A stretch of DNA of 64,000 nt, taken from contig CADAJN010000001.1 of NCBI GenBank assembly GCA_902788365.1, forward strand, positions 26,020 to 90,019, in the 5' to 3' direction. Position numbers and translations under genes: made by a program. The notes beneath the pieces were generated by a model. That model had not been told where the DNA came from. It made no database searches and saw only the letters and a list, made by a program, of their open reading frames with translations. The stretch is from an uncultured Pseudomonadota bacterium. GTDB taxonomy: Bacteria > Pseudomonadota > Alphaproteobacteria > RF32 > CAG-239. Positions 1 to 64,000 of the stretch are shown one piece after another. Numbering within the stretch: the first letter of the stretch is position 1; each line of letters opens with the position of its first letter.

Positions 1-102
1 TCGACCGTCACACACTTCCGATTCGTTTGTTTTCTGGCCACATCCGACCAACAACCAGCAAACAAACAAAATTAACGCGCCAAAATGCTTCATTATTTTG
101 GC

Positions 103-702
103 CTATTCTATGCAACAGTTAACCGCTTTGCGCACCATACTCTTCATTTTTGCAAATGCGCTTGTCGGTTCGTTTTTTTCTTCTTCAGCCGCTAATGTGG
201 TCGTGTTTTTTATTTCCGGCATGGCTTGATTGATTTTTTCGCTGAGCTTTGTCATTTCTTCAACATCCGACTCCAGCCATTTTAAGTCTTTGCTCTCCAC
301 CATTCCCATGTTCAAGCCCCAAAACAAGCAATACAAATCATAAGCCGAATTAAATAATTTATATGCTTCCTCGTTGCGTCCCAAAGATTGCTGCTTTGTG
401 CCGACTTCCATTAAGCGCATAGAACTGGCCAATAAATGCTTAGAAATGCACCACACTTCGCCTTCATAGCTTGGAATAATTTGTTGCAACAAGTTTTTGC
501 GCATTTCACGAATTTGAGCAATGAGGTCAAAATATGAATTTTTGCCGGTTTTTGCGCCGGAAAATACCAAATGTTCCTCAATAGAAATCAGATTCATAAT
601 GGCAATGCTTAAATCTTGGTCCGAAGACAAATCTTTCGGGTTCAGCTTTTTTGCGGCGTCCACGCGTTCAACAAATTCTTTAACATTTTCAGCCTTTTTC
701 AT
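103..702 (-). CDS. hypothetical protein (start refined to MKKAENV; preceded by GGAG)
   Basis: Long ORF in the track at 103..768. The internal ATG at 702 has a GGAG Shine-Dalgarno sequence upstream. No recognisable domain. The C-terminus ends CCIE. Confidence 0.4.
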   Translation of the reverse strand: MKKAENVKEFVERVDAAKKLNPKDLSSDQDLSIAIMNLISIEEHLVFSGAKTGKNSYFDLIAQIREMRKNLLQQIIPSYEGEVWCISKHLLASSMRLMEVGTKQQSLGRNEEAYKLFNSAYDLYCLFWGLNMGMVESKDLKWLESDVEEMTKLSEKINQAMPEIKNTTTLAAEEEKNEPTSAFAKMKSMVRKAVNCCIE

Positions 703-844
703 CACAAACTCCTTCTGAAAAGCTTTATAATTTGCTTTCAAAATAAGATTGATTTGTCTCTTTGTCAAGAACTACATCGGCTTTTTAGCTTTATTGTTGA
801 TTTTTCAATTCCAATTGATTAGTGTTAAAGCGAAAGGAAAATCA

Positions 845-1234
845 ATGAGTTTTTTATCTTCTATTCCGTTTTTATCGGCCGGCAGCGGTGTTTTGGGATT
901 TTCAGTTGCATTGCTTACCACTGCATTGATGTTGGCATTGTGGCTTTTAGCGTTGCTTATTTTACATCCGTTACATGCCACAATCTTTGTTTTAGCTGCT
1001 GTTTTAGAATATGCTTTAATTTATTTTTTCGGTTTTTATTTATGGCTTGACTTGATTGCGTTTTTTTTATTTTATATCATTCTTTTCGGCACATACAACT
1101 TATTATTACGACGTTTTCTGCCATTACCTAAAAGTGAAGTTGAACTACTGATTAAGCTTTCGGAATTGCAACAAGAAGGCTTGCTGAATGACGAAGAATA
1201 TAAAGCCGCAAAAAAGCGCTTACTTAAACTTTAA
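845..1234 (+). CDS. membrane protein with C-terminal SHOCT-like motif
   Basis: ATG at 845 preceded by AAGGA. Three hydrophobic helices. The C-terminal LIKLSELQQEGLLNDEEYKAAKKRLL resembles the SHOCT short C-terminal domain. Confidence 0.45.
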   Translation: MSFLSSIPFLSAGSGVLGFSVALLTTALMLALWLLALLILHPLHATIFVLAAVLEYALIYFFGFYLWLDLIAFFLFYIILFGTYNLLLRRFLPLPKSEVELLIKLSELQQEGLLNDEEYKAAKKRLLKL

Positions 1235-1884
1235 TCCACAATATCGTGTTCGCGCCACAATGAATTGATAAATTCTTGTTGACGGTCATGAATCGGATTA
1301 CAAGAAATATCTGCACCCGATGCGTCCGGCAAGCATTGCACCCCTACATCGGCAAACTGATATGTGGCATATTTGCTGTAAACATCAAATATCTGAGGTA
1401 AAATATCGTCAATTTCCATCGGCGAATTGGCACAAAAAGTTGATTTATATTTCACGTCTGACGTCCCTTTCGGCCCGATATTCATGGTAAAACAAGTTTG
1501 ATCGTGATCTACATTTATGTCAGCATTACCTGAATATCCCAAAGAATCCGCCTCTTCTTGGTCGGTAAACAGCACGGCATCCGGATTTACATTGGCATAA
1601 GATGTATTTTTATAGGCTTCGGTTTGCTTATAAAATGTTTCAATATCAAAAATTGCAACTAAGTCGGCATTTTCCAGCGTGGCTGTCGGTTTTAACCCCA
1701 TTTCACCGAACTTATCGCTTAAAACCCTGCGCAACGGTGCGGCATATGTGCTGCGTAAATTACTGCGATAATAAACATTTTTACCGTGATCTTCCGCTAA
1801 ATTATTGTTTATTTTCAAATGATACGGATCTTGCGCACAAGCAACCAGCCCCATAAACGTCATCAACATCAGCACTTTTTTCAT
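1231..1884 (-). CDS. putative lipoprotein
   Basis: N-terminal MKKVLMLMTFMGLVAC lipobox-type signal. No known domain recognised. Confidence 0.5.
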   Translation of the reverse strand: MKKVLMLMTFMGLVACAQDPYHLKINNNLAEDHGKNVYYRSNLRSTYAAPLRRVLSDKFGEMGLKPTATLENADLVAIFDIETFYKQTEAYKNTSYANVNPDAVLFTDQEEADSLGYSGNADINVDHDQTCFTMNIGPKGTSDVKYKSTFCANSPMEIDDILPQIFDVYSKYATYQFADVGVQCLPDASGADISCNPIHDRQQEFINSLWREHDIVD

Positions 1885-1971
1885 TTTTAAGCCTTCCCTG
1901 TTATTATTTCAATTTTTTGTTGCTTATTTCAAAAATAGCGGTATTTTACTGTTCGTCAAAAGATAAAAGAA

Positions 1972-3453
1972 ATGAATACACAAGATAATGACATTTACAT
2001 TTTTGCTTTGACCGACTGTCATCAGGAGGCACGAAAACTCTGCTGTTTGTTCAGCGGCATGGTTGATTCTGCGCCGTCACACGGAAAAAACACACTGATT
2101 TGTGATTGCGGAGACTTATTCAAAGGCATTTATGGGCGTGATTTATGTGTAGAAAGCTATCTCACATTGCGTCGTCAATTACCCGAAGCAAAAATTGTTT
2201 TGGCCGTCGGTAATAATGATTTCGGTTTTAACACTGATGACATTAAATTTTTGCAACGCACTTCGCGTATTTTTAATCAAGCCAATATTCATCTTTTATG
2301 CGCAAATCTGCTTGATTTGAAAACTCAAAAATGTCCGGATTGGGTTGATCCTTATATTTTGCTTGAAATCAATCACAAAAAAATTATGGTCATGGCATTT
2401 TGTGTAAATCAAGTCAGCCTGAAAAAATATGGATTGCATTTGGCCAATATTACCGAAACTTTTTTACATTATAAAGATGCCATCAAACATATTGCCCCGG
2501 ATGCGTTGATTGTTTTGAATCACGCTTTAAAACCGGATAGTTGGGCTTTAGCGGAAGCAGCACGAGCTGCTGGAATTGATCTTAATTTGCTGATAGGCGG
2601 TCATGAACATGCCATTGTTGCCCCTGATGAAGGTAGGCGTATTTATTACCCGCAAGCATATAGCCGCACCATGTTGGCATTCAAATTATCGTATTCCCAA
2701 ACCAAATCAGCCGAACTGATTTTTTCCGGTGAAATCAGTTGTAAAAATTGCAATATTCTACCTGAATTTGAAAAGCCACTGGCAATTTATGAACAATCTT
2801 GCGGTTTGAATATACCTGTTGCCCCGAGTATTTTAAATTTGGAGCGCCAATATGCCAATCCGTCACCAATCGGCTCTTTTATTACCGACTTAATGCGCAC
2901 CGCGGCGCATGCCGATATTGCACTGTTATCTACAGGTTTTATATGTCACGCATTGCGTTATGAAGCCGGTAAAATATTGTCTTACTACAATATTGAGCGC
3001 GCCTTTTCGGCCGAAACACCTTTGCAAACAGTTGTTCTGCATCCGGCTGAATTAAAAGCTGTTTTTAACAGCGCAATACGCTATCGCTATCTGCTCGGCT
3101 CCGGTAATTCCTATTTTTTACAAGCTTCCAGCAACATATCCGTTAACTGTTGCAAAAAAGCTGACGGCATAGGCGAAGTAAAACAAATATATATTTATAA
3201 TGAGCCGCTGTTAAACGATGAAGGCAAACCGTTACATCCCGAAGATTCCTATTTATGTGCCATTGATCCTTATATCGGTTCAGGCGAACATGGCTTTGAT
3301 ATTTTGCGACCGTTAGAAAAGGAAACTCTGCTAAGAAACAATCAGCTGGTCAAAATCAAAGACTTATTCTTAAAAGGCATACAAGAAGCACCAAATAAAT
3401 ATACAGCCGGTAGTTCATATCCTACATATAAATTAAACGATATTGAAAATTAA
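1972..3453 (+). CDS. metallophosphoesterase / 5'-nucleotidase family protein
   Basis: Calcineurin-like motifs (LTDCHQ, AVGNNDFGF, GGHEHA) and a C-terminal 5'-nucleotidase-like region. No signal peptide. Confidence 0.55.
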   Translation: MNTQDNDIYIFALTDCHQEARKLCCLFSGMVDSAPSHGKNTLICDCGDLFKGIYGRDLCVESYLTLRRQLPEAKIVLAVGNNDFGFNTDDIKFLQRTSRIFNQANIHLLCANLLDLKTQKCPDWVDPYILLEINHKKIMVMAFCVNQVSLKKYGLHLANITETFLHYKDAIKHIAPDALIVLNHALKPDSWALAEAARAAGIDLNLLIGGHEHAIVAPDEGRRIYYPQAYSRTMLAFKLSYSQTKSAELIFSGEISCKNCNILPEFEKPLAIYEQSCGLNIPVAPSILNLERQYANPSPIGSFITDLMRTAAHADIALLSTGFICHALRYEAGKILSYYNIERAFSAETPLQTVVLHPAELKAVFNSAIRYRYLLGSGNSYFLQASSNISVNCCKKADGIGEVKQIYIYNEPLLNDEGKPLHPEDSYLCAIDPYIGSGEHGFDILRPLEKETLLRNNQLVKIKDLFLKGIQEAPNKYTAGSSYPTYKLNDIEN

Positions 3454-4280
3454 TCAAACATAGTCTGATAAAAAATACGCAATCGTCCGAAAATACCTGT
3501 TTTCGGTTTTGGAGAGATAATTTCCCAACCGCGTTTTTGCATAAATGCAAATTGATTATGATTTAAATTATAAACTAATCTGAGTGCTAATGTATCGCGC
3601 CGATTCAATTTGTTTAACAAGCGCTCGGCTTTTACAAATGTCGGAGTAATCTCTTTTGCCAAAATCTCACGAGCAACGGTTATGTTTTTATTTTCAACCA
3701 TTTGACGCACCGAATCAATTTTAATTTGCGCTTGTTGTAAAATATCTGCCGGAAAATAAAAAGAATCGACCTTTGCGTCATCTTTAACATCACGCAAAAT
3801 AGAGGTTATCATCATAATATGTCCTAAATCATCAGCCAACTCTCGATTTGCCACTGATTGGCGACCATTTATAATCAGCAACGTTAAATAAAAAGGTGCA
3901 ACTGCCGCACCGGCAATATATTTTTCAAAATCTGCACGAGACGGAGCTTTTAGCGGTGACGGCACATTTAAAGATACGCCATCTAAAATTTTCAGCCATA
4001 AATCTTTAGATAAATTAAACCGCATACAATTTTTATATATCTTACGTCCGATATTTGAAACCGGGACTTGTTTATCATAAATATTATCCAGTTCTTCACG
4101 CCATTGCTTCAGTAGCTCTTGCTTTTCTGCAATCGGCATTGCTGAACGCACAATTCCGTCTAAATGGCGGCAAAAGGCAAACAATGTATATATTGCCTCC
4201 CGTTTTGATTTTGGTAAACTGCGTGTGCACCAAAATAATATCGGTTGCGATTTTTTTACCACATCAGCTACTGATTGCAT
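3450..4280 (-). CDS. squalene/phytoene synthase family protein (HpnC/HpnD/CrtB-like)
   Basis: PKSKREAIYTLFAFCRHLDGIV matches the family N-terminal motif, but the first Asp-rich box is reduced to HLDGIV. The second box ILRDVKDDAKVD is retained. Confidence 0.5.
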   Translation of the reverse strand: MQSVADVVKKSQPILFWCTRSLPKSKREAIYTLFAFCRHLDGIVRSAMPIAEKQELLKQWREELDNIYDKQVPVSNIGRKIYKNCMRFNLSKDLWLKILDGVSLNVPSPLKAPSRADFEKYIAGAAVAPFYLTLLIINGRQSVANRELADDLGHIMMITSILRDVKDDAKVDSFYFPADILQQAQIKIDSVRQMVENKNITVAREILAKEITPTFVKAERLLNKLNRRDTLALRLVYNLNHNQFAFMQKRGWEIISPKPKTGIFGRLRIFYQTMFD

Positions 4281-5036
4281 TTAGATTTCCTTTTGTGTCA
4301 TTGTGCGATGTCGCACTGTTATAAATTGATAAACACTATATAGAATTATCTTTATTTCGTCAAGCACAGCAAGCTTTGCTTGTTTATTATTTTTCACGTC
4401 TGATTTTTCAACTGCCATGCGATTCAAAAACAGCGCTACACGCCACTTTAAGCTTTTGTGTTGCACAATAGACAGTAAAACCGAAGCACTTTTTAATTGT
4501 CCCCGAAATTTATTGTTTTTTTGCCGTGTGCTTAAGCGTATTTTTTTAGTTAAAGGTGACTTTTCCAACCATAAAATTTGCCCCCAAAATGCGCTCAGTA
4601 AAGCCTGCATCGGTAAATATGTGCTTGGTGCTTCATCGTTTAGAACCATAATCAAGCGCGCTAAAGCAGATACGGAGGTGCCAATAATTTCCGACAACTG
4701 ATCTTCTGATAGCGGTTGTTTTCCTGATGCCAAATAACGCCATGCCGGTAGTAAATCCAGCAGTAAATACAGCGACAGATTCTCAGCAACAAAAGCTTGT
4801 TGCAATTGCGCCAATATATTCTGTGACAAAGGAAAATCGCGGCGCATTGCTTTTTCTAAAAATTTAATTTGCTGTTGTTTTGTCTCTGTATCTTTAGTGG
4901 CAGAAAGAAAATGTTGCCACCCCATATGCCAAAATTTAAGATATAATAGCAAAAGCCAACGCTTTGATTTTGGCACCAGAATTAGTAGATCTTTAATATC
5001 AGGCATTGATTTGCTCCAACCATGTGGCAAAATCAT
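4281..5036 (-). CDS. squalene/phytoene synthase family-like paralogue (degenerate motifs)
   Basis: Weak but collinear similarity to the family ([15 protein letters not shown] ... [12 protein letters not shown]). Both Asp-rich boxes are largely absent. It abuts the previous gene by 1 nt and overlaps trmFO by 38 nt. Confidence 0.35.
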
Positions 5037-6342
5037 TCAATGCTCGTTGACAGTAAGCCGCTTTACGATCGGCACCTTTAATTTTTTTGAATTTGCCGTT
5101 TGCTGTTATTTCGCCCTGAATTGTCGGCAACAAACCAAAATTGATATTCATCGGTTGAAAGTCGGCTGTTGTATCGTGTAAGTGTGCCAACATCGCACCC
5201 GTAGCAGTTGTTTCCGGTGGCAAAATCGGTGTTTTACCGGCTGTCAAACAAGCCGCAAAATAACCGGCGACCATTCCCATACAAGCACTTTCCACATATC
5301 CTTCGCAGCCGCTGATCTGTCCGGCAAACATAATGTTTTGCTGATTTTTTAGGCGCAAAAACATATCCAATAATATCGGACTTTGAATAAATGTATTTTT
5401 ATGAATACCACCAAAACGTGCAAATTCAGCATTTTCTAATCCCGGAATAAGGCGCAACACTCTCTCTTGCGCACCATGCTTCATTTTAGTTTGAAAACCT
5501 ACAATATTACGCAACGTATCTTCTTTATTGTCTTGGCGCAATTGCACCACTGCATAAGGTTTAACCTCGCTGTGCGGATTGGTTAAACCGACCGGTTTCA
5601 TCGGTCCGAATAAAAGCGTATCGCGACCACGCTCGGCCATGACTTCTATTGGCAAGCAACCATCAAAATAATGCGGTTCTTCAAAATCGTGAAACGGCAT
5701 TTTTTCAGCGGTCAACAGTTCATCTACAAAATGCTCATATTCCTCTTTGGTCATCGGACAATTGATGTAATCAAATTTATCCCCTTTGTCATAACGTGAC
5801 TGATACCAAGCCTTATTGAAATCAATACTGTCTTTATACACTACCGGCGCAATCGCGTCATAAAAAGATAGTGTTCGCTGGTCTATCTTTTGTAAAATTG
5901 CGGCAATCAAATCCGGACTGGTCAACGGCCCTGTAGCTATGATTGTAAGCGGTGCATCAGGCAAAGGCAACTCTGTCACTTCGCCTTCAATCACTTCTAC
6001 CATACCGGTTTGCATGAGTTTTTGCGTAATCAAACGTGAAAAGCCATCACGATCCACCGCTAATGCTCCGCCGGCCGGAACTTTTGATAAATCGGCACAT
6101 TGCATAATAAGAGAACCGAAACGTCGCATTTCTTCATGCATTAATCCCACGGCATTGTGTTCAAAATCATCTGAACGCAGAGAATTTGAACACACCAACT
6201 CAGCAAAATGCGGGCTTTTATGAGCCGGCGAAAATTTTTGCGGTTTCATCTCAAACATTCTTACCTTAATACCGCGTTGAACTAACTGCCACGCTGCTTC
6301 GCATCCGGCCAATCCGGCGCCGATTATTTGCACAATTTGCAT
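4999..6342 (-). CDS. trmFO: methylenetetrahydrofolate--tRNA-(uracil-5-)-methyltransferase TrmFO
   Basis: N-terminal [16 protein letters not shown]-binding motif, about 447 aa, with Gid/TrmFO-like layout throughout. Confidence 0.8.
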
Positions 6343-6469
6343 TTTTTTGCTCCTTTAGTCTAACCTAGCTTGTTTTTAACACATTGTCCACCACAAATCG
6401 CAGCCGTTTTAAATCTTTTTTAAAGAGAATCGGTTAAACTTCATGTAGTTAAATGTAAGCGAGAATAAA

Positions 6470-7360
6470 ATGATATTTGATAAACGCTATTTTGTTTGGA
6501 TATTTTTTGCATTATTGCTTGGCAATTTTCCGCAAACGGTTTCTGCCGCAGAAGATGCAGAAACTTCGGCTCCGTCTTTGGCTGCCTATGTGCAACAAGG
6601 CGAAGAAGCGGTTATTGCCGGTGAAGAAAATGAAAATACCGAAGAAGAAACAACAAGCGATGAAAATAAAACTTGGTTTAATAATTTGGTAAACACCGCG
6701 GCGGAAAAAGGTTCGGCAATTATTACTTCAAACAAAGAGAAAGATAATTCTCAACGCCGTTCAAATGCTTCGGTTTTTGATATCAGCGGTGTTATGTTGC
6801 GTATGAGCCAAGAACAAACGCAACAAGCATTAACCAAGCGCGGTTACCGGAAAACATATGAAAAACTTGAAATTCCAAATTTTATTCAGTGGCGTTATGA
6901 AGAAATATGTCGCAACCAAGGCGTTATCGGATATGAACGTATTAACAATTGTGTTGTTTTGATGGCCAAGAAAAATAACTATCAATTTGTGCAACATCAA
7001 ACTTATGCTAATTTTAAAAACAATGAAACCATTGATGTATTTTATACCAGCAACTTTACCGGTAACAAAGTGCATCGCATTATGTATAGTTCCGAGGCAG
7101 CAAACATAAAAGGAGCCGGGGCCAAAGCAGATTATTTGCGCAATTTAAAAATTTATGACTTTTGGAAAAAAGTAAATCAAAAATACGGTGCACCTGACAA
7201 TCAAGAACAGATTATTTGGGGATTAGGTGATAACAAACCGTCTTTACAAGCTTCTACCGGTAAACTGATTCTGCAAGACCCGATGTTGCGTGAACTTGAT
7301 TTTACCAGAATGTCACGTGAAGATCAAAAATTTATGAACACGGCATTTTATACATTTTAG
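6470..7360 (+). CDS. secreted hypothetical protein
   Basis: Cleavable signal peptide (…FPQTVSA/AE) followed by an acidic linker. No recognised domain. Confidence 0.5.
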   Translation: MIFDKRYFVWIFFALLLGNFPQTVSAAEDAETSAPSLAAYVQQGEEAVIAGEENENTEEETTSDENKTWFNNLVNTAAEKGSAIITSNKEKDNSQRRSNASVFDISGVMLRMSQEQTQQALTKRGYRKTYEKLEIPNFIQWRYEEICRNQGVIGYERINNCVVLMAKKNNYQFVQHQTYANFKNNETIDVFYTSNFTGNKVHRIMYSSEAANIKGAGAKADYLRNLKIYDFWKKVNQKYGAPDNQEQIIWGLGDNKPSLQASTGKLILQDPMLRELDFTRMSREDQKFMNTAFYTF

Positions 7361-7372
7361 GAGTCTTTTTTT

Positions 7373-7984
7373 ATGGACAATCAACAAACTTTTTTAGCAA
7401 ATTTAGTATGCACCAGAATCAGCCATGATTTAGGCGGCAACATCGGCGCAATTTCTGCCGCTTTAGAACTGGCCGGTGATAATGGAAACAGTGTCTTGGA
7501 TGCTGACACAAAGAATATTTTAACATCAGCGACCGAAACATTAAAAATCCGGCAAAAATTTTTCCGGCTTACTTTCGGACTTGATTCCATAAGCATAACA
7601 CCGTCAGAACTAACCAAACTTTGCCAAGATTATCTTAATACTTTGGGCAACCGTTCGTCCAAACTGGATTTTGAATGTAACAATATTTCCGCAAATCTTG
7701 CTAAAATCATTTGTTTATGCATCATGATTGGTGCAGAAATTTGCATTAAAGGCGGACATATTAAAATCCATATCGGCGGTAATAAATTGACTATTGATGT
7801 GGCCTCCGATTATAAATTAGCAACGGCTAAAATTGCCTGCTATGAAGCATTGTTAAACGGCAAAAATGATATTGAAAATGCTTCGCAATTTGTGCAGATG
7901 ATTTACTTGCGGCAAATACTCGGTAATGATGTGCCTATAACATTACAAGCGGCAGATAACGCTTGCCGATTTGTTATCGGATAA
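7373..7984 (+). CDS. chpT: histidine phosphotransferase ChpT-like protein
   Basis: CTRISHDLGGNIGAISAALELA and FFRLTFGL align with the ChpT HisKA-like core (HDxxxP/GxxAI). Size is about 200 aa. Confidence 0.55.
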   Translation: MDNQQTFLANLVCTRISHDLGGNIGAISAALELAGDNGNSVLDADTKNILTSATETLKIRQKFFRLTFGLDSISITPSELTKLCQDYLNTLGNRSSKLDFECNNISANLAKIICLCIMIGAEICIKGGHIKIHIGGNKLTIDVASDYKLATAKIACYEALLNGKNDIENASQFVQMIYLRQILGNDVPITLQAADNACRFVIG

Positions 7985-8011
7985 CTATTTCTTCGTTGTT
8001 TTTAAAATACC

Positions 8012-8035
8012 AAAGCCCGCGACAAAGCGGGCTTT
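8012..8035. terminator. bidirectional intrinsic terminator between convergent genes
   Basis: Perfect 8-bp GC-rich stem aagcccgc/gcgggctt with A/T-rich flanks. Confidence 0.5.
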
Positions 8036-8044
8036 AACGGTATA

Positions 8045-8488
8045 TTACAAAGGTAAAACAAATCGCACATTATATACGGCCGGTTGGTGTTTTTGCTTGG
8101 TTGCAGACAAGCATTCCGTATCCGTCATTTGTTGTCCGTCTAACTTGACAAGCAGACGATTCACATCCGCGGCTCTGTTTTTGATAGCGCTTAAATGCAC
8201 GTCGGTCGGCACAATCCATGAATGTGCACCTACTTTGAGCTGTTCAGCCGCCAATTTTTGCGCCTGTGATAAACCAATCTCTTTTGTGCGCGTGCAAGCA
8301 TTATGCAAAGCCAACACAAAATCACCGGTAATATCTGAACCTAAAATAATGCCGATTGGTTCTCCGTGATACAAAGCATAGTGCAAACCACATTGGCTAT
8401 CCCAAACCTTTTGCACGTCTTCTTTTGCTAAAGATGTTTGGCGTTTAGGCAACAAACATTTCAGCTTTTTCATAAAACCTGTAGCCAT
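8045..8488 (-). CDS. conserved hypothetical protein
   Basis: 147-aa ORF with good coding periodicity. No motif recognised. Confidence 0.45.
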   Translation of the reverse strand: MATGFMKKLKCLLPKRQTSLAKEDVQKVWDSQCGLHYALYHGEPIGIILGSDITGDFVLALHNACTRTKEIGLSQAQKLAAEQLKVGAHSWIVPTDVHLSAIKNRAADVNRLLVKLDGQQMTDTECLSATKQKHQPAVYNVRFVLPL

Positions 8489-8596
8489 AGCAATTGTATT
8501 TAGAAATTAATAATTTGCGCCTAAATAATCTAGAAATCGCTTTTATATAGCATTTTTTAGACAAATAGTCAACATTTTAATTTTGGAAAAACATAT

Positions 8597-9466
8597 TTAT
8601 TTTTGTGCGTGATAAATTGTTGCTTGCTCAGCCAACCAATTATATAAATTCTGCATTTTTTGGTTACCGGCGGCAGCAAAATCTTCCGGATGCCATTGAA
8701 CACATAAAATATTTTGAGTTTCATTTCCCCATGCTTCCGGCACATCATCGGGGGCAAAGGCATAAATTTCCAAATCACTGTCCGCACCATCATTTACAAT
8801 TGCTTCCACGTGGCGCGAATTTACAACCGCTTCCGTAATTTCAAGCAAGCGATGCAACAAACTCTGTGGTTTAATTTGAATGGTGTGCGCCTCTAATTGC
8901 GGGGTTTTATGTTCCAAATCCGTAGAAATGGAGTCTGCAATATTATGATATAATTTAAATCCGTGCATACAGGCAATCATTTGCGCACCGGCGCAAACTC
9001 CAAGCATCGGCAATCTGCGTTTTTGTGCTTCTTTAATGCACGCAATATATGCTTGTGCGCGCAGTCCGGCTGGCGGATATTCCGGTAAAGGCTTGATGTA
9101 AAACTCCGGCGGCGACGCAAAACGTCCGCCCGGAAGCATCAGCGCGTCAATATCTTGCATTTGTGCCACGCAATCGCGATATGTTAAAAAGCACAAATTC
9201 ACGCCACTGTGTGCTAATGATTTGGCATAATTAAAATCCACGCTGTAATAATTTTGCTCACGGCAACATAAAAAACCCACCGTCGGCATTTCTTTTGCCG
9301 GCAACTGTTCTTGCAACAATTGATAATCCGCCGGATTTAAAGTAATATACGGTGCAGTATTCTGCCCTTCATATTTCGCAACATCTTCATCTGAAATTGC
9401 AAAAACATTATATTCCGGCAAATATTGCAAATAAATAGGCTGACCTGTCATTTTAACGAGATTCAT
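8597..9466 (-). CDS. class I glutamine amidotransferase-like / peptidase C26 (PuuD-like) family protein
   Basis: GVCAGAQ (nucleophile Cys) and VQWHPE (His-Glu) motifs typical of gamma-glutamyl hydrolase-like GATase1. Confidence 0.55.
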   Translation of the reverse strand: MNLVKMTGQPIYLQYLPEYNVFAISDEDVAKYEGQNTAPYITLNPADYQLLQEQLPAKEMPTVGFLCCREQNYYSVDFNYAKSLAHSGVNLCFLTYRDCVAQMQDIDALMLPGGRFASPPEFYIKPLPEYPPAGLRAQAYIACIKEAQKRRLPMLGVCAGAQMIACMHGFKLYHNIADSISTDLEHKTPQLEAHTIQIKPQSLLHRLLEITEAVVNSRHVEAIVNDGADSDLEIYAFAPDDVPEAWGNETQNILCVQWHPEDFAAAGNQKMQNLYNWLAEQATIYHAQK

Positions 9467-10142
9467 GCTCTTTAATTTTATGATAAATTGTGTCTGCTTT
9501 CATCAGCTGAACCGTATCTTGAGCTAAATGGCGAGAATGTGCCACTTTCAAAGAATCCTCCCATGTAATTGTATCCGGTGCGGAAGAAATAGAATCCGCG
9601 TGCATACCATCTTCCGGCAATTTTTCTGTTGTGGTCGCAGTTTCCCGCTGTGTTTTTATTACATTGCGACGCACCTCGTCACGCTGATTTGTTTCCGCAA
9701 TAAAATCACCAACATGTTTGGCCGCCACCACTACCGCGTGATTTTTATCGGCAAACAGCCCCACGTATCCGCGCGTAGTCTGTATGGCACCATTTTCGTC
9801 CGTCATCACAAAAACGGCATCATTTGAGCCATTGAAACAAACTTGTTGCAACCGCATGTTGTTGGCTGATTGATAATTTGCAAAATCTTTCTTGCTCAAC
9901 GCACGCGTTAACATATATGCGCCTTTTTGGCGCGTTCCGTCTTTGTTATAAAGCGGCACATCTACCAAATAAACCGTTACCTGCGCACCATATTTATCCT
10001 GCGCTTTCAGCGGCGTGTCATCCAAAAGTCCGGCTTTTTCCTTTTCTGATATTTCTTTAGGCTGTTTTTGGCAACCTGTTGACATTGTCAATGCCGCAGA
10101 TGCAACCATTAACATCGCCAGATGTTTTTGTTTATAAGTCAT
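9453..10142 (-). CDS. putative lipoprotein
   Basis: Start refined to MTYKQKHLAMLMVASAALTMSTGC (lipobox) with GGAGA upstream. Confidence 0.5.
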   Translation of the reverse strand: MTYKQKHLAMLMVASAALTMSTGCQKQPKEISEKEKAGLLDDTPLKAQDKYGAQVTVYLVDVPLYNKDGTRQKGAYMLTRALSKKDFANYQSANNMRLQQVCFNGSNDAVFVMTDENGAIQTTRGYVGLFADKNHAVVVAAKHVGDFIAETNQRDEVRRNVIKTQRETATTTEKLPEDGMHADSISSAPDTITWEDSLKVAHSRHLAQDTVQLMKADTIYHKIKEHESR

Positions 10143-10240
10143 TATATTTCTCCGTAATTTTGCATCGCAGTATAGCATAATTTGACAAAAAGTCAAAGAA
10201 AAAGTTATTTTTTTTACAATGTGACAGGCTCATTTTAAAA

Positions 10241-10282
10241 GCATAAAAAAACAGCGTCCTCCTTTTTTGAGGAGAACGCTGC
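10241..10282 (-). terminator. intrinsic terminator of the 1306-aa lipoprotein gene
   Basis: On the minus strand, cagcgttctcc/ggaggacgctg stem followed by TTTTTTT. Confidence 0.55.
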
Positions 10283-10296
10283 TTGAAATGGTAACT

Positions 10297-13200
10297 TTAT
10301 ACCGTCGGCATATTGAACCGCCAGGTCTTACCGTCGCTTGCGCGAGTGATGACCAGAACGGAGCCGTTATTTTCGGCAGAAAGTGTATAATCTCCCGTAA
10401 ACACCGTATTGTGACCATTATGGAAGCCCATAATGGTGGCATCGGAGTACGAAATCATACTATAAGTGGTAGAGCCATCTGCGGCGCGCCACTTCATAGC
10501 TGTGGAGGCGTCTTTTGCCTCGCACGCTCTCCAAGCGCCGTTATAATAGGCGGCGGAGTTGATGTTTTCGGCTGTATTATACTCGAACATGCTCTCGTCT
10601 AAAGCGATATCAGCAGCGTCCTTCGGCACAATAAACTTAATCACACCCTTTTCCGTGCGAGCCACAAGAGTATACAACCAATCCTTACCGGTCTCAGTTA
10701 AAGAAACGGTAGCGGCTGTGCCCTTGATGCGTCCCCACTTCAGCTCCTTCTGCGGCTTGTTTACGGTGATTGTTCCGGTGGCCTGTGAGTTCTTGGTATT
10801 TGAACCGTAGGTGACCGAAATATTATTCCAATAACCGTAAATTGTAGCATCTTCTGTATCAGAAGATACAGAGGTGCCGGAGTCGTTAGAAGTGGCTGCA
10901 AACGCTATAATTCCAAAATCGTGGCTCACGCCGTCACGGCTATACACGATATGGTTTGGATCAAAGCTCTCCCACAGGTTGTCCTGCGTTGAAGCATCCA
11001 AAGAGGCAACGGTCTTAATGGTTCTCTTCTCTTGATTGTAAGAGAAGTAACCCTTTGTCTTAGCCTCAGTGTTATCCAAAGTCACGCTTGCAGCGCCCGT
11101 CTGCTGGTTGCCGTTCTTCTCAACGGATGAGAACGGGCCGAGGTAGATCATATTTCTATCAAAGAATTCAGAAATGCTCTCCTCAGTCTTGGTGTTGTCA
11201 GAGAACTTTGTCACCCAAGTCAAATTGACGTTAACTTTGTCGTCAACTACGTTAATGTAGGGGTTCAAAATCTCATGACCGACAACTGTCCTCTCCTTTG
11301 CCAAAACGATCTTACCGGGAGCCGTGATATTCTGGGTATTGTCCCCATAAGTCACGGAAATCTCACAGCTGTAATCGTAAGACATAGAAGTTGCCGTTTC
11401 CTCCGTCAGAGAAGTCTTGGCGTCCACGTAGGCAGCGCTGAAGTCAATGACGTCAAACACATGGCTCACGCCCTCACGGGTATAAACCAGCTTGTTGGCG
11501 TCGGTTGACTCCCACTCGTTATCGCGGCTTGTATTGGCATCGAGGTTGGCCACGGTCTTAATTCTGCGAGTCTGCAGAACGTAAGTCCAATAACCATTGC
11601 TCTTATCCACACTTGAGGTCAGCGTCACAGTGGCAGCACCCGTTGTGAACGGGAAGACAGCGCTGTTGGCCAGCCAATCGCTCAGACGAATCAGTTCTCT
11701 CGGAATGTCGATGTTATCTGACTCACTTTCTTCCGTATTGTTGTTAAACAACGTAACGAACTTCAAATCAGCAGATACATTTTCCTTTGTCACCTTCAAG
11801 TGAGCGTCGCGGATCTCGTGGCCGGTCACAATCTTATCCTTGTCAACAAGGATTGTGCCGGGAGCCATAGAGTTTACCGTGTTGTCGCCATAAGTAATGG
11901 CAATTGTTCCGGCAAAATCATAGGTATCCAACGTTGCAGTTGTCTCCTTCAGCGTTGCGCCATGATTAATCAGTGAAACCGAGAAATCAATCGTGCCAAA
12001 GTCCACAACAAAGCCCTCATCAACATACTTGATGTTGTTCGGGTCCACACAACGCCACGAGTTGTTCTGCGTTGAGCTGTTCAGCGTGGTAACGGCGTTC
12101 AAGAAGCGTGTCTGATTGACACAGCTCCAACCGTCCTCACTGTTCACAGCCTCAGTTGCCTCGAGCTTAATTGTCGGCTGTGCGGTAGCTTCGGCGGCAC
12201 TGGTCTCGTGACTGCTCCATGCGGACAAAAGCACGCGACTGCGCGGATACGTCTTACTGCGAGCTGTCTCCTTCTCAGTATTATCCGAGAGTTTGAGCAC
12301 GTCAGTGAAGCTTGCCGTTACGTCGTCATTGCCAATTGCCAAATTCTTATTACGGGCCTCACGACCGATAACAGAAACATCTGAAATCACGATTTTTCCC
12401 GGTGTCTCAGCGACAACGGTGGAACCGCCCAACGTCACGTTGAACTTGTCGCCATACTTATAGGTGTCTTTTCCGTCTTCCTGACCGGAAAGCGTGACAT
12501 AAGCGCCGTTGGTGTTGTTGACCTCAAACTTCAAATCGTCAAACTTCCACGTCTTGCCCTCGCGGGTGTAAGTGAAGTTGTTGGCAATAGCGATCAGAAC
12601 CTTGTTAGCCTGCTTTGAAGCATTCAGAGTTGCCTCTGATGTTGCATCATAATTCAGCTGGTCAAAATTCCAGAAGCCATTAGCCTTAGCCACCTTCGCG
12701 GTTTCTTTCAGAGCGGCGGCACTGGTTGACTGTGTGGCGTTCTTCTCATACGCCAGCCAGTCTGTTGCCGGCACTGCAGTCCACTCCACGTCAATCTGAT
12801 CCTTGGTAGTAGTTTGCGTCTTGTCATTGAAGTTCTCAACAAAAAGGATCTCGCCCTTAATGTGATTTCCTTCAACCCAGAGCTTACCTTCCTCAAGATC
12901 GAAAGACGTGCGCTCCTTCTGCTTGGTGTAAAGATCTGCCTTAGCATCCAGCGGATGTGCATGACCAAGATAAGAGATTCCAATCACGTCCATAATTTCT
13001 GCCTTCTGCCACCCCTCTTCGTCAGAGGCTACAGAAGTGATGCCGGTTGACGTCTGCGACACGGTCGGAGTCTTAAGATCCCAGACGATATCGCCCGCCA
13101 CCGGATGGTGGTAAACGGCTGTTTCCATCTCAAGGTCAGTCCACATCGTGACGAGATCGTCTTCCACGCTATTACTGTCGTCGGTGCGATAAGTAGCAAT

Positions 13201-14217
13201 CGTCTTCAGGATATCCCAATTTCCGTCAGTTCTTACCTTTGCAGGTTCTCCGGCGGCATACTTCGGGTTGATGGCCAAATCATTATAAGCAAAATTGCTT
13301 ACATAATGTTTGCCACCATATCTCTTGGTGAACTTGTGATTTACCACATAGGACAGGTGCTCGTTGACCACCTCGCCACTCTTCATGGTGAGAATCACGT
13401 CTGCGACAACCTCGCTGGTCGTCTCAGTCAGCCAATACTGATCTTTATTGATGACTTTGAAGTCCTCAACGTCATCAACATCAATCTCGTAGCGGTTCGT
13501 CATAATCTGCACCGGAATCTTGTTGAAAACTTCCGGATCTGCTGTCACGTTTTTCTCAATGACGTCAATCTCCGCTTTATACAGAGTCGGGTGCACTGCC
13601 TTGATATAAGTTTCACCAGCTGCACGAGTCGTGCTTGCCTGAACGTTCTCAACCGATACCAAACGAATAGCAGTGACAGAATCCGATGGGAAAGGCACCA
13701 CTTTGCCGGCAATCTCTATCGTCTCGGTGGTCACCTTGACCGGAACAAACACAGTGTTGTCCTGTGTCTTGGCAATCAGCGTATCCAATTCCTCCCACAG
13801 ACCTGTCTGAGCATTGAACACATAGTGCCTGCGAAGCTCCTGTGACAAGATGTGATTCTCCACCTGCTCGGCGGTAATCTGATAGTTTTCCTTCTCAAGA
13901 TAGATACCACCGTCCAGTTTCGGGTGACGTCCAAACTTCATGGGCTCTCCCTCAATCTCACCATCGACATACGTTGTTACAGTGAGTAAGGCATCCATGT
14001 TGTCAGAAGTCTTGTCATCATCAAGAATAACGTCCCAATCATGGGTCAAAGAACCCTTGATTACCTTGTTCTCTATCCTCTCACCATCAGGCTTATCAAA
14101 GGACTGCTTGTTCCTTCTTGCATCCACGTCATCATTGTTACATGATGACATACCAAAAATCATGCCGACAACAAACAGCGTTGCGGCGAAAAACCGTAAA
14201 AAACTAGACTTAACCAT
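10297..14217 (-). CDS. giant surface lipoprotein with three internal ~100-aa repeats
   Basis: 1306-aa uninterrupted ORF. The signal MVKSSFLRFFAATLFVVGMIFGMSSC-NNDD has a Bacteroidota-like lipoprotein export signal. Repeated blocks TIKTVA(N/S)LDA(N/S)T…YSRDGVSHDFG…SVTYG(D/S)NT.N…APGKIV occur three times. Confidence 0.7.
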   Translation of the reverse strand: MVKSSFLRFFAATLFVVGMIFGMSSCNNDDVDARRNKQSFDKPDGERIENKVIKGSLTHDWDVILDDDKTSDNMDALLTVTTYVDGEIEGEPMKFGRHPKLDGGIYLEKENYQITAEQVENHILSQELRRHYVFNAQTGLWEELDTLIAKTQDNTVFVPVKVTTETIEIAGKVVPFPSDSVTAIRLVSVENVQASTTRAAGETYIKAVHPTLYKAEIDVIEKNVTADPEVFNKIPVQIMTNRYEIDVDDVEDFKVINKDQYWLTETTSEVVADVILTMKSGEVVNEHLSYVVNHKFTKRYGGKHYVSNFAYNDLAINPKYAAGEPAKVRTDGNWDILKTIATYRTDDSNSVEDDLVTMWTDLEMETAVYHHPVAGDIVWDLKTPTVSQTSTGITSVASDEEGWQKAEIMDVIGISYLGHAHPLDAKADLYTKQKERTSFDLEEGKLWVEGNHIKGEILFVENFNDKTQTTTKDQIDVEWTAVPATDWLAYEKNATQSTSAAALKETAKVAKANGFWNFDQLNYDATSEATLNASKQANKVLIAIANNFTYTREGKTWKFDDLKFEVNNTNGAYVTLSGQEDGKDTYKYGDKFNVTLGGSTVVAETPGKIVISDVSVIGREARNKNLAIGNDDVTASFTDVLKLSDNTEKETARSKTYPRSRVLLSAWSSHETSAAEATAQPTIKLEATEAVNSEDGWSCVNQTRFLNAVTTLNSSTQNNSWRCVDPNNIKYVDEGFVVDFGTIDFSVSLINHGATLKETTATLDTYDFAGTIAITYGDNTVNSMAPGTILVDKDKIVTGHEIRDAHLKVTKENVSADLKFVTLFNNNTEESESDNIDIPRELIRLSDWLANSAVFPFTTGAATVTLTSSVDKSNGYWTYVLQTRRIKTVANLDANTSRDNEWESTDANKLVYTREGVSHVFDVIDFSAAYVDAKTSLTEETATSMSYDYSCEISVTYGDNTQNITAPGKIVLAKERTVVGHEILNPYINVVDDKVNVNLTWVTKFSDNTKTEESISEFFDRNMIYLGPFSSVEKNGNQQTGAASVTLDNTEAKTKGYFSYNQEKRTIKTVASLDASTQDNLWESFDPNHIVYSRDGVSHDFGIIAFAATSNDSGTSVSSDTEDATIYGYWNNISVTYGSNTKNSQATGTITVNKPQKELKWGRIKGTAATVSLTETGKDWLYTLVARTEKGVIKFIVPKDAADIALDESMFEYNTAENINSAAYYNGAWRACEAKDASTAMKWRAADGSTTYSMISYSDATIMGFHNGHNTVFTGDYTLSAENNGSVLVITRASDGKTWRFNMPTV

Positions 14218-14503
14218 ATTTAGAAAGATTAAAATTTATAATTTTATACACTTAAATTGCCTTAAACACGGGGTAAAAGGCCGAGAGTATGTAAAATTAC
14301 CATTGAAAAGAAAAAATATTTCTTCTCTCCAATAATTGAACATAATCTCATCTATATATTTGTATTTGCGAAACATAGTATAGCACAACTTTTTTCAAAA
14401 AACAATGACAAAAAAACACTTGACAGAAAAAATTTTTATGCTATAAAGACTACGATTTTTTTATTATTAGTTAACATGTTTCACTTTTTAAAGCATTACA
14501 ATT

Positions 14504-14662
14504 ATGGCTAACAAAACGCAGCGTCCTAACAAAGGAGCCAAGAAAGAGAAAGGAACTAACAAGAAGACCAAGATGAAGACTCAGTATCAGCGCGAGTGTG
14601 CCGCCGCCAAGAACATCAGGCGCCAGAAGCACGTTCCCGCCCCCACGGCAGGCTTCAGATAA
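14504..14662 (+). CDS. small highly basic protein (52 aa), not in the ORF track
   Basis: atg gct aac aaa … aga taa encodes MANKTQRPNKGAKKEKGTNKKTKMKTQYQRECAAAKNIRRQKHVPAPTAGFR. Its codon style matches the island, whereas the overlapping minus-strand ORFs do not. Confidence 0.25.
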   Translation: MANKTQRPNKGAKKEKGTNKKTKMKTQYQRECAAAKNIRRQKHVPAPTAGFR

Positions 14663-14856
14663 TTTCCTCTTTTTGACATGTGCGTAAATGTTAATCTTTT
14701 CAAAAACGGCGTAGGAACGTATGAGTCCCATGCCGTTTTTTTGTGCTTTATTAAATTTCTTCTTGACAAAATAGAGAAAATATTTTACACTACCGGTTAG
14801 TTTTGGATTATTTTGTGTGCAAATTTTTAATTACTAACCTCTTAAAAGCATTAGCT

Positions 14857-15537
14857 ATGAGAAAGTCTATTTTTATTTTCGGTATCGCCCTTTGTGCGAT
14901 GTTGGTTTGTTCTTGTGAAAGCAAGAAGGAGAAAACTACCCCTCTAACCGGCAATCTGGTAACATTTATGCAGAATGATAAAGTCGGGGTAAAGACTACT
15001 GAAGGCGTAACTTTGGTCAGTGCTGACTACGATGCCATCAGCTTCAACGACAAGGTCAACGTGATTGAAGCCTTGAGCGCCGACGAGACCACGCTGTTTA
15101 GCCTAGACGGATCACGGCTGTTCTCTGCCAAGGATTTCACCACCGAGCCTGCCGGCGACGGATTCTTCCGCATGAAGGCCGGCGAGAAAACCTATCTGAT
15201 CGGAACCGGCGCTGTCAAAGGTTCCTGGGGCCCGTTTGAGGATATTCAGATCAACGGCAACTATCTGTTCTTCCGCGGTGAAGACGGATGGGGAATCGCA
15301 ACTGTTAGCCATCAAGGCCTTGCGCCACGCCGCTTTGCAAAAGCCTATGTGGTGGACAACGGCAAGACATTCGGCGTTTTGGTCATGAATCGCGACGGCT
15401 GGGCGCTTTACGACAAAACCGGCGTTTCCGATGGGGTGCAGTATGACATTCCATCCAAGGTTCTTGCCAAGCAGGTTGCCAAGCTCAAACTGCCGGCTGA
15501 GCCGTATGGCGTGATTAAAGTCAGCTGGGATTTGTAA
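14857..15537 (+). CDS. lipoprotein with WG-type repeats
   Basis: MRKSIFIFGIALCAMLVCSC lipobox. DGWGIATV and RDGWALYDKTG are WG-repeat-like motifs. Confidence 0.5.
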   Translation: MRKSIFIFGIALCAMLVCSCESKKEKTTPLTGNLVTFMQNDKVGVKTTEGVTLVSADYDAISFNDKVNVIEALSADETTLFSLDGSRLFSAKDFTTEPAGDGFFRMKAGEKTYLIGTGAVKGSWGPFEDIQINGNYLFFRGEDGWGIATVSHQGLAPRRFAKAYVVDNGKTFGVLVMNRDGWALYDKTGVSDGVQYDIPSKVLAKQVAKLKLPAEPYGVIKVSWDL

Positions 15538-15553
15538 CCCTTAACAAGAGATG

Positions 15554-15610
15554 CCTCTGTTTGTATTGTTCGCTTAATGCAAATAATTACAAACAGAGGT
15601 GTTTCTTTTT
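15554..15610 (+). terminator. intrinsic terminator
   Basis: 12-bp stem cctctgtttgta/tacaaacagagg followed by tgtttcttttt. Confidence 0.6.
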
Positions 15611-15655
15611 AAAATTATGTTTGACTTCGGCACATACCGATGTTAAAGTCAGTTA

Positions 15656-15897
15656 AACTCTGAATTTTTATGCCTACAATTATATGAAACAGGAAAAATT
15701 ATTTTCCGATGACCTTTTGGGCAACAATGCTTCCCGAGGTCAAAAAATCTCCGCCAAGAATGATGCCGTAATGGATTCAAACCGTCCTCCGCGACGCGAT
15801 GAATACCACGAGGGTTTTATACTTCGCGGAGAATGTCTGTAAAACTCATTCATTTCGGTCTCAACCTTATTTAACCGTAAGGTTGAGATTTTTTTTA
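15656..15897 (+). ncRNA. candidate small RNA (about 240 nt) with its own promoter and terminator
   Basis: TTGACT(15621)-17 nt-TAAAGT promoter-like element. Internal helices gacct/aggtc and ctccgcga/tcgcggag. 3' hairpin tctcaacctt/aaggttgaga plus T9 at 15859-15897. No convincing ORF. Confidence 0.25.
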
Positions 15898-15952
15898 TTA
15901 TGAACCGTTTTTTAACCATCAGCACCTAAAATACCTTTCGGGAGGCGCAGAA

Positions 15953-16633
15953 ATGTTGACGTATAATCATTATATATTAGGCACTCATCCGCAAAACTTG
16001 GTCATTTTTTTGCACGGATATAACGGTAATCCGGCAGATCATCAATATGCAGTTGATTGGCTTAAACAATATTTGCAACAAAGTATTTTAATTGTGCCTG
16101 AAGCTCCCGAAATTTGCGATAAAAATCCGCAAAAAAAACAATGGTTCGGCATGCTCAAATATGATGCAGCGAATCGCCGCAGCCAGCCCGAAACAACGGT
16201 TGCCGAAATTATGGATATTTATAACGCGGCAGCTCAAGAAATTGCATCTCGCGCGCAAATGCTTAATGAATTTATCAGCAATATGCAAAAACAATTCAAT
16301 GTTGACAATGCTCACACTTATTTAATCGGCTTTTCGCAAGGCGCCATGCTGACCATTTGGGCAGCCTTAACCCGAGCGCAAAACATTGCCGGCGGCTTTG
16401 TGCTGTCCGGATTAATCGCCGCTGAAAAAACTTTAACCGACAGAATCGTTTCGCGGCCGCCGCTTTATCTGTTTCATGGTCAAGATGATATGAAAGTGCA
16501 ATTTAAGACACTTGATTTTTCGGTTCAGTGGTTACAGCAACGGCAAATTCCACTCAAAGTGCAAACCTATAGCGGTTTACCACACCGCATCAATGAAGAT
16601 GAAATTAAAACCATTGCCGATTTAATTAACTAA
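15953..16633 (+). CDS. phospholipase/carboxylesterase family alpha/beta hydrolase
   Basis: LHGYNGN and GFSQGA (nucleophile elbow) motifs. About 226 aa. Confidence 0.6.
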   Translation: MLTYNHYILGTHPQNLVIFLHGYNGNPADHQYAVDWLKQYLQQSILIVPEAPEICDKNPQKKQWFGMLKYDAANRRSQPETTVAEIMDIYNAAAQEIASRAQMLNEFISNMQKQFNVDNAHTYLIGFSQGAMLTIWAALTRAQNIAGGFVLSGLIAAEKTLTDRIVSRPPLYLFHGQDDMKVQFKTLDFSVQWLQQRQIPLKVQTYSGLPHRINEDEIKTIADLIN

Positions 16634-16756
16634 AGTTAATCCTTAATATTTTACATTTCGGCAAAAACCGCAGTTCAAATTGACAAAAAAAACTTGATTT
16701 TTGCAACAAAATATGTTTTATTAAAAGCAATCATTTATTTTTAATTCTCTCTTATT

Positions 16757-17695
16757 ATGACCAAGGATCAAAAGGCGGCATTGAAAGCGCATGTCCTTTC
16801 ACCCGCAATTACGATGTTTGATTTTGTATATTCGGAAACCGCCGAATATCATGGTATCAACAATTTACCTGAGGAAATGTATATGCCTGCCGCGCACCAG
16901 ATTTGCCTGCAAGTCTTGCAGCCGGTGGCAGATCATTTCCGAAAGTCAATCAGAATTGTCAGCGCTTACCGCTCGCCCAAACTCAACCAGTTGCTCGGCG
17001 GCGCGCCAAACTCTCAGCACCTGACTTGTCAGGCGGTAGATTTTAAGGTTGTCGGTCTCAGTCTGAACACTGTGGCCAAGTGGATTGCCGAACATCTGGA
17101 CTTTGACCTTTTGTTGCTGGAATATGAAGATTACACCGACATAGAGTATTCTGCCTCGTGGCTTCATGTTTCATACAATAAGGGGGCTAACCGCCGGTTA
17201 GATTTAACGACCGAAGCCGGATTGCACGCCATGAAGCTTTCGCCCAATTTCTCATTGTGGGAGATGGTGCGTTCGGCCACCGCAACGGCACGCAAAATTT
17301 ACAACATTCCTGATGAAGCCGGTATTGAAAGGTTGCGTCTGGTTTGTCGTAATATCTTGCAGCCGGTACGCAATCATTTCAACCGTCCGGTGCGTGTCAA
17401 TTCCGGCTATCGTTCGCCGGCACTCAATCGTGTGCTCAGCGGCGCCAGCAAAACATCGCAACACATGAAGTGTGAAGCGGTTGACTTTGAAATCATGGGG
17501 CTGGACAACTTTGATTTGGCGCAGTGGATTGCTAAAAATCTGGACTATGACCAGCTGATATTGGAATTTTACGGCAACAATCCGTCTGATCCCAATGACG
17601 GCTGGGTTCATACTTCTTTTAGTGCCAAGCGTAATCGTCATAAGGATCTGACGATTAACAAAAACGGTACTTTCGCCGGTTTGAAGCCGCGCTGA
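16757..17695 (+). CDS. protein with two tandem peptidase M15A (DUF882 / DD-carboxypeptidase-like) domains
   Basis: Duplicated blocks SAYRSPKLNQLLGGAPNSQHLTCQAVDF and SGYRSPALNRVLSGASKTSQHMKCEAVDF, each preceded by an FxxxEMV/FDFVYSETA lead-in. No signal peptide. Confidence 0.55.
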   Translation: MTKDQKAALKAHVLSPAITMFDFVYSETAEYHGINNLPEEMYMPAAHQICLQVLQPVADHFRKSIRIVSAYRSPKLNQLLGGAPNSQHLTCQAVDFKVVGLSLNTVAKWIAEHLDFDLLLLEYEDYTDIEYSASWLHVSYNKGANRRLDLTTEAGLHAMKLSPNFSLWEMVRSATATARKIYNIPDEAGIERLRLVCRNILQPVRNHFNRPVRVNSGYRSPALNRVLSGASKTSQHMKCEAVDFEIMGLDNFDLAQWIAKNLDYDQLILEFYGNNPSDPNDGWVHTSFSAKRNRHKDLTINKNGTFAGLKPR

Positions 17696-17821
17696 TTTAC
17701 TCTTTAATGCCGCACTTCTTTTGAGGTGCGGCATTTTTGCTTTCCTTGTTCATCCCTAGCCTTTAACAATAAATTAGCAATTCCATGTTATATTTCAAAA
17801 AAAATCGGGGAGACGATTCTG

Positions 17822-18373
17822 ATGAAAAAATTGTTTGTTTTATTGAGTTTTTTACTGTTCATCTTAACGGCTTGCGGGCGCGATGAAGATAACGCACAAC
17901 AAGTTGCCGTAGAAGAAGACTACTCGGATATTGATATTGCCGAAACCGTCGGACCGTCGGCTTCATTAGATTTGTTGCAAATTATTGCTAAAGAACCTAA
18001 ACATTTTCGTCGCGAATTTAAAAAACTGGATAATGCACAACAATATTATTTCTGCGCGGCTTTTGCCATGGGCGCCATGTCGGTTTCAAAACCGGCCACC
18101 GCATCGGCAATGGTTAATTATTTTGTCGGCTTGGGTGTTGCCGAATATGGCCGCGGTATTGATGCCGAAACATACAAGGCGTTTGACTTTGGCAAAAATA
18201 TTTTTCACTTTGAACCTGTCGTCAATTTGATTTTACACCGAAGAATTTGCGAAGATATCATCGGTCGTGCTTCCGAAGGCGTAAAAAGCAAAAAACTGAC
18301 GACCAAAAACATTAACGAGCTCGGTAAAAAAGAAGTGCGCAAAATCGTAGATTTTATTCAAAAGAGCAATTAG
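17822..18373 (+). CDS. putative lipoprotein
   Basis: ATG at 17822 after GGGGA. MKKLFVLLSFLLFILTAC lipobox. Confidence 0.5.
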   Translation: MKKLFVLLSFLLFILTACGRDEDNAQQVAVEEDYSDIDIAETVGPSASLDLLQIIAKEPKHFRREFKKLDNAQQYYFCAAFAMGAMSVSKPATASAMVNYFVGLGVAEYGRGIDAETYKAFDFGKNIFHFEPVVNLILHRRICEDIIGRASEGVKSKKLTTKNINELGKKEVRKIVDFIQKSN

Positions 18374-18849
18374 CGGCGCCACGCTTGTATTTTTTTCCAC
18401 ACATCTGCCGGAGACTGCAAAATTGAAACATTTTGCGTGCCGTAATGTAATATTTTAGTCGGCACATCAAATCGTGCATACGGAGTTGTAAAATATCGGC
18501 CGTATATCGGGCTGTCATCAATATGTATTGCTATATCTTGCTCGGCACAATATTTTCCTTTGGCGGCATTCCACGCTTCGTCATCAATATGAAACGAGCC
18601 ATCCGCAGCAACCTCTATTTTTTCCTTGGCGTCAAAATAATCAAAAATACACCACAAAACATCATACTGAAATCCATGTGCCGACAAATACTCTTTTATA
18701 TATTCTCTTGGTCCGCCACTAACAATGTATATCAAATTTTCTTGCGCTCTCGCTTCATCTGCCAATGCCTTAAAAAAATCCGGTGCCTGATTGATAACTC
18801 CATGAAAATCAAAGCTTATTTTATTACCATGCTTCATCTTCACCGCCAA
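18370..18849 (-). CDS. HAD-like hydrolase fold protein (non-canonical motif I)
   Basis: ISFDFHGVI (DxH instead of DxD), VSGG, and HIDD motifs in HAD order. Confidence 0.4.
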   Translation of the reverse strand: MAVKMKHGNKISFDFHGVINQAPDFFKALADEARAQENLIYIVSGGPREYIKEYLSAHGFQYDVLWCIFDYFDAKEKIEVAADGSFHIDDEAWNAAKGKYCAEQDIAIHIDDSPIYGRYFTTPYARFDVPTKILHYGTQNVSILQSPADVWKKIQAWRR

Positions 18850-21800
18850 AATTTTGATTATACCATTCTTTCATTGAATTCGGGCTCAAAATAGACAGTG
18901 AATTGATGTCAATTTCGGCATTATCCGCCGGACCTTCAATTTTGTAATCTGCCGCAAATATCGTGCCGTCTTTACTGGCCAGCAAATTACCAACCACCGG
19001 AATTTTACCGAGTAGCCTGTTCAAACTGTAAGCCGGTGCGATAGCTCCGCTGATTTTAATATCATCTGTGGCGCGATTATAAGTGCCGTACGCCGTCAAC
19101 CCCAAAACGTTTCCTTCGGCTTTCGCATGCTTAAGACGCAATATCTGATATTGATATTCAAACGGCGCACTGCTGTGCGTAAATGTCAAACCGTCACCTT
19201 TAAGTAAATCTAACATACCGGTTAATGAGGCCACCGACAAAAGCTGAGCCATTACCGGCGCATTGTGAATACTGAAATCGCGTATTGCCGCATGACCGAT
19301 AAATTTTTTATTTTTATCGCGGCGCGCTTCAATTTTTAAGTTTCCCCCCACCATATTATCATATAAGTGCAAAACTTTGAGTGTGCTTCCGGCGTTATTA
19401 CTGTCAATTGACAGATAGTGTTCATGATTATCTCTCGGCGTATAATCCACATTCACTTTGATTGATTTATCTATACCGAAATTTCCAACCATATGCAATT
19501 CGTCTAACCCAATACCGTGGCGCAATTTCACACTGCCGGCAAAATTTTGTATCGGTGTGCTTTGATTGGTCCATAAACTGCCGACGGTCATAAATATATC
19601 GGTGTTATTAACTTTTTCAAGTCCATCGTCTTCATTTTCCTGCAGCGGCGATGTCGGCTTTTGTGTCGGCTCGTCTTTTTGCTCAAACAGCGGCATTAAA
19701 TTATAGCTGTTACCGGAAATTTCAACTTTAATGGTCGGCGTATCCGCATCAGTTAAATTGATTTTTGCCCGTGCTGAAGTTTTCGGCGCACTTATATCGC
19801 TGATTTCAATCAACTTCACGCGTCCGCTCGGATATGCACTGATATTACCTTTCATGGTCCAACCGGCCTTAATCAGATTAAAATTCGGCACCGCCAACAA
19901 TTTTTTATTTTTCATTTGCAACTTCACATTAGCCGTTGCCGCCTGCCCTTTATCTTTCACCAAACCCAAATAAGCATAATCCAATTTTGCCTGTTGCAGA
20001 TCAGCCTGAATATCCACATCAATCAAATCATCATTTTTTACCACTACATCAGCCTGAATATCTATATTTCCTTCCAAGCTCGGTGCATCTAAAATTGCCC
20101 AATCCAATCCCAATTCTTTTTTGACGGCATCATCTAACATTAATGCAATGTGACACTTACTCTGATAGTCTTTGGCTGCAAATTTTTCATCTATTTGAAA
20201 TTGCACCGGAATTTTATCAAATAGCGCATTTCCTGCCAAATTCCATCCGACAGAACTAACTTTCAGTTTCATCTTATCGGCGGTAATTTGATGATTTTCC
20301 ACCAATTTGCTGCTCGCCACATTATGTAAATCGGCATCCACCTTAACCTTAATATCTTTAGCATCTAAATCCTGCCGCAGTTCAAAATCCAATTTTAAGC
20401 GCACATCAACCTGCCCACTGATATCTTGCGGCTTGATCCCCATATCACGCGCAAAATACAACGGCGGATTATCTATAAGCGCGAGAGCATCTGCCATTTT
20501 GGCATTACCTTTCAAATCAATGGTAATATAGTTGCGATCTTTGTTCAAATCGTATATATCAACTTTTCCGCCGCTGATTATCACGCCGTCGCTTACACCT
20601 TTGTCTATATCTATCAAAATGTTACGGGCAGAAAAATGTGCCGTGCCGTAAACATGATGCACCACCGGCATACCTTCCAAATAAAACAAATCCACATCCT
20701 CAAGTTTTCCGGTGCCTTTGAGTTGCAACAGCCCCCATGAATCGGTCTTTTTATCATAGCCGAAATCAAATACAAAATCGGCTTTTTGCACCATACCGCC
20801 GGTGAGTCCGTCTTTACACCATTGCCATGCCGGCTCGGCAATATAGCGTGGCCAAAAACGTGACAATTCACTAAACGGAAACTGAGGCACTTTGGCCGTC
20901 CACCGCACCACAAAATCTTTAAGCGAATTTTCCAAAAAATAGGTTTCAAATCCGCTGGCCTGCAAACTGATTAGGGCTTCTTGTCCCCCCATCTTCAAGC
21001 GGGCTTCGTTAATATGAATCTCATCTATACCGCCGGTAATTTCTCCGACCAGCGACATTTTATCTATGTCATAATTATATTTTTCTTCGCCGTTGAAAGA
21101 AATGAACCCTTTGTCACCGTCCAGCTCAAATTTAATATATTCAATCGCTTCACTCAAGTAATCGGCCGCTTCTTCGGTGTGTTGCAACATACCCGCCAAC
21201 TGCACAGATGTGCTGATTTTCCCGTTAACCGGCACTTCTACTCCCAACATGGAAAGCATATTATCTTCCGTGGTTTCATTAAACGTGCTCATAATATCCG
21301 ATAAAACCAAATCCGAAAAATATACCTCCACATCCAGCTTATCCGAACTGGCATGATATTCGCTGTCCACGCCAACCGAAGCGATTTTGCCGTTAATATC
21401 AACCAGAGCCCCTGCATTTACCTGCATATTGATTAAATTGCGCGTAAATTCAAAATTCAAATCCGACATCAGCCAATCGCGTCCTAATTCCACTTCGTGA
21501 AATTCAACATTAGCATTCACAATCTTAATGCTGTTTACAAAACTTTCCGGATAAATACGATCAGGCGCATTATATTTGAGCAAAAAATCTTTAAATTGCT
21601 CGGCATAAAACTGCAGTTTTTTCTTATTGATTTCCTTACCGCTATCTTCTGTTACCCCATATTTGGCGTTAATGACGACCATAGCATCTTTAACTTCCAC
21701 ATCGCTCGGCGCCACAATTCCTTTCAGCAGCGCCCGCAAGCTGAATGACATATACAGTTTTGGCGCATTCACGGCAAAACTATCATCTTTTTTGCGCACC

Positions 21801-22051
21801 TCTATATCTTGTGCCGTCACGCGAATCGGCTGTATTGAGCGCACTAATTCAATATTTACATCGCCGATACCGATTTGATATTCGCTTTCATCATAATTAA
21901 GTGCCTGAATGATATACGGTTTCAAATACGGCACGGCAATCGGCCCGCGATAAAGGGTCCACAGTGTTAAAAGCAAAACCAGCAACATACCGATGCCGAA
22001 AAAACGGAACATCTTGCGAAAGAAATAGGCTTGTTGCGAAATTTTTTTCAT
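18824..22051 (-). CDS. AsmA-family / YhdP-like (DUF3971) envelope biogenesis protein
   Basis: N-terminal TM helix, 1075 aa, beta-rich repetitive body and an AsmA-like C-terminal region. Confidence 0.55.
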   Translation of the reverse strand: MKKISQQAYFFRKMFRFFGIGMLLVLLLTLWTLYRGPIAVPYLKPYIIQALNYDESEYQIGIGDVNIELVRSIQPIRVTAQDIEVRKKDDSFAVNAPKLYMSFSLRALLKGIVAPSDVEVKDAMVVINAKYGVTEDSGKEINKKKLQFYAEQFKDFLLKYNAPDRIYPESFVNSIKIVNANVEFHEVELGRDWLMSDLNFEFTRNLINMQVNAGALVDINGKIASVGVDSEYHASSDKLDVEVYFSDLVLSDIMSTFNETTEDNMLSMLGVEVPVNGKISTSVQLAGMLQHTEEAADYLSEAIEYIKFELDGDKGFISFNGEEKYNYDIDKMSLVGEITGGIDEIHINEARLKMGGQEALISLQASGFETYFLENSLKDFVVRWTAKVPQFPFSELSRFWPRYIAEPAWQWCKDGLTGGMVQKADFVFDFGYDKKTDSWGLLQLKGTGKLEDVDLFYLEGMPVVHHVYGTAHFSARNILIDIDKGVSDGVIISGGKVDIYDLNKDRNYITIDLKGNAKMADALALIDNPPLYFARDMGIKPQDISGQVDVRLKLDFELRQDLDAKDIKVKVDADLHNVASSKLVENHQITADKMKLKVSSVGWNLAGNALFDKIPVQFQIDEKFAAKDYQSKCHIALMLDDAVKKELGLDWAILDAPSLEGNIDIQADVVVKNDDLIDVDIQADLQQAKLDYAYLGLVKDKGQAATANVKLQMKNKKLLAVPNFNLIKAGWTMKGNISAYPSGRVKLIEISDISAPKTSARAKINLTDADTPTIKVEISGNSYNLMPLFEQKDEPTQKPTSPLQENEDDGLEKVNNTDIFMTVGSLWTNQSTPIQNFAGSVKLRHGIGLDELHMVGNFGIDKSIKVNVDYTPRDNHEHYLSIDSNNAGSTLKVLHLYDNMVGGNLKIEARRDKNKKFIGHAAIRDFSIHNAPVMAQLLSVASLTGMLDLLKGDGLTFTHSSAPFEYQYQILRLKHAKAEGNVLGLTAYGTYNRATDDIKISGAIAPAYSLNRLLGKIPVVGNLLASKDGTIFAADYKIEGPADNAEIDINSLSILSPNSMKEWYNQNFGGEDEAW

Positions 22052-22062
22052 TGTGTTTCCTT

Positions 22063-23194
22063 TTACCTTTGGCCGTCCTTCTGGTTTATACTGTCATCTT
22101 TTATTTTCTGTGCCAATGCCGCCGATAAGAACAAATCAATGTCTCCGTCAAGCACTGCTTTACAGTCGCTGGTTTCGACCTCGGTGCGCAAATCTTTCAC
22201 CAACCGATAAGGCTGCAAAACATACGAGCGTATTTGATATCCCCAACCGTTATCGCCCTGATTATCGCGCACTGCTTGCGCCGCATCGGCTTTTTTTTGC
22301 ATTTCCATTTCATATAACCGTGCGCGCAACATTTTCCAACAATTATCACGGTTTTGAAATTGCGAGCGTTGGGTTTGGCTTGAAACCACAATACCTGTCG
22401 GAATATGAGTAATACGCACAGCCGAATCGGTTTTGTTGATATGCTGACCGCCGGCACCGGAAGCACGATATGTATCAATTCGGCAATCGGCCGGATTGAT
22501 TTCTATCTGCACCGTATCATCAATATCCGGATAAACCCCGACCGAGGCAAAACTGGTGTGCCGTCTGGCGTTACTGTCAAACGGAGAAATACGCACCAAC
22601 CGATGCACCCCGCTTTCCGATTTCAGCCAACCATAAGCATTTTTACCGCAAATTTTAATTGTTGCCGACTTCATCCCGGCCACATCACCTTCGGTTTCTT
22701 CAATAATTTCCACTTTATAGTGATGATTTTCAGCCCACCGTTCATACATTCTAAGCAACATTTGCGCCCAGTCCATAGCTTCGGTGCCACCACTGCCGGC
22801 GTGCACTTCCAAATATGCATCATTGGCATCGGCCTCACCTGACAAAAGCGATTCCAGCTCGGCATATTTAACTTGTTGTTGCAATGCTGTCATATTTTTC
22901 AGCAACTCGTCTAACATGGTCTCATCTTCAGTGCTTTCGGCAAATTCAATCATCTCAACGTAATCTTTTAAGGTTGCAACAAAGTTGTCATATTGTTGCA
23001 ATTTGCTCTCTAAATTATTGCGCTCACTGAGTAATTTTTGTGCGTTTTCCGGATTATCCCATAACTTTTCATCAGCACACAATGCCGTCAATTCGGCCAA
23101 ACGCAACAGCGCTTGGTCATAGTCAAAGATACCTCCTGAGCAAACCTAAAGACTGCTCTATTTCGCTGTTCAAATTATAAAAATCCGCGCGCAT
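22063..23194 (-). CDS. prfB: peptide chain release factor 2 with programmed +1 frameshift
   Basis: ATG at 23194, then 24 codons ending …AGG AGG TAT CTT TGA C (classic prfB shift site, TGA at 23122-23120). Downstream frame contains the SPF and GGQ-region RF2 sequence. Confidence 0.85.
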
Positions 23195-25605
23195 TAGTAT
23201 TCGCCTCCCATTTGAATGCTGCTGCCTTCGGCACCGACCACCACCGAATCGTCGCCGCCGATAACTCTTTGCCGATTATAAAAATCAAAATCCGGCTTTA
23301 AGGCTTCAATAATTACCGTAGGATCCGACGGCGATGACGGTTTACCGGTTTGCGGATTTACCCGCACCAATTTAATACCTGCCGGAATACGGAAGTTCGT
23401 ATTCGGTGTATCTTTTAGGGCTTCCTGCATAAAATCATAAAAAATCGGCAAAGCCGCATGTGCACCGGTTTCAATGCGTCCCAAACTTTCCGGTTCATCA
23501 AACCCAACATAAACACCTGCCACCAAATCCGGTGAAAAGCCGACAAACCAAGCATCTTTGGTTTCATTTGTGGTGCCGGTTTTTCCGGCTACATGGCGAT
23601 GCAATCCGTTCAAACGTGCACCGGTACCGCGCACCGCCACACCTTCCAAAATTGAAGTCATCTGATAGGCCGATAACGGGTCCACAATTTGCTCACGCAC
23701 CACATTAAAGTCAGGCGCCGGCTGATTTTCCCACTTATCCGCCACACATTCCGGACACGGCGTTTGCTCGTGCTTATAAATTGTTTTGCCTTTGCGGTCT
23801 TGAATACGCTCAATCATATACGGTGGCACTTTTTTGCCTCCGTTGACAATCACACAATATGCGCTGACCATGTTAATCACACGCGTATCGGCCGCACCCA
23901 AAGATGATGATAAATACGGCGGCAAATGGTCATTCACGCCGGTGCGACGAGCAATTTCCACCACTTTATCCATGCCGATATCCTGTGCTAAACGCACGGT
24001 CATCAAGTTTTTAGACAACTCCACACCGCGCCGCAACGTCATCAAACCATAAAACTTTTTAGAAAAGTTTACCGGTTTCCATTTTGGCAACCCTTCGCCT
24101 TGATCCAATACAAACGGCGCGTCCAATATCAAATCGGTCGGCGAATAACCGTTTTCAAGTGCCGCTAAATACACAAACGGCTTAAAGCTGGAACCGGTTT
24201 GCCGATACGCTTGCGTCGCGCGGTTAAATTGCGACTTGGCAAAAGAAAAACCGCCGACCAAGGCCAAAACCTTACCGGTATGCGGATCCATCACCGCCAT
24301 ACCGCCTTCCACCGTCGGAATCTGTTTTAACCAAAACACGTCTTCTTTGCCTTTAGCGCCGTTTTTCTCCACATAAATCACATCACCCTTTTGCAAAACC
24401 TGCGCCATATCACTCGGCACCGGCCCCATATCTTTGCCTTTTTCGTTGTGACGTGCCCACTTTGTATCAGCAAGTAAAATACGGCCATTTTCACCCTCAA
24501 CGGTTTCTATTTTTGCCTTATCTTTTGCCACTTCAAGCACAACGGCTTTTTGCCAATTCGGTTCGGCACCACCGACTAATTTAGTGTTTTTCAGGCTTTC
24601 TTTGTAATTGTCATTAAGCTCAATTTTCGCCGTTGCACCGCGCCAACCATGGCGTTTATCATATTCCAACAAACCTTTACGAAAAGCGCGTGTGGCAATG
24701 CTTTGCAGCCTTGGGTCAATCGTTGTTCGCACAATCAAACCACCCTGATATAATGCCTCATCACCAAAATTACGACTGATGGTGCGCCGCACTTCTTCAC
24801 TATAATATTCCGTATCCGGCAAAAAACCGCTTTTGCGTTCCACCACAACCAACGGTTTTTGCTTGGCTTCTTCACCCTCTTGCTGAGTAGCATATCCGTC
24901 TGCCACCATGCGGTCAATTACCCAATTACGGCGTGCCACGGCAGCGTCATAATGTGTTTTCGGATTATAATTGTTCGGCCCCTTCGGTAACGATGCCAAA
25001 TAGGCAACCTCTTCAAGTGTCAACTCATCAAGCGCCTTACCGAAATAGTTAATGGCAGCGGCCGCCACACCATAAGCACGATTACCCAAATAAATTTCAT
25101 TCAAATATAATTCCAGCACATGCTCTTTAGAAAAAGCTTTATTGATGCGGCGCGCCAAAATCGCTTCTTTGAGCTTACGCGTATATGAAACTTCCGAGCT
25201 CAACAAAAAGTTTTTTGCCACTTGCTGAGTAATGGTTGAAGCACCTGCCGGTCGTTTACCTTTTCCCATGTTGCGCAAATTGCCGATTGCAGCACGAATA
25301 ATACCCAAATAATCAATACCGGCGTGTTTATAAAAATGTTTATCTTCAGCGGCAATAAAGGCATTTTTAACCAAATCCGGAATCATTTCAATCGGCACAA
25401 ACAAACGTTTTTCAGCGGCATATTCCATCATCACCTGCCCGTCACCGGCAAACAAACGCGTTGTTACCGGCGGCTCATATACTGCGAGCTGATGATAATC
25501 CGGAATAGTGATATTGATGCGGTTTATGCCGTAAATAATACCAATTACAACCACAATCAAAAAAAACAGTGCCATACTGGCCATATAGGTTAAAAATCTA
25601 AACAT
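23194..25605 (-). CDS. mrcA: penicillin-binding protein 1A (bifunctional transglycosylase/transpeptidase)
   Basis: N-terminal TM, EDKHFYKHAGID transglycosylase motif, SSFKP transpeptidase motif. Its stop overlaps the prfB start (TAATG). Confidence 0.85.
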   Translation of the reverse strand: MFRFLTYMASMALFFLIVVVIGIIYGINRINITIPDYHQLAVYEPPVTTRLFAGDGQVMMEYAAEKRLFVPIEMIPDLVKNAFIAAEDKHFYKHAGIDYLGIIRAAIGNLRNMGKGKRPAGASTITQQVAKNFLLSSEVSYTRKLKEAILARRINKAFSKEHVLELYLNEIYLGNRAYGVAAAAINYFGKALDELTLEEVAYLASLPKGPNNYNPKTHYDAAVARRNWVIDRMVADGYATQQEGEEAKQKPLVVVERKSGFLPDTEYYSEEVRRTISRNFGDEALYQGGLIVRTTIDPRLQSIATRAFRKGLLEYDKRHGWRGATAKIELNDNYKESLKNTKLVGGAEPNWQKAVVLEVAKDKAKIETVEGENGRILLADTKWARHNEKGKDMGPVPSDMAQVLQKGDVIYVEKNGAKGKEDVFWLKQIPTVEGGMAVMDPHTGKVLALVGGFSFAKSQFNRATQAYRQTGSSFKPFVYLAALENGYSPTDLILDAPFVLDQGEGLPKWKPVNFSKKFYGLMTLRRGVELSKNLMTVRLAQDIGMDKVVEIARRTGVNDHLPPYLSSSLGAADTRVINMVSAYCVIVNGGKKVPPYMIERIQDRKGKTIYKHEQTPCPECVADKWENQPAPDFNVVREQIVDPLSAYQMTSILEGVAVRGTGARLNGLHRHVAGKTGTTNETKDAWFVGFSPDLVAGVYVGFDEPESLGRIETGAHAALPIFYDFMQEALKDTPNTNFRIPAGIKLVRVNPQTGKPSSPSDPTVIIEALKPDFDFYNRQRVIGGDDSVVVGAEGSSIQMGGEY

Positions 25606-25694
25606 TTAGTTCCACTTTTTGACTTCAAATTATTATTTTGTTTCAATATTATATTGAAATGTATTACAATCTGCAAAAAATGCAATAAAAATAT

Positions 25695-25730
25695 CTGACA
25701 ATCCACCAGTTGTCAGCGACAGATTTTTCT
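25695..25730 (-). terminator. intrinsic terminator after amidase gene
   Basis: ctgacaa/ttgtcag stem followed by a T-rich run on the minus strand. Confidence 0.4.
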
Positions 25731-25739
25731 CTCATAAAA

Positions 25740-26996
25740 TCAGTTAGATGCAATTTCCGGATCGTTAAAATAGCGGTCTATTGCTTTGGCAGCCGATTGC
25801 GCCAACTTACTGCGATACCAAGCTTGACGCAAATTAGCTTCTTCGGTGCGATTAGATAAATAACCCATTTCCAGCAAAACAGACGGAATATCCGGTGCTT
25901 TCAACACGGCAAAACCGGCAAAACGGTGGGTATTTTTAACTAATTTTGTGCATTTAGCCATTTCACCAACCAAATAAGTTGCATATTTTGATGATTTGTT
26001 GCGCGTATCGGTTTGCGAGAGCGAAATCAAAATATCGTTGACTTCTTTGGTATTGCCTCCCAAATCTATACCGCCGATAATATCGGCTTTGTTTTCGCGT
26101 TCGGCCAAAGCCGCCGCTTCTTTATCGGATGCCGTATCGGATAATGTATAAACCGAAAGTCCGGTCGCACTACGGTTTGCTGCGCTGTCGGCGTGAATTG
26201 ACATAAATAAATCAGCCTTATATTTTTGCGCAATTTTAATACGCTGACGAAGCGGAATAAAGATATCGTTATCGCGCGTCAAATAAACTGTATAACCTTT
26301 TTTGCGCAAAATCGTTTGCAGTTCTTTACCCATCGCCAATGTAATATTTTTTTCATAAGTTTTGGCATATGCGCCAATTGCCCCCGGATCTTTGCCGCCA
26401 TGCCCCGGATCAAGCACAATAATGCGCTTACGACTCACTTTTTTCACCGTTTCATTCATTACCGGTTCATCAGATTTAAAGCTGCTCCACCACGAGCTTT
26501 TTGCCGGTTCTTCCTGTGGTAAAAAATTCTGATTATTGGTCAGAGCATACTGGTTGCCGGTTTTACTTTTGAATTGATTATCGGAAACCATCGCCAAATC
26601 TACAACCAAACGCCAATTTTGACCGCTTTGCGGCGGAATTAAAAATGCTTTTTTCACCACCGCGGTGCGTGATAAATCAATCACAATGCGCTTGTCATTG
26701 CCTTGCATTTTACCGACACGTGTGCCGGAAACCACCTGATTTTTGGCTTGCGTATAAAGTTTATCAATGTTCGAATCGGCCAAATCAATCACGGCACGTT
26801 TCGGATTATCCAGCAAAAACACACGGTAATTTACTTTACCGTCTAAATCAAACACCACACGCGCACCGTCCGGCTGATTACCTAAACGCATATTTTTAAC
26901 ATTTACCGCTGCAAATGCGGCATTATGCCATAATGCCAATGCACAAAACAGTAAACTTAAAAAATAAAAACAGCGTCTAAAAAATTGTTTTTGCAT
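25740..26996 (-). CDS. amiC: N-acetylmuramoyl-L-alanine amidase (AmiC-like, AMIN domain + Amidase_3)
   Basis: Signal peptide, AMIN-like N-domain, and C-terminal amidase_3 motifs (DPGHGG, SIHAD). Confidence 0.8.
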   Translation of the reverse strand: MQKQFFRRCFYFLSLLFCALALWHNAAFAAVNVKNMRLGNQPDGARVVFDLDGKVNYRVFLLDNPKRAVIDLADSNIDKLYTQAKNQVVSGTRVGKMQGNDKRIVIDLSRTAVVKKAFLIPPQSGQNWRLVVDLAMVSDNQFKSKTGNQYALTNNQNFLPQEEPAKSSWWSSFKSDEPVMNETVKKVSRKRIIVLDPGHGGKDPGAIGAYAKTYEKNITLAMGKELQTILRKKGYTVYLTRDNDIFIPLRQRIKIAQKYKADLFMSIHADSAANRSATGLSVYTLSDTASDKEAAALAERENKADIIGGIDLGGNTKEVNDILISLSQTDTRNKSSKYATYLVGEMAKCTKLVKNTHRFAGFAVLKAPDIPSVLLEMGYLSNRTEEANLRQAWYRSKLAQSAAKAIDRYFNDPEIASN

Positions 26997-27425
26997 TATA
27001 TTTTACTCATAATCTTCTTTTACGAGCGTTATTATAAAGCACACTTATTACCATTAGGTTAATTATCGGTTTTAAAAAAATTGAATTACTGAAAATTATT
27101 TATTGTTTTTTTAATTTTATTTAGTATGCTATGAACGATTACCGGTTGAAATTTGTTTTTCAAATAGTGAGTCGTATGTAAAATAAAAACAATTTCAAAC
27201 GGCAAACGATGAGATAACGTTTGGGGAAAGATAATCTGGCGCAGTCAACTTTTAATAAGTAAGAAGAAAAAACAAAGCAGACCCGCCGCTTTAAAAACCG
27301 CGCAACCGCAAAAGTTTTGTATGCGATTGTTTCTATTATGGGCAGAATTTGCCTTTTTATGATGTTTTTAAATTATCCTCCCCGCAAAAATCAGCTCGCA
27401 CACGAGCTTTTATATGGGGTTTATG
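26997..27425. promoter_or_regulatory. divergent promoter region and long rne 5' leader
   Basis: About 430 bp AT-rich spacer between divergent amiC and rne. RNase E genes typically carry long autoregulatory leaders. Confidence 0.35.
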
Positions 27426-29816
27426 ATGACAAAAAGAATGTTAATTGATGACACACAACCGGAAGAAACTCGGGTTGTGATTGTTGATGGTAACAAAGTT
27501 GAAGATGTGGAATTTGAATCATCTTCACGCAAACAAATCAAAGGTAATATATACTTAGCCAAAGTTATTCGCATTGAACCGTCTTTACAGGCCGCTTTCA
27601 TTGATTACGGCGGCAACAAACACGGCTTTTTGGCGTTTAATGAAATTCATCCGGACTATTATAATGTTTCCGATGAAATTTTACAGGAAGTTGATGCCGA
27701 AGTTGATGAAATTATCAACGGTAAAATCAAATATTTAAAGGAACGCGAGGCTGAACGCGCACGCTATAAAGCCGAAAAAGAGGCCAAAGAAGCGCAGCGT
27801 CGTTTAGAAGCCGAACAAGCGCAAGAAATTGAAGAAGCGCAATTAGAACCGGCACAAAACGTTATTCCGGAAAATGATGATTATTTGCAAGACAATGAAA
27901 CGGCGCAACCGACCGAAAATCCGAATAATGAATCGACTGAAGCCACCCAACCGGCAGAATCCACCGCATCGCAATCCGATGTAAACGCCACTCCTGCCGA
28001 CTATTTAAGCGCCGAAGATGCGCAAAAGTTGCAACAGCAAATTGAAAGCGTTATCAGTGGCGGCGAGCCGACAGGTTCGGCCGATGAAGTCGGCAGTAGC
28101 GGCAAAAAGCGCCGTCACACCACACGCCGACCGCGCGACCGCAAAAAAGCACCAAAAACCATGGCCGACAGCATCGGTTTAGATGATGAAACGCTGGAAG
28201 AAGAAGTTGCCGATGTTGACGGCGATGACGACGATGAAGATGAAGATACCGCCGGTTCAACTTATAATTTTGATGTTCAACGTAAACTGTTAAAAGCGCG
28301 CAAACTGTTTCATCGCAGCACCATTCAAGACGTCATTAAAGAAGGACAGACCCTTTTAATTCAAATTGTTAAAGAAGAACGCGGCAACAAGGGCGCTGCC
28401 TGCACCACATATATTTCGCTGGCCGGACGTTATTGTGTGTTGATGCCGAATCGCATTAAAAGCGGTGGTGTCAGCCGTAAAATTACCAATGCCAGTGACC
28501 GCAAGCGGCTTAAAGCAATCCTTAAAGATTTACCGTTGCACCAAGATATGTCATTGATTGTGCGCACCGCCGGCGAAGACAAAACTAAAGCCGATATCGT
28601 GCGCGATTACAATTACTTAATCCGCACTTGGAATGCCATTCGTTTCGGTGCTTTGCGCACACCTGCACCGGCCATTATTTATGAAGAAGGCGATTTGATT
28701 AAGCGTGCCTTGCGCGATATGTATACAAAAGACATTTCTGAAGTAATTATTGACGGCGATGAAGCCTATCAAACCGCGCGCAATTTTGTAAAAATTTTAT
28801 CACCGCATCATGTGCGTAACATTAAATGCCGCAAACCGGATGAATTGCCGGTATTCCAACGTTTTCAGGTTGAAGCTCAGCTTGATAAACTGCATAACCC
28901 GATTGTTCAGCTTGAATCCGGCGGATATTTGGTAATTAACCCGACCGAAGCACTCGTTTCCATTGATGTTAACTCCGGCCGCGCCACCAAAGAAAAAGAT
29001 ATTGAAGAAACCGCACTCAAAACCAATCTGGAAGCAGCCGATGAAATTGCTAAACAACTGAAAATGCGCGATTTGGCCGGATTGATTGTGGTTGACTTTA
29101 TTGATATGTATGAACCGCAAAACAATGTGGCGATTGAACGACGCATGAAAGAAGCCATGAAAAATGACCGCGCCCGTGTGCAAATCGCTAAAATGAGTAT
29201 TTTCGGTTTGCTGGAAATTTCGCGTCAACGTATGCATTCGTCGTTTATGGAAAGCAATTACGAAGCTTGCCCGTATTGCCACGGCCGCGGCTGGACCAGA
29301 ACCATTGAATCGGGAGCAACTCTGGTTCTGCGTGCGCTTGAGGCCGAATGTGTGCGTAATCGCGAGATGAAGTTTACCGTCAGCGTGCCGACTGAAATTG
29401 CCGCCTATCTGCTTAACCAAAAGCGTAAACAGCTGACAGCTTTGGAAGACACCTTTGCCGCCCGTATTATCGTTGCCGGTAATTCGGAAATGCATGAGGC
29501 TTCCGAATTCAAAATTGAGCGTGAAAAATTACCGCAGACCAGAGTAGCGGTTGCTGATACGGCTACCACTTGCTATGAAGAAGAAAATGTGACCTACGAG
29601 GAACCGGATGAAGAAGCCGACAGTGCTGAAGAATATGCCGCAGAAGAAAACGATAACAGCTATAGCAACCGCCGTTACGGCGGGCGCAGTCGGCGTTTTC
29701 GTCGCTCCGGAAATGGTCGCCGCACCGATTATAGCAGCCGCAACAAATCCGCCGGCAACGAATCGACACCGGCTCCATCGGAGAAAAAGTCATGGTGGAA
29801 ACGTTTACTCGGCTAA
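27426..29816 (+). CDS. rne: ribonuclease E
   Basis: MTKRMLID…IYLAKVIRIEPSLQAAFIDYG S1 domain, CPYCHGRG Zn-link, and an acidic/Arg-rich C-terminal scaffold. Confidence 0.85.
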   Translation: MTKRMLIDDTQPEETRVVIVDGNKVEDVEFESSSRKQIKGNIYLAKVIRIEPSLQAAFIDYGGNKHGFLAFNEIHPDYYNVSDEILQEVDAEVDEIINGKIKYLKEREAERARYKAEKEAKEAQRRLEAEQAQEIEEAQLEPAQNVIPENDDYLQDNETAQPTENPNNESTEATQPAESTASQSDVNATPADYLSAEDAQKLQQQIESVISGGEPTGSADEVGSSGKKRRHTTRRPRDRKKAPKTMADSIGLDDETLEEEVADVDGDDDDEDEDTAGSTYNFDVQRKLLKARKLFHRSTIQDVIKEGQTLLIQIVKEERGNKGAACTTYISLAGRYCVLMPNRIKSGGVSRKITNASDRKRLKAILKDLPLHQDMSLIVRTAGEDKTKADIVRDYNYLIRTWNAIRFGALRTPAPAIIYEEGDLIKRALRDMYTKDISEVIIDGDEAYQTARNFVKILSPHHVRNIKCRKPDELPVFQRFQVEAQLDKLHNPIVQLESGGYLVINPTEALVSIDVNSGRATKEKDIEETALKTNLEAADEIAKQLKMRDLAGLIVVDFIDMYEPQNNVAIERRMKEAMKNDRARVQIAKMSIFGLLEISRQRMHSSFMESNYEACPYCHGRGWTRTIESGATLVLRALEAECVRNREMKFTVSVPTEIAAYLLNQKRKQLTALEDTFAARIIVAGNSEMHEASEFKIEREKLPQTRVAVADTATTCYEEENVTYEEPDEEADSAEEYAAEENDNSYSNRRYGGRSRRFRRSGNGRRTDYSSRNKSAGNESTPAPSEKKSWWKRLLG

Positions 29817-31156
29817 TCAAGCGAGCCCTTTACACTTTCATCTTTTCGGCGCTGATATTTTTTAGCGCCGAAAATACTTGTGCCGCCGATATGGTGCTGA
29901 TTTCCGATACCGAAACGCAAGATTATTTGGCCGCAGTGGTGCGCCCGTTATTTGCTGCTGCCGGCGTGCCATTTAACAAAAACAATCTGCTGATTGTCAA
30001 TGATTCCAGCTTAAATGCTTTTGTCGCCGACGGTAATTACTTATTTGTGCACACCGGCACATTGTTGGCAATAGATAATACCAACGAGCTGGCCGGCATT
30101 TTGGCACACGAAACAGGACACATTATGGGTGGTCATATCGTGCGGCAAAAATTGAAATTACAAAAAATGCAATATGTTATGCTCGGTTCAATCTTAGCCG
30201 CCGGTGCGGCAGCTGTTTCAACCGGTCGCGGTGATGCAGCCATGGCGATTATGCTCGGCTCGCAAAGTTCCGCCCTTAACAGCATGCTGCATTATCAGGT
30301 GCAAGAAGAACGTGCCGCTGATGAAAGTGCCGTTAAATTACTGGCACAGACCAAACAGTCTGCTAACGGGCTGTTGCATTTTATGCAAAAAATCCGCCAA
30401 CATAACCAGATGAGCGGTATTGTTGAAACCGATTATTTCAGCAACCACCCACTGACCAGTGAACGTATCAGCCATTTTAAGGCCGCAACGCAAAACAATC
30501 ATTACAGCGAAAAATCGCCTTTGGACGGCAAATTGGCGCTGATTAAGGCAAAACTTGCGGGCTTTTTGGAAGATGCCGCTAAAATACGGCGCCGCTATCC
30601 GAATGCGGCACAGTCGGCAGCGGCACAATATGCACACAGCATTTTGAATTTTCGGCAGGGTAAAATTGATACAGCGTTGCAACAAATTGACGGTTTAATT
30701 AAACAGCAGCCGCAAAACCCCTATTTTTACGAGCAAAAAGCGCAATTTTTATTTGAAAGCGGACACGTTAAAGACAGCATCAATGCTTATGAAAAAGCGC
30801 TGAATTTACTGCCGGAATCCCCGCTTTTGCAACTTAGTTTGGCGCAAGCGCTTTTAGAAAGTTCGGAACAACGCACCGATATTGAGCGTGCGCGTGCCTT
30901 GTTACAAAAATCATTAATTAAACAGCCGGCACCGCTTGGGTGGCAACTTTTGGCACGCGCCGAAGAAGAACTCGGTCGGTCGGCAGCGGCACAATATGCA
31001 GCCGCAGAATTCAGTTACGGTATCGGCAACTTGGAAGTGGCACAAAAACAAGCCGAACGTGCTGCCCAAAGCACTAACGATAAAACACTTAAAGTAAAAA
31101 TTTCTGATTTGCAAGAACGCATTCAAGCCGATTTAAAAGAACTTCTGGGCGAGTAA
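29792..31156 (+). CDS. M48 family metalloprotease with TPR domain (BepA/YfgC-like)
   Basis: Signal peptide, HETGH zinc motif, and C-terminal TPR-like repeats. Confidence 0.65.
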   Translation: MVETFTRLIKRALYTFIFSALIFFSAENTCAADMVLISDTETQDYLAAVVRPLFAAAGVPFNKNNLLIVNDSSLNAFVADGNYLFVHTGTLLAIDNTNELAGILAHETGHIMGGHIVRQKLKLQKMQYVMLGSILAAGAAAVSTGRGDAAMAIMLGSQSSALNSMLHYQVQEERAADESAVKLLAQTKQSANGLLHFMQKIRQHNQMSGIVETDYFSNHPLTSERISHFKAATQNNHYSEKSPLDGKLALIKAKLAGFLEDAAKIRRRYPNAAQSAAAQYAHSILNFRQGKIDTALQQIDGLIKQQPQNPYFYEQKAQFLFESGHVKDSINAYEKALNLLPESPLLQLSLAQALLESSEQRTDIERARALLQKSLIKQPAPLGWQLLARAEEELGRSAAAQYAAAEFSYGIGNLEVAQKQAERAAQSTNDKTLKVKISDLQERIQADLKELLGE

Positions 31157-31168
31157 AGCTGTTTTAAT

Positions 31169-31936
31169 TTAGTGTTGCACATAGAAAAAGTCATAAAGTT
31201 TGGCAAAAACAATATTCATATAAACAAACAAGATGGCCTTTAAGCTGTAATCCAGCCAATCTTGCAGCTGATATATACTGTCAATCTGAGTTGCAAGAGC
31301 CTCGGCAAACAAAAGCATCACACAAAGCAAAACCAACGCCCAATAATTGCCGCGCATTTTGTTACCGGCTTGTTTAAATGAAGCATTTTGCCGTTGCAGT
31401 GAAGCAATCCACGCCATATACGGCCGACAAATCAGCGGCGGTGCCAACAAAGCCACAATAGCGTAACAAATAAATATTTCAAAACTGACCGCACCTCCTT
31501 TATCGGCTTTGGCCAAGCTTTCAAAAATCTGCACATAGCGCTCATACAAATCCAAGTAAACATCGTTATATCCGAGCAAAAGCGGAATCATCGGCAAATA
31601 AACAATCAGTGCCATACTCAAAAACAGCAACACCGCCGCTTTGGTAGAAGGTGTCAGACTGCCGGTAATCGCTTTAATGAAAAAATACGGTTTGAGTTGA
31701 TAATAATAGCGATAAAACGCACACCAACAAACATAAAACACCACCAGCCAAACAATACTGAGCGGATTGGATATTCCCCCGGGAATCATTTTAAAAAGCA
31801 CAATATATGCCCAGTTGGCCACAAAAACGCTCAAACAAAAAAGCCAATTTGATTTGATATACATTACCGCATTCATTAAAACTTTAAGCGGATCCAAACG
31901 AATGACTTTATCTGTTTTCAGCGTCATTTTCGGCAT
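31169..31936 (-). CDS. integral membrane protein, unknown function
   Basis: Six or more hydrophobic segments. Confidence 0.45.
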   Translation of the reverse strand: MPKMTLKTDKVIRLDPLKVLMNAVMYIKSNWLFCLSVFVANWAYIVLFKMIPGGISNPLSIVWLVVFYVCWCAFYRYYYQLKPYFFIKAITGSLTPSTKAAVLLFLSMALIVYLPMIPLLLGYNDVYLDLYERYVQIFESLAKADKGGAVSFEIFICYAIVALLAPPLICRPYMAWIASLQRQNASFKQAGNKMRGNYWALVLLCVMLLFAEALATQIDSIYQLQDWLDYSLKAILFVYMNIVFAKLYDFFYVQH

Positions 31937-32550
31937 TATTCTTCTCCCATGTTCAATTTATAATGCCCGTTATTAGTCAAAATCAAACGCCGCGATGCGG
32001 TTTCCACTTTTTGCCGTAAACGATAAATATGAGTTTCTATCGTATGCGTTGTCACTTCTTGGCTATATTGCCAAACACCGGTTTGCAAATCGTTCTTGCT
32101 CACATAGCGGTCGGCATTTTTATATAAATATTGCAAAACCGCCACTTCTTTTTCGGTTAATTTTGCGCTTGCACCATTGGTTAAATCTTCTATTTCGCGC
32201 AAGTTCGGCCGTAACTCATAACCGTTAAACTGCAAATAACCGTCAGTTGAATGATTCAGCTTATTATTTGCCGCCTGCAACACATCAAGCAAAACAGTCA
32301 ATTTCAGCGGCGTTTTAAGCCAAATATTAAGTTTATCATCTTTAGCAATCGGCGCTGAAGCACACAGATAAATCATCGGCGTCATGGCATATTGTTGACG
32401 CAACGAATTATTTGATTTTTCCTCTTGCATCACTATAATTATATCCGGATTTTGGCTGACAAATTGGGTTTGCGGCACGAAACGTGCAATTTGATTTTGC
32501 ATGTCATCAAGCAAATCTTGGTTATTTCCAACCAGCAAAATATCCGTCAT
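31936..32550 (-). CDS. OmpR-family winged-helix regulator with atypical receiver lacking phospho-acceptor Asp
   Basis: C-terminal LTEKEVAVLQYL…THTIETHIYRLRQK wHTH. Receiver region has NNQD instead of DDD and PDIIIVMQ instead of DxxxLD. Confidence 0.5.
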   Translation of the reverse strand: MTDILLVGNNQDLLDDMQNQIARFVPQTQFVSQNPDIIIVMQEEKSNNSLRQQYAMTPMIYLCASAPIAKDDKLNIWLKTPLKLTVLLDVLQAANNKLNHSTDGYLQFNGYELRPNLREIEDLTNGASAKLTEKEVAVLQYLYKNADRYVSKNDLQTGVWQYSQEVTTHTIETHIYRLRQKVETASRRLILTNNGHYKLNMGEE

Positions 32551-32558
32551 TATTTTTC

Positions 32559-33674
32559 CTAAAAGTTCAGTTCCAAACCGCCGGCCACCACATAGCCGCG
32601 ATTGTTGTCGCGCAACTCGCCGTCGCCTTTGTATGAAGCATGTGCCGTCAACACATAAAGCGCCGCATATTTATTTATCGTCCAACGATTGGTCCAACTG
32701 ATAATTTTGTCTTTATTATCGGTTTTATCGGCATAAGCGGCAAAATACGCCACACCGGTTTTAAACGGCCCTATTTCATAGCTCAGCCCCACATTAAAGG
32801 CCTTGCCGCGGCGATATCCGTCAAAATACTCCGGCATTTCGTCATTTTCACGCAAATTCATAGCAAAATCGGAAGAAGTTGTCCAACTTTGACGATAAGA
32901 GCCGCCCAAAGTCCAACCTTTGCGATACAAACTCAATCCGGCCGAAGCCTCCTGATTGTTTTTGCGGTTATAAGCATAGCCGAGCGAACTTTCCACTTCT
33001 AACCAACTCAAATTGATATGATGATATAAACCCGCCGCATACGACGAACGATTATCATAACGGCTGTGTTTGTTAATCAATCCGGCCTCGGAATAGCTGT
33101 CCGGCGTGTATGAAAATGCCGCTTTAGCACCATAAAATTCCGGTGTGGTATAGCTGATTTTCGGTGCGTCGGCATCAGTATTCAAATACGTTGAATTCAG
33201 CGTGCGATACGAGGCCACACGACTGTGACGTTGCCAGTTTGGGTTGGCCACAAAGTCGGTTATCATGGAATTATTAACGCGAATCGAACCGACACTCGGC
33301 GCCCCCACCGCCAACTGATAAGCGGCATTATAAATTTGACCGCCGCTCAGCTCACCAAACGCCGAACGCCATGTGCCGTATATATTTTCGCCCCATTTAC
33401 CGTGGTTATAGTCTTCCACTTCTTTGCCGCCGGAAATTTGTCCGTCCACCCCTAAGCGCACTTCGTTACCGTTATCAAACACATAGCCGGCAGAAGTATA
33501 AACTTCGGCAGTTACCGGTGTGTGTGAATGTTTATAAAACGGCCGATATTTGTCGGCATATTGGCTGTATCCGTAAAATCCGTTTGCCTGTCCCGAATAA
33601 TCATACACCCACTCGCCTGCAACTGCCGGTGTTGCCGACAGTAAAAAACCGCATATTAAGCCATATTTTTTCAT
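32559..33674 (-). CDS. outer-membrane beta-barrel protein (porin-like)
   Basis: Signal peptide, alternating amphipathic strands, C-terminal …LELNF aromatic terminus. Confidence 0.55.
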   Translation of the reverse strand: MKKYGLICGFLLSATPAVAGEWVYDYSGQANGFYGYSQYADKYRPFYKHSHTPVTAEVYTSAGYVFDNGNEVRLGVDGQISGGKEVEDYNHGKWGENIYGTWRSAFGELSGGQIYNAAYQLAVGAPSVGSIRVNNSMITDFVANPNWQRHSRVASYRTLNSTYLNTDADAPKISYTTPEFYGAKAAFSYTPDSYSEAGLINKHSRYDNRSSYAAGLYHHINLSWLEVESSLGYAYNRKNNQEASAGLSLYRKGWTLGGSYRQSWTTSSDFAMNLRENDEMPEYFDGYRRGKAFNVGLSYEIGPFKTGVAYFAAYADKTDNKDKIISWTNRWTINKYAALYVLTAHASYKGDGELRDNNRGYVVAGGLELNF

Positions 33675-33866
33675 CTTTATTTCCTAACTATCTGATTTAA
33701 TTTATGTGTCCGGCGCTATCATGTCAACAAAAATTGTCCGGTTACACCTTATAAAAAATAAGCCTGTTTATAAAATTATAAATAGTGCTTTTAAATTTTG
33801 TTTTATTATATATAATAGCGTCAGTTTGAATTTTATTATGAAGCAAAAAAACGAAAGGAAATATTT

Positions 33867-35396
33867 ATGCAAAAGCCGGTAATGTTGCTTATTTTGGACG
33901 GTTGGGGATATAGAACGCCGATTACGGCAGATAACGCCATTGAACAGGGAAATACGCCGAATTGGCACAAAATAGTTGAAGACTGCCCGACAGCTTTAAT
34001 TGAAACATCGGGACTTGATGTTGGTTTGCCGGCCGGCCAAATGGGAAATTCCGAAGTCGGCCATATGAACTTGGGTGCCGGTCGCGTTGTAATGCAGGAT
34101 TTGCCGAAAATTGACCAAGCTATCGCCGATCATAGCTTAGAAAAAAATCCGGTTGTGGTGCACCTGATTGATACCTTAAAGCAAAACGGCAAAACCTGCC
34201 ATTTGATGGGGCTGATGTCGCCGGGCGGCGTGCACTCACATCAGGCGCATATATTGGCCTTATGCGAAATTTTAAATCGCAATGGTATTGATGTTTGTGT
34301 GCATGCCTTTTTAGACGGTCGTGACACGCCACCATCTTCGGCACAAGGTTTCTTGCGCGAGTTCAGTGCGGGCATAAAAGATATGCCGCATGTTAAAATT
34401 GCCACACTTTCCGGACGTTTTTATGCCATGGATCGCGACAAACGCTGGGATCGTGTAGAGCTGGCATATAACAATATTGTTTCAGCCGACGGCAAACACT
34501 ACATTTCGGCTGATGATGCCATATCTGCCTCTTATGCTGCCGGTATTACCGATGAATTTGTGGTGCCGTGTGTGGTGGGCGATTATGCCGGCGCTAACGA
34601 CGGCGACGCCATTTTGATGGCTAATTTCCGTGCCGACCGTGCCCGTGAAATATTATATGCGCTGGCTGATGATAAATTTGAAGGCTTTGTGCGCAATAAG
34701 ATCGTTAAGTTTTCGGCGCATATCGGCATGGCCGAATATTCGGTTGACCATAACCGCTTTATGCAGACCATTTTTGCACCTGAAGCACTCAAAAACATAT
34801 ATGGCGAAATAATCGCCAACCATAATATGACGCAACTGCGTATTGCCGAAACCGAAAAATATGCTCACGTCACATTTTTCTTTAACGGCGGTGAAGAACG
34901 TATGTTTAAGGGCGAAGACCGCATTTTGATTAACAGCCCGAAAGTGGCTACTTATGACTTAAAACCGGAAATGAGCATTTATGAAGTAACCGAAAAATTG
35001 GTGGAAGCGATTAAAAGCCGCAAGTATGACACCATTATCTGCAATTATGCCAACGGCGATATGGTCGGACACACCGGTATTATGAGTGCGGCATTAAAAG
35101 CCGTTGCCGCAGTGGACGAATGCTTAGGTCGCGTCATGGCCGCCATTAAAGAAGTTGGCGGTGTATTGTTGGTAACGGCCGACCACGGTAATGTTGAAAA
35201 AATGGTAGATGAAACCACCGGCCAGCCATATACGGCACACACAGTCGGCAAGGTGCGCGCCGTTTTATATAATGCGCCGGCCGACATCAAAGGTCTGCAT
35301 GACGGTCGTCTGGCCGATATTGCCCCGACATTACTGGACTTACTCGGCTTAAAGCAACCGGCAGATATGACGGGAAAATCTTTGCTTAATAAATAA
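33867..35396 (+). CDS. gpmI: 2,3-bisphosphoglycerate-independent phosphoglycerate mutase
   Basis: MQKPVMLLILDGWGYR…SEVGHMNLGAGR signature. 509 aa. Confidence 0.85.
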   Translation: MQKPVMLLILDGWGYRTPITADNAIEQGNTPNWHKIVEDCPTALIETSGLDVGLPAGQMGNSEVGHMNLGAGRVVMQDLPKIDQAIADHSLEKNPVVVHLIDTLKQNGKTCHLMGLMSPGGVHSHQAHILALCEILNRNGIDVCVHAFLDGRDTPPSSAQGFLREFSAGIKDMPHVKIATLSGRFYAMDRDKRWDRVELAYNNIVSADGKHYISADDAISASYAAGITDEFVVPCVVGDYAGANDGDAILMANFRADRAREILYALADDKFEGFVRNKIVKFSAHIGMAEYSVDHNRFMQTIFAPEALKNIYGEIIANHNMTQLRIAETEKYAHVTFFFNGGEERMFKGEDRILINSPKVATYDLKPEMSIYEVTEKLVEAIKSRKYDTIICNYANGDMVGHTGIMSAALKAVAAVDECLGRVMAAIKEVGGVLLVTADHGNVEKMVDETTGQPYTAHTVGKVRAVLYNAPADIKGLHDGRLADIAPTLLDLLGLKQPADMTGKSLLNK

Positions 35397-35406
35397 GGGT
35401 AAACGC

Positions 35407-36708
35407 GTGACGAAGTCTGCTCAGTTTTTAGTATTTATGCTTGTTTTTATGCTTGGCTTTACTGAAATTGCCAAAGCTGAAGTGCAAATTGTGCCGGTGC
35501 CGTCACGCAAGGATTTAGCCACAGCAATGCAAAAAAACTTGGCCGCCAAAGGTCAGCAAATTTCAGCTGATGATTTAGCGCAAGTGGAAGCTGCTGCCAA
35601 AAAAGTTTCACAACAAAGCGCTCAAATTGAACGGCAGGCCAATCAAGTCAAAAATGAGCTGGATTTGGTTAATCGCAAAATGATTGAAGCCGCACGCAAA
35701 ATTCAGGCCGGCGAAGATGAGGTTGCGCAAAAAAAGGCCGAACTTGATAAATTGCAACAACACTTAAGCGATTCAGAACAAAAATTTGAGGCTGAGCACG
35801 GTATGTTGATTGAAACGCTGGCCGCTTTACAAACTTTGGCATTGCGTCCGTCGGAAGCGGTTTTAATTCAGCCGTTGTCGCCGGTGGAGGTAATGCGTAG
35901 CAGTATTTTGTTGCGCGGCAGTGTGCATGTGTTGAAAGACCGTGCCGAACTTATTCGTCAAAGCATAGAAGACATCAGCAACCAAAAGCAAGAAATAGCC
36001 AAGCGACTTGAAGAACTGGAAGTTAAAAATGTTCAACTGGCCAAACAACAAGATGAAATGGCGGCTCTTTCCAAGCAAAAAAGTGCGATGTATAATCAGC
36101 TTTCGGCACAAAGCAAAGAAGCTAAGCAACAGGCTCAACTGTTAGCCGGCCAAGCCAAAGACGTGCGCGACTTATTAAACAAACTGGAAACACAGCGCTT
36201 AAATCAGCGTAAATTAGAGGAAAAACAACGTTTGGCGCAAGAGCGCGAAGTGGAAAAACTGCGTCAGGAAAATAATTACAGCATGCGCGCCGAATCTAAA
36301 CCGACGCCGCCGCCTGCCACTCACTTTGCACAAGCCAAAGGACGTTTAATTCGGCCGGCACGCGGTCCGATTATAACTGCCTTTCATCAGGAAATGTCTA
36401 AAGGCGTTACCTCTAACGGCATAGATATTCAAACCGCTTCAAAGGCACAAATTATTGCCCCGTTTGACGGCACTGTGATGTTTGCCGGACCGTTTAAAAA
36501 TTTTGCCAACTTGGTTATTATTGACCACGGTGACGGCTATACTTCGCTTTTGAGCGGCTTAAATGAAACTTATGCCGAAGTCGGACAACTTATTTTGGCC
36601 GGTGAACCGGTCGGCATTATGCCAAGCACCGACCACAGCAAATTGCACATGGAAATCAGAAAAAACAACCACCCGTTGAATCCTACGGATTGGATGGCTA
36701 AAAATTAA
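35407..36708 (+). CDS. M23 peptidase with N-terminal coiled coil (EnvC-like murein hydrolase activator)
   Basis: GTG start, signal, long Q/E/K-rich coiled coil, C-terminal LytM/M23 domain (GIDI…HGDGYTS…HMEIR). Confidence 0.75.
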   Translation: MTKSAQFLVFMLVFMLGFTEIAKAEVQIVPVPSRKDLATAMQKNLAAKGQQISADDLAQVEAAAKKVSQQSAQIERQANQVKNELDLVNRKMIEAARKIQAGEDEVAQKKAELDKLQQHLSDSEQKFEAEHGMLIETLAALQTLALRPSEAVLIQPLSPVEVMRSSILLRGSVHVLKDRAELIRQSIEDISNQKQEIAKRLEELEVKNVQLAKQQDEMAALSKQKSAMYNQLSAQSKEAKQQAQLLAGQAKDVRDLLNKLETQRLNQRKLEEKQRLAQEREVEKLRQENNYSMRAESKPTPPPATHFAQAKGRLIRPARGPIITAFHQEMSKGVTSNGIDIQTASKAQIIAPFDGTVMFAGPFKNFANLVIIDHGDGYTSLLSGLNETYAEVGQLILAGEPVGIMPSTDHSKLHMEIRKNNHPLNPTDWMAKN

Positions 36709-36720
36709 AGGAATAAAAAT

Positions 36721-38061
36721 ATGAATAAAAAATCACTCTTAGTTTATACGTTAATGTTCAGCATTTTGGCGGCTTGTGCCAATGCCAAAGATAAGGCCGA
36801 AGAACAGCAGGAAAACACTTATGAACTTTTAAATATATTCGGCGAAGTGATGGAACGCACCAAAGCGCTTTATGTTGAAGAACAAACCGATAAGCAGTTG
36901 ATTGAATCGGCATTAAACGGCATGTTGACGTCGCTTGACCCGCACTCAAGCTATTTGAATGAAGAAGATTTCAAATATATGAATGAGCAAACCAGCGGCA
37001 AATTCGGCGGTTTGGGTATTGAAATTACCATGGAAAACGGTTTGGTAAAAGTAATTTCACCGATTGATGACACACCGGCGGCTAAGGCCGGAATTAAAGC
37101 CGGCGATTTTATTACCGATATTGACGGACAAACCGTTATCGGCTTAACATTAAATGAGGTAGTCAGTAAACTGCGCGGTAAACCGGGAACAAAAGTTAAA
37201 ATTACAGTGCGCCGTGTGAATGAAGAACCGTTTGATGTTACCTTAAAGCGCGACGAAATTAAGGTAACCTCGGTTAAGAGCGATATTAAAAACGATGACA
37301 TTTTATATGTGCGTATTTCGGCGTTCAACGAAGATGTTGACACCGACACCAAAAAGGCCGTTGAAAATGCTAAAAAACAGCTCAAGGACAAGTTTGCCGG
37401 CATCGTAATTGATATGCGCAATAATCCGGGCGGATTGCTGGATCAGGCGGTTAAGGTTTCGGATTTATTCTTGGAACAGGGTGAGATTGTTTCTACCCGC
37501 TCGCGCAACGAAGAAGATACGGTCAAGTTTTCGGCCACTCCGGGCGATATTGCCGAAGGATTACCGATTGTTGTGATGATAAATGAGGGGTCGGCTTCTG
37601 CCTCCGAAATTACCGCAGGTGCTTTGCAAGACCATCACCGCGCCATTATTTTAGGGCAAAAATCGTTCGGCAAAGGCTCGGTGCAAACGGTTTTGCCACT
37701 TCGCAACAAGGGAGCTATGCGCATTACAACGGCGCGTTATTACACGCCGTCAGGGCGTTCCATCCAGGCTACCGGTATTGAGCCTGATATTGAAGTAAAA
37801 CCGGCTAAAGTGGAAGAAATTCAGTCGCACGGCTTAAATTTGAGTGAAGCCGACTTAAAAGGTGCGCTTAAGAATGAACAGGCTAAAGAGACCAAAAAGA
37901 ACGAAAAAGCCGAACAAGACAAAGAAAAAGACGCTAAAGACTATCAGCTGGTCAGAGCTTTGGACTTAGTAAAAGCTTTATATTTGCACAGCCAAAATGA
38001 CAACCTGAAAGTTGAGAAAAAGGCTGAAAATACTAAGGCGGCGGAGAAAAAAGCAAACTAA
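36721..38061 (+). CDS. ctpA: carboxy-terminal processing protease (S41)
   Basis: PDZ domain plus the GSASASEI Ser nucleophile and K motif. Confidence 0.85.
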   Translation: MNKKSLLVYTLMFSILAACANAKDKAEEQQENTYELLNIFGEVMERTKALYVEEQTDKQLIESALNGMLTSLDPHSSYLNEEDFKYMNEQTSGKFGGLGIEITMENGLVKVISPIDDTPAAKAGIKAGDFITDIDGQTVIGLTLNEVVSKLRGKPGTKVKITVRRVNEEPFDVTLKRDEIKVTSVKSDIKNDDILYVRISAFNEDVDTDTKKAVENAKKQLKDKFAGIVIDMRNNPGGLLDQAVKVSDLFLEQGEIVSTRSRNEEDTVKFSATPGDIAEGLPIVVMINEGSASASEITAGALQDHHRAIILGQKSFGKGSVQTVLPLRNKGAMRITTARYYTPSGRSIQATGIEPDIEVKPAKVEEIQSHGLNLSEADLKGALKNEQAKETKKNEKAEQDKEKDAKDYQLVRALDLVKALYLHSQNDNLKVEKKAENTKAAEKKAN

Positions 38062-38537
38062 TGACAGAGACCTACAGATTAAATGCCGGCGTCGTGGTTT
38101 TTAATCGCAAGCGACAAGTGCTTTTGTGTCGGCGCAGCGATGAAAAGGATGCGTGGCAATTTCCGCAGGGCGGCATAGAAAAAGGTGAAACACCGGCAGC
38201 AGCGGCTTTGCGTGAGCTTGAAGAAGAAACTTCTATTTGCAGTGTTAAGTTGGTAAAGACACTCAGCGAATCGGTTAAATATCGCTTTCCGCCCGATGTT
38301 TTGGCTGTCACACAATCACGGGGGTGGAAACATGTTGGGCAGGATATGTTTTTGTCATTGGTATTTTTTGAGGGTGATGACAGCGAAATCAATTTAGATA
38401 CCAAGGACCGTGAGTTTAATGCTTATCGTTGGGGAACATTGCAAGAAGCATACGATTTGATTGTGAATTTCAAAAAACCGGTATATGCCGTCGCCGTGCG
38501 CGAATTTACGCCGCTGATTGAACAATATCCAATTTGA
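38061..38537 (+). CDS. rppH: RNA pyrophosphohydrolase (Nudix)
   Basis: Nudix box GGIEKGETPAAAALRELEEETSI. Its start overlaps the ctpA stop (TAATG). Confidence 0.8.
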   Translation: MTETYRLNAGVVVFNRKRQVLLCRRSDEKDAWQFPQGGIEKGETPAAAALRELEEETSICSVKLVKTLSESVKYRFPPDVLAVTQSRGWKHVGQDMFLSLVFFEGDDSEINLDTKDREFNAYRWGTLQEAYDLIVNFKKPVYAVAVREFTPLIEQYPI

Positions 38538-38786
38538 AAACCGATTGCCTTTTTGTCGTATGTTCCACGTGAAACATTAGACGGAATTTTCACTTGTAAA
38601 TAATTGATATTATGAGTTATTGACAAGATTTTATACAGAAAATCATACTTTTCTGGCAAGAAAAATCTTATATTTTTAAGTCAATATGTAGACAAAAATA
38701 AATATGATGATATATGATATTATATCGGAAGGCTCTGAGCTGTCACGCAGTGCTTTGGTGAACTAAAAATGATACAAAATAATTTG

Positions 38787-38859
38787 CACTGCGTAAGCAG
38801 CAGCGAAGCTTCTGATGCCTTATCCACGCAAAGCGTGGAGGCATGACAGTTTTATTTTG
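38787..38859. repeat. short palindromic repeat element (family 1, partial copy)
   Basis: cactgcgtaagcagca… shared with 57126-57141. Ends …ggaggcatgacag like the 128-bp unit terminus. Confidence 0.5.
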
Positions 38860-39166
38860 CCGCACTGGCGTGCGGGGATGCCTACGTCGCCTGCGGCTCC
38901 TCTGCATGACATACTCTTTGTCATTGTGAGGAGTGCGAAGCACGACGTAACAATCTTCGGACGCAAGTCCGATAATTAGCACACTTACCGCACTTTGTGC
39001 GGGGATACCTACGTCGCCTTGCGGATCCTCTGCATGACATACTCTTTGTCATTGTGAGGAGTGCAAAGCACGACGTAACAATCTTCGGACGCAAGTCCGA
39101 TAATTAGCACATTTACCGCACTAAAGTGCGGGGATGCCTACGTCGCCTGCGGCTCCTCTGCATGAC
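38860..39166. repeat. tandem array (about 2.4 copies) of a 128/129-bp structured repeat unit (family 1)
   Basis: Units 38860-38987, 38988-39116 and partial 39117-39166 are nearly identical. Each has hairpins ccgcacNNNNgtgcgg, atgaca…tgtcat, and cggac-GCAA-gtccg. Confidence 0.75.
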
Positions 39167-39224
39167 AGGAAGTAAATAGGACTGAATATAAGATAGAAAT
39201 AACGGATAGTGTGTATAGATAAAA

Positions 39225-39385
39225 TAAAGTCTCCTTACGCGGTGTAGAAATAGCGGATAACGAGGAAAATACAAAGAGGGACGCTTGTTCAAGCCAAAAC
39301 CATTTTTAATGAGTCAAATACGCAGTTCCCCTCTTTGCGCGGTGTAGACAGAACTACATAAGCAAAGAGGGGAACAAGTAGATGA
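39225..39385. repeat. family-2 repeat motifs (cgcggtgtagaNa… / caaagagggNa) including a 12-bp inverted repeat hairpin
   Basis: cgcggtgtagaaa at 39238 and cgcggtgtagaca at 39338. gttcccctctttg…caaagaggggaac inverted repeat. Related to the 104-bp units at 48978-49213. Confidence 0.5.
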
Positions 39386-39401
39386 CCATTAAAAATGGTT
39401 T

Positions 39402-39803
39402 TTATTTCTTGGTGGAAACACCGGCGTTCACATCCTTAACCGACACCGACAAATCGTCGGCAATACGAGCCGAACGACCGCGCAAAGCACGCAAGAAATA
39501 TAATTTCGCACGACGAACTTTACCAACGCGCGAAACTTCAATCTTTGCCACATTCGGAGAATATAACGGGAATACACGTTCCACACCTTCACCAAACGAA
39601 ATTTTACGAACCGTGAAAGACGAATTTAAGCCGTCATTTTTACGTGCAATACAAACACCTTCATAAATTTGAATACGTTCACGATCGCCTTCTTTTACTT
39701 TTGTATGAACGCGCAATGTATCACCCGGCTTAAAAATCGGCATATTTTTGCCTTCCATCAGCTTTTCCATTTGCTCTTTTTCAATATTTTCAATAATGTT
39801 CAT
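39402..39803 (-). CDS. rplS: 50S ribosomal protein L19
   Basis: [12 protein letters not shown]…[10 protein letters not shown]…[12 protein letters not shown] signature. Confidence 0.9.
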
Positions 39804-39858
39804 TTTCTTTACCTTTTACGTTAATTTGTTATTCCTATACAACAGAATCTGTTATAAA

Positions 39859-40533
39859 TCAAGCTTTTTTTAACAGATCCGGTCGGCGTTGTTTGGTTAT
39901 TTGAAGAGCCTGTTCGCGTTGCCATTTGGCAATATTTTCGTGATGTCCGCTGAGCAAAATATCCGGCACTTTGCGACCTTTCCATTCTATCGGTCGCGTA
40001 TATTGCGGATATTCTAACAATCCGGTTTCAAAACTTTCGTTTTCGGTTGAAGCCGCATTGCCGAGAACCCCCGGTAACAAACGCACCACCGCGTCTAACA
40101 TAATCATTGCCGCCTGCTCGCCGCCGGTCAAAACATAATCGCCGATGCTGATTTCCTCAACATCATATTCCTCCAGAACCCGCTCGTCTATGCCTTCAAA
40201 ACGACCGCAAATCACGGTTAGTTCTTCAAGTTTGCTCAGCTCATGGGCTTTGGCTTGCGTTAATGGCCTACCTTTCGGACTCATATAAACGATTTTGCCG
40301 CTCTGATAATTATGCTCTATTGCACTGCCCAAAACATCGGGCCGCATAATCATTCCGGCACCGCCGCCGCAAGGAGTGTCATCTACCGAGCCATGCTTAT
40401 CAAAAGCATAATCACGAATATTAACCGTTTCTAATGTCCAAAGCCCATCTTTTAACGCACGTCCGGTCAGCGAATATCCCAGAAAACCGGGGAAAACTTC
40501 CGGAAAAATCGTTAAAATTTTGGCCTTAAACAT
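39859..40533 (-). CDS. trmD: tRNA (guanine37-N1)-methyltransferase
   Basis: Start placed at [16 protein letters not shown] (ORF extends to 40560). SPOUT knot motifs are present. Confidence 0.85.
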
Positions 40534-41062
40534 GGACACCTTCCTCATCGTCAGCCGCAAAAATCATTGTTGCACTTGATACAATAATGTATCCTTCCTC
40601 AAGATTGATTTCCGGCACATAGGCTTTGGTAAACGGCAACATCTCGGTTTCACGTTTACCGTTTAGCTTCAGCTCAATGATTTCACCGGCGCCGAAATTG
40701 GCAAAACCGGCTACCGTGCCGATAACCTTTTGTGGCGTTTGAAGACAAACTTTCAAGCCGACAATATCGCCTTTGTAAAATTCATCTTCTGCCAGTTTAG
40801 GCATTTGCTCACGTGCCACATAAAATTCGGTGCCGATCAAACTTTCCGCCGTGTTGCGGTCGTCCACACCTTTGATTTTAACCCGCACATTGCTTGAGGA
40901 CATTCCTAAAACTTTAAGCTGAAACTGACGCGTGCCGTCTTTATTTTCTACCACCCCGAATTTATCCAAATCGGTCGGCTCAGCGGTTTGGCTCAAAACC
41001 TTAACCTCGCCTCTGATACCGTGTGCGGCAACAATTTTTCCGATGCACAAACGTTTTTTCAT
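40526..41062 (-). CDS. rimM: ribosome maturation factor RimM
   Basis: [17 protein letters not shown]-terminal motif plus PRC barrel. Sits in the rpsP-rimM-trmD-rplS order. Confidence 0.8.
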
Positions 41063-41123
41063 TCTTAAAGCCTCTTATGATCTCAGACTCAAAATAACCA
41101 CTTAATTCTTACGTTACTGAAAA

Positions 41124-41528
41124 TTATTCAGCTTCAGAAGCGCTTTCGCTTGTTTCAGCATTTGCAGATGCAGCAGCTTCTGCCGCAGCGGCCGCTTTTG
41201 CTTCTCTTTCTTTCATTCTCTCTACAGCCTTTGCTTTCGGCGCAGATTTCTTCGGTTGTTCAACCATTTTCGGCGCAGCGCACAAACCTAAGTTTGCAAA
41301 CAATTTTTGCAATCTTTCAGTCGGTTGAGCACCTTTGGACAACCAAGCGCTGACTTTTTCCTTGTCTAACACCAGACGATTTTCATTGTCTTGCGGCAAC
41401 AACGGATTGTATGCGCCTAATTTTTCAATATATCTACCGTCACGCGGAGCTCTGGCGTCTGCCGCCACAATGTGATAATACGGACGTTTTTTAGAACCGC
41501 CGCGAGATAGTCTGATACGAACTGCCAT
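41124..41528 (-). CDS. rpsP: 30S ribosomal protein S16 with Ala-rich C-terminal extension
   Basis: [21 protein letters not shown] core plus an about 50-aa A/E/K-rich tail. Confidence 0.85.
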
Positions 41529-41561
41529 TTCATTTTCCTTTCAAAATTTAGTTATGATTTC

Positions 41562-42941
41562 CTAAAACGGAAATCGGTTTTTCATCCCGCCCATCGGCAA
41601 GCGAGAGAGCGGATTGTTAAACAATTTGGCCACCGACGCCAAGCCGCCGAATTTGCCCATTTTCTTCATCATTGTTGACATTTGCTCATACGATTTAAGC
41701 AAAATGTTAACATCGTGAACCGTTACACCGGCACCGGCCGCAATACGACGTTTGCGCGACGCTTTGATGATGTCCGGCGTTTGGCGCTCTTTCTTAGTCA
41801 TAGAAAGAATAATCGCTGCCTGACGCTTCATCATTTGATCGGCCATACCGTTTTCTTCTATTTGAGCTTTGAACTTGGAAAGCCCCGGCAACATGCCGAC
41901 AATACTGCCGACACTGCCTAACTTTTGCATTTGTTGCATTTGGCTGAGCATATCGTTTAAATCAAACGAGCCTTTCAGCATTTTGCCGGCCATTTGCTCC
42001 ATTTCGTTTTTATCCACGTTTTCCATCGCTTTTTCTACCAGCGATACCACATCACCTTGGTCTAAAATGCGGCCGGCAACGCGGTCGGCATGAAACTCCT
42101 CAAAGTCCTCTATCTTTTCGCCCGTGCCCAAAAATTTAATTGCCGCACCCGATACCATTTTCATGGACAATGCCGCACCGGCACGCGATGTGCCGTCCAT
42201 GCGAGTGAGCACCAAGCCGGTAATGCCGACTTTTTCGTTAAACTCTTTAGCAACGTTGCATGCTTCTTGTCCGATAAGAGCATCGGCCACCAGTAGTGTT
42301 TCCGTCGGGTTAGCCAGCTTTTTGACCTCAGCGGCTTCATTCATCAGCGCTTCATCAATTTGCAGGCGACCAGCCGTATCCAAAATCAGCAAATCATATA
42401 CACCGGTTTTGGCTTCTTTCAAAGCACGCTTAGTAATATCCAGCGGCTTTTGGCCGGCTATAATCGGTAATACATCAACGCCGATTTGTTTGCCGAGCTG
42501 AGCCAATTGCTCTTGCGCCGCCGGACGATAAACATCTAGCGAGGCAAGCAAAATGCGTTTGCTCTTTTTGAGCTTTTGCGCTAATTTGGCTGCCGTAGTG
42601 GTTTTACCCGAACCTTGCAGGCCGACCAACATCAAGCACACCGGTGCCGGCGCGTTAAAATTAAGCGCCGTATCATCACCGCCGAGCAGTTTAACCAGCT
42701 CGTCATGCACGATTTTGACCACCATCTGCCCCGGTTGAACCGATTTAACCACCTTTTCGCCCAGCGCTTCTGCCTTAACTTGAGCAATAAAATCTTTAAC
42801 CACCGAAAGCGACACATCGGCTTCTAAAAGTGCCACACGGATTTCGCGCATGGCATCATCAATGTCTTTTTCGCTCAACACGCCACGAGACGTAATTTTG
42901 GAAAAAGCTGCATTCAGCCGATTTGTTAAACTCTCAAACAT
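41562..42941 (-). CDS. ffh: signal recognition particle protein Ffh
   Basis: N domain, GLQGSGKTTT P-loop, DTAGR, and the Met-rich M domain. Confidence 0.9.
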   Translation of the reverse strand: MFESLTNRLNAAFSKITSRGVLSEKDIDDAMREIRVALLEADVSLSVVKDFIAQVKAEALGEKVVKSVQPGQMVVKIVHDELVKLLGGDDTALNFNAPAPVCLMLVGLQGSGKTTTAAKLAQKLKKSKRILLASLDVYRPAAQEQLAQLGKQIGVDVLPIIAGQKPLDITKRALKEAKTGVYDLLILDTAGRLQIDEALMNEAAEVKKLANPTETLLVADALIGQEACNVAKEFNEKVGITGLVLTRMDGTSRAGAALSMKMVSGAAIKFLGTGEKIEDFEEFHADRVAGRILDQGDVVSLVEKAMENVDKNEMEQMAGKMLKGSFDLNDMLSQMQQMQKLGSVGSIVGMLPGLSKFKAQIEENGMADQMMKRQAAIILSMTKKERQTPDIIKASRKRRIAAGAGVTVHDVNILLKSYEQMSTMMKKMGKFGGLASVAKLFNNPLSRLPMGGMKNRFPF

Positions 42942-43158
42942 TAAAGTTTTATTCCTTTATGCCGTTAATACAAACAAATTTACGTCAGTGTGCGAACCCT
43001 CGCTGACTGACGGAACTCCTTAGAGTCTGGTATTTTTACATCATTTTAACGTGGTAAAAATCCTCTAAATTCGCTCATTTTATACGTTAAAAAATCGCCA
43101 TTGTCAATAACTTTTTTAACCAAAAACTAACGCTTTTTTTATTATTTGTCGCTATTAT

Positions 43159-44955
43159 ATGTTAGCAATGGAGAAAAATATGAATTGGTGGCAGAAAATC
43201 AGCGGTTTGATTATGGTTTTAAGTTTGTGGCTCGGGGCAATTGCGCCGGCTTTGGCCGCCAATGTTAAAAGCACCGAAAATACTTCGGTTCATTTATACT
43301 CCGATGGCAAAAACGAGCTGATTGCCGCCGCGCACATCAAGGACGGTTGGCACATATACTGGCGTAATGCCGGAGAAATCGGCAAGCCAACCGTGATTAG
43401 CGCGTCTGACGGAGATGTGCAGGTTATCAATCAATCTACACCCAAAGTGCAACAGGTGTATGAAATTCTAAACGAATATTTATATACCGAAATTGCTTAC
43501 TTTGATATTTATGTGCCGCAACTTAAAGGCGGACGGTTGACTTTTTCGTTTACCGAGTGTAATGACATTTGCAAACCGGAACAGTTGACTTTTAATTTGA
43601 GCGAGTTGATGCCAAGCTCTCCGGAAGAATGGCAAACCGTTAAAGCCGCCGCCGAAGCGACTTTTCCGCAAAAAATTAAGCTAACCAGCCCGCTAGACGT
43701 CAATCGTGTGCGTTTTGAACTGCCTGATAAGGAAATTGTGCAATTTATTCCGGCGCAAAAAGATGTGCTTGATGCCGACAGCTTGCAAATTCGCCATAAG
43801 CGGCAAAAATTTGATATTGAATGGCAAACGCTTGACGCGCAAAAATTATCGCAAGCACTGTTGATTACGCCGGAACGCGCTTATTTTGCCGATATTGTTT
43901 ATACCGATATGCCGCAAAACGTGTTGTGGTATATTCTGTTGTTGGCGTTTTTGGGCGGCGTTATTTTGAACGCCATGCCATGCGTTTTTCCAATTTTGAG
44001 TTTGAAAATTTTTGCTCTGCTGAAATCAGCACGGCGGCGCGGACGCTGGCAGCGTGCCGGTGCTTATGTTTTGGGTGTTTGGTGTTCATTTATTTTGCTG
44101 ACCTTATTGCTGGTTTATTTCAAAAAGCAAGGCGAAGCCATCGGCTGGGGTTTTCAACTGCAATCGCCGTGGTTTGTCGGTATTATGGCGCTGATGTTTT
44201 TGCTGTTATTCTTTTTTATGGCAGAATGGCTGCGGTTTCCGAATTTTGCCGCGCAATATATTCACAAAGCCGCCAAAACCAACGCTTTTGCCACCGGCTT
44301 TTTTGCCGTTTTAATAGCCAGCCCATGCACCGGACCGTTTATGGGCGCCGCCGTCGGCTATGCCTTTATGCAAAGCAATGCGCAAATTTTTGCGGTGTTC
44401 ACGGCGTTGGCGCTCGGTTATGCGTTGCCGTATGCCTTAATTGAGTTATATCCGCAAACGCTGCGCAAAATTATGCCGCGACCGGGGCGTTGGATGCAAA
44501 AGCTCAAATATGCCTTATCGGTGCCGATTTTGCTGACATCTTTATGGCTGTTTTGGGTTTTTGGGGCACAAATTCATGCCGGTTTTCGGCAAAATGATGC
44601 AAATACATCTGCTTCGCCGTGGCGCGCTTATGATGCCGCGCAAATTCAGCAATTAGCGCAGAACGGCGAAAATATATTTATTGATTTTACGGCCGATTGG
44701 TGTTTGACATGCCAATTTAATGAAAAATTTTTGCTTAAAACCGATAAATTTGAACACTGGGCACAACAAAACAATGTGCATTTATTCAAAGCCGACATGA
44801 CCGAAGACAATGATGTTTACGATGCGGCGCTGGCGGCTTACGGTCGTGACGGCATTCCGGTTTATGTATATCATCACGCCGGTGCATATCAGATTTTACC
44901 GATTTTCTTTAACATAGATAATTTGAACGTTACGGCGCCGGCACAAAGCGAATAA
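43159..44955 (+). CDS. dsbD: thiol:disulfide interchange protein DsbD
   Basis: Periplasmic alpha domain with GWHIYW. Central TM domain with MPCVFPIL. C-terminal thioredoxin with DWCLTCQ. Confidence 0.8.
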   Translation: MLAMEKNMNWWQKISGLIMVLSLWLGAIAPALAANVKSTENTSVHLYSDGKNELIAAAHIKDGWHIYWRNAGEIGKPTVISASDGDVQVINQSTPKVQQVYEILNEYLYTEIAYFDIYVPQLKGGRLTFSFTECNDICKPEQLTFNLSELMPSSPEEWQTVKAAAEATFPQKIKLTSPLDVNRVRFELPDKEIVQFIPAQKDVLDADSLQIRHKRQKFDIEWQTLDAQKLSQALLITPERAYFADIVYTDMPQNVLWYILLLAFLGGVILNAMPCVFPILSLKIFALLKSARRRGRWQRAGAYVLGVWCSFILLTLLLVYFKKQGEAIGWGFQLQSPWFVGIMALMFLLLFFFMAEWLRFPNFAAQYIHKAAKTNAFATGFFAVLIASPCTGPFMGAAVGYAFMQSNAQIFAVFTALALGYALPYALIELYPQTLRKIMPRPGRWMQKLKYALSVPILLTSLWLFWVFGAQIHAGFRQNDANTSASPWRAYDAAQIQQLAQNGENIFIDFTADWCLTCQFNEKFLLKTDKFEHWAQQNNVHLFKADMTEDNDVYDAALAAYGRDGIPVYVYHHAGAYQILPIFFNIDNLNVTAPAQSE

Positions 44956-45277
44956 ATTTATCATAGCGATGTGCGTAATTGGTAAAATATTTTTCTGCCA
45001 CATCTTTCATAATGGCATTTTGATATTGTTCAATAAATTCAGCTTCCGGCGTAACATTAAGGCGGCTGTTTGCCGCATCATATTCCAACGTCAAGCCGAG
45101 CAATGCGGTTTGCAACGGCTCCGCTCTCATTTTTTCATAATCCGATGGCGCTATATCAAAGACAAAAGTGCTTTGCTGACCTTCGCTTTGATGATATGCC
45201 GCCGCCGTCATCAGGCGGATATATTCCTGCATTAAAATAGAAGAAAAAACTTCCAACTCGCCGTCTACTTTTTCCAT
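44930..45277 (-). CDS. hypothetical protein
   Basis: 115-aa ORF convergent with and overlapping the dsbD 3' end by 26 nt. Confidence 0.35.
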   Translation of the reverse strand: MEKVDGELEVFSSILMQEYIRLMTAAAYHQSEGQQSTFVFDIAPSDYEKMRAEPLQTALLGLTLEYDAANSRLNVTPEAEFIEQYQNAIMKDVAEKYFTNYAHRYDKFIRFVPAP

Positions 45278-45373
45278 TTTTTTACCTTATAAAAAATGTT
45301 TTGCCTCACTTTAGCAATCGGCAACAACATTGTCAAATCAAACTTTGTAAAATTGCATGTGATAGATGAAAAA

Positions 45374-45404
45374 AGAGGTTTATGCACTTAAAGCATAAAC
45401 CTCT
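45374..45404 (-). terminator. intrinsic terminator (bidirectional-looking)
   Basis: agaggtttatgc/gcataaacctct 12-bp stem with T runs on both sides. Confidence 0.55.
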
Positions 45405-45411
45405 TTTACTT

Positions 45412-45708
45412 TTAACGAGAAAAAAATTTGAAAGAGCGGAAATCGTTGAAGTTCAGCGTTGAACCGAAGAATGATCCGACAAATCCCAAAAAAGCACCGA
45501 TTTGCCACATGGAAAAGCCGGTAATTCCAAGCTGAGCCAAAATTCCCAAAACAGTAGAGCCGATGAACCAACCGATGATCCATCCGAACAAAGCACCGGC
45601 GATTGTTACAAAAATTTTAATCGCCACAAACCACAACAGCGGCCCCATCCAACTGGCAATCAAACCGATTAAGGCCGATAGCAAATCCCAAAAATCTCGC
45701 ATTCTCAT
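45412..45708 (-). CDS. small hydrophobic membrane protein
   Basis: 98 aa with three predicted TM helices rich in G/W/F. Confidence 0.4.
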   Translation of the reverse strand: MRMRDFWDLLSALIGLIASWMGPLLWFVAIKIFVTIAGALFGWIIGWFIGSTVLGILAQLGITGFSMWQIGAFLGFVGSFFGSTLNFNDFRSFKFFSR

Positions 45709-45848
45709 AATGATACAGAGTTTTAATTATACAAAAATAATAGAAAATTCAGTCGGATTATAAAAAAATTGTGCTTATTGTCAAGGAATTTAACTAAACA
45801 ATTTGCTTTTGTCTGGTTTTATGTTAACTTAGCACTAAAGGAGAGCTG

Positions 45849-47075
45849 ATGCAAATTTATATGGTGGGCGGTGCCGTGCGCGATATGGTTTTGGGGCAAA
45901 CCCCGCATGACAAAGATTTTGTGGTGGTCGGCGCAACGGCAGATGAAATGTTAGCGCGCGGTTTTGTGCAAGTGGGAAAGCACTTTCCGGTGTTTTTGCA
46001 TCCGGATACCAAAGAAGAATATGCTTTGGCGCGCAAGGAAATCAAAACCGGCGATAAACACACGGATTTTAAGTTTGTGTTCGGACCTGATGTGACGCTG
46101 GCCGAGGATTTGGAACGCCGCGACTTTACCTGCAACGCGCTGGTTTATGATATGGAAAGCGGCAAGGTTCAAGATTTGGTCGGCGGGTTGAATGATATCA
46201 AAAACCGCGTTTTACGACATGTGAACAGCCAGCATTTTGGCGAAGACCCGTTGCGTGTGCTCAGAATGTGTCGCTTTGCCGCTAAGCTGAATTTTGTGAT
46301 TGCGCCGCAAACGATGGCACTGGCGTGGCAAATGGTCGCCGCCGGTATGTTGCAACATTTATCGCCCGAGCGGATATGGCAAGAGTTTTATAAAGCTCTT
46401 GAAACACCGCATTTTGTGAAATTTATTGCCGCTATGCGCGAATGTGGGGCATGGCAAGCACTTTTACCCGAATTAGAGCAGCTATGGCACACACCGGAAC
46501 GCACCGATTTTCACCCCGAAGAAAACAGCGGCGCGCACACATTATTGGCCTTAGAACAAGCCGAAACTCTTGATGGTGTCAGCAAATTTGCCGTCTTAAT
46601 GCATGATATCGGCAAAATAGCAACGCCACCGGAGATTTTACCACGTCATATCGGACATGATGCGGCCGCTGCACCGATTATCAATCGCATTTGCAAACGC
46701 CTTAAGGTGCCGAACAAATACTGCGCCGCGGCACAAACGGCGGCCGCGCAGCATATGCGTTTTTATGCCGTGCCACAAATGCGCCATACAACGCTGCGCG
46801 ATTTTGTGGCCGACTTAAGCCGACAATTCCGTGATGATGAAAACTTAAAACGGCTGATTGCAGTTTGTCGTTGCGATTTATACGGACGTGCATTACCGCC
46901 GTCTGCCGAAAATATTGCCGACTATGAAAATGCGGTTGCACGTTGTCAAAAAGTTTATGCCAGATTATCACAGGTGCGTGCCGAAGATATGCCGCACTTT
47001 GCAAGCTTGCCGCGCGATGCGTCTTTTTTTGAGCACTGGCGGCAATATCAAATTAAGCTGATTGAAGATTTATAA
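45849..47075 (+). CDS. cca: CCA-adding tRNA nucleotidyltransferase (class II) with HD domain
   Basis: GGAVRD…DKDFVV head motif and HD domain (HD…MHDIGK). Confidence 0.8.
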   Translation: MQIYMVGGAVRDMVLGQTPHDKDFVVVGATADEMLARGFVQVGKHFPVFLHPDTKEEYALARKEIKTGDKHTDFKFVFGPDVTLAEDLERRDFTCNALVYDMESGKVQDLVGGLNDIKNRVLRHVNSQHFGEDPLRVLRMCRFAAKLNFVIAPQTMALAWQMVAAGMLQHLSPERIWQEFYKALETPHFVKFIAAMRECGAWQALLPELEQLWHTPERTDFHPEENSGAHTLLALEQAETLDGVSKFAVLMHDIGKIATPPEILPRHIGHDAAAAPIINRICKRLKVPNKYCAAAQTAAAQHMRFYAVPQMRHTTLRDFVADLSRQFRDDENLKRLIAVCRCDLYGRALPPSAENIADYENAVARCQKVYARLSQVRAEDMPHFASLPRDASFFEHWRQYQIKLIEDL

Positions 47076-47140
47076 AATTGGTTGACGCGTGCATCAGTTG
47101 CGTCTATGATAAGAGAAAATAACAATAAGCGAGGTGTATT

Positions 47141-47614
47141 ATGAGTTATATCAGCCGTTCTTTATCACAGGGAGAAGAAATTTTATTGCGGGCGCATTTG
47201 CATTGGTGTTGTTTTTTGGGGGAATGGATATTTACCTTAATGACCGCGGGTGTTGCCACTATTTTATTACTGCAATTTGAGCAGTTGCCGGTGCCGCAAC
47301 AATACGGCTTGACTGCGTTTTTGGCCTTAATGACATATTGGACGGTGCGCAAGTGGCTGGTTATTCTTTCCATTGATATGGTGATTACCAATCGGCGCGT
47401 GATTTATAAAGAAGGGCTGTTTGCCGTGACCACCGCCGAAATTTTAAATGCTAAGATTGAATCGGTGGCTATAGAACAAAGTGTGATGGGGCATATTTTA
47501 GGCTATGCCAACATTCATTTTTCCGGCACCGGCACAGCGCATGTAACCTATCGTTATGTGAAGCAGGCGGCGCGCATTAAAAGCGAGTTGGAATACATCA
47601 TCAGCCAAAGATAA
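47141..47614 (+). CDS. bacterial PH-domain (YdbT/DUF304-like) membrane protein
   Basis: Two N-terminal TM helices then an about 90-aa bPH-like module. Confidence 0.5.
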   Translation: MSYISRSLSQGEEILLRAHLHWCCFLGEWIFTLMTAGVATILLLQFEQLPVPQQYGLTAFLALMTYWTVRKWLVILSIDMVITNRRVIYKEGLFAVTTAEILNAKIESVAIEQSVMGHILGYANIHFSGTGTAHVTYRYVKQAARIKSELEYIISQR

Positions 47615-47734
47615 TTTATCATTAATATTTCTCAATTTAACGTTTATTTTCGGTATAATCGCATTTTGCCTCTTGCATTCGGTGCAAAAAAAATCTAAAT
47701 AACGGAAAAATGAATACAAAAACAGAGAACGAAA

Positions 47735-48868
47735 ATGGCAGATACGGAATATTATGATTTATTAGAGGTTGCGCCAAACGCTTCAGCCGATGAAATTAAG
47801 CACGCATTTAGAAAACAAGCAATGAAATATCATCCGGATCGCAATCCGGGTGATAAAGAAGCCGAGCAGAAATTTAAGCAGATTAATGAGGCTTATGAAG
47901 TTTTAAGCAACGAGCAAAAACGTGCCGCTTATGACCATTATGGCAAAGCTGGTGTAAACGGTATGGGCGGCGGCAATCCGTTTGGCGGCGGATTTGATTT
48001 TTCGGGCGGATTTGCCGATATTTTCAGCGATATTTTTTCCGATTTTATGGGGGGCGGCGCCGGTGGCGGCAAACAGAAAAATCGCGGTATGGATTTGCGC
48101 TACACTTTAAATATTTCATTGGAAAAAGCCTTTCACGGCAGTGAAGAAGAAATTACTTTTCCAACCATTAAAAATTGCGAAACCTGCCACGGACACGGCA
48201 CCAAAGACGGCAAAGAACCAGAAACTTGCCCGATGTGCCAAGGACGCGGCAAAGTGCGGCGGCAACAAGGCGGCTTTTTCGTGTTTGAAACAACCTGCCC
48301 GCAATGCCACGGCACAGGACATATTGTTAAAGACCCTTGTCCGGATTGCCACGGTAGCGGTCAGCAAAAAATTAACAAAACGCTCAAGGTTAAAATTAAA
48401 CCGGGGATTGACACCAACATGCGTATTCGCATTGCCGGTGAAGGAACAGACGGTGTGTTTGGCGGCGAAAGCGGTGATTTGTATGTTGATGTGGTGGTGG
48501 AACCGCATAAGCTTTATGAACGTCGTGATACAGATTTATATGCCGCAATTCCGGTTTCGGTTTGTTGCGCAACTTTGGGCGGAACGGTTGAAATTCCGGG
48601 TATTGACGGAAAGAAGGTGACCGTTGAAGTGCCGGCCGGCACACAAAATGATACGCTGCTGAAGATCAAAGGCGCCGGTATGCCGCTTTATGATACCGAA
48701 AAGCGCGGCGATTTGTATGTGGCGGTCAAAGTGATGATTCCGCGCCATTTGAACGCTAAGCAAAAAGAGGCTTTAGAGGCTTTTCGCGATGCCAGTCCGG
48801 AAGATGATAAATGCGGCGAACCGGAAATGAAAAGCTTTTTGGATAAAATCAAAGACTTGTTTAATTAA
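47735..48868 (+). CDS. dnaJ: chaperone DnaJ
   Basis: J domain (HPD), G/F region, and four CxxCxGxG zinc repeats. 377 aa. Confidence 0.9.
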
Positions 48869-48960
48869 ATTGCCGCACGATGTGCGGAGATGCTTACGTC
48901 GGCCTAAAGGCCTCCTCAGCATGACAGACAAGGCCGAGATTACCCGCCTGCGCGGGTAAT
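48869..48960. repeat. family-1 palindromic element (dispersed copy)
   Basis: ccgcacgatgtgcggagatgcttacgtcggcc…cctcctcagcatgacag resembles the 128-bp unit head. gccgagattacccg…cgggtaatgacagg inverted repeat resembles 57106-57163. Confidence 0.6.
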
Positions 48961-48977
48961 GACAGGTTATTTTTATT

Positions 48978-49213
48978 TAGACGAGGTGGTAAATTACGAC
49001 GAGGTTGTAAACCTCGGATAATGAGCTTAATACGCCATTGTTTTTAGACGACGTGTAGAAACTACTACACAAGGAAAAAAACACAAGTAAGCACCAGCTA
49101 GATGAGATTGTAAACCTCGGATAATGAGCTTAATACGCTGTTGTTTTTAGACGACGTGTAGAAACTACTACACGAGGAGAAAAACAACAAGTAGTAAGCC
49201 ATTAGACGAGGTT
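48978..49213. repeat. tandem array (about 2.3 copies) of a 104-bp repeat (family 2)
   Basis: Units 48997-49100 and 49101-49204 are near-identical (gattgtaaacctcggataatgagcttaatacgc…gacgacgtgtagaaactactacac…). Partial copies flank them. Confidence 0.7.
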
Positions 49214-49426
49214 TTAATAGTGAGGAGGTGGCGTTTCTTCACTCAAAGGCTTTACAATATCCTGCTCTTCCAAAAATTGTTTAAAATTTGCGCATTGCTG
49301 AGTCAAAATATCCAGCATTTTACCTTGTTTTACCGTCATTTCGCTCAGCTCATCTATCGCCTTTTGCTGATGCGCCAAAGCTATTTCTATTGCCGTTAAA
49401 CGCGCATCCAAATCACTATCCGTCAT
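49214..49426 (-). CDS. slyX: SlyX family protein
   Basis: MTDSDLDARLTAIEIALAHQQKAIDELSE… ending …ETPPPHY, matching the SlyX C-terminus. Confidence 0.75.
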   Translation of the reverse strand: MTDSDLDARLTAIEIALAHQQKAIDELSEMTVKQGKMLDILTQQCANFKQFLEEQDIVKPLSEETPPPHY

Positions 49427-49427
49427 T

Positions 49428-51596
49428 TTAATAGCTCCCTTGCATATAGCTGCCGACATCTTTTTGCAGATTGAGATAGCGATCCATCATTTCTTTTTCA
49501 TATTTGCGCGTATCAATCCGGTTAAACAAAGTATTCAATTCTTCTTCCGATAAATCGGTCGGTTTACCGTCATCATCAAACTTATAGGCTTTCAGACGGT
49601 AATTATCTTCGCTCAGCTCAAACTTTTTATATCCTTCTTTATCGTATTCGCGATAATCTTTACCGGTCCATGCACCGTTTTTATATAATTTTTCCTGATA
49701 AAGCTGACCGTTGCTGTGATAGGTTTTGCGCCAACCTTCCATTTTGTTATTCTTAAACGTGACCGTAAACAGCTTGGTGCCGTTCGGGTAATAACCGACG
49801 GCCTCACCTTCGGCCACACCTTTAACATACGGAATTTGCGTTGAAAGATGCCCTTTATCATCAAAAATTTTGACCAGACCGTCTAACAAATTATTATGAT
49901 ACACTGCTTCAATATACGGATTGCCCATAATGTCAAAAGCGCTGTATTTGCCTTCCATAATGCCTTTGCGCACCTGTTGCTGTTCATAAACCTTATCTTT
50001 GCCGTCATAATAGGTGCGAATCGTGCCGTCCAGCTCACCGTCCACATACGGCAGCTCGCGGCTTTTGCTGCCATCCGGATTATATACGGTCAGTTTACCG
50101 GTTAAGTGGTCTAAAACCAATGTGCCGCTATCATCAAACGACAATGAATTTGTGGCATCTTTGCCTTCTGCAACTTCCAACGTAAATTTCGGATTACCGT
50201 TTTCATAATATCCGGTGCCGGTACCTTGAAATATACCGTCTTTGAAGTCTAATTTGGCTTCAACATTGCCAAACGAATCTTGGTGAATCACTTGCCCCGT
50301 GACTTTACCACCTTTATATGGTATTATTTCGCTGATATTGCGCCCGTCATCGGCAAATTTGACGGCTTTACCTTCAATCATGCCGTCAACATATGTTGCC
50401 TCCTGAGTTTTGACGCCTTTTTCGTTATATAGAGTTATCGGACCATTGGCCATATCGTTCACAAACTGCATGGAAAGTTTGATGTTGCCGTTCGGGTAAT
50501 ATTCTTTATAAACACCGTCAATCTTGTCATTTTTATATGTTGCTTCCGATTTTTTGCGACCGTTTTCGTAATATTGTTCATCAACACCGTTTTTTAAGCC
50601 GGCAACATATTCCGTTACGGCTTGCAGTTGGCCGTTATCATAAAACATTTCGGCTTTTCCCTCTAAAACATTGTCAACATAAGGAAATTTGGCATATAAC
50701 TTGCCGTTTTGATGATATAAATTCATATCGCCGTTCAGAGCATCATTTTTGTAAATCGCTTCCACAATTTTAACCCCTTCCGGCGTCCATTTGGCAAATA
50801 AGCCGTTGCGCTCATTATCGGTAAACGTAACGACTTCTTTAAGCTGCTTATTCGGATAATACGACTTTGCTTCGCCGTTTAAGTTATCCTCTTTATACAT
50901 CACTTCCGACTGCAAATTACCGTTTTTGAAATAAACCAGTTTTTTGCCGTCATACATATTATCAACATAGTTGCTGACATCACGCAGTTCGCCGCTTTCA
51001 TAATAAATTTGTTCCAAGCCCTGCGCCAAACCGTTAACCACCGAAGTTTCCGAACGCATTTTGCCGTTTTCATAATATTCAATCACTTTGCCGTCTATCA
51101 CGCCGTTTTCATTAAAATCCATGGTATAGCGCACATTGCCGTCCGGATAATAACCGGTTTCGCGACCGACCTGCACGTTGTTTTTGAACTGTGCCGTAGC
51201 CAGCAGTGTGCCGCTTTCATCAAACGATTTGGCCTCGCCATTGAGCTTATCGTCTTTATATATAAATATGCGTTCTACCTGTCCGTTTTTGTGGTAAGTG
51301 CGGGTTTCCCCTTCTCTTTTATCATCAACAAATGTTGATTCTATATGCACATTGCCGTTCGGATAATAAGTAACCTCCACGCCGTTACGCAGATTATTCT
51401 GATACGGAGTTTCAATATGCACATTGCCGTTGGAATAATATGTGGTTTCAATGCCATCTTCATGTTTGGTGCGCAAATCATCAACTGCCGGCTCTTCATA
51501 AAGCGAACCGCCGCCCAGTTTCGGAAACATATTATATTTAATGCCGATACCGACGCATACGGCCAATGCCAAAAGGAAAAGAAGACGTTTATTCAT
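49428..51596 (-). CDS. large MORN-variant (YwqK-type) repeat protein with N-terminal membrane anchor
   Basis: MNKRLLFLLALAVCVGIGI anchor, then about 25 YY.NG…E…Y.NG.L.G repeats. 722 aa. Confidence 0.6.
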   Translation of the reverse strand: MNKRLLFLLALAVCVGIGIKYNMFPKLGGGSLYEEPAVDDLRTKHEDGIETTYYSNGNVHIETPYQNNLRNGVEVTYYPNGNVHIESTFVDDKREGETRTYHKNGQVERIFIYKDDKLNGEAKSFDESGTLLATAQFKNNVQVGRETGYYPDGNVRYTMDFNENGVIDGKVIEYYENGKMRSETSVVNGLAQGLEQIYYESGELRDVSNYVDNMYDGKKLVYFKNGNLQSEVMYKEDNLNGEAKSYYPNKQLKEVVTFTDNERNGLFAKWTPEGVKIVEAIYKNDALNGDMNLYHQNGKLYAKFPYVDNVLEGKAEMFYDNGQLQAVTEYVAGLKNGVDEQYYENGRKKSEATYKNDKIDGVYKEYYPNGNIKLSMQFVNDMANGPITLYNEKGVKTQEATYVDGMIEGKAVKFADDGRNISEIIPYKGGKVTGQVIHQDSFGNVEAKLDFKDGIFQGTGTGYYENGNPKFTLEVAEGKDATNSLSFDDSGTLVLDHLTGKLTVYNPDGSKSRELPYVDGELDGTIRTYYDGKDKVYEQQQVRKGIMEGKYSAFDIMGNPYIEAVYHNNLLDGLVKIFDDKGHLSTQIPYVKGVAEGEAVGYYPNGTKLFTVTFKNNKMEGWRKTYHSNGQLYQEKLYKNGAWTGKDYREYDKEGYKKFELSEDNYRLKAYKFDDDGKPTDLSEEELNTLFNRIDTRKYEKEMMDRYLNLQKDVGSYMQGSY

Positions 51597-51697
51597 GATT
51601 TTTCTCCAACAACTATAACCAACATTATACAATTAACACGAAAAGTTTTTTGCTTCAAGCGCTATAAAGCTTTTGAACACATTTTTAATGCTGTTTT

Positions 51698-53044
51698 TTA
51701 TACTGCCGGTTGCAACAAAAACTGCAGGCCGTCAGAGATTTCCTGCCGGCTCATGACAACATCATAGGCGGCATCTTCCACTTCGGTCAGCGGTTCACGC
51801 AAACCGTTTTGGGCATAGTAGCGGTCACTGGAAGCCTGATAATCTTGTGCCTGAGCTTCAAGCCCTTGCTGTTTATAATAAATCGCCAAATGTTTTTTGG
51901 CATTGGCAATCTGTCCGCCATACATGGCATGATCTCCCAATTCCAGCACCGATTGATAGGCAAACATGGCCTTTTCGGCAGAACCCTGTTGCCAATAAAC
52001 ATCGCCCAAACGGCTCCATGCGTTAACGTTTTCCGGCGTAATTTCGGTAGCAAAATGATAAGAATTGAGCGCCAAATCCAAATCATCCAACAACGCAAAA
52101 TTGCCGGCCAAACAAGCATAATTGGCGGCTTGTGCAAAATAAAGTTTTTGATTGATGCCGGTAGCCTGCTCGGCGTCTTCAATATATTGTCTGGTCAAAA
52201 ATTTCAGCAATTCCAAACATAAGGTATTGTCGCCGTTTTCGGCCAATGCACTTAATGCGGCATTTGGGCTTGGCAGTTGACGGCTGTTGGGCAGATTGGC
52301 AAACATATTATGCCGCGCCAAGCCGATGAAATCGCAGATGGAACGCACGGTTTGCAGCACATCTTCTTCTTCATGCGACGGAGTTAAACGTTGAAAAACG
52401 GCTTGAGCTGTCTTATATTCTGACACTTGCCGACCCAATAATTTAATAATCGGCGCAATATATTGATGCACGGCACGTTCCTGCGGCGACAACATACGCA
52501 CAGGCGTTGTTTGATTTTGCACACCTTGCGTTGATATCGGCGCCGAAGTCTTTTTTTGAGCATGGCGTTGCATAATTTCTTTTAAGCGCGCATAATCTTC
52601 GGAAATATGCAGAAAATCATCAGATGTTTCCGATGCCTCTATTATATTGCGAGATATTTCTTTTTCCTCCTCTATTTGCGCCGCCATCTGAGCTAAAACC
52701 TCAGGAGACAAATCTTCAACTTCATCAGCCGGCAGAACGGCTGAATATTCATCGGCATCAGCATCAGCGTCGGCCTCGGCATCAGCATTTTGATTCGGCA
52801 TTTCATACTCTTTCGGCTCCGGACGAAAGGTGTCAATCAGCGACATCATATGGATAATCACAATCAATCCGATAAAAGCAAAAAACGCGGCAATAATGTA
52901 ATTGCCCTGACTACCGAACATTTCGGTGACATTACCGAATATGCGGGTGTATTTTGCCTCAAGCAGCGCCAAGAAATTATTCCAATCCGTTAAGTTGGGA
53001 ATTTTCCATTCCAAAATCAACCTCAACGAATGTCCGTAAACCAT
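51698..53044 (-). CDS. membrane-anchored TPR-repeat protein
   Basis: One TM helix, an acidic DADADAD linker, and a C-terminal TPR-like helical repeat region. Confidence 0.45.
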   Translation of the reverse strand: MVYGHSLRLILEWKIPNLTDWNNFLALLEAKYTRIFGNVTEMFGSQGNYIIAAFFAFIGLIVIIHMMSLIDTFRPEPKEYEMPNQNADAEADADADADEYSAVLPADEVEDLSPEVLAQMAAQIEEEKEISRNIIEASETSDDFLHISEDYARLKEIMQRHAQKKTSAPISTQGVQNQTTPVRMLSPQERAVHQYIAPIIKLLGRQVSEYKTAQAVFQRLTPSHEEEDVLQTVRSICDFIGLARHNMFANLPNSRQLPSPNAALSALAENGDNTLCLELLKFLTRQYIEDAEQATGINQKLYFAQAANYACLAGNFALLDDLDLALNSYHFATEITPENVNAWSRLGDVYWQQGSAEKAMFAYQSVLELGDHAMYGGQIANAKKHLAIYYKQQGLEAQAQDYQASSDRYYAQNGLREPLTEVEDAAYDVVMSRQEISDGLQFLLQPAV

Positions 53045-53111
53045 TTTTCAGCCCTCATTACAGCGTTTTGTTTTAATTTATATGAAAAACATAAAAATGT
53101 AAAGTATTCGT

Positions 53112-54596
53112 TTATGCCAGTGTATTTATTTTTTCTTCTATCATTTTTATCAAATCGTTATCTTCGGTTTTTTGCGCATATTCCAACGCTATTTGTAAAT
53201 TATGGTGCGCGGCATCTTCGTCGCCGCCAAGCTTTTCTATCAGCGCCAAATTGGCATAGTCGGTCACTAAACCTTCGCAACGTTCAAAGCGTTGTTCCAG
53301 ATGTAATGATTGCTGAAATAAAACTTTGGCACGCGATATGTCACCGGTTTGTAAATATATTAAACCCAGCAACGTGTAGGCGTTGGCGCTGTGAAAGCTG
53401 TTCGGATATTTGCCGTTGATGTGCAAAATTTGGCGCAAATATTTTTCGGCCGGCTGATATTTTTGTTGCCGGCTGCAAGCAACTGCCGCCACATACAAAC
53501 TTTCGGCCTGTGCAGCATGATTTTTGAGCGTTTCATAAAGCTGTGCCGCCTGCAAAGAATATTTGGCAGCAGATGTAAATTGCCGTTTTTGCAGAGCAAT
53601 TTGCCCTAAAAGCTGAAAACAAAAGGCCTGACCGATTTTGTTTTGTGGCCGCTTATATGTTTGTTGGGCCTGCTTAATTTTGGCTTGAGCCGCCGCTAAT
53701 TTATTTTGCACAATTTGTAACAGTGCATATTGATTTAATATATCGGCTTTTAACAGTGATGTCGGTGCCAGCTGCAACGCTTTTTGATAACAATCCTGCG
53801 CCTCATCAAAACGATTTTCATAAACCATCAGCATTCCTTTAACGGCTATGGTTTGCGCCTGCCATAAACGATTTTTTAAGCGCACAAAAATTTTCAGTGC
53901 CGATTCAATCATGGTTTGCGCCACATCATTGATACAACTGAGACGATAAATTTCTGCCAATTGCAAATAGCACTGAGCTTCTTCAAACACATAACCGCGA
54001 CGTTGAAATGCTTTTAGGGCACCATCGGCGCTTTTTGAAGCCGACAACATATCGGCATCTTGCAGATAAGCAAATGCGGCCATGTGATCATAATACGGAC
54101 GAACAGTGTGCGGTAAATCTGCGCGTTTGATGGTTGAAATCAGTTCTAAAAAACGCGGAATTTTAAACAATAAATGTGCCAATTGCGGCTTAAAAACGGC
54201 GTATTGAGCGTTTTTTACCGGCAGATTACCGCGGCGGTTTATCTGTTTATAGGCACTTGGCAAGTCACTATGCGCCAATAGCAGTAAACTGAGCCACAAA
54301 TGCGAAGATTGCAAAACTTGTGCCGCTTTTTTGACACGACCGCCGGCTAATTGCGCCAACGCCGTGTTTGCCGCTTTATTAGGCATAAAAAATAAGGCAC
54401 AAACACTTTTTTCAATAATATATGAGGCATAAAACACATGTGCATTTGTATATTGTTGACGTTTCAAAACATTTATTTTGGCCATTTTTTGCAAATGCTT
54501 CAGGCGTATGCGACAATGTTGCCCAAAAATCAGAATAATCGGTGCCGTCAAAAATAAAAAAATAATGAAACCCCATACAAAATTTTTCATCAACAT
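53112..54596 (-). CDS. membrane-anchored TPR-repeat protein
   Basis: N-terminal TM helix followed by multiple TPR-like helices. Confidence 0.45.
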   Translation of the reverse strand: MLMKNFVWGFIIFLFLTAPIILIFGQHCRIRLKHLQKMAKINVLKRQQYTNAHVFYASYIIEKSVCALFFMPNKAANTALAQLAGGRVKKAAQVLQSSHLWLSLLLLAHSDLPSAYKQINRRGNLPVKNAQYAVFKPQLAHLLFKIPRFLELISTIKRADLPHTVRPYYDHMAAFAYLQDADMLSASKSADGALKAFQRRGYVFEEAQCYLQLAEIYRLSCINDVAQTMIESALKIFVRLKNRLWQAQTIAVKGMLMVYENRFDEAQDCYQKALQLAPTSLLKADILNQYALLQIVQNKLAAAQAKIKQAQQTYKRPQNKIGQAFCFQLLGQIALQKRQFTSAAKYSLQAAQLYETLKNHAAQAESLYVAAVACSRQQKYQPAEKYLRQILHINGKYPNSFHSANAYTLLGLIYLQTGDISRAKVLFQQSLHLEQRFERCEGLVTDYANLALIEKLGGDEDAAHHNLQIALEYAQKTEDNDLIKMIEEKINTLA

Positions 54597-54668
54597 TTAC
54601 ATTATATTAGCATTTTGGTTTATATATTCAAACATAGTTTAAGCAAAATTATATAGGATATTTTTAAA

Positions 54669-57098
54669 ATGGCTATCACAAAATTGACTTCTGACCAACT
54701 TTATCGTAAATGTAATGCGTCTAAATTTGATTTTAACAGCACAGCTGATTTGGAAGAGCGTTTGTCCGCCTTGGGACAAGATCGCGCCATCAGTGCCGTG
54801 GAATTGGGGATTCATATTAAATCGCGCGGTTACAATTTGTTTTGCTTGGGACCGGAAGGCACCGGTAAAACCAGTTTGGTTAAACGTGTTTTGGAACAAG
54901 AAGCTCAAAAGCGTAAAACACCGGACGACTGGGCTTATGTATATAATTTTGAAGAACCGTATAAACCGATTGCCATAAATTTTCCGGCCGGTGTGGCCTG
55001 TGATTTTGCCAAAGACGTGGACGAGTTGATTGAAGAACTTTCCTCTGCTTTGCCGGCGTTGCTTGAAACCGAAGAATATAAGGCGGCGCTCGGTATCATC
55101 AAACAAAAGTATAAATCTAAAAAAGATGAATATATAGCCGTATTGCAACGCAAGGCCAAAGGCAAGCGCGTGTCACTTTTGCATATGCAGATGGGTTTGG
55201 TGGTAGCACCGATGAAAGACGGTGAGGTTTTATCGCCGGATGCGTTTGACCAATTACCGGAAGACGAAAAAAAACTGGTGATGGACGATTTGAACGCCAT
55301 GCAGGAAGAAATTGAAAATGCCACGCAAACTTTGCCGCATTGGGAAGAAAAGCAAAAAAACGAAATTGATGCGTTGCGTGAAAAATTTGTAAAAGCAGCC
55401 GTTAAAGAGCCGATTGATAATCTGCGACAAAAATATCGCAAAATCAGTGCGGCGGCGCACTTTTTGAAGTCTATTCAAAACAATATCTTAGATAATATTG
55501 ATGAATATTTGCCGGAAAATAAAACCCCGACGGCAAATAGCGAAGATGACCCGCTGACCGCTCTTTTGAGCCGCATGAAACAACCGGAAGAAGATAAGTT
55601 TTCCAAGCTTAAGGTTAATGTTATTGTTAAAAACAAGCCGGATGCCGGTGCGCCGATTGTTATACTTGACCACCCGACGCAAGGCAATTTGGTCGGCAAA
55701 GTGGAACGAATCCAACAATACGGTGCTTTATTGACCGACTTTACGTTAATTAAAGGCGGGGCTTTGCATCGCGCCAACGGCGGCTTTTTGTTGCTTGATG
55801 CGCGCAAAGTTTTAGAACAGCCTTTTGCATGGGACTCGCTTAAGCGCGCCATTGCTTCAAAGTGCATTAAAATTGAAGCTCCGAGCGAAGAAACCAGCTT
55901 TACGACCATTTCGCTTGATCCGCAACCTATTCCTTTAGACGTAAAAGTAGTTTTGACCGGCGATTTTGATATTTATGATTTGCTGTGCGAACGCGATCCG
56001 GATTTCAGAGATTTCTTCAAAGTGGAAGCTGATTTCGGTATTATCATGGATCGCACCGAAGAAAATGAAATTGAATATGCCAAGCTAATCGGCTCGCTTT
56101 CTAAGAAAAAAGGATTGCGCTCGCTCAATAAACAAGCTGTGGCACGCGTGATTGAATATGCCTCGCGTTTAGCCGGCAGTTCAAATAAATTAACGGCGCA
56201 CATTTCATCTATCGGCGATTTGCTGCGCGAAGCCGATTATTGGGCACGTCAATCTAATTCCAAACAAATCGGCAAAAATCACATAGAACAAGCTATCGGG
56301 GCTCAGATTTATCGTGCTGATCGCGTTAAAAAAGATATGCTTGAGCAGATTGACCGCGGCACGATTTTAATGGACGTTAAAGGTGCACGTGTCGGACAAA
56401 TTAACGGTTTGGTAGTCTATGACTTTTCCAGCTATTCATTCGGCAAACCGACACGAATTACCACGCAAGTGCGTATCGGCAAAGGTGACTTTGTGGATAT
56501 TGAGCGCGAAATTGACATGAGCGGACCTATTCACACCAAAGGCGTGCTGATTTTGAAATCACTGCTTTCAAATCGGTTTGCCAAGAATATGCCGCTGTCG
56601 TTATCGGCCTCAATCGTGTTTGAGCAATCATACGGCGGTGTGGACGGGGACAGTGCATCTTCTACCGAATATTACTGTATGTTATCTGCTATCAGCGGGG
56701 TGCCGATTAAACAAAATATTGCCGTTACCGGTTCAATTAACCAATTTGGCGAAATTCAACCGATTGGCGGTGTTAATGAAAAAATTGAAGGTTTCTTTGA
56801 TGTGTGCAATCATCAAGGTTTGACCGGCACGCAAGGCGTGATTATTCCACGCACCAATGTTGAAGACTTGATGCTCAGAGCCGACATTGTGCAAGCTGTG
56901 GAAGAGAAAAAATTTACCATTTATGCCATTGATTCGGTAGACGACGGCATTGAGATTTTGACCGGCATGAAGGCCGGTAAGAAAAATGCCAAAGGCGAAT
57001 ATCCGAAAGGTTCAATTAACCGTTTAGTGCAAGATAATCTGCAGGCCTTTTATGCCGATTATGCGCGTTACGCCAAAGAAACACACGGTTGTATGTAA
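54669..57098 (+). CDS. Lon-like AAA+ serine protease (YcbZ/LonH/BrxL-like architecture)
   Basis: Walker A LGPEGTGKTS. C-terminal Lon protease domain closely resembling E. coli YcbZ (…FEQSYGGVDGDSAS…, KIEGFFDVC…GVIIP). Confidence 0.7.
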   Translation: MAITKLTSDQLYRKCNASKFDFNSTADLEERLSALGQDRAISAVELGIHIKSRGYNLFCLGPEGTGKTSLVKRVLEQEAQKRKTPDDWAYVYNFEEPYKPIAINFPAGVACDFAKDVDELIEELSSALPALLETEEYKAALGIIKQKYKSKKDEYIAVLQRKAKGKRVSLLHMQMGLVVAPMKDGEVLSPDAFDQLPEDEKKLVMDDLNAMQEEIENATQTLPHWEEKQKNEIDALREKFVKAAVKEPIDNLRQKYRKISAAAHFLKSIQNNILDNIDEYLPENKTPTANSEDDPLTALLSRMKQPEEDKFSKLKVNVIVKNKPDAGAPIVILDHPTQGNLVGKVERIQQYGALLTDFTLIKGGALHRANGGFLLLDARKVLEQPFAWDSLKRAIASKCIKIEAPSEETSFTTISLDPQPIPLDVKVVLTGDFDIYDLLCERDPDFRDFFKVEADFGIIMDRTEENEIEYAKLIGSLSKKKGLRSLNKQAVARVIEYASRLAGSSNKLTAHISSIGDLLREADYWARQSNSKQIGKNHIEQAIGAQIYRADRVKKDMLEQIDRGTILMDVKGARVGQINGLVVYDFSSYSFGKPTRITTQVRIGKGDFVDIEREIDMSGPIHTKGVLILKSLLSNRFAKNMPLSLSASIVFEQSYGGVDGDSASSTEYYCMLSAISGVPIKQNIAVTGSINQFGEIQPIGGVNEKIEGFFDVCNHQGLTGTQGVIIPRTNVEDLMLRADIVQAVEEKKFTIYAIDSVDDGIEILTGMKAGKKNAKGEYPKGSINRLVQDNLQAFYADYARYAKETHGCM

Positions 57099-57105
57099 GA
57101 AAAAT

Positions 57106-57163
57106 TTGCCGAGATTACTCGGTCCACTGCGTAAGCAGCACGCAGTCTGCCGAGTAATGACAC
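57106..57163. repeat. family-1 palindromic element (dispersed copy)
   Basis: gccgagattactcgg…cactgcgtaagcagcacgcag…ccgagtaatgacac: terminal inverted repeats around a palindromic core. Confidence 0.55.
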
Positions 57164-57250
57164 TTTTATTATATATCCGAACTTCAGTTCGGATATATAT
57201 GGGCACTTTCCGACTCCCTTTGCACAGTTGGTAAGAAAAATATCAAAGAT

Positions 57251-58213
57251 TTATTTATGGCGTTGATGCCACAGCAGGCGCAGCAGACGAAATTGCGTTT
57301 TCAGTGATAATTCGCTGAATTTGATGATTTTATCATGTGCCAGCGCCAAATATTTTTGCTTGAAAAAATATTCCAGCTCATCAAGATTTTGTGTGCTTTT
57401 GCTGATTTTTGAAAGCACCATTTTTAATGATTGAGCAATGCGTTTACGGCGCACAAACGGCCATTCGGCCATTTTATTATGCACCATAAAATATTGATAA
57501 ACAAAGTTTATACCGGTGAAATAATCTGCCACTTTTTTGGTGGAAAAGCGACTGCGAATAATGGACGGCGAAGTTGTGTTGTAATGATACAAATTTTCGT
57601 TGATGTAGGCATAAGAACTGACCGAAGCGACCAAACAAGCCGTCCATGGCCAATCTTCAAAATATATGCCTTCTATAAAGCGATAATTGCGCACAATATC
57701 AGCCCGATAAAGCTTATTCCACGCCACCGCCGACACATAGCGGTTTTTGTTGGTGTATAAGCTCTTCAAAGGGCGAGTTGCAATGTTATAATGCACTTGT
57801 TGCGGTGCATATATTTTCACATTCGGAGATTGTTTACCCAAGCGGCAAAACTTTGTGCTGATAACCAGAGGCTGCTTGCTTTTTTCAGCCACCGTATAAA
57901 AAATTTCCAATGTTTGCGGATGCAAATAATCATCCGAATCAAGAAAAAACACATATGCACCTCTGGCTTCATCAAGCCCGCGATTGCGTGTGGCAGACAA
58001 CCCTTTATTTTTTTGCGTGAAAACTTTAATGCGTTTATCTTTTTTGGCATAGCGGCGCAAAATTTCACCGCTGCCGTCGATTGAGCCGTCATTTAAACAA
58101 ATAACTTCAATCTCAGGCAAAGATTGGCACAAAACCGAATCTAAGCAACGCGGCAAATCTTTTTCCACGTTATATACCGGAATGATAACTGAAACTTTAG
58201 GGTTGGCGTTCAT
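57251..58213 (-). CDS. family 2 glycosyltransferase
   Basis: VSVIIPVYNVEKDL…DGSIDGS GT-A N-terminal motifs. Start refined to MNANPKV. Confidence 0.65.
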   Translation of the reverse strand: MNANPKVSVIIPVYNVEKDLPRCLDSVLCQSLPEIEVICLNDGSIDGSGEILRRYAKKDKRIKVFTQKNKGLSATRNRGLDEARGAYVFFLDSDDYLHPQTLEIFYTVAEKSKQPLVISTKFCRLGKQSPNVKIYAPQQVHYNIATRPLKSLYTNKNRYVSAVAWNKLYRADIVRNYRFIEGIYFEDWPWTACLVASVSSYAYINENLYHYNTTSPSIIRSRFSTKKVADYFTGINFVYQYFMVHNKMAEWPFVRRKRIAQSLKMVLSKISKSTQNLDELEYFFKQKYLALAHDKIIKFSELSLKTQFRLLRLLWHQRHK

Positions 58214-58221
58214 ATTTTTCC

Positions 58222-58256
58222 CCAAAACAAGAAAATAGCCCTGCAAAGGGCTATTT
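58222..58256 (-). terminator. intrinsic terminator after dsbA-like gene
   Basis: aatagccctttgcagggctatt hairpin followed by a T-rich run on the minus strand. Confidence 0.5.
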
Positions 58257-58273
58257 TCTTACTTTTATTTCAT

Positions 58274-59002
58274 TTATTTTGCCGCATCAATTGCATTTTG
58301 CAATTCGGCAGCGCTCATCGCTTGAACGTGTTTGCCGTTGATTAACACAGCCGGCACACCGTTAATGGAAATATTTTGCGCCAATTCGTTTACCGCCTTC
58401 ATATTAGCGGCAACTTCATCAGATGCTAAATCGGCTTTATATTGTGCAATATCCAAACCGATTTTGTTTGCAACTTCATCTACGGCGGCTTCATTCATAC
58501 GACCGCCAAATGCCATTACTTCTTTATAAAACTCGGCAAATTTACCTTGTTTGTGTGCCGCATAACCGGCTTTTGCCTGATAATCGGAAATCGGAGATAC
58601 AAACGTCAGCGGTTTGAAAATAAACTTAACATCGGCATTAGCAGCCACAATTTTCTCCAGCTCCGGAGCCAAACGTTTACAATAACCGCAAGAGAAGTCA
58701 AAGAATTCAACCACAACAATTTTGGCATTATCCGGACCGATAAACGGAGCATTGGCACTGTTGTTGATTTCATCCATATATTTTGCCATAGCTTCTTGGG
58801 CGGCCTTTTCCTCTGCCGCACGCATATCATCCTGATATTTTTGCATAGCATCAATAATCATTTGCGGATTGCTTTTCAAAGCTTCTGCCACTTCGCCGGC
58901 AAAATCTTGAGAAACGCTCTGAGCAGGTTTATAAGTTTTCACTGTTGCAACAGCAGCTAAAATAATAGCCACCGTTGATAAAAGAATAGAAAAATTTTTC
59001 AT
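58274..59002 (-). CDS. DsbA-family thiol:disulfide oxidoreductase
   Basis: Signal peptide and CGYC active site in a thioredoxin fold. Confidence 0.7.
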   Translation of the reverse strand: MKNFSILLSTVAIILAAVATVKTYKPAQSVSQDFAGEVAEALKSNPQMIIDAMQKYQDDMRAAEEKAAQEAMAKYMDEINNSANAPFIGPDNAKIVVVEFFDFSCGYCKRLAPELEKIVAANADVKFIFKPLTFVSPISDYQAKAGYAAHKQGKFAEFYKEVMAFGGRMNEAAVDEVANKIGLDIAQYKADLASDEVAANMKAVNELAQNISINGVPAVLINGKHVQAMSAAELQNAIDAAK

Positions 59003-59150
59003 CAGTTTTATTCCTCTAATTATTTATTGTTTAAACAGCTTTAACATAATCCGCTTTTTTACATTTTGCAAGTCTTAAACAAAGATTTGCAAAAAGATAT
59101 GGACATTTTTATTTTTTTCGCTACAACATAATATTATTAAGGAGAAAAAA

Positions 59151-59810
59151 ATGTTTAATGCAAAATTTTCACTGTTTTCCGGCGCACATGAACTGGAACA
59201 AAAAATTGATGAAATGCACGATCAAGTGTTGGAAAGCTCTCTTTATTTTAAAGAAGCTTTTGAAATATATTTGCAAGAAGGGCGCAGCCAAAATTATCGC
59301 CGTGCCAGCAAAAAGATTAAAAACATAGAAGCTAAAGCCGATGATTTGCGACGCGAAATTGAAAGCCGCTTATATATCAGAAATTTGATTCCGGATTTGC
59401 GCGCCGATGTTTTGATGTTGGTGGAAAATATTGATAAAGTCATTAACGAATTTGATGAAGTGGCGCACAAGTTTTATATTGAGCAGCCGGAAATTCCAAC
59501 CGATTTTCAAGCCAAATTTCGGCTTTTGGTAAAACAAGTTTGCGAATGTTCCGAAAATATGGTGATTTGCTCACGCGCCTTTTTCCGCGATTTTGCAACC
59601 GTGCGTGACTATTCACGCAAAGTCTATTTTTTGGAACATGAAAGTGATAAAACCTGGGCAGCTCTTAAACAAGACGTTTTTGATTCGGATATGGAATTGG
59701 CGCACAAAATTCAGCTGAACACCCTTATTGAAGATTTGGCCGATGTCGCCGATAAGGCCGAAGATTGCATTGATGCCGTGTTAATTTTCACCATTAAAAG
59801 AGATATCTGA
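59151..59810 (+). CDS. DUF47 / TIGR00153 (PhoU-like) protein partnered with Pit
   Basis: 219-aa helical protein immediately upstream of, and translationally coupled (TGATG) to, a PiT transporter. Confidence 0.65.
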   Translation: MFNAKFSLFSGAHELEQKIDEMHDQVLESSLYFKEAFEIYLQEGRSQNYRRASKKIKNIEAKADDLRREIESRLYIRNLIPDLRADVLMLVENIDKVINEFDEVAHKFYIEQPEIPTDFQAKFRLLVKQVCECSENMVICSRAFFRDFATVRDYSRKVYFLEHESDKTWAALKQDVFDSDMELAHKIQLNTLIEDLADVADKAEDCIDAVLIFTIKRDI

Positions 59811-60865
59811 TGGATTTGAGCTATTTATTTTTCCTCAGCAGCGGTTTATTTTTAGGCTGGTCGCTCGGTGCCAATGATGCCGCCAATATTTTCGGCACGG
59901 CGGTCGGTTCCAAAATGGTGCGATTTCGCACGATTGCCATGGTGGCTGCCGTATTTGTGATTTTGGGTGCTGTGTTCGGCGGTGCCGGAACCAGTGAAAC
60001 ATTAGGCGCACTCGGTGCAGTTAACGCATTAGCCGGTGCTTTTATGGTGGCTTTATCGGCGGCATTGGCCGTTTATTTTGTTCTGCGCATGGGGGTAACG
60101 GTTTCTACCTCTCAAGCCATTGTCGGTGCCATTATCGGCTGGAACTTATATGCCGGAAAACCTACCGATTATGAAACATTGGCCGAAATTTGCCTGACAT
60201 GGATTATTTGCCCGCTGATTTCCGGTGTGGTTGCGGTTATTTTGTATTTTATCATTAAAAAATTGCTCAAATATTCCAGTATGCACCTTTTAATACTTGA
60301 TCAACTGACGCGCACCGGTTTGATTCTGACTGCGGCGCTCGGGGCATACGCTTTGGGCGCCAACAATATCGCCAATGTGGTCGGGGTTTTTGTGCCTTCA
60401 AGTCCGTTTAAGCCGGTGCACATCGGTTCGGTGCTGACCTTAAATCCTCAGCAGGTGTTGTTTTTGCTCGGTTCGCTGGCCATCGGCGCCGGTATTTTGA
60501 CTTATTCCAAAAAAGTGATTATGCGCCTTGGCAACAGCTTAATGCGTATGACACCGATGTTGGCACTGATTGTGGTTTTAGCACAAGCCATTGTTTTGTT
60601 GCTCTTTTCTTCGGTCAGTTTACATAACTGGCTGATTGCACACTCATTGCCGGCATTGCCTTTGGTGCCTGTTTCAAGCACACAAGCTGTCATCGGCGCC
60701 ATTGTCGGATTAGGTTTAGCCAAGGGCGGACGCACCATTGACTGGGGAATTATCGGCAAAATTACGGTGGGTTGGGTTGCCGCACCGCTAATGGCTCTCG
60801 GTATTTGTTTTGTCAGCTTATTTTTCTTGGCAAACGTATTTAATCAGACGGTTTATCTGCCGTAA
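59810..60865 (+). CDS. pit: inorganic phosphate transporter, PiT family
   Basis: GANDAANIFGTAVGS signature and a second GANNIANVVG repeat. Ten or more TM segments. Confidence 0.8.
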   Translation: MDLSYLFFLSSGLFLGWSLGANDAANIFGTAVGSKMVRFRTIAMVAAVFVILGAVFGGAGTSETLGALGAVNALAGAFMVALSAALAVYFVLRMGVTVSTSQAIVGAIIGWNLYAGKPTDYETLAEICLTWIICPLISGVVAVILYFIIKKLLKYSSMHLLILDQLTRTGLILTAALGAYALGANNIANVVGVFVPSSPFKPVHIGSVLTLNPQQVLFLLGSLAIGAGILTYSKKVIMRLGNSLMRMTPMLALIVVLAQAIVLLLFSSVSLHNWLIAHSLPALPLVPVSSTQAVIGAIVGLGLAKGGRTIDWGIIGKITVGWVAAPLMALGICFVSLFFLANVFNQTVYLP

Positions 60866-60877
60866 ACTTGCCACAAT

Positions 60878-61462
60878 TTAACTCCAATCATAATTAGGTA
60901 AGCGTTCAAATTTTTCTTTCAACGCCTGATAGGCGGCAGATATGCGTTTAAACTTTTCTTCGGCATCAACATCTTCTTTATTGATATCGGGATGATATTT
61001 TTTAGCCAGTTTTTTATATTGTGTTTTCAGCGAATCCGGTGTGATGTCACGAATATTCATTTCAAGGGTTTTAATATGGCGTCGCTCTTCCAGCGTAAAA
61101 TAAATGCCGTCGCGGGAATATTCCTGATTGGAATCGGTGTTATTACCGTAGCCGGAATCAAAAAAAGCCGCCTCGTCCCACAAATCGTAACCAAACTGAT
61201 AATGAACTTTTGAGGAGAATCCGCCGCGAAAGTGCATTTTGCGTTTTATTTCCTCGGCTTCTTCTTCCAGCCCTTCATCAGCATAATAGTTCCATTTGGC
61301 ATTATATTCCTGCACATGCTTAAGGCAAAACCAATAATACTCTTTTAAGCGTCGGTCTTTCGGTGCGCGATATTCGCCTTTTTCAGTGCACCCCGGATGG
61401 TCACAAGTGTGTGCAACTCGGTCATTTTGCGGGGCATAATATTTTTTAGTGCGTTTAGTCAT
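60878..61462 (-). CDS. J-domain protein with N-terminal Cys/His cluster
   Basis: C-terminal J domain (…YKKLAKKYHPDIN). N-terminal CDHPGC…CLKH cluster. Confidence 0.55.
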   Translation of the reverse strand: MTKRTKKYYAPQNDRVAHTCDHPGCTEKGEYRAPKDRRLKEYYWFCLKHVQEYNAKWNYYADEGLEEEAEEIKRKMHFRGGFSSKVHYQFGYDLWDEAAFFDSGYGNNTDSNQEYSRDGIYFTLEERRHIKTLEMNIRDITPDSLKTQYKKLAKKYHPDINKEDVDAEEKFKRISAAYQALKEKFERLPNYDWS

Positions 61463-61573
61463 TTTTTCGTTACTTTTTCAAAAACGTTTTATTTTAACGC
61501 TGTTTATAAATCATGGCAAGTCATTTGCAAACAAATTTTTTGTTTATTATAATTATGGTAAAGGAGATTTTAA

Positions 61574-62416
61574 ATGCCGGAATTGCCTGAAGTTGAAACC
61601 ATTAAACGCGCCGTTGAAGCAGCCCTGAAAGAGGCTGTGATTGAACGTGTTACGGTAAAACAACCGTGCTTGCGGCAAAATATTCCGACTGACTTTGCCA
61701 AGCAAATTACCGGTGCACGAATCCGCACTTTTGAACGCAAGGCCAAATATATGTTAATGCATCTTGATAATGGCAAAACCGTGATTTGGCATTTTGGTAT
61801 GAGCGGCAAAATTAAAATAGAATCCGCTACAACACCGAATGAACCGCAAAAGCATGACCATGTGATTTTGGAAACTTCTAAAGGCCGGCTGATTTATAAT
61901 GATCCGCGCCGCTTCGGACTTATTGCACTGTGTGATACCACAAATTGGCGCAAAAATCCGTTGTTTATAAACCTTGGTCCGGATCCGTGGGACGAATCGT
62001 TTTCGCCGGATTATTTGGCCGCTAAATTGGCACACAAAAAAACAACCATTAAAGTTGCTCTTTTAGATCAAACTATTGTCTGTGGAATCGGTAATATTTA
62101 TGCTTCGGAAATTTTATATTTGGCGCGAATCCGTCCCGACAGAACTGCCGAATCCATATCGGCAACCGAGATTAAACGGTTAATAAAACTAACGCGGCAA
62201 GTGTTGCAACAAGCCATAGAAGCCGGCGGTTCCAGCATTCATGATTATGTTCACCCCGACGGCGATATCGGGTATTTTCAAGAAAGTCATTGTGTTTATA
62301 ACAAAATCGGGTTACGCTGTCCGCAGTGCAGATGCAATTTTGCAAAAACCGGCGGCATAAAAAAAATCGTTTTGGGCGGCCGCTCAACGTTTTATTGCGA
62401 CACCTTGCAAAAGTAG
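61574..62416 (+). CDS. mutM: formamidopyrimidine-DNA glycosylase
   Basis: MPELPEVE N-terminus and C-terminal CPQCRC…GGRSTFYC zinc finger. Confidence 0.85.
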   Translation: MPELPEVETIKRAVEAALKEAVIERVTVKQPCLRQNIPTDFAKQITGARIRTFERKAKYMLMHLDNGKTVIWHFGMSGKIKIESATTPNEPQKHDHVILETSKGRLIYNDPRRFGLIALCDTTNWRKNPLFINLGPDPWDESFSPDYLAAKLAHKKTTIKVALLDQTIVCGIGNIYASEILYLARIRPDRTAESISATEIKRLIKLTRQVLQQAIEAGGSSIHDYVHPDGDIGYFQESHCVYNKIGLRCPQCRCNFAKTGGIKKIVLGGRSTFYCDTLQK

Positions 62417-62428
62417 GAGATTAACAAA

Positions 62429-62812
62429 ATGTCAAAGTATATTTTAATGTTTGTTTTTATGCTGGGAATCGGCTGTTTACGGGCCGCCGAACAGCCGACG
62501 ACTTTTATTGAAGGCATGGACGACGTGCCGTTGCCGCAAGGAATGTCACAAATTACGCAGGACGATTTTTCGTTCGGTAACGAAGAAACGCGTTTGTTGG
62601 AAGCTTATTTGACACCTGCGGCAAAACAAACAAAAACTTCTTTTGCAAAAATCGGCGATTTTTATAAAGAATCGTTACCGCAGTTAGGGTGGATATATCA
62701 AGGGAATCGCGGCAATGACTTGATTTTCTATCGTGAAGGTGAAACGCTGGAAGTGGTTAAAGAAAGCCACCAACCGCTATTGGTGCGGATTACGGTAAAA
62801 ACCAAGCCGTAG
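62429..62812 (+). CDS. small secreted/lipoprotein, unknown function
   Basis: MSKYILMFVFMLGIGC signal/lipobox. 127 aa. Confidence 0.4.
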   Translation: MSKYILMFVFMLGIGCLRAAEQPTTFIEGMDDVPLPQGMSQITQDDFSFGNEETRLLEAYLTPAAKQTKTSFAKIGDFYKESLPQLGWIYQGNRGNDLIFYREGETLEVVKESHQPLLVRITVKTKP

Positions 62813-62863
62813 GCTCTTAAAACGCAAAAAACGGTAAAAAATAAAAAAAATGTAAAAATTTTG

Positions 62864-62892
62864 TTGACTTATACCCCTTGTGGTGTTTATAA
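62864..62892 (+). promoter_or_regulatory. sigma70-type promoter of rpsT
   Basis: TTGACT (62864-62869), 17-nt spacer, TTATAA (62887-62892), lying 55 nt upstream of the rpsT ATG. Confidence 0.4.
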
Positions 62893-62947
62893 CATCTAGC
62901 AGAATAAAATTTGTTTTAACAATATATATAGAATAGGAATAAATAAT

Positions 62948-63208
62948 ATGGCCAATCATAAATCGGCAAAAACAAGAATAGTTAGAAATAATAAGCGTGC
63001 CATGATTAACGGTGCACGCCGCAGCCGTGTCAGAACTTTTGTAAAAAAGGTTGACGCTTTAATCAATGCCAACGATAAAGAAGCAGCTACTGCTGCTTTG
63101 CGCGTTGCCGAATGCGAAATGATGCGCGCGGCTCAAAAAGGCGTGTTCCATAAAAACACTGCTTCACGCACTATTTCTCGTTTGGCACAAAAAATTAAAG
63201 CTCTCTAA
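62948..63208 (+). CDS. rpsT: 30S ribosomal protein S20
   Basis: [11 protein letters not shown]…[14 protein letters not shown] signature. Confidence 0.85.
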
Positions 63209-63752
63209 TTTTTTATAGAGAATTTACATTTATTTTTCTTTAAACGCAGATTGTTTCCTTGCAGGATTCAGTGTGCGTTTTTTTGTGATAAAATATGCCC
63301 AAATACCGCGACTCTGCAAGAATCCGTTGTCAAGAAAATTAATTACAATGTTCGCAAAAAGTTCTATTGAATTTTGTTTTTTTCCTGTTAACAATTTATT
63401 CATAATTCAACTTTGGAAAAAATGTTTTTTGGAAACTTTAAATGACTGTAAATTGAAATCTGTATTTATATAATTGGTATTTTTACTTTATTATATAGTC
63501 GGCTTTTGTGGTTTTTAACAAGTTTCAAAACATAAACAGGTTGAGCGAATTGGGCAGATGAAAAACGATTTTTAAGTCGTGATATTTTGTTGGGCTGACA
63601 GATAATGGAAATTTATCTTATCAAGCCGATAGAAACGGTTTAGTTATCGTGACATCTTTTGGTTAAATGAGTTCCGGCGTGTGAACAAATATTTGAACAT
63701 AAAATATTTTGAGCACCAAAGAACAAATATATTATGAAACAGGAAAGAAAAA
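63209..63752. promoter_or_regulatory. candidate replication origin / dnaA control region
   Basis: 544-bp AT-rich non-coding spacer directly upstream of dnaA. Several imperfect DnaA-box-like 9-mers (tgtgataaa, ttatcgtga, tgtgaacaa) and a TTAA-N7-TAAA element. Confidence 0.3.
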
Positions 63753-64000
63753 TGGCTGAAGAAGCAAGATATAATGAAGACTTATCTATTCATAACCAAT
63801 GGGATGAAATTTGTAATCAATTAAAAATGGAATTCGGCGTTACCGCTTTTGACAGCTGGCTTAAACCGCTCAGTGTCAGTTCTTTTGATAACGGTGTAAT
63901 GCGAATCTGCGCACCGACAGCATTCATGAAAAACTGGGTGATTGCGCACTATTCCGATCGTATTCATAAGATTTGGGAGCATAAGAATCCGGATATTCGC
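63753..64000 (+). CDS. dnaA: chromosomal replication initiator DnaA (5' partial; continues beyond window)
   Basis: MAEEARYNEDLSIHNQWDEICNQLKMEFGVTAFDSWLKPL… matches DnaA domain I. Confidence 0.85.

Follow-up and report, generated by a model that had tools for sequence, protein, structure and literature searches.

The tandem array in the spacer between rppH and rplS is probably a cluster of small, non-coding and non-autonomous repeats of the REP/BIME/REPIN kind, whose 128-bp doublets would be moved by a candidate trans-acting enzyme. The repeats belong to a lineage-specific family of REP/BIME-like mosaic repeats in an uncultured alphaproteobacterium, and the sequence of this family is new. Strict membership of the REP family is not supported, since the module is longer, has three helices and does not conserve GTAG. 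The first-pass annotation had proposed a genome-specific REP- or RPE-like family (RPE, Rickettsia palindromic element) that amplified tandemly at this place, and we agree on a REP-like family that is lineage-specific, dispersed between genes and amplified in tandem.

Throughout, the window is the whole 64-kb stretch of DNA that was analysed. A tandem 128-bp array in the convergent rppH/rplS spacer had been annotated before, and TRF, a repeat search and the gene models all agree with it. TRF reports a tandem array at 38870-39167 with a period of 128, 2.3 copies, 93% matches and a score of 538. In the repeat search of the window array, 103-nt copies spaced by 128 bp are 97% identical. The array lies within an 864-bp spacer, between the stop codons of two converging genes. 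The gene at 38061-38537 (+) encodes a NUDIX protein that passes the RppH equivalog model NF001938 with 132.9 bits (cutoff 116); the opposing gene, at 39402-39803 (-), is rplS (TIGR01024). The locus is free of mobile-element genes and is adjoined by housekeeping genes. Another, independent assembly of this strain (L001, 100% identical) has a contig that stops within the array, at window position 38948, as expected of a repeat.

To obtain the module anatomy, the region was cut at the recurrent hexamer ATGACA and the strands were then compared. The 128-bp unit consists of two diverged copies of one 52-54-nt module, placed head-to-head in opposite orientation. A covariance model, R1, was made from an alignment of 24 copies of the module family. 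According to R1 there are six full members of the family in the window, at two loci, and the orientation through the array alternates +,-,+,-,+. The layout is one solo module 2 followed by two 128-bp doublets in tandem. The features of the spacer are the following.

38787-38848, plus strand: simple family-1 module, made of the sub-module CACTGCGTAAGCAGCA and the hairpin GATGCC-TTAT-CCACGC-AAA-GCGTGG-A-GGCAT, with the 3' box ATGACA at 38843-38848.

38849-38859, plus strand: T-rich linker GTTTTATTTTG between modules, which recurs after ATGACA in all strains.

38860-38911, plus strand: solo module 2, 72.9 bits with R1, resident in all strains.

38912-39039, both strands: doublet 1, 128 bp, with halves of 75.1 bits (-) and 61.2 bits (+) with R1; its parts are a 7-nt linker TACTCTT, module 2' at 38919-38972 (-), a 15-nt head-to-head linker at 38973-38987 and module 2 at 38988-39039 (+).

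39040-39167, both strands: doublet 2, 128 bp, which repeats doublet 1 in tandem and has halves of 75.1 and 71.9 bits with R1; module 2' is at 39047-39100 (-) and module 2 at 39116-39167 (+).

The two doublets are identical at 121/129 positions (94%), and the terminal ATGACA of doublet 2 is followed at once by the unique flank GGAAGTAAATAGG. The unit boundaries annotated earlier (38860-38987, 38988-39116 and 39117-39166) are one valid phase of this repeat. The partial copy that had been placed before them, at 38825-38849, is related to the units, but it is of simpler build and has only the 3' end GGCATGACAG in common with them; R1 gives 38824-38848 a weak score (14.8 bits, E 0.009). In other strains the simple module carries the compensatory stem variants CCGCGC/GCGCGG and CCGTGC/GCGCAC.

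Each module consists, in order, of a hairpin H1, the box RGAT, one side of a 3-bp stem (S2), TACGTC, a variable hairpin H3, TCCTC, the other side of the 3-bp stem (S2') and ATGACA. On the plus strand module 2 reads CCGCAC-N3-4-GTGCGG / RGAT / GCY / TACGTC / small hairpin / TCCTC / WGC / ATGACA. In the solo copy (38860-38911) these blocks are H1 CCGCAC-TGGC-GTGCGG, GGAT, S2 GCC, TACGTC, H3 GCC-TGC-GGC, TCCTC, S2' TGC and ATGACA. Module 2', read as the reverse complement of 38919-38972, is TCGGAC-TTGC-GTCCGA / AGAT / TGT / TACGTC / GTGC-TTCG-GCAC / TCCTC / ACA / ATGACA. The two modules are identical at 37/54 positions (69%) and share the same block architecture. Three motifs are invariant: GAT, ATGACA and the core CCTC of the TCCTC box, which reads GCCTC in three 2' copies.

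Three palindromes per unit had been annotated, and all three are present. However, they are not independent of each other, as they belong to two diverged and opposed copies of one module. The hairpins ccgcac/gtgcgg and cggac/gtccg are the equivalent H1 hairpins of modules 2 and 2', and atgaca-tactct-ttgtcat is their tail-to-tail junction. The doublets are 108-128 bp long with imperfect inverted ends of ~30 nt, TGTCAT-TGT-GAGGAG...CGACGTA and TACGTCG...TCCTC-TGC-ATGACA; for comparison with IS ends, the end sequence is TGTCATTGTGAGGAG. The REP hallmark GTAG, a tetranucleotide that REPs have 5' of the palindrome foot, is not conserved. The complement of CCTACGTCG reads GTAG in the window copies and GAAG, GTAA or GTGA in others.

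Two other spacers of the window contain related elements, as the first-pass annotation had noted, and we place these at 48873-48964 and 57111-57162.

48873-48926, plus strand: solo member of the module-2 family, 71.9 bits with R1, directly after the dnaJ stop codon and conserved in all strains.

48930-48964, plus strand: GAGAT-type module GGCCGAGAT-TACCCGC-ctgc-GCGGGTA-ATGACA, right after the ATGACAG of the preceding module, with GAGAT...ATGACA at 48936-48964.

57111-57162, plus strand: GAGAT-type module with an 8-bp stem TACTCGGT/GCCGAGTA around the sub-module CACTGCGTAAGCAGCA and the 3' end ATGACA, identical in L015.

The stretch reported as shared between 38787 and 57.1 kb is the 16-mer CACTGCGTAAGCAGCA, exact at 38787 and 57125, where 0.03 matches would be expected by chance. 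Near dnaJ, the window and L002 carry the GAGAT-TACCCG-loop-CGGGTA-ATGACAG module (38 nt), which L003-L006 and L009-L011 lack. At the 57.1-kb element a homologue look-up with the 331-aa protein at 57251-58246 gave no match, and the neighbouring gene led only to short contigs identical to the window. A generic pattern made of GAGAT, a stem of at least 4 bp and ATGACA has just two sites in the window and is too strict for module 2, which has a 3-bp closing stem. ATGACA is not markedly over-represented outside the clusters.

The three helices are well maintained. In the 24 aligned copies 91.6% of the cells are paired, compared with 71% for shuffled columns and 21-47% for slid partners, and 8/13 pairs vary on both sides in a compensatory manner. 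R1 recovers 67 members in other loci, counted in 112 kb of loci selected for carrying one, and the covariation holds on the 47 distinct sequences among them. At least ten different sequences are found for H3, with the stem kept in all. The folding energy of the 128-nt unit, in the phase 38860-38987, is -53.5 kcal/mol with RNA parameters (z -4.2) and -29.4 kcal/mol with DNA parameters (z -4.3). Its minimum-free-energy structure is formed by H1, a long imperfect hairpin made from the bodies of modules 2 and 2', and H1'. The covariation of the helices fits selection on a DNA hairpin and selection on an RNA hairpin equally well and cannot tell the two apart.

The compensatory changes, the strong RNA fold and the location of all three window loci, in convergent spacers downstream of plus-strand genes, would fit structured RNAs, i.e. 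3'-UTR stabilisers or processing sites for the rppH or rplS transcripts, or small RNA genes. However, there are no matches to Rfam 15 at gathering thresholds in the array, and even at E up to 10 the best one in the region has an E of 0.53. No intrinsic terminator is found in 38850-39170, where the T-rich linkers begin 5 nt past the stems, behind GACAG. The sole promoter-like match in the unit is weak (9/12), and the copies that read GTCCGACAAC do not keep its -10 hexamer GATAAT. Due to the alternating orientation the same fold would be obtained from either strand. Units are missing from most conspecific strains, with presence and absence among near-identical ones, and clusters elsewhere are also located in divergent and tandem spacers. 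Finally, the GNRA-type loop that had been annotated in the cggac/gtccg hairpin is not conserved, as it is GCAA or GTAA in 20/29 copies and GCCA, GTCA, GTTA or ATAA, all non-GNRA, in the other 9/29. We consider a structured RNA unlikely, and the earlier suggestion that the units could be transcribed as stable RNAs is not supported by these observations.

Other functional readings were tried and rejected. These were a terminator, a promoter unit, DnaA boxes and attC-like sites. The T runs are displaced from the stems, neither the promoter-like hexamers nor the TTATCCAC motif is conserved between copies, and both R'/R'' core sites and an integrase are lacking. Uptake sequences were also considered. 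Of the full Neisseriaceae DUS and Pasteurellaceae USS motifs, a single Haemophilus USS match is present, and none of the k-mers is over-represented.

Using protein look-ups with RppH and L19, we obtained the same locus from eleven metagenome assemblies, with flanks 97-98% identical to the window and an rppH-rplS spacer of 498 to 1004 bp. Nine of these assemblies (L002-L006 and L008-L011) contain solo module 2 only, followed directly by GGAAGTAAATAGG. When L002, L005 and L006 are aligned to the window they are without exactly 256 bp, which corresponds to doublets 1 and 2. L017 contains one doublet and one shortened module, and L007 at least one doublet, with an assembly gap after it. The copy-number variation among related strains that the first-pass annotation had named as a check of its proposal is thus seen, with 0, 1 or 2 doublets at rppH-rplS among conspecific strains, the copy numbers in other strains being lower bounds since metagenome assemblies may collapse or chimerise repeats. 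The difference between none and at least one doublet is robust, as the empty sites are without any module 2'. Given the conspecific assemblies with the solo module only, the array represents a gain specific to the strain, located at the ATGACA end of a resident module. Where the doublets abut the ATGACA of the solo module, there is no visible target-site duplication. Smaller modules are gained and lost in the rppH spacer at the site between GGCATGAC and AG.

Outside this locus, the module-2 pattern was compared with species-representative genomes and found in one fragmented MAG, Alphaproteobacteria bacterium SGB_2851, on three contigs, with all matches near contig ends. One of these contigs has at least 2.5 tandem units at a locus other than rppH-rplS. 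A scan of metagenomes for the 2' core gave 19 loci, which fall into about 12-15 contexts. Together with the MAG contigs, and judged by their unique flanks, they amount to about 15 contexts beside rppH-rplS, each with 1 to at least 3 tandem units. All copies seen are extragenic, and the clusters are found most often in convergent spacers, also in divergent and tandem ones. Where a name could be given to a flanking gene, it is that of a housekeeping gene (FadL, MgsA, CDP-alcohol phosphatidyltransferase, ThyA and BipA). No hits were obtained for two module patterns in viral contigs, and no match for the array in a BLAST search of plasmid and phage collections.

This distribution bears on the simplest explanation of the array, a purely local tandem duplication of a 128-bp segment by slippage. 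The doublets are adjacent and 94% identical, and slippage or unequal crossing-over would suffice for the step from one to two. However, in comparison with nine other assemblies the first doublet is already an insertion, and about 15 further contexts contain the same doublet, several of them in tandem. A duplication of this kind is therefore very improbable as the full explanation.

The doublet is always part of a mosaic of other ATGACA-ended modules, built from a limited set of modules and linkers, and the modules within one cluster are mostly co-oriented. Among 23 complete doublets examined, 12 directly follow the ATGACA of another module, and purine-rich sequence is found beyond each outer ATGACA. 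Solo, 5'-shortened and one-armed modules are common and are themselves polymorphic. In many modules the 3' end ...ATGACA is intact and the 5' side is cut at varied points, with a purine-rich linker of 10-13 nt instead, e.g. AGGAAAGAGAAA-GTGCGG..., GGGAAAAGGGAA-CGGCTCCTCTGCATGACA and GGAAAAAGGAT-GAACGAGCGATGACA.

With imperfect terminal inverted repeats, a size typical of MITEs and presence or absence between strains, the doublet could be taken for a DDE-type MITE that is cut and pasted by a classical IS transposase via the ~30-nt inverted ends. This is improbable, since there is no target-site duplication at any of the 23 complete doublets, the common solo, 5'-shortened and one-armed modules are gained and lost themselves, and no IS with matching ends is found in the sequence examined. 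In the window ORFs tested, no Pfam transposase or integrase was detected.

The behaviour of the family is close to that of the E. coli BIME-2, in which REP/iREP pairs and linkers are repeated in tandem, with a number that varies by locus and strain and with well conserved copies at the same locus (PMC3333891). Both are extragenic hairpin repeats in which two diverged types are inversely paired with short conserved linkers. In both, the pairs are in tandem with a number that varies by locus and strain, the copies of one locus are near-identical, and the mosaics are built from limited motifs. The module itself is different. It has 52-54 nt with three helices and unpaired boxes, whereas a REP is a single imperfect palindrome of 20-40 nt (PMC3333891). 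Its boxes are RGAT, TACGTC, TCCTC and ATGACA instead of GTAG, no sequence similarity to E. coli REP/BIME was detected, and the host is an uncultured alphaproteobacterium. REPs of the E. coli type number hundreds per genome and flank the gene of their cognate RAYT, a Y1 HUH transposase; for the present family the counts are two loci in the 64-kb window and the 67 members in the selected 112 kb.

The array also resembles the REPINs of P. fluorescens, an inverted doublet that folds to a long hairpin and is present or absent as a unit (PMC3116915). REPIN clusters consist of tandem near-identical doublets plus an extra single REP, and new copies insert within or beside those already there (PMC3116915). 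The window array likewise has tandem near-identical doublets and one single repeat, with copies inserted in or beside existing ones. In contrast to REPINs, the two halves of the doublet are only 69% identical and are consistently the paralogues 2 and 2', not the same REP twice, and the family has numerous solo and shortened modules. Regarding the replicating unit, doublets were gained at rppH-rplS and number 23 overall, and the solo and shortened modules are polymorphic too.

A third comparison is with the NIME of Neisseria (PMC1797815), long intergenic arrays of many short families separated by a short constant motif, at fixed chromosomal positions and with strain-variable content and length. 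By analogy, the modules could be recombination punctuation, with repeated recombination instead of doublet transposition as the origin of the mosaics and of the array. In agreement with this, many types of module and linker are combined in the arrays, with the constant ATGACA as punctuation, as NIME arrays have been described (PMC1797815), and their content varies by strain at fixed chromosomal positions. There is also apparent flank exchange at arrays: L030 has the left flank seen in L020 together with the right flank seen in L033, and L022 has the right flank of L017 and a different left flank, although some apparent exchanges may be assembly chimeras. Other features disagree. The constant motif of NIME is the 20-bp dRS3, ATTCCC-N8-GGGAAT, of which the window contains no match with at most one mismatch allowed, whereas ATGACA is at the 3' end of the modules. 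The modules within a cluster are mostly co-oriented, and no phage-related recombinase is known for this family. Further, recombination alone leaves near-identical doublets in about 15 unrelated spacers unexplained. We judge an origin by recombination alone to be rather unlikely.

IS200/IS605-derived palindrome-associated elements (PATEs) carry hairpins and insert directly 3' of a short specific sequence without target duplication, and the ends of IS200/IS605 elements are not inverted. The family shares with them the hairpins, the position of 12/23 doublets directly after ATGACA and the lack of target duplication. It differs in the inverted ends of the doublet, and no TnpA/TnpB gene was seen.

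By analogy with the behaviour of BIME-2 and REPIN clusters, mobilisation by a hairpin-specific nuclease-ligase appears to be the most likely mechanism. The doublets would be moved as folded single-stranded DNA by a trans-acting candidate enzyme that recognises the hairpin and acts at ATGACA. This could be a RAYT, an IS200/IS605-like HUH tyrosine transposase or an equivalent enzyme. A search with E. coli RayT (tblastn) together with a RAYT motif search found none in 371 kb, which is a small part of a genome and argues neither for nor against a RAYT. New copies would land preferentially beside resident modules, and the new insertion junction would be ATGACA followed by TACTCTTTGTCAT. The step from one to two doublets may be due to strand transfer by the same enzyme, or to unequal recombination or slippage between the direct-repeat modules. 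An effect on the cell, if any, would be a by-product, i.e. hairpins that protect the 3' ends of the rppH or rplS-operon mRNAs, or a recombination hot spot.

Copying from the 3' end would fit both the 5'-shortened modules with intact ATGACA and the co-oriented additions after a resident ATGACA. Target-primed reverse transcription, or a one-ended rolling-circle or HUH-type process, could anchor the copying at the 3' end and produce directional arrays. The 5'-shortened modules could equally be explained by RAYT-type cleavage at alternative sites, and alternative-site cleavage has been proposed for the diversification of BIMEs (PMC3333891). We assign a low probability to the view that the family is not RAYT-driven and is instead an undescribed non-autonomous element copied from its 3' end.

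A REP/BIME/REPIN-like family has several consequences. For the species, its mosaics break short-read assemblies, as the contigs of L001, L010, L011 and L012-L014 end in them, and they may mark rearrangement points. Strains of this uncultured gut or rumen bacterium could be typed by the copy number, which differs between them. Gammaproteobacteria are the group in which repeats of the REP/BIME/REPIN type are best understood, and to our knowledge REPIN-RAYT systems have not been described in this alphaproteobacterial lineage. The RAYT groups associated with REPs have been described mainly from Gammaproteobacteria, and Alphaproteobacteria rarely contain the broad Group 1 (PMC5581495). The same population behaviour (inverted doublets, tandem clusters and a copy number that varies by strain), seen in an alphaproteobacterium with modules of another architecture and without GTAG, would widen the range of the REP/BIME/REPIN phenomenon, and the family raises the question of the driving enzyme. 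If a new 3'-anchored copying mechanism were behind the shortened modules, the family would be of broader interest.

Distinct from family 1, the REP/BIME-like intergenic repeats with a 3' ATGACA box, there is a second repeat family in the window, found at 48998-49203 and at 39170-39400. It is a 103-bp tandem repeat with a TRF score of 344, whose unit includes the hairpin GAGGTT-GTAA-AACCTC and the motif GGATAATGAGCTTAA. A covarying outer stem encloses the conserved core ACGMSGTGTAGA..CTAC, and the folding of one unit obtained a z-score of -3.4. The usual place of this family is about 12 A/T-rich nucleotides 3' of a family-1 ATGACA end, and its copy number differs between strains, from one to three. 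In the convergent rppH-rplS spacer the rplS-proximal portion is occupied by copies related to it.

A third repeat family, AGACCCTTCGGGGAACATACGGCAAAAATCACTATCGCAGATTTTTG..., whose unit measures 55 or 91 bp, is absent from the window. In four conspecific strains (L002, L004, L007, L010) it is located just 3' of the rppH stop codon, equivalent to about 38555 in the window; the copies in strains other than that of the window number one to three in tandem and are found at TTTTTGTCGTATGT. The family is also carried by L021 and L026, and another locus contains two to four copies.

About 20 nucleotides 3' of the rppH stop codon, at 38560-38577, lies an 18-bp palindrome, ATGTT(C/T)CACGTGAAACAT, which has one mismatch in the window and is perfect in the other strains; it might bind a protein or form a hairpin. 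The next 200 bp or so (38580-38780) are AT-rich and contain several sigma-70-like promoter matches. This block is kept in most strains; in L002 it is replaced or deleted.

In the whole window, the only Rfam match at the gathering threshold is the ffh sRNA, and one long ORF is without a Pfam match.

Other features of the window (coordinates, strand, description)
42975-43027, minus strand: ffh sRNA (RF01793), 36.7 bits, upstream of the ffh gene
10297-14217, minus strand: ORF of 1306 aa, without a Pfam hit at an E-value of 1e-5 or lower

At the same Pfam threshold no match was obtained for the medium-sized ORFs at 103-768, 1231-1884, 4281-5036, 6470-7984, 9453-10196, 14803-15537, 17726-18373 and 31169-31936.

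Further variants of family 1 are seen in loci from other assemblies, at about 7800-8000 of L031 and also in L017, L022, L025, L031, L032 and L035. One is a 48-nt module (...GCTGAACGAGCGATGACA) present as four tandem copies, while a separate series consists of 5'-shortened modules fused to a purine-rich linker of 10-13 nt (AGGAAAGAGAAA, GGGAAAAGGGAA and similar).

In the locus L030 the left flank is that of L020 and the right flank that of L033, with the junction inside a doublet, i.e. a head-to-head inverted pair of family-1 modules; either the repeat was the site of a recombination event or the metagenome assembly is chimeric. Next to a module cluster in L022 (1780-1824) and L025 (1475-1495) there are two or three consensus DnaA boxes (TTATCCACA). 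The DnaA-box relative is more distant, its rplS side being 88.8% identical to the window, and its left flank is not that of rppH. The region with these boxes may be an origin or the dnaA promoter region.

What the first reader, a model, noticed from the sequence alone, without database searches (positions are those of the whole stretch)
48869..49213. Second repeat-rich convergent spacer (dnaJ/slyX) with the same family-1 then family-2 order as the rppH/rplS locus
Immediately after the dnaJ stop there is a family-1 palindromic element (ccgcacgatgtgcggagatgcttacgtcggcc…cagcatgacag, then gccgagattacccgcc/gcgggtaatgacagg). This is followed by about 2.3 tandem copies of a 104-bp unit (48997-49100, 49101-49204) containing gaggttgtaaacctc and gacgacgtgtagaaactactacac. 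At the rppH/rplS locus the family-1 array is likewise followed by sequences with cgcggtgtagaaa / cgcggtgtagaca and …caagtag motifs (39225-39385), which is the same motif family. Two independent loci sharing the same composite order suggest a modular element inserted as a unit rather than random drift. An example is a composite MITE or a terminator/stabiliser cassette. The 104-bp array runs right up to the slyX stop codon.
Basis: seen in the sequence. Interest (0 to 1): 0.55.

Follow-up and report, generated by a model that had tools for sequence, protein, structure and literature searches.

The report
Long hairpin repeats abutting stop codons
The dnaJ/slyX spacer is a strain-variable patchwork of separate palindromic repeats, and its "104-bp unit" is a roughly 110-base hairpin with conserved structure that always sits against the stop codon of the gene on the other strand, most likely as a transcription terminator, which makes it a new family of a well-known kind of bacterial intergenic repeat.

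Summary
After the dnaJ stop come a family-1 element, a small hairpin, then two head-to-tail units (period 103, not 104) that reach the slyX stop codon. A true homologue lies at the rplS stop (39294-39405).

The unit is a 103-110 nt imperfect hairpin of 39 pairs. Seventeen pairs show compensatory changes, and no Rfam, E. coli, plasmid or phage match was found. Copies occur at five unrelated gene ends (slyX, rplS, ettA, uvrB, a membrane ORF) in a small clade of uncultured Alphaproteobacteria. In each, the T-tract end touches or overlaps the stop codon of the opposite-strand gene. The + strand folds better in 12 of 12 units.

Conspecific strains (flanks 97-99.5% identical) differ in unit number, unit subtype, and presence of the small hairpin or family-1, yet all keep one intact hairpin at the stop codon. 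A sister species keeps the unit but lacks family-1.

So the shared order reflects separate modules with their own positional rules, not one composite MITE. The best reading is a BIME/RIME/ERIC-like mosaic whose long hairpin acts as a terminator or insulator. Function is inferred. It is a new member of a known kind, of moderate interest.

The parts
48871..48927 (+). Family-1 module. It consists of the hairpin CCGCAC-GAT-GTGCGG followed by GATGCTTACGTCGGCC...CTCAGCATGACAG, and starts 2 nt after the dnaJ stop.
   Evidence: Its core matches the 128-bp array at 38870-39167 (4 matches, 0.01 expected). It is found only in this species and is absent from the orthologous spacer of L008.
48928..48965 (+). 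"Hairpin-3" module, ACAAGGCCGAGATTACCCGC-CTGC-GCGGGTAATGACAG, followed by a T-rich run (48966-48976). It is a separate insertion bounded by the direct repeat ATGACAG.
   Evidence: It is exactly absent in the conspecific strains L031 and L034. It is present next to family-2 in L008, L005, L029 and L043. On the + strand it resembles an intrinsic terminator for dnaJ, which is an inference.
48977..49010 (+). Two extra copies of the 16-nt 3'-terminal motif of the unit (TTAGACGAGGTGGTAA and TACGACGAGGTTGTAA). The second can pair with the 5' arm of unit 1 (GAGGTT-GTA-AACCTC).
   Evidence: family D2, inverted pair I4. The same motif precedes units in L005, L030, L031, L034 and L043.
49006..49108 (+). 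Family-2 unit 1. The 5' arm and apex are intact. The 3' arm (ACAAGTAAGCACCAGCTAGATGAG) belongs to another subtype, so the long hairpin does not close.
   Evidence: The model scores it at 53.7 bits against 126.9 for unit 2. Its fold is -17.5 kcal/mol against -46.6. It is absent in strains L002, L030, L032, L033 and L034.
49109..49218 (+). Family-2 unit 2, the intact 110-nt hairpin with 39 pairs. It has an A-tract at its 5' base and a T-tract at its 3' base, and the last TTA is the complement of the slyX stop codon (49214-49216).
   Evidence: It is present in every conspecific strain and in sister species L008.
39294..39405 (+). Family-2 unit of the rplS subtype ("type A"). It is an intact hairpin of -59.6 kcal/mol whose T-tract end overlaps the rplS stop codon (39402-39404).
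   Evidence: (102.3 bits). Many stem pairs differ from the slyX unit by compensatory changes.
39195..39293 (+). Fossil material upstream of the rplS unit. 39195-39251 is the 5' half of a "type B" unit (AGAAATAACGGATAGTGTG...GCGGTGTAGAAAT), followed by filler.
   Evidence: Strains L037, L040 and L041 carry the complete type-B hairpin, there fused to the rplS stop. The model does not detect this stretch in the window.
38836..39168 (+). Family-1 cluster of the rppH/rplS spacer. It holds the small hairpin CCACGC-AAA-GCGTGG plus GGCATGACAG, then 2.3 copies of a 128-bp unit that contains a family-1 copy and an inverted, diverged partner.
   Evidence: The copy number and module content differ in every conspecific strain examined, and the spacer ranges from 498 to 1004 nt.

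Best explanation
**What it is.** The spacer is a mosaic of separable palindromic repeat modules of the BIME/RIME kind. The "104-bp unit" (family 2) is a 103-110 nt long imperfect hairpin. It belongs to a low-copy repeat family confined, as far as I could see, to a small clade of uncultured gut or rumen Alphaproteobacteria.

**Position rule.** One intact copy is always fused by its T-tract end to the TAA stop codon of the gene on the opposite strand.

**How it most likely works.** I think it is the intergenic intrinsic-terminator or insulator hairpin. On the + strand, an A-tract, a 39-bp hairpin and a U-tract would stop transcription arriving from the dnaJ (or rppH) side right at the stop codon of slyX (or rplS). 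Its complement would give the abutted gene's mRNA a very stable 3' hairpin followed by a shorter U run.

**The other pieces.** Extra upstream units are by-products of unequal recombination between the 12-16 nt terminal direct repeats and between the conserved apexes. They lose their 3' arms. Family-1 and hairpin-3 are unrelated REP-like modules that pile up on the far side, typically after an ATGAC(AG) motif.

**Shown:** the structure, the covariation, the strand bias, the position rule and the strain polymorphism.
**Inferred:** termination, and the way copies spread.
For: **Structure.**
- Fold z-scores are -8.4 to -8.9.
- There are 39 consensus pairs, 17 of them with changes on both sides. 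96% of cells are paired, and 0 of 500 shuffles reach the observed values. Slid controls give 33-52% paired.

**Selection.**
- Between the window species and L008, four-fold degenerate sites of dnaJ are only 52% identical.
- The unit nevertheless keeps 36 apical nt unchanged, and its stems change in a compensatory way.

**Position rule, at five unrelated gene ends.**
- slyX.
- rplS, for types A and B.
- ettA, whose last four codons and stop lie inside the element.
- A membrane ORF in L006.
- uvrB.

**Terminator-like design.**
- There is an A-tract at the 5' base, and 4-7 T follow the 3' base on the + strand.
- Relatives that lack family 2 carry ordinary A-tract/hairpin/T-tract terminators at the same place after rplS.
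- The window genome uses such terminators at other gene ends.
- No other terminator-like site lies between the rpoB start and the ettA stop in L007.

**Strand.**
- The + strand is more stable than its complement in 12 of 12 units, by 0.3 to 15.9 kcal/mol.
- G-U pairs outnumber A-C mismatches 12 to 4.
- The conserved tandem G-A internal loop (CGGATA/TAGACG) only makes sense on the + strand (read from the sequence).

**Maintenance.**
- All conspecific contigs that cover the sites keep one intact hairpin at the stop codon, although unit number and subtype vary.
Against: - No transcript data exist, so termination is untested.
- A plain terminator needs neither 110 nt nor an apex (CG-NN-GTGTAG-loop-CTACA) conserved across all subtypes. 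That conservation points to an extra partner, either a protein or a mobilising enzyme.
- At slyX the + strand U-tract has only four U and is partly paired with the A-tract.
- The simple terminator scan does not call the element, because its criteria are for short hairpins.
- In L007 no + strand gene lies upstream of the element, so its + strand role there would depend on antisense transcription that has not been observed.
- The counts of G-U against A-C reduce to about 9 against 4 independent events, which is not significant alone.
Confidence: 0.42

Rival explanations
1. Family 2 is a selfish mobile or gene-converting DNA hairpin element, of the MITE, REP or IS200/IS605-derived type. An unknown transposase or recombinase recognises its single-stranded + strand hairpin and places it at a preferred target next to stop codons or after ATGAC(AG). 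Its structure is conserved for that enzyme, not for the host.
For: - Copies lie at five non-orthologous loci in several lineages.
- They are absent from about 110 kb of related genomes, including orthologous dnaJ and rplS ends.
- The same subtypes turn up at different loci, and different subtypes sit at one locus in strains whose flanks are 97-99.5% identical, for example L034 and rplS types A, A' and B.
- There are chimeric units and fossil 5' halves.
- The structure is strand-specific, with conserved unpaired purines.
- Arrays often start just after ATGAC(AG), as the other modules do.
- The L001 contig breaks at this point.
Against: - There is no target-site duplication at any copy (read).
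- No empty site was seen among the conspecific contigs examined.
- The orthologous copy is retained with compensatory changes across a divergence that leaves four-fold sites 52% identical.
- Copy number appears low: two loci in the 64-kb window and none elsewhere in the fetched flanks.
- No transposase gene was looked for or seen next to any copy.
Confidence: 0.25
2. The + strand hairpin is the body and terminator of an independent small RNA, or of a cis-antisense RNA. It is present in one or two tandem copies, and its conserved purine-rich apex (ACGACGUGUAGAAACUACUACACGAGGAG) binds a protein or a target RNA.
For: - The + strand is favoured in 12 of 12 units.
- A U-tract follows the closing stem.
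- The apex sequence is invariant in orthologues despite saturated silent sites.
- Covariation is strong.
- Tandem homologous sRNA units are known in Alphaproteobacteria, such as AbcR1/2 and CcsR1-4 (own knowledge).
Against: - There is no conserved promoter.
- The ettA copies in L005 and L007 are alignable only from TTTAGAAACTCGG onward.
- The distance from hairpin-3 to the unit varies from 29 to 48 nt.
- No promoter-like site lies upstream in the window or in L007.
- No Rfam family matches.
Confidence: 0.15
3. The element acts on the minus strand as a 3'-UTR hairpin of the abutted gene (slyX, rplS, ettA, uvrB). It would end or stabilise that mRNA or, because it starts at the stop codon, modulate translation termination in the way reported for REP elements within 15 nt of a stop codon.
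For: - It touches or overlaps the stop codon at all five loci.
- In L007 it is the only strong hairpin between ettA and the downstream co-directional rpoB.
- The complement still folds at -27 to -57 kcal/mol and is followed by 3-4 U.
- Liang, Rudd and Deutscher (2015) described the REP and stop-codon effect (own knowledge; the paper was not retrieved).
Against: - The minus strand is the less stable strand in 12 of 12 units, by up to 16 kcal/mol.
- Wobble pairs favour the + strand.
- The conserved internal loops would be pyrimidine mismatches on the minus strand.
- The minus-strand U runs are short, such as UUUAC and UUUCUAAA.
Confidence: 0.1
4. Family-1 plus family-2 form one composite MITE-like cassette that was inserted as a unit at both loci.
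For: - Order and orientation are the same at the only two window loci that hold either family.
- A family-1-like repeat again accompanies family 2 at uvrB in L029.
Against: - Family 2 occurs without family 1 in L005, L006, L007 and in the orthologous spacer of L008.
- The modules are gained and lost independently among conspecific strains.
- The gap between the families differs, about 50 nt at slyX and about 125 nt at rplS.
- There are no common borders and no target duplications.
Confidence: 0.04

Closest known systems
REP/BIME clusters of enterobacteria (bacterial interspersed mosaic elements) and RIME elements of Sinorhizobium (own knowledge)
   Same: - They are mosaics of several short palindromic modules at gene 3' ends and between convergent genes.
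- The modules combine in variable numbers and orientations and are polymorphic between strains.
- Proposed roles are mRNA 3' protection and termination.
   Different: - The main module here is a single 110-nt hairpin, not a 20-40 nt REP.
- There is no sequence similarity to E. coli.
- The fixed fusion to the stop codon of the opposite-strand gene is not a described property of BIMEs.
- No RAYT gene was examined.
ERIC/IRU elements (about 127-bp imperfect palindromes of Enterobacteriaceae and Vibrio) (own knowledge)
   Same: - They are long imperfect palindromes of similar size, in low to moderate copy number.
- They are conserved in sequence across species and lie at gene ends.
- They can fold as RNA hairpins that affect the flanking mRNA.
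- Variants with internal insertions exist, comparable to L029.
   Different: - There is no detectable homology: no blastn match in 5,426 E. coli genomes.
- The host clade is different.
- ERICs occur in either orientation relative to transcription, whereas here the orientation is fixed relative to the abutted gene.
Bidirectional intrinsic terminators (A-tract, hairpin, T-tract) between convergent genes
   Same: - The flanking A- and T-tracts are present.
- The element lies directly after stop codons.
- Relatives have ordinary terminators at the same place after rplS, and the window genome uses them elsewhere.
   Different: - The hairpin has 39 pairs with internal loops instead of 5-15 pairs.
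- The sequence is conserved and repeated across loci and species.
- It forms tandem arrays.
- The asymmetry between the strands is strong.
Correia/NEMIS elements of Neisseria and other MITEs (own knowledge)
   Same: - They are 100-160 bp inverted-repeat elements in intergenic regions.
- They are co-transcribed with neighbouring genes and can carry terminator or promoter activity.
   Different: - No terminal target duplication is present; the TA and TTA tests failed.
- No parent insertion sequence is known.
- Copy number is much lower.
- The whole element is one hairpin, with compensatory evolution along its stems.
Tandem homologous sRNAs of Alphaproteobacteria (AbcR1/2, CcsR1-4 or "cuckoo" RNAs) (own knowledge)
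   Same: - They are head-to-tail homologous units of about 100 nt, in variable number.
- They occur in Alphaproteobacteria and are associated with the 3' end of a small gene.
   Different: - No match to any Rfam model was found.
- Each unit is a single long hairpin, not two short ones with C-rich loops.
- There is no conserved promoter, and only the last unit is intact.

Membership tests
MITE (non-autonomous transposon) | Terminal inverted repeats | tested here: met
   The whole unit is an inverted repeat. The terminal arms AAACCTCGGATAATG and CATTAGACGAGGTTT are 87% complementary, and 39 pairs are predicted.
MITE (non-autonomous transposon) | Target-site duplication flanking each copy | tested here: not met
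   I compared the flanks of seven independent copies. No consistent TA, TTA or longer duplication was found. The 12-16 nt direct repeat at array ends has the same sequence at different loci, so it is part of the element.
MITE (non-autonomous transposon) | Insertion polymorphism (filled and empty sites) and many dispersed copies | tested here: inconclusive
   Copies lie at five unrelated loci, and orthologous sites of more distant relatives lack them. No empty site was seen among conspecific strains. There are only two loci in the 64-kb window. No whole genome was available for a full count.
MITE (non-autonomous transposon) | A related autonomous element that encodes the transposase | not testable with these tools
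   The window species was not found in the searchable genome collection, and no whole genome of the clade could be scanned.
REP/BIME | Short (20-40 nt) imperfect palindromes with a conserved 5' GTAG | tested here: not met
   Family 2 is 103-110 nt. GTAG occurs inside the apical stem (GTGTAG) and not at a 5' end. Family-1 and hairpin-3 are REP-sized but end in ATGAC(AG).
REP/BIME | Mosaic clusters of several module types at gene 3' ends, variable between strains | tested here: met
   Among strains with 97-99.5% identical flanks, the slyX spacer is 204-345 nt and the rplS spacer 498-1004 nt, with modules shuffled.
REP/BIME | An associated RAYT (Y1 transposase) gene in the genome | not tested
   The window ORFs were not screened for Y1 transposases, and no whole genome was available.
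ERIC/IRU | Sequence homology to the ERIC consensus | tested here: not met
   blastn with words of 11 bases against 5,426 complete E. coli genomes, which carry ERIC copies, gave no match at E <= 0.01.
Intrinsic (Rho-independent) terminator | A stable G+C-containing stem immediately followed by a U-tract | tested here: met
   On the + strand the closing stem CCTCGG/CGAGG (or its equivalents) is followed by 4-7 T in all intact units. The minus strand has 3-4 T. The hairpin is atypically long, so the simple scan does not list it.
Intrinsic (Rho-independent) terminator | Transcript 3' ends mapping to the U-tract | not testable with these tools
   No transcriptome data were available.
Known structured RNA families (Rfam 15) | A score at or above the family's gathering threshold | tested here: not met
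   The only window hit is ffh sRNA at 42975-43027. Permissive scans of both loci gave only chance-level hits with E >= 0.28.
Integron attC site | R'' (RYYYAAC) and R' (GTTRRRY) boxes at the two ends of the hairpin | tested here: not met
   Read from the sequence, the ends are TGTAAAC... and ...GGTTTTAAT. Neither fits, and no cassettes lie between the units.
Protein-coding small ORF | A reading frame conserved between copies | tested here: not met
   The minus-strand ORFs of 34-35 aa (MAYYLLFFSSC...) are frameshifted in L005 and stop after 11 codons in the rplS unit (read). The unit length is not a multiple of 3. Only one related predicted protein was found in 5.8 billion.

The most novel reading that the evidence does not exclude
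Family 2 may be an undescribed class of strand-specific structured element of about 110 nt. Its conserved apex would be read by a dedicated protein, and a mechanism that targets the stop codon or terminator of a gene would install the element there, in a fixed antisense orientation, and repeatedly replace it. In practice that would be either a hairpin-guided mobile "terminator cassette" or a new cis-antisense RNA family that insulates genes from convergent transcription.
Probability: 0.2. Interest if true: 0.65.

Novelty: new member of a known kind. Interest (0 to 1): 0.4.

Why it matters
The finding adds a structurally well-supported repeat family to the known palindromic intergenic repeats: 17 covarying pairs and a clear strand bias. 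It comes from a poorly studied clade of uncultured gut and rumen Alphaproteobacteria.

Two features deserve a follow-up. First, the intact hairpin is strictly fused to the stop codon of the opposite-strand gene. Second, hairpin subtypes are swapped between strains that are otherwise 97-99.5% identical. If the hairpin is a terminator or insulator that is exchanged like a cassette, it would show how terminators are replaced and spread within a genome.

There is also a practical side. These spacers vary in length between strains (204-345 nt and 498-1004 nt). They appear to break metagenome assemblies, and they could serve as strain markers.

Tried and rejected
- **Known RNA family.** The Rfam gathering scan of the window and permissive scans of both loci gave nothing relevant.
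- **Coding.** The small minus-strand ORFs are not conserved.
- **ERIC, plasmid or phage origin.** There was no blastn match in E. coli genomes, plasmids or phages and no exact apex match in viral contigs.
- **attC site.** The R boxes are absent (read from the sequence).
- **Target-site duplications.** TA and TTA were tested on all copies and are inconsistent.
- **Own promoter for a + strand sRNA.** No promoter-like site lies upstream. The upstream flanks are not conserved between the orthologous ettA copies.
- **CsrA-sponge idea.** I dropped the GGA-motif reading because the motifs are not conserved in the rplS subtype and CsrA is uncommon in Alphaproteobacteria (own knowledge).
- **DNA operator.** I dropped the idea that GTGTAG-N6-CTACAC binds a dimeric protein, because L006 and L034 change both half-sites in a compensatory way (GTGTAC...GTACAC). 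That fits a hairpin rather than a protein half-site.
- **More copies.** The genome-contig scan gave only two real loci, and the metagenome scan only one. Orthologous dnaJ and rplS ends in about 110 kb of relatives hold no unit.
- **Literature.** Two searches did not retrieve a description of such an element.
Full report

Yes. The dnaJ ORF ends at 48868 and the slyX ORF (minus strand) ends at 49214, which leaves a 345-nt convergent spacer. It contains the following features.
- A family-1 copy lies at 48871-48927. Its core, GTGCGGRGATGCYTACGTCG, matches the three copies in the 128-bp array at 38870-39167. That makes 4 matches where 0.01 are expected.
- A small hairpin, TTACCCGC-CTGC-GCGGGTAA, lies at 48940-48959.
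- A tandem repeat lies at 49001-49193, with period 103, 1.9 copies and 93% matches. It is flanked by short extra copies of its 16-nt terminal motif at 48977, 48995 and 49202.
- The last of these copies overlaps the slyX stop codon.

The period is therefore 103, not 104. "2.3 copies" is fair only if the terminal fragments are counted.

The link to the rppH/rplS spacer is also real. A plain local alignment gives about 62% identity over 169 nt. A covariance model built from five units scores 39294-39405 at 102 bits. No other place in the 64-kb window carries either family.

**2. What is the unit?**

It is not a string of small motifs. It is one long imperfect hairpin of 103-110 nt.
- The arm AAACCTCGGATAATG pairs with CATTAGACGAGGTTT, and the pairing continues to an apical stem GTGTAG-AAACTA-CTACAC.
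- The fold of 49090-49225 has -49.5 kcal/mol and a z-score of -8.4.
- Only unit 2 (49109-49218) closes. Unit 1 (49006-49108) has a 3' arm of another subtype and folds at just -17.5 kcal/mol.
- No Rfam family matches, even with permissive thresholds.
- The 34-35 aa ORFs on the minus strand are not conserved.
- There is no similarity to E. coli genomes (so none to ERIC), plasmids or phages.

**3. Related copies elsewhere**

Pattern scans and context look-ups found units at these places.
- Next to ettA, in a MAG labelled Alphaproteobacteria (L005) and in a JGI metagenome contig (L007).
- Next to a 134-aa membrane ORF, in an uncultured "Rhodospirillaceae" rumen MAG (L006).
- Next to uvrB (L029).
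- In the orthologous dnaJ/slyX spacer of a sister species (L008), whose DnaJ is 90% identical.

DnaJ and L19 relatives are labelled Alphaproteobacteria.

About 110 kb from more distant relatives holds no unit. That DNA includes their dnaJ and rplS ends. Those relatives instead carry ordinary A-tract/hairpin/T-tract terminators after rplS.

**4. Structure is under selection**

On seven distinct units, 96% of the cells of the 39 consensus pairs are standard pairs. Seventeen pairs show changes on both sides. None of 500 shuffles reaches these values, and slid controls give 33-52% pairing.

Between the window species and L008, four-fold degenerate sites of dnaJ are only 52% identical. Even so, the unit keeps 36 apical nucleotides unchanged, and its middle stems have been rewritten in a compensatory way.

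Other subtypes replace the whole middle stem with an unrelated complementary pair of arms. Examples are L034, L043 and the "type B" unit of L037, L040 and L041.

Three features are invariant across all subtypes:
- the apex CG-NN-GTGTAG-loop-CTACA;
- TAATGAG ... CCATTA-like arms;
- the A-tract and T-tract at the base.

**5. Which strand?**

The + strand (dnaJ sense) is more stable than its complement in 12 of 12 units, by 0.3 to 15.9 kcal/mol. G-U pairs outnumber A-C mismatches 12 to 4, or roughly 9 to 4 as independent events.

The conserved internal loops are purine-rich on the + strand. They include a tandem G-A (CGGATA/TAGACG). On the minus strand they would be pyrimidine mismatches.

The structural constraint therefore acts on the + strand, either as RNA or as single-stranded DNA. 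That strand is antisense to the gene the element touches.

**6. The position rule**

At all five unrelated loci, the T-tract end of the + strand hairpin touches or overlaps the TAA stop codon of a gene on the opposite strand.

| Gene | Junction |
|---|---|
| slyX | TAT TAA AAC CTC... |
| rplS | AAG AAA TAA AAA CCA...; in type B the stop lies inside the basal stem |
| ettA | The last four codons (KKLV) and the stop lie inside the element |
| L006 membrane ORF | TAA AAC TCG... |
| uvrB | The stop directly adjoins the element's A-tract |

With spacers of 200-1000 nt and two possible orientations, chance cannot produce this.

**7. Strain comparison**

Contigs that encode the identical SlyX or L19 protein have flanks 97-99.5% identical to the window. 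They are conspecific strains.

The slyX spacer ranges from 204 to 345 nt.
- There are one or two units.
- Hairpin-3 is present or exactly absent, as a 38-nt indel bounded by the direct repeat ATGACAG.
- One strain (L034) carries a different unit subtype.

The rplS spacer ranges from 498 to 1004 nt.
- Family-1, hairpin-3 and further modules occur in different numbers.
- The stop-proximal hairpin is of type A, A' or B.
- The 5' halves of other types survive upstream as fossils. The window's 39195-39251 is one of them.

Every strain that covers the site keeps exactly one intact hairpin at the stop codon.

**8.

The co-occurrence and the common order are real, but the spacer is not one composite element. 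Family 2 exists without family 1 in L005, L006, L007 and in the orthologous L008 spacer. The modules also come and go independently among strains.

The order follows from the position rule. Family 2 is pinned to the minus-strand gene's stop, so everything else must lie on the other side.

A looser association does exist. Hairpin-3 directly precedes a family-2 arm at slyX, ettA (L005), uvrB (L029) and rplS (L043). In L029, a family-1-like repeat sits inside two family-2 5' arms, right after TAATGAG. The modules may therefore share insertion preferences, often after ATGAC(AG).

**9. Most likely mechanism (confidence 0.42)**

The element has the layout of a bidirectional intrinsic terminator, with an A-tract, a hairpin and a T-tract. 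It sits where relatives and other genes of this genome have ordinary terminators. The better U-tract (4-7 U) and the better fold are on the + strand.

I therefore read the intact unit as the terminator or insulator that stops transcription arriving from the dnaJ or rppH side exactly at the stop codon of slyX or rplS. It would also leave the abutted gene's mRNA with a very stable 3' hairpin.

The extra units would be by-products of unequal recombination between the 12-16 nt direct repeats and the conserved apexes.

This is inference, because no transcript data were available. It does not explain why the apex sequence is invariant. That invariance keeps three rivals alive:
- a selfish single-stranded-DNA hairpin element with a dedicated enzyme (0.25);
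- an independent + strand sRNA (0.15);
- a 3'-UTR element acting on the abutted mRNA (0.10).

The composite-MITE model gets 0.04.

**10. Comparison with known systems, and verdict**

The whole spacer behaves like the BIME clusters of enterobacteria or the RIME elements of rhizobia. The long hairpin resembles ERIC or Correia elements in size and setting.

It fails the tests for several families:
- ERIC homology;
- MITE target duplications;
- REP size and the 5' GTAG;
- attC boxes;
- every Rfam family.

I file it as a new member of the known kind "palindromic intergenic mosaic repeats". It has two unusual traits: the fixed fusion to the stop codon of the opposite-strand gene, and cassette-like subtype replacement between near-identical strains. 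Interest is 0.4.

Noticed in passing
window 48921-48965 (compare L031 and L034): The small hairpin module ACAAGGCCGAGATTACCCGCCTGCGCGGGTAATGACAG is a clean 38-nt insertion or deletion between conspecific strains, bounded by the 7-nt direct repeat ATGACAG. Family-1 and the small hairpins of the rplS spacer also end in (G)CATGAC(AG) followed by TTTTATTTT. This suggests a set of REP-like modules that insert after ATGAC(AG).
   Followed up: partly
window 38538-39401; L037-L044: The rppH/rplS spacer ranges from 498 to 1004 nt among strains whose flanks are 97-99.5% identical. Further repeat types are absent from the window. One example is GTATGTAGACCCTTCGGGGAACATACGGCAAAAATCACTATCGCAGATTTTTG, present in up to three copies right after rppH in L040.
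   Followed up: partly
window 38558-38577: The near-perfect palindrome GTATGTTCCACGTGAAACAT, with a CACGTG core, lies about 20 nt after the rppH stop. It is a perfect palindrome in several strains (ATGTTTCACGTGAAACAT).
   Followed up: no
window 38600-38780: An AT-rich segment conserved among most strains holds a near-consensus minus-strand promoter-like site (GTGACA-16-TATAAT, 38746 to 38719) and two + strand sites (38620-38649, 38689-38718). An unannotated small transcript may start here, and + strand transcription from it would run into the repeat cluster towards rplS.
   Followed up: no
L005 2698-2714 and L007 4189-4205: ettA reads 12 nt into the element, so its last four codons (KKLV) and its stop codon are supplied by the hairpin's basal arm. 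The stop overlaps an ATG (TAATG) that opens the non-conserved small ORF.
   Followed up: partly
L029 2270-2450: In the uvrB spacer, two tandem copies of a 78-nt piece each consist of a family-2 5' arm (AAAACCTCGGATAATGAG) joined to a family-1-like repeat (TGTCATCCTATGGCAAGCGTAGCGCGACCATAGGATC). This looks like a nested insertion that was then duplicated.
   Followed up: partly
window 42975-43027 (minus strand): This is the only Rfam match at gathering threshold in the window: ffh sRNA (RF01793, 36.7 bits), just upstream of the ffh gene (41562-42941, minus strand).
   Followed up: no
L001 (end of contig) and many short contigs: Metagenome contigs of this species often end inside or next to these repeat spacers. 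L001 stops at GGGTAATGA. The repeats or their strain variation seem to break assemblies.
   Followed up: no
window 49428-51632 (minus strand): The gene upstream of slyX encodes a 734-aa protein made of many repeats of a motif of about 23 residues (YYxNGxxxxExxYxxG). Direct DNA repeats inside it were reported by the repeat finder (families D4 and D8).
   Followed up: no
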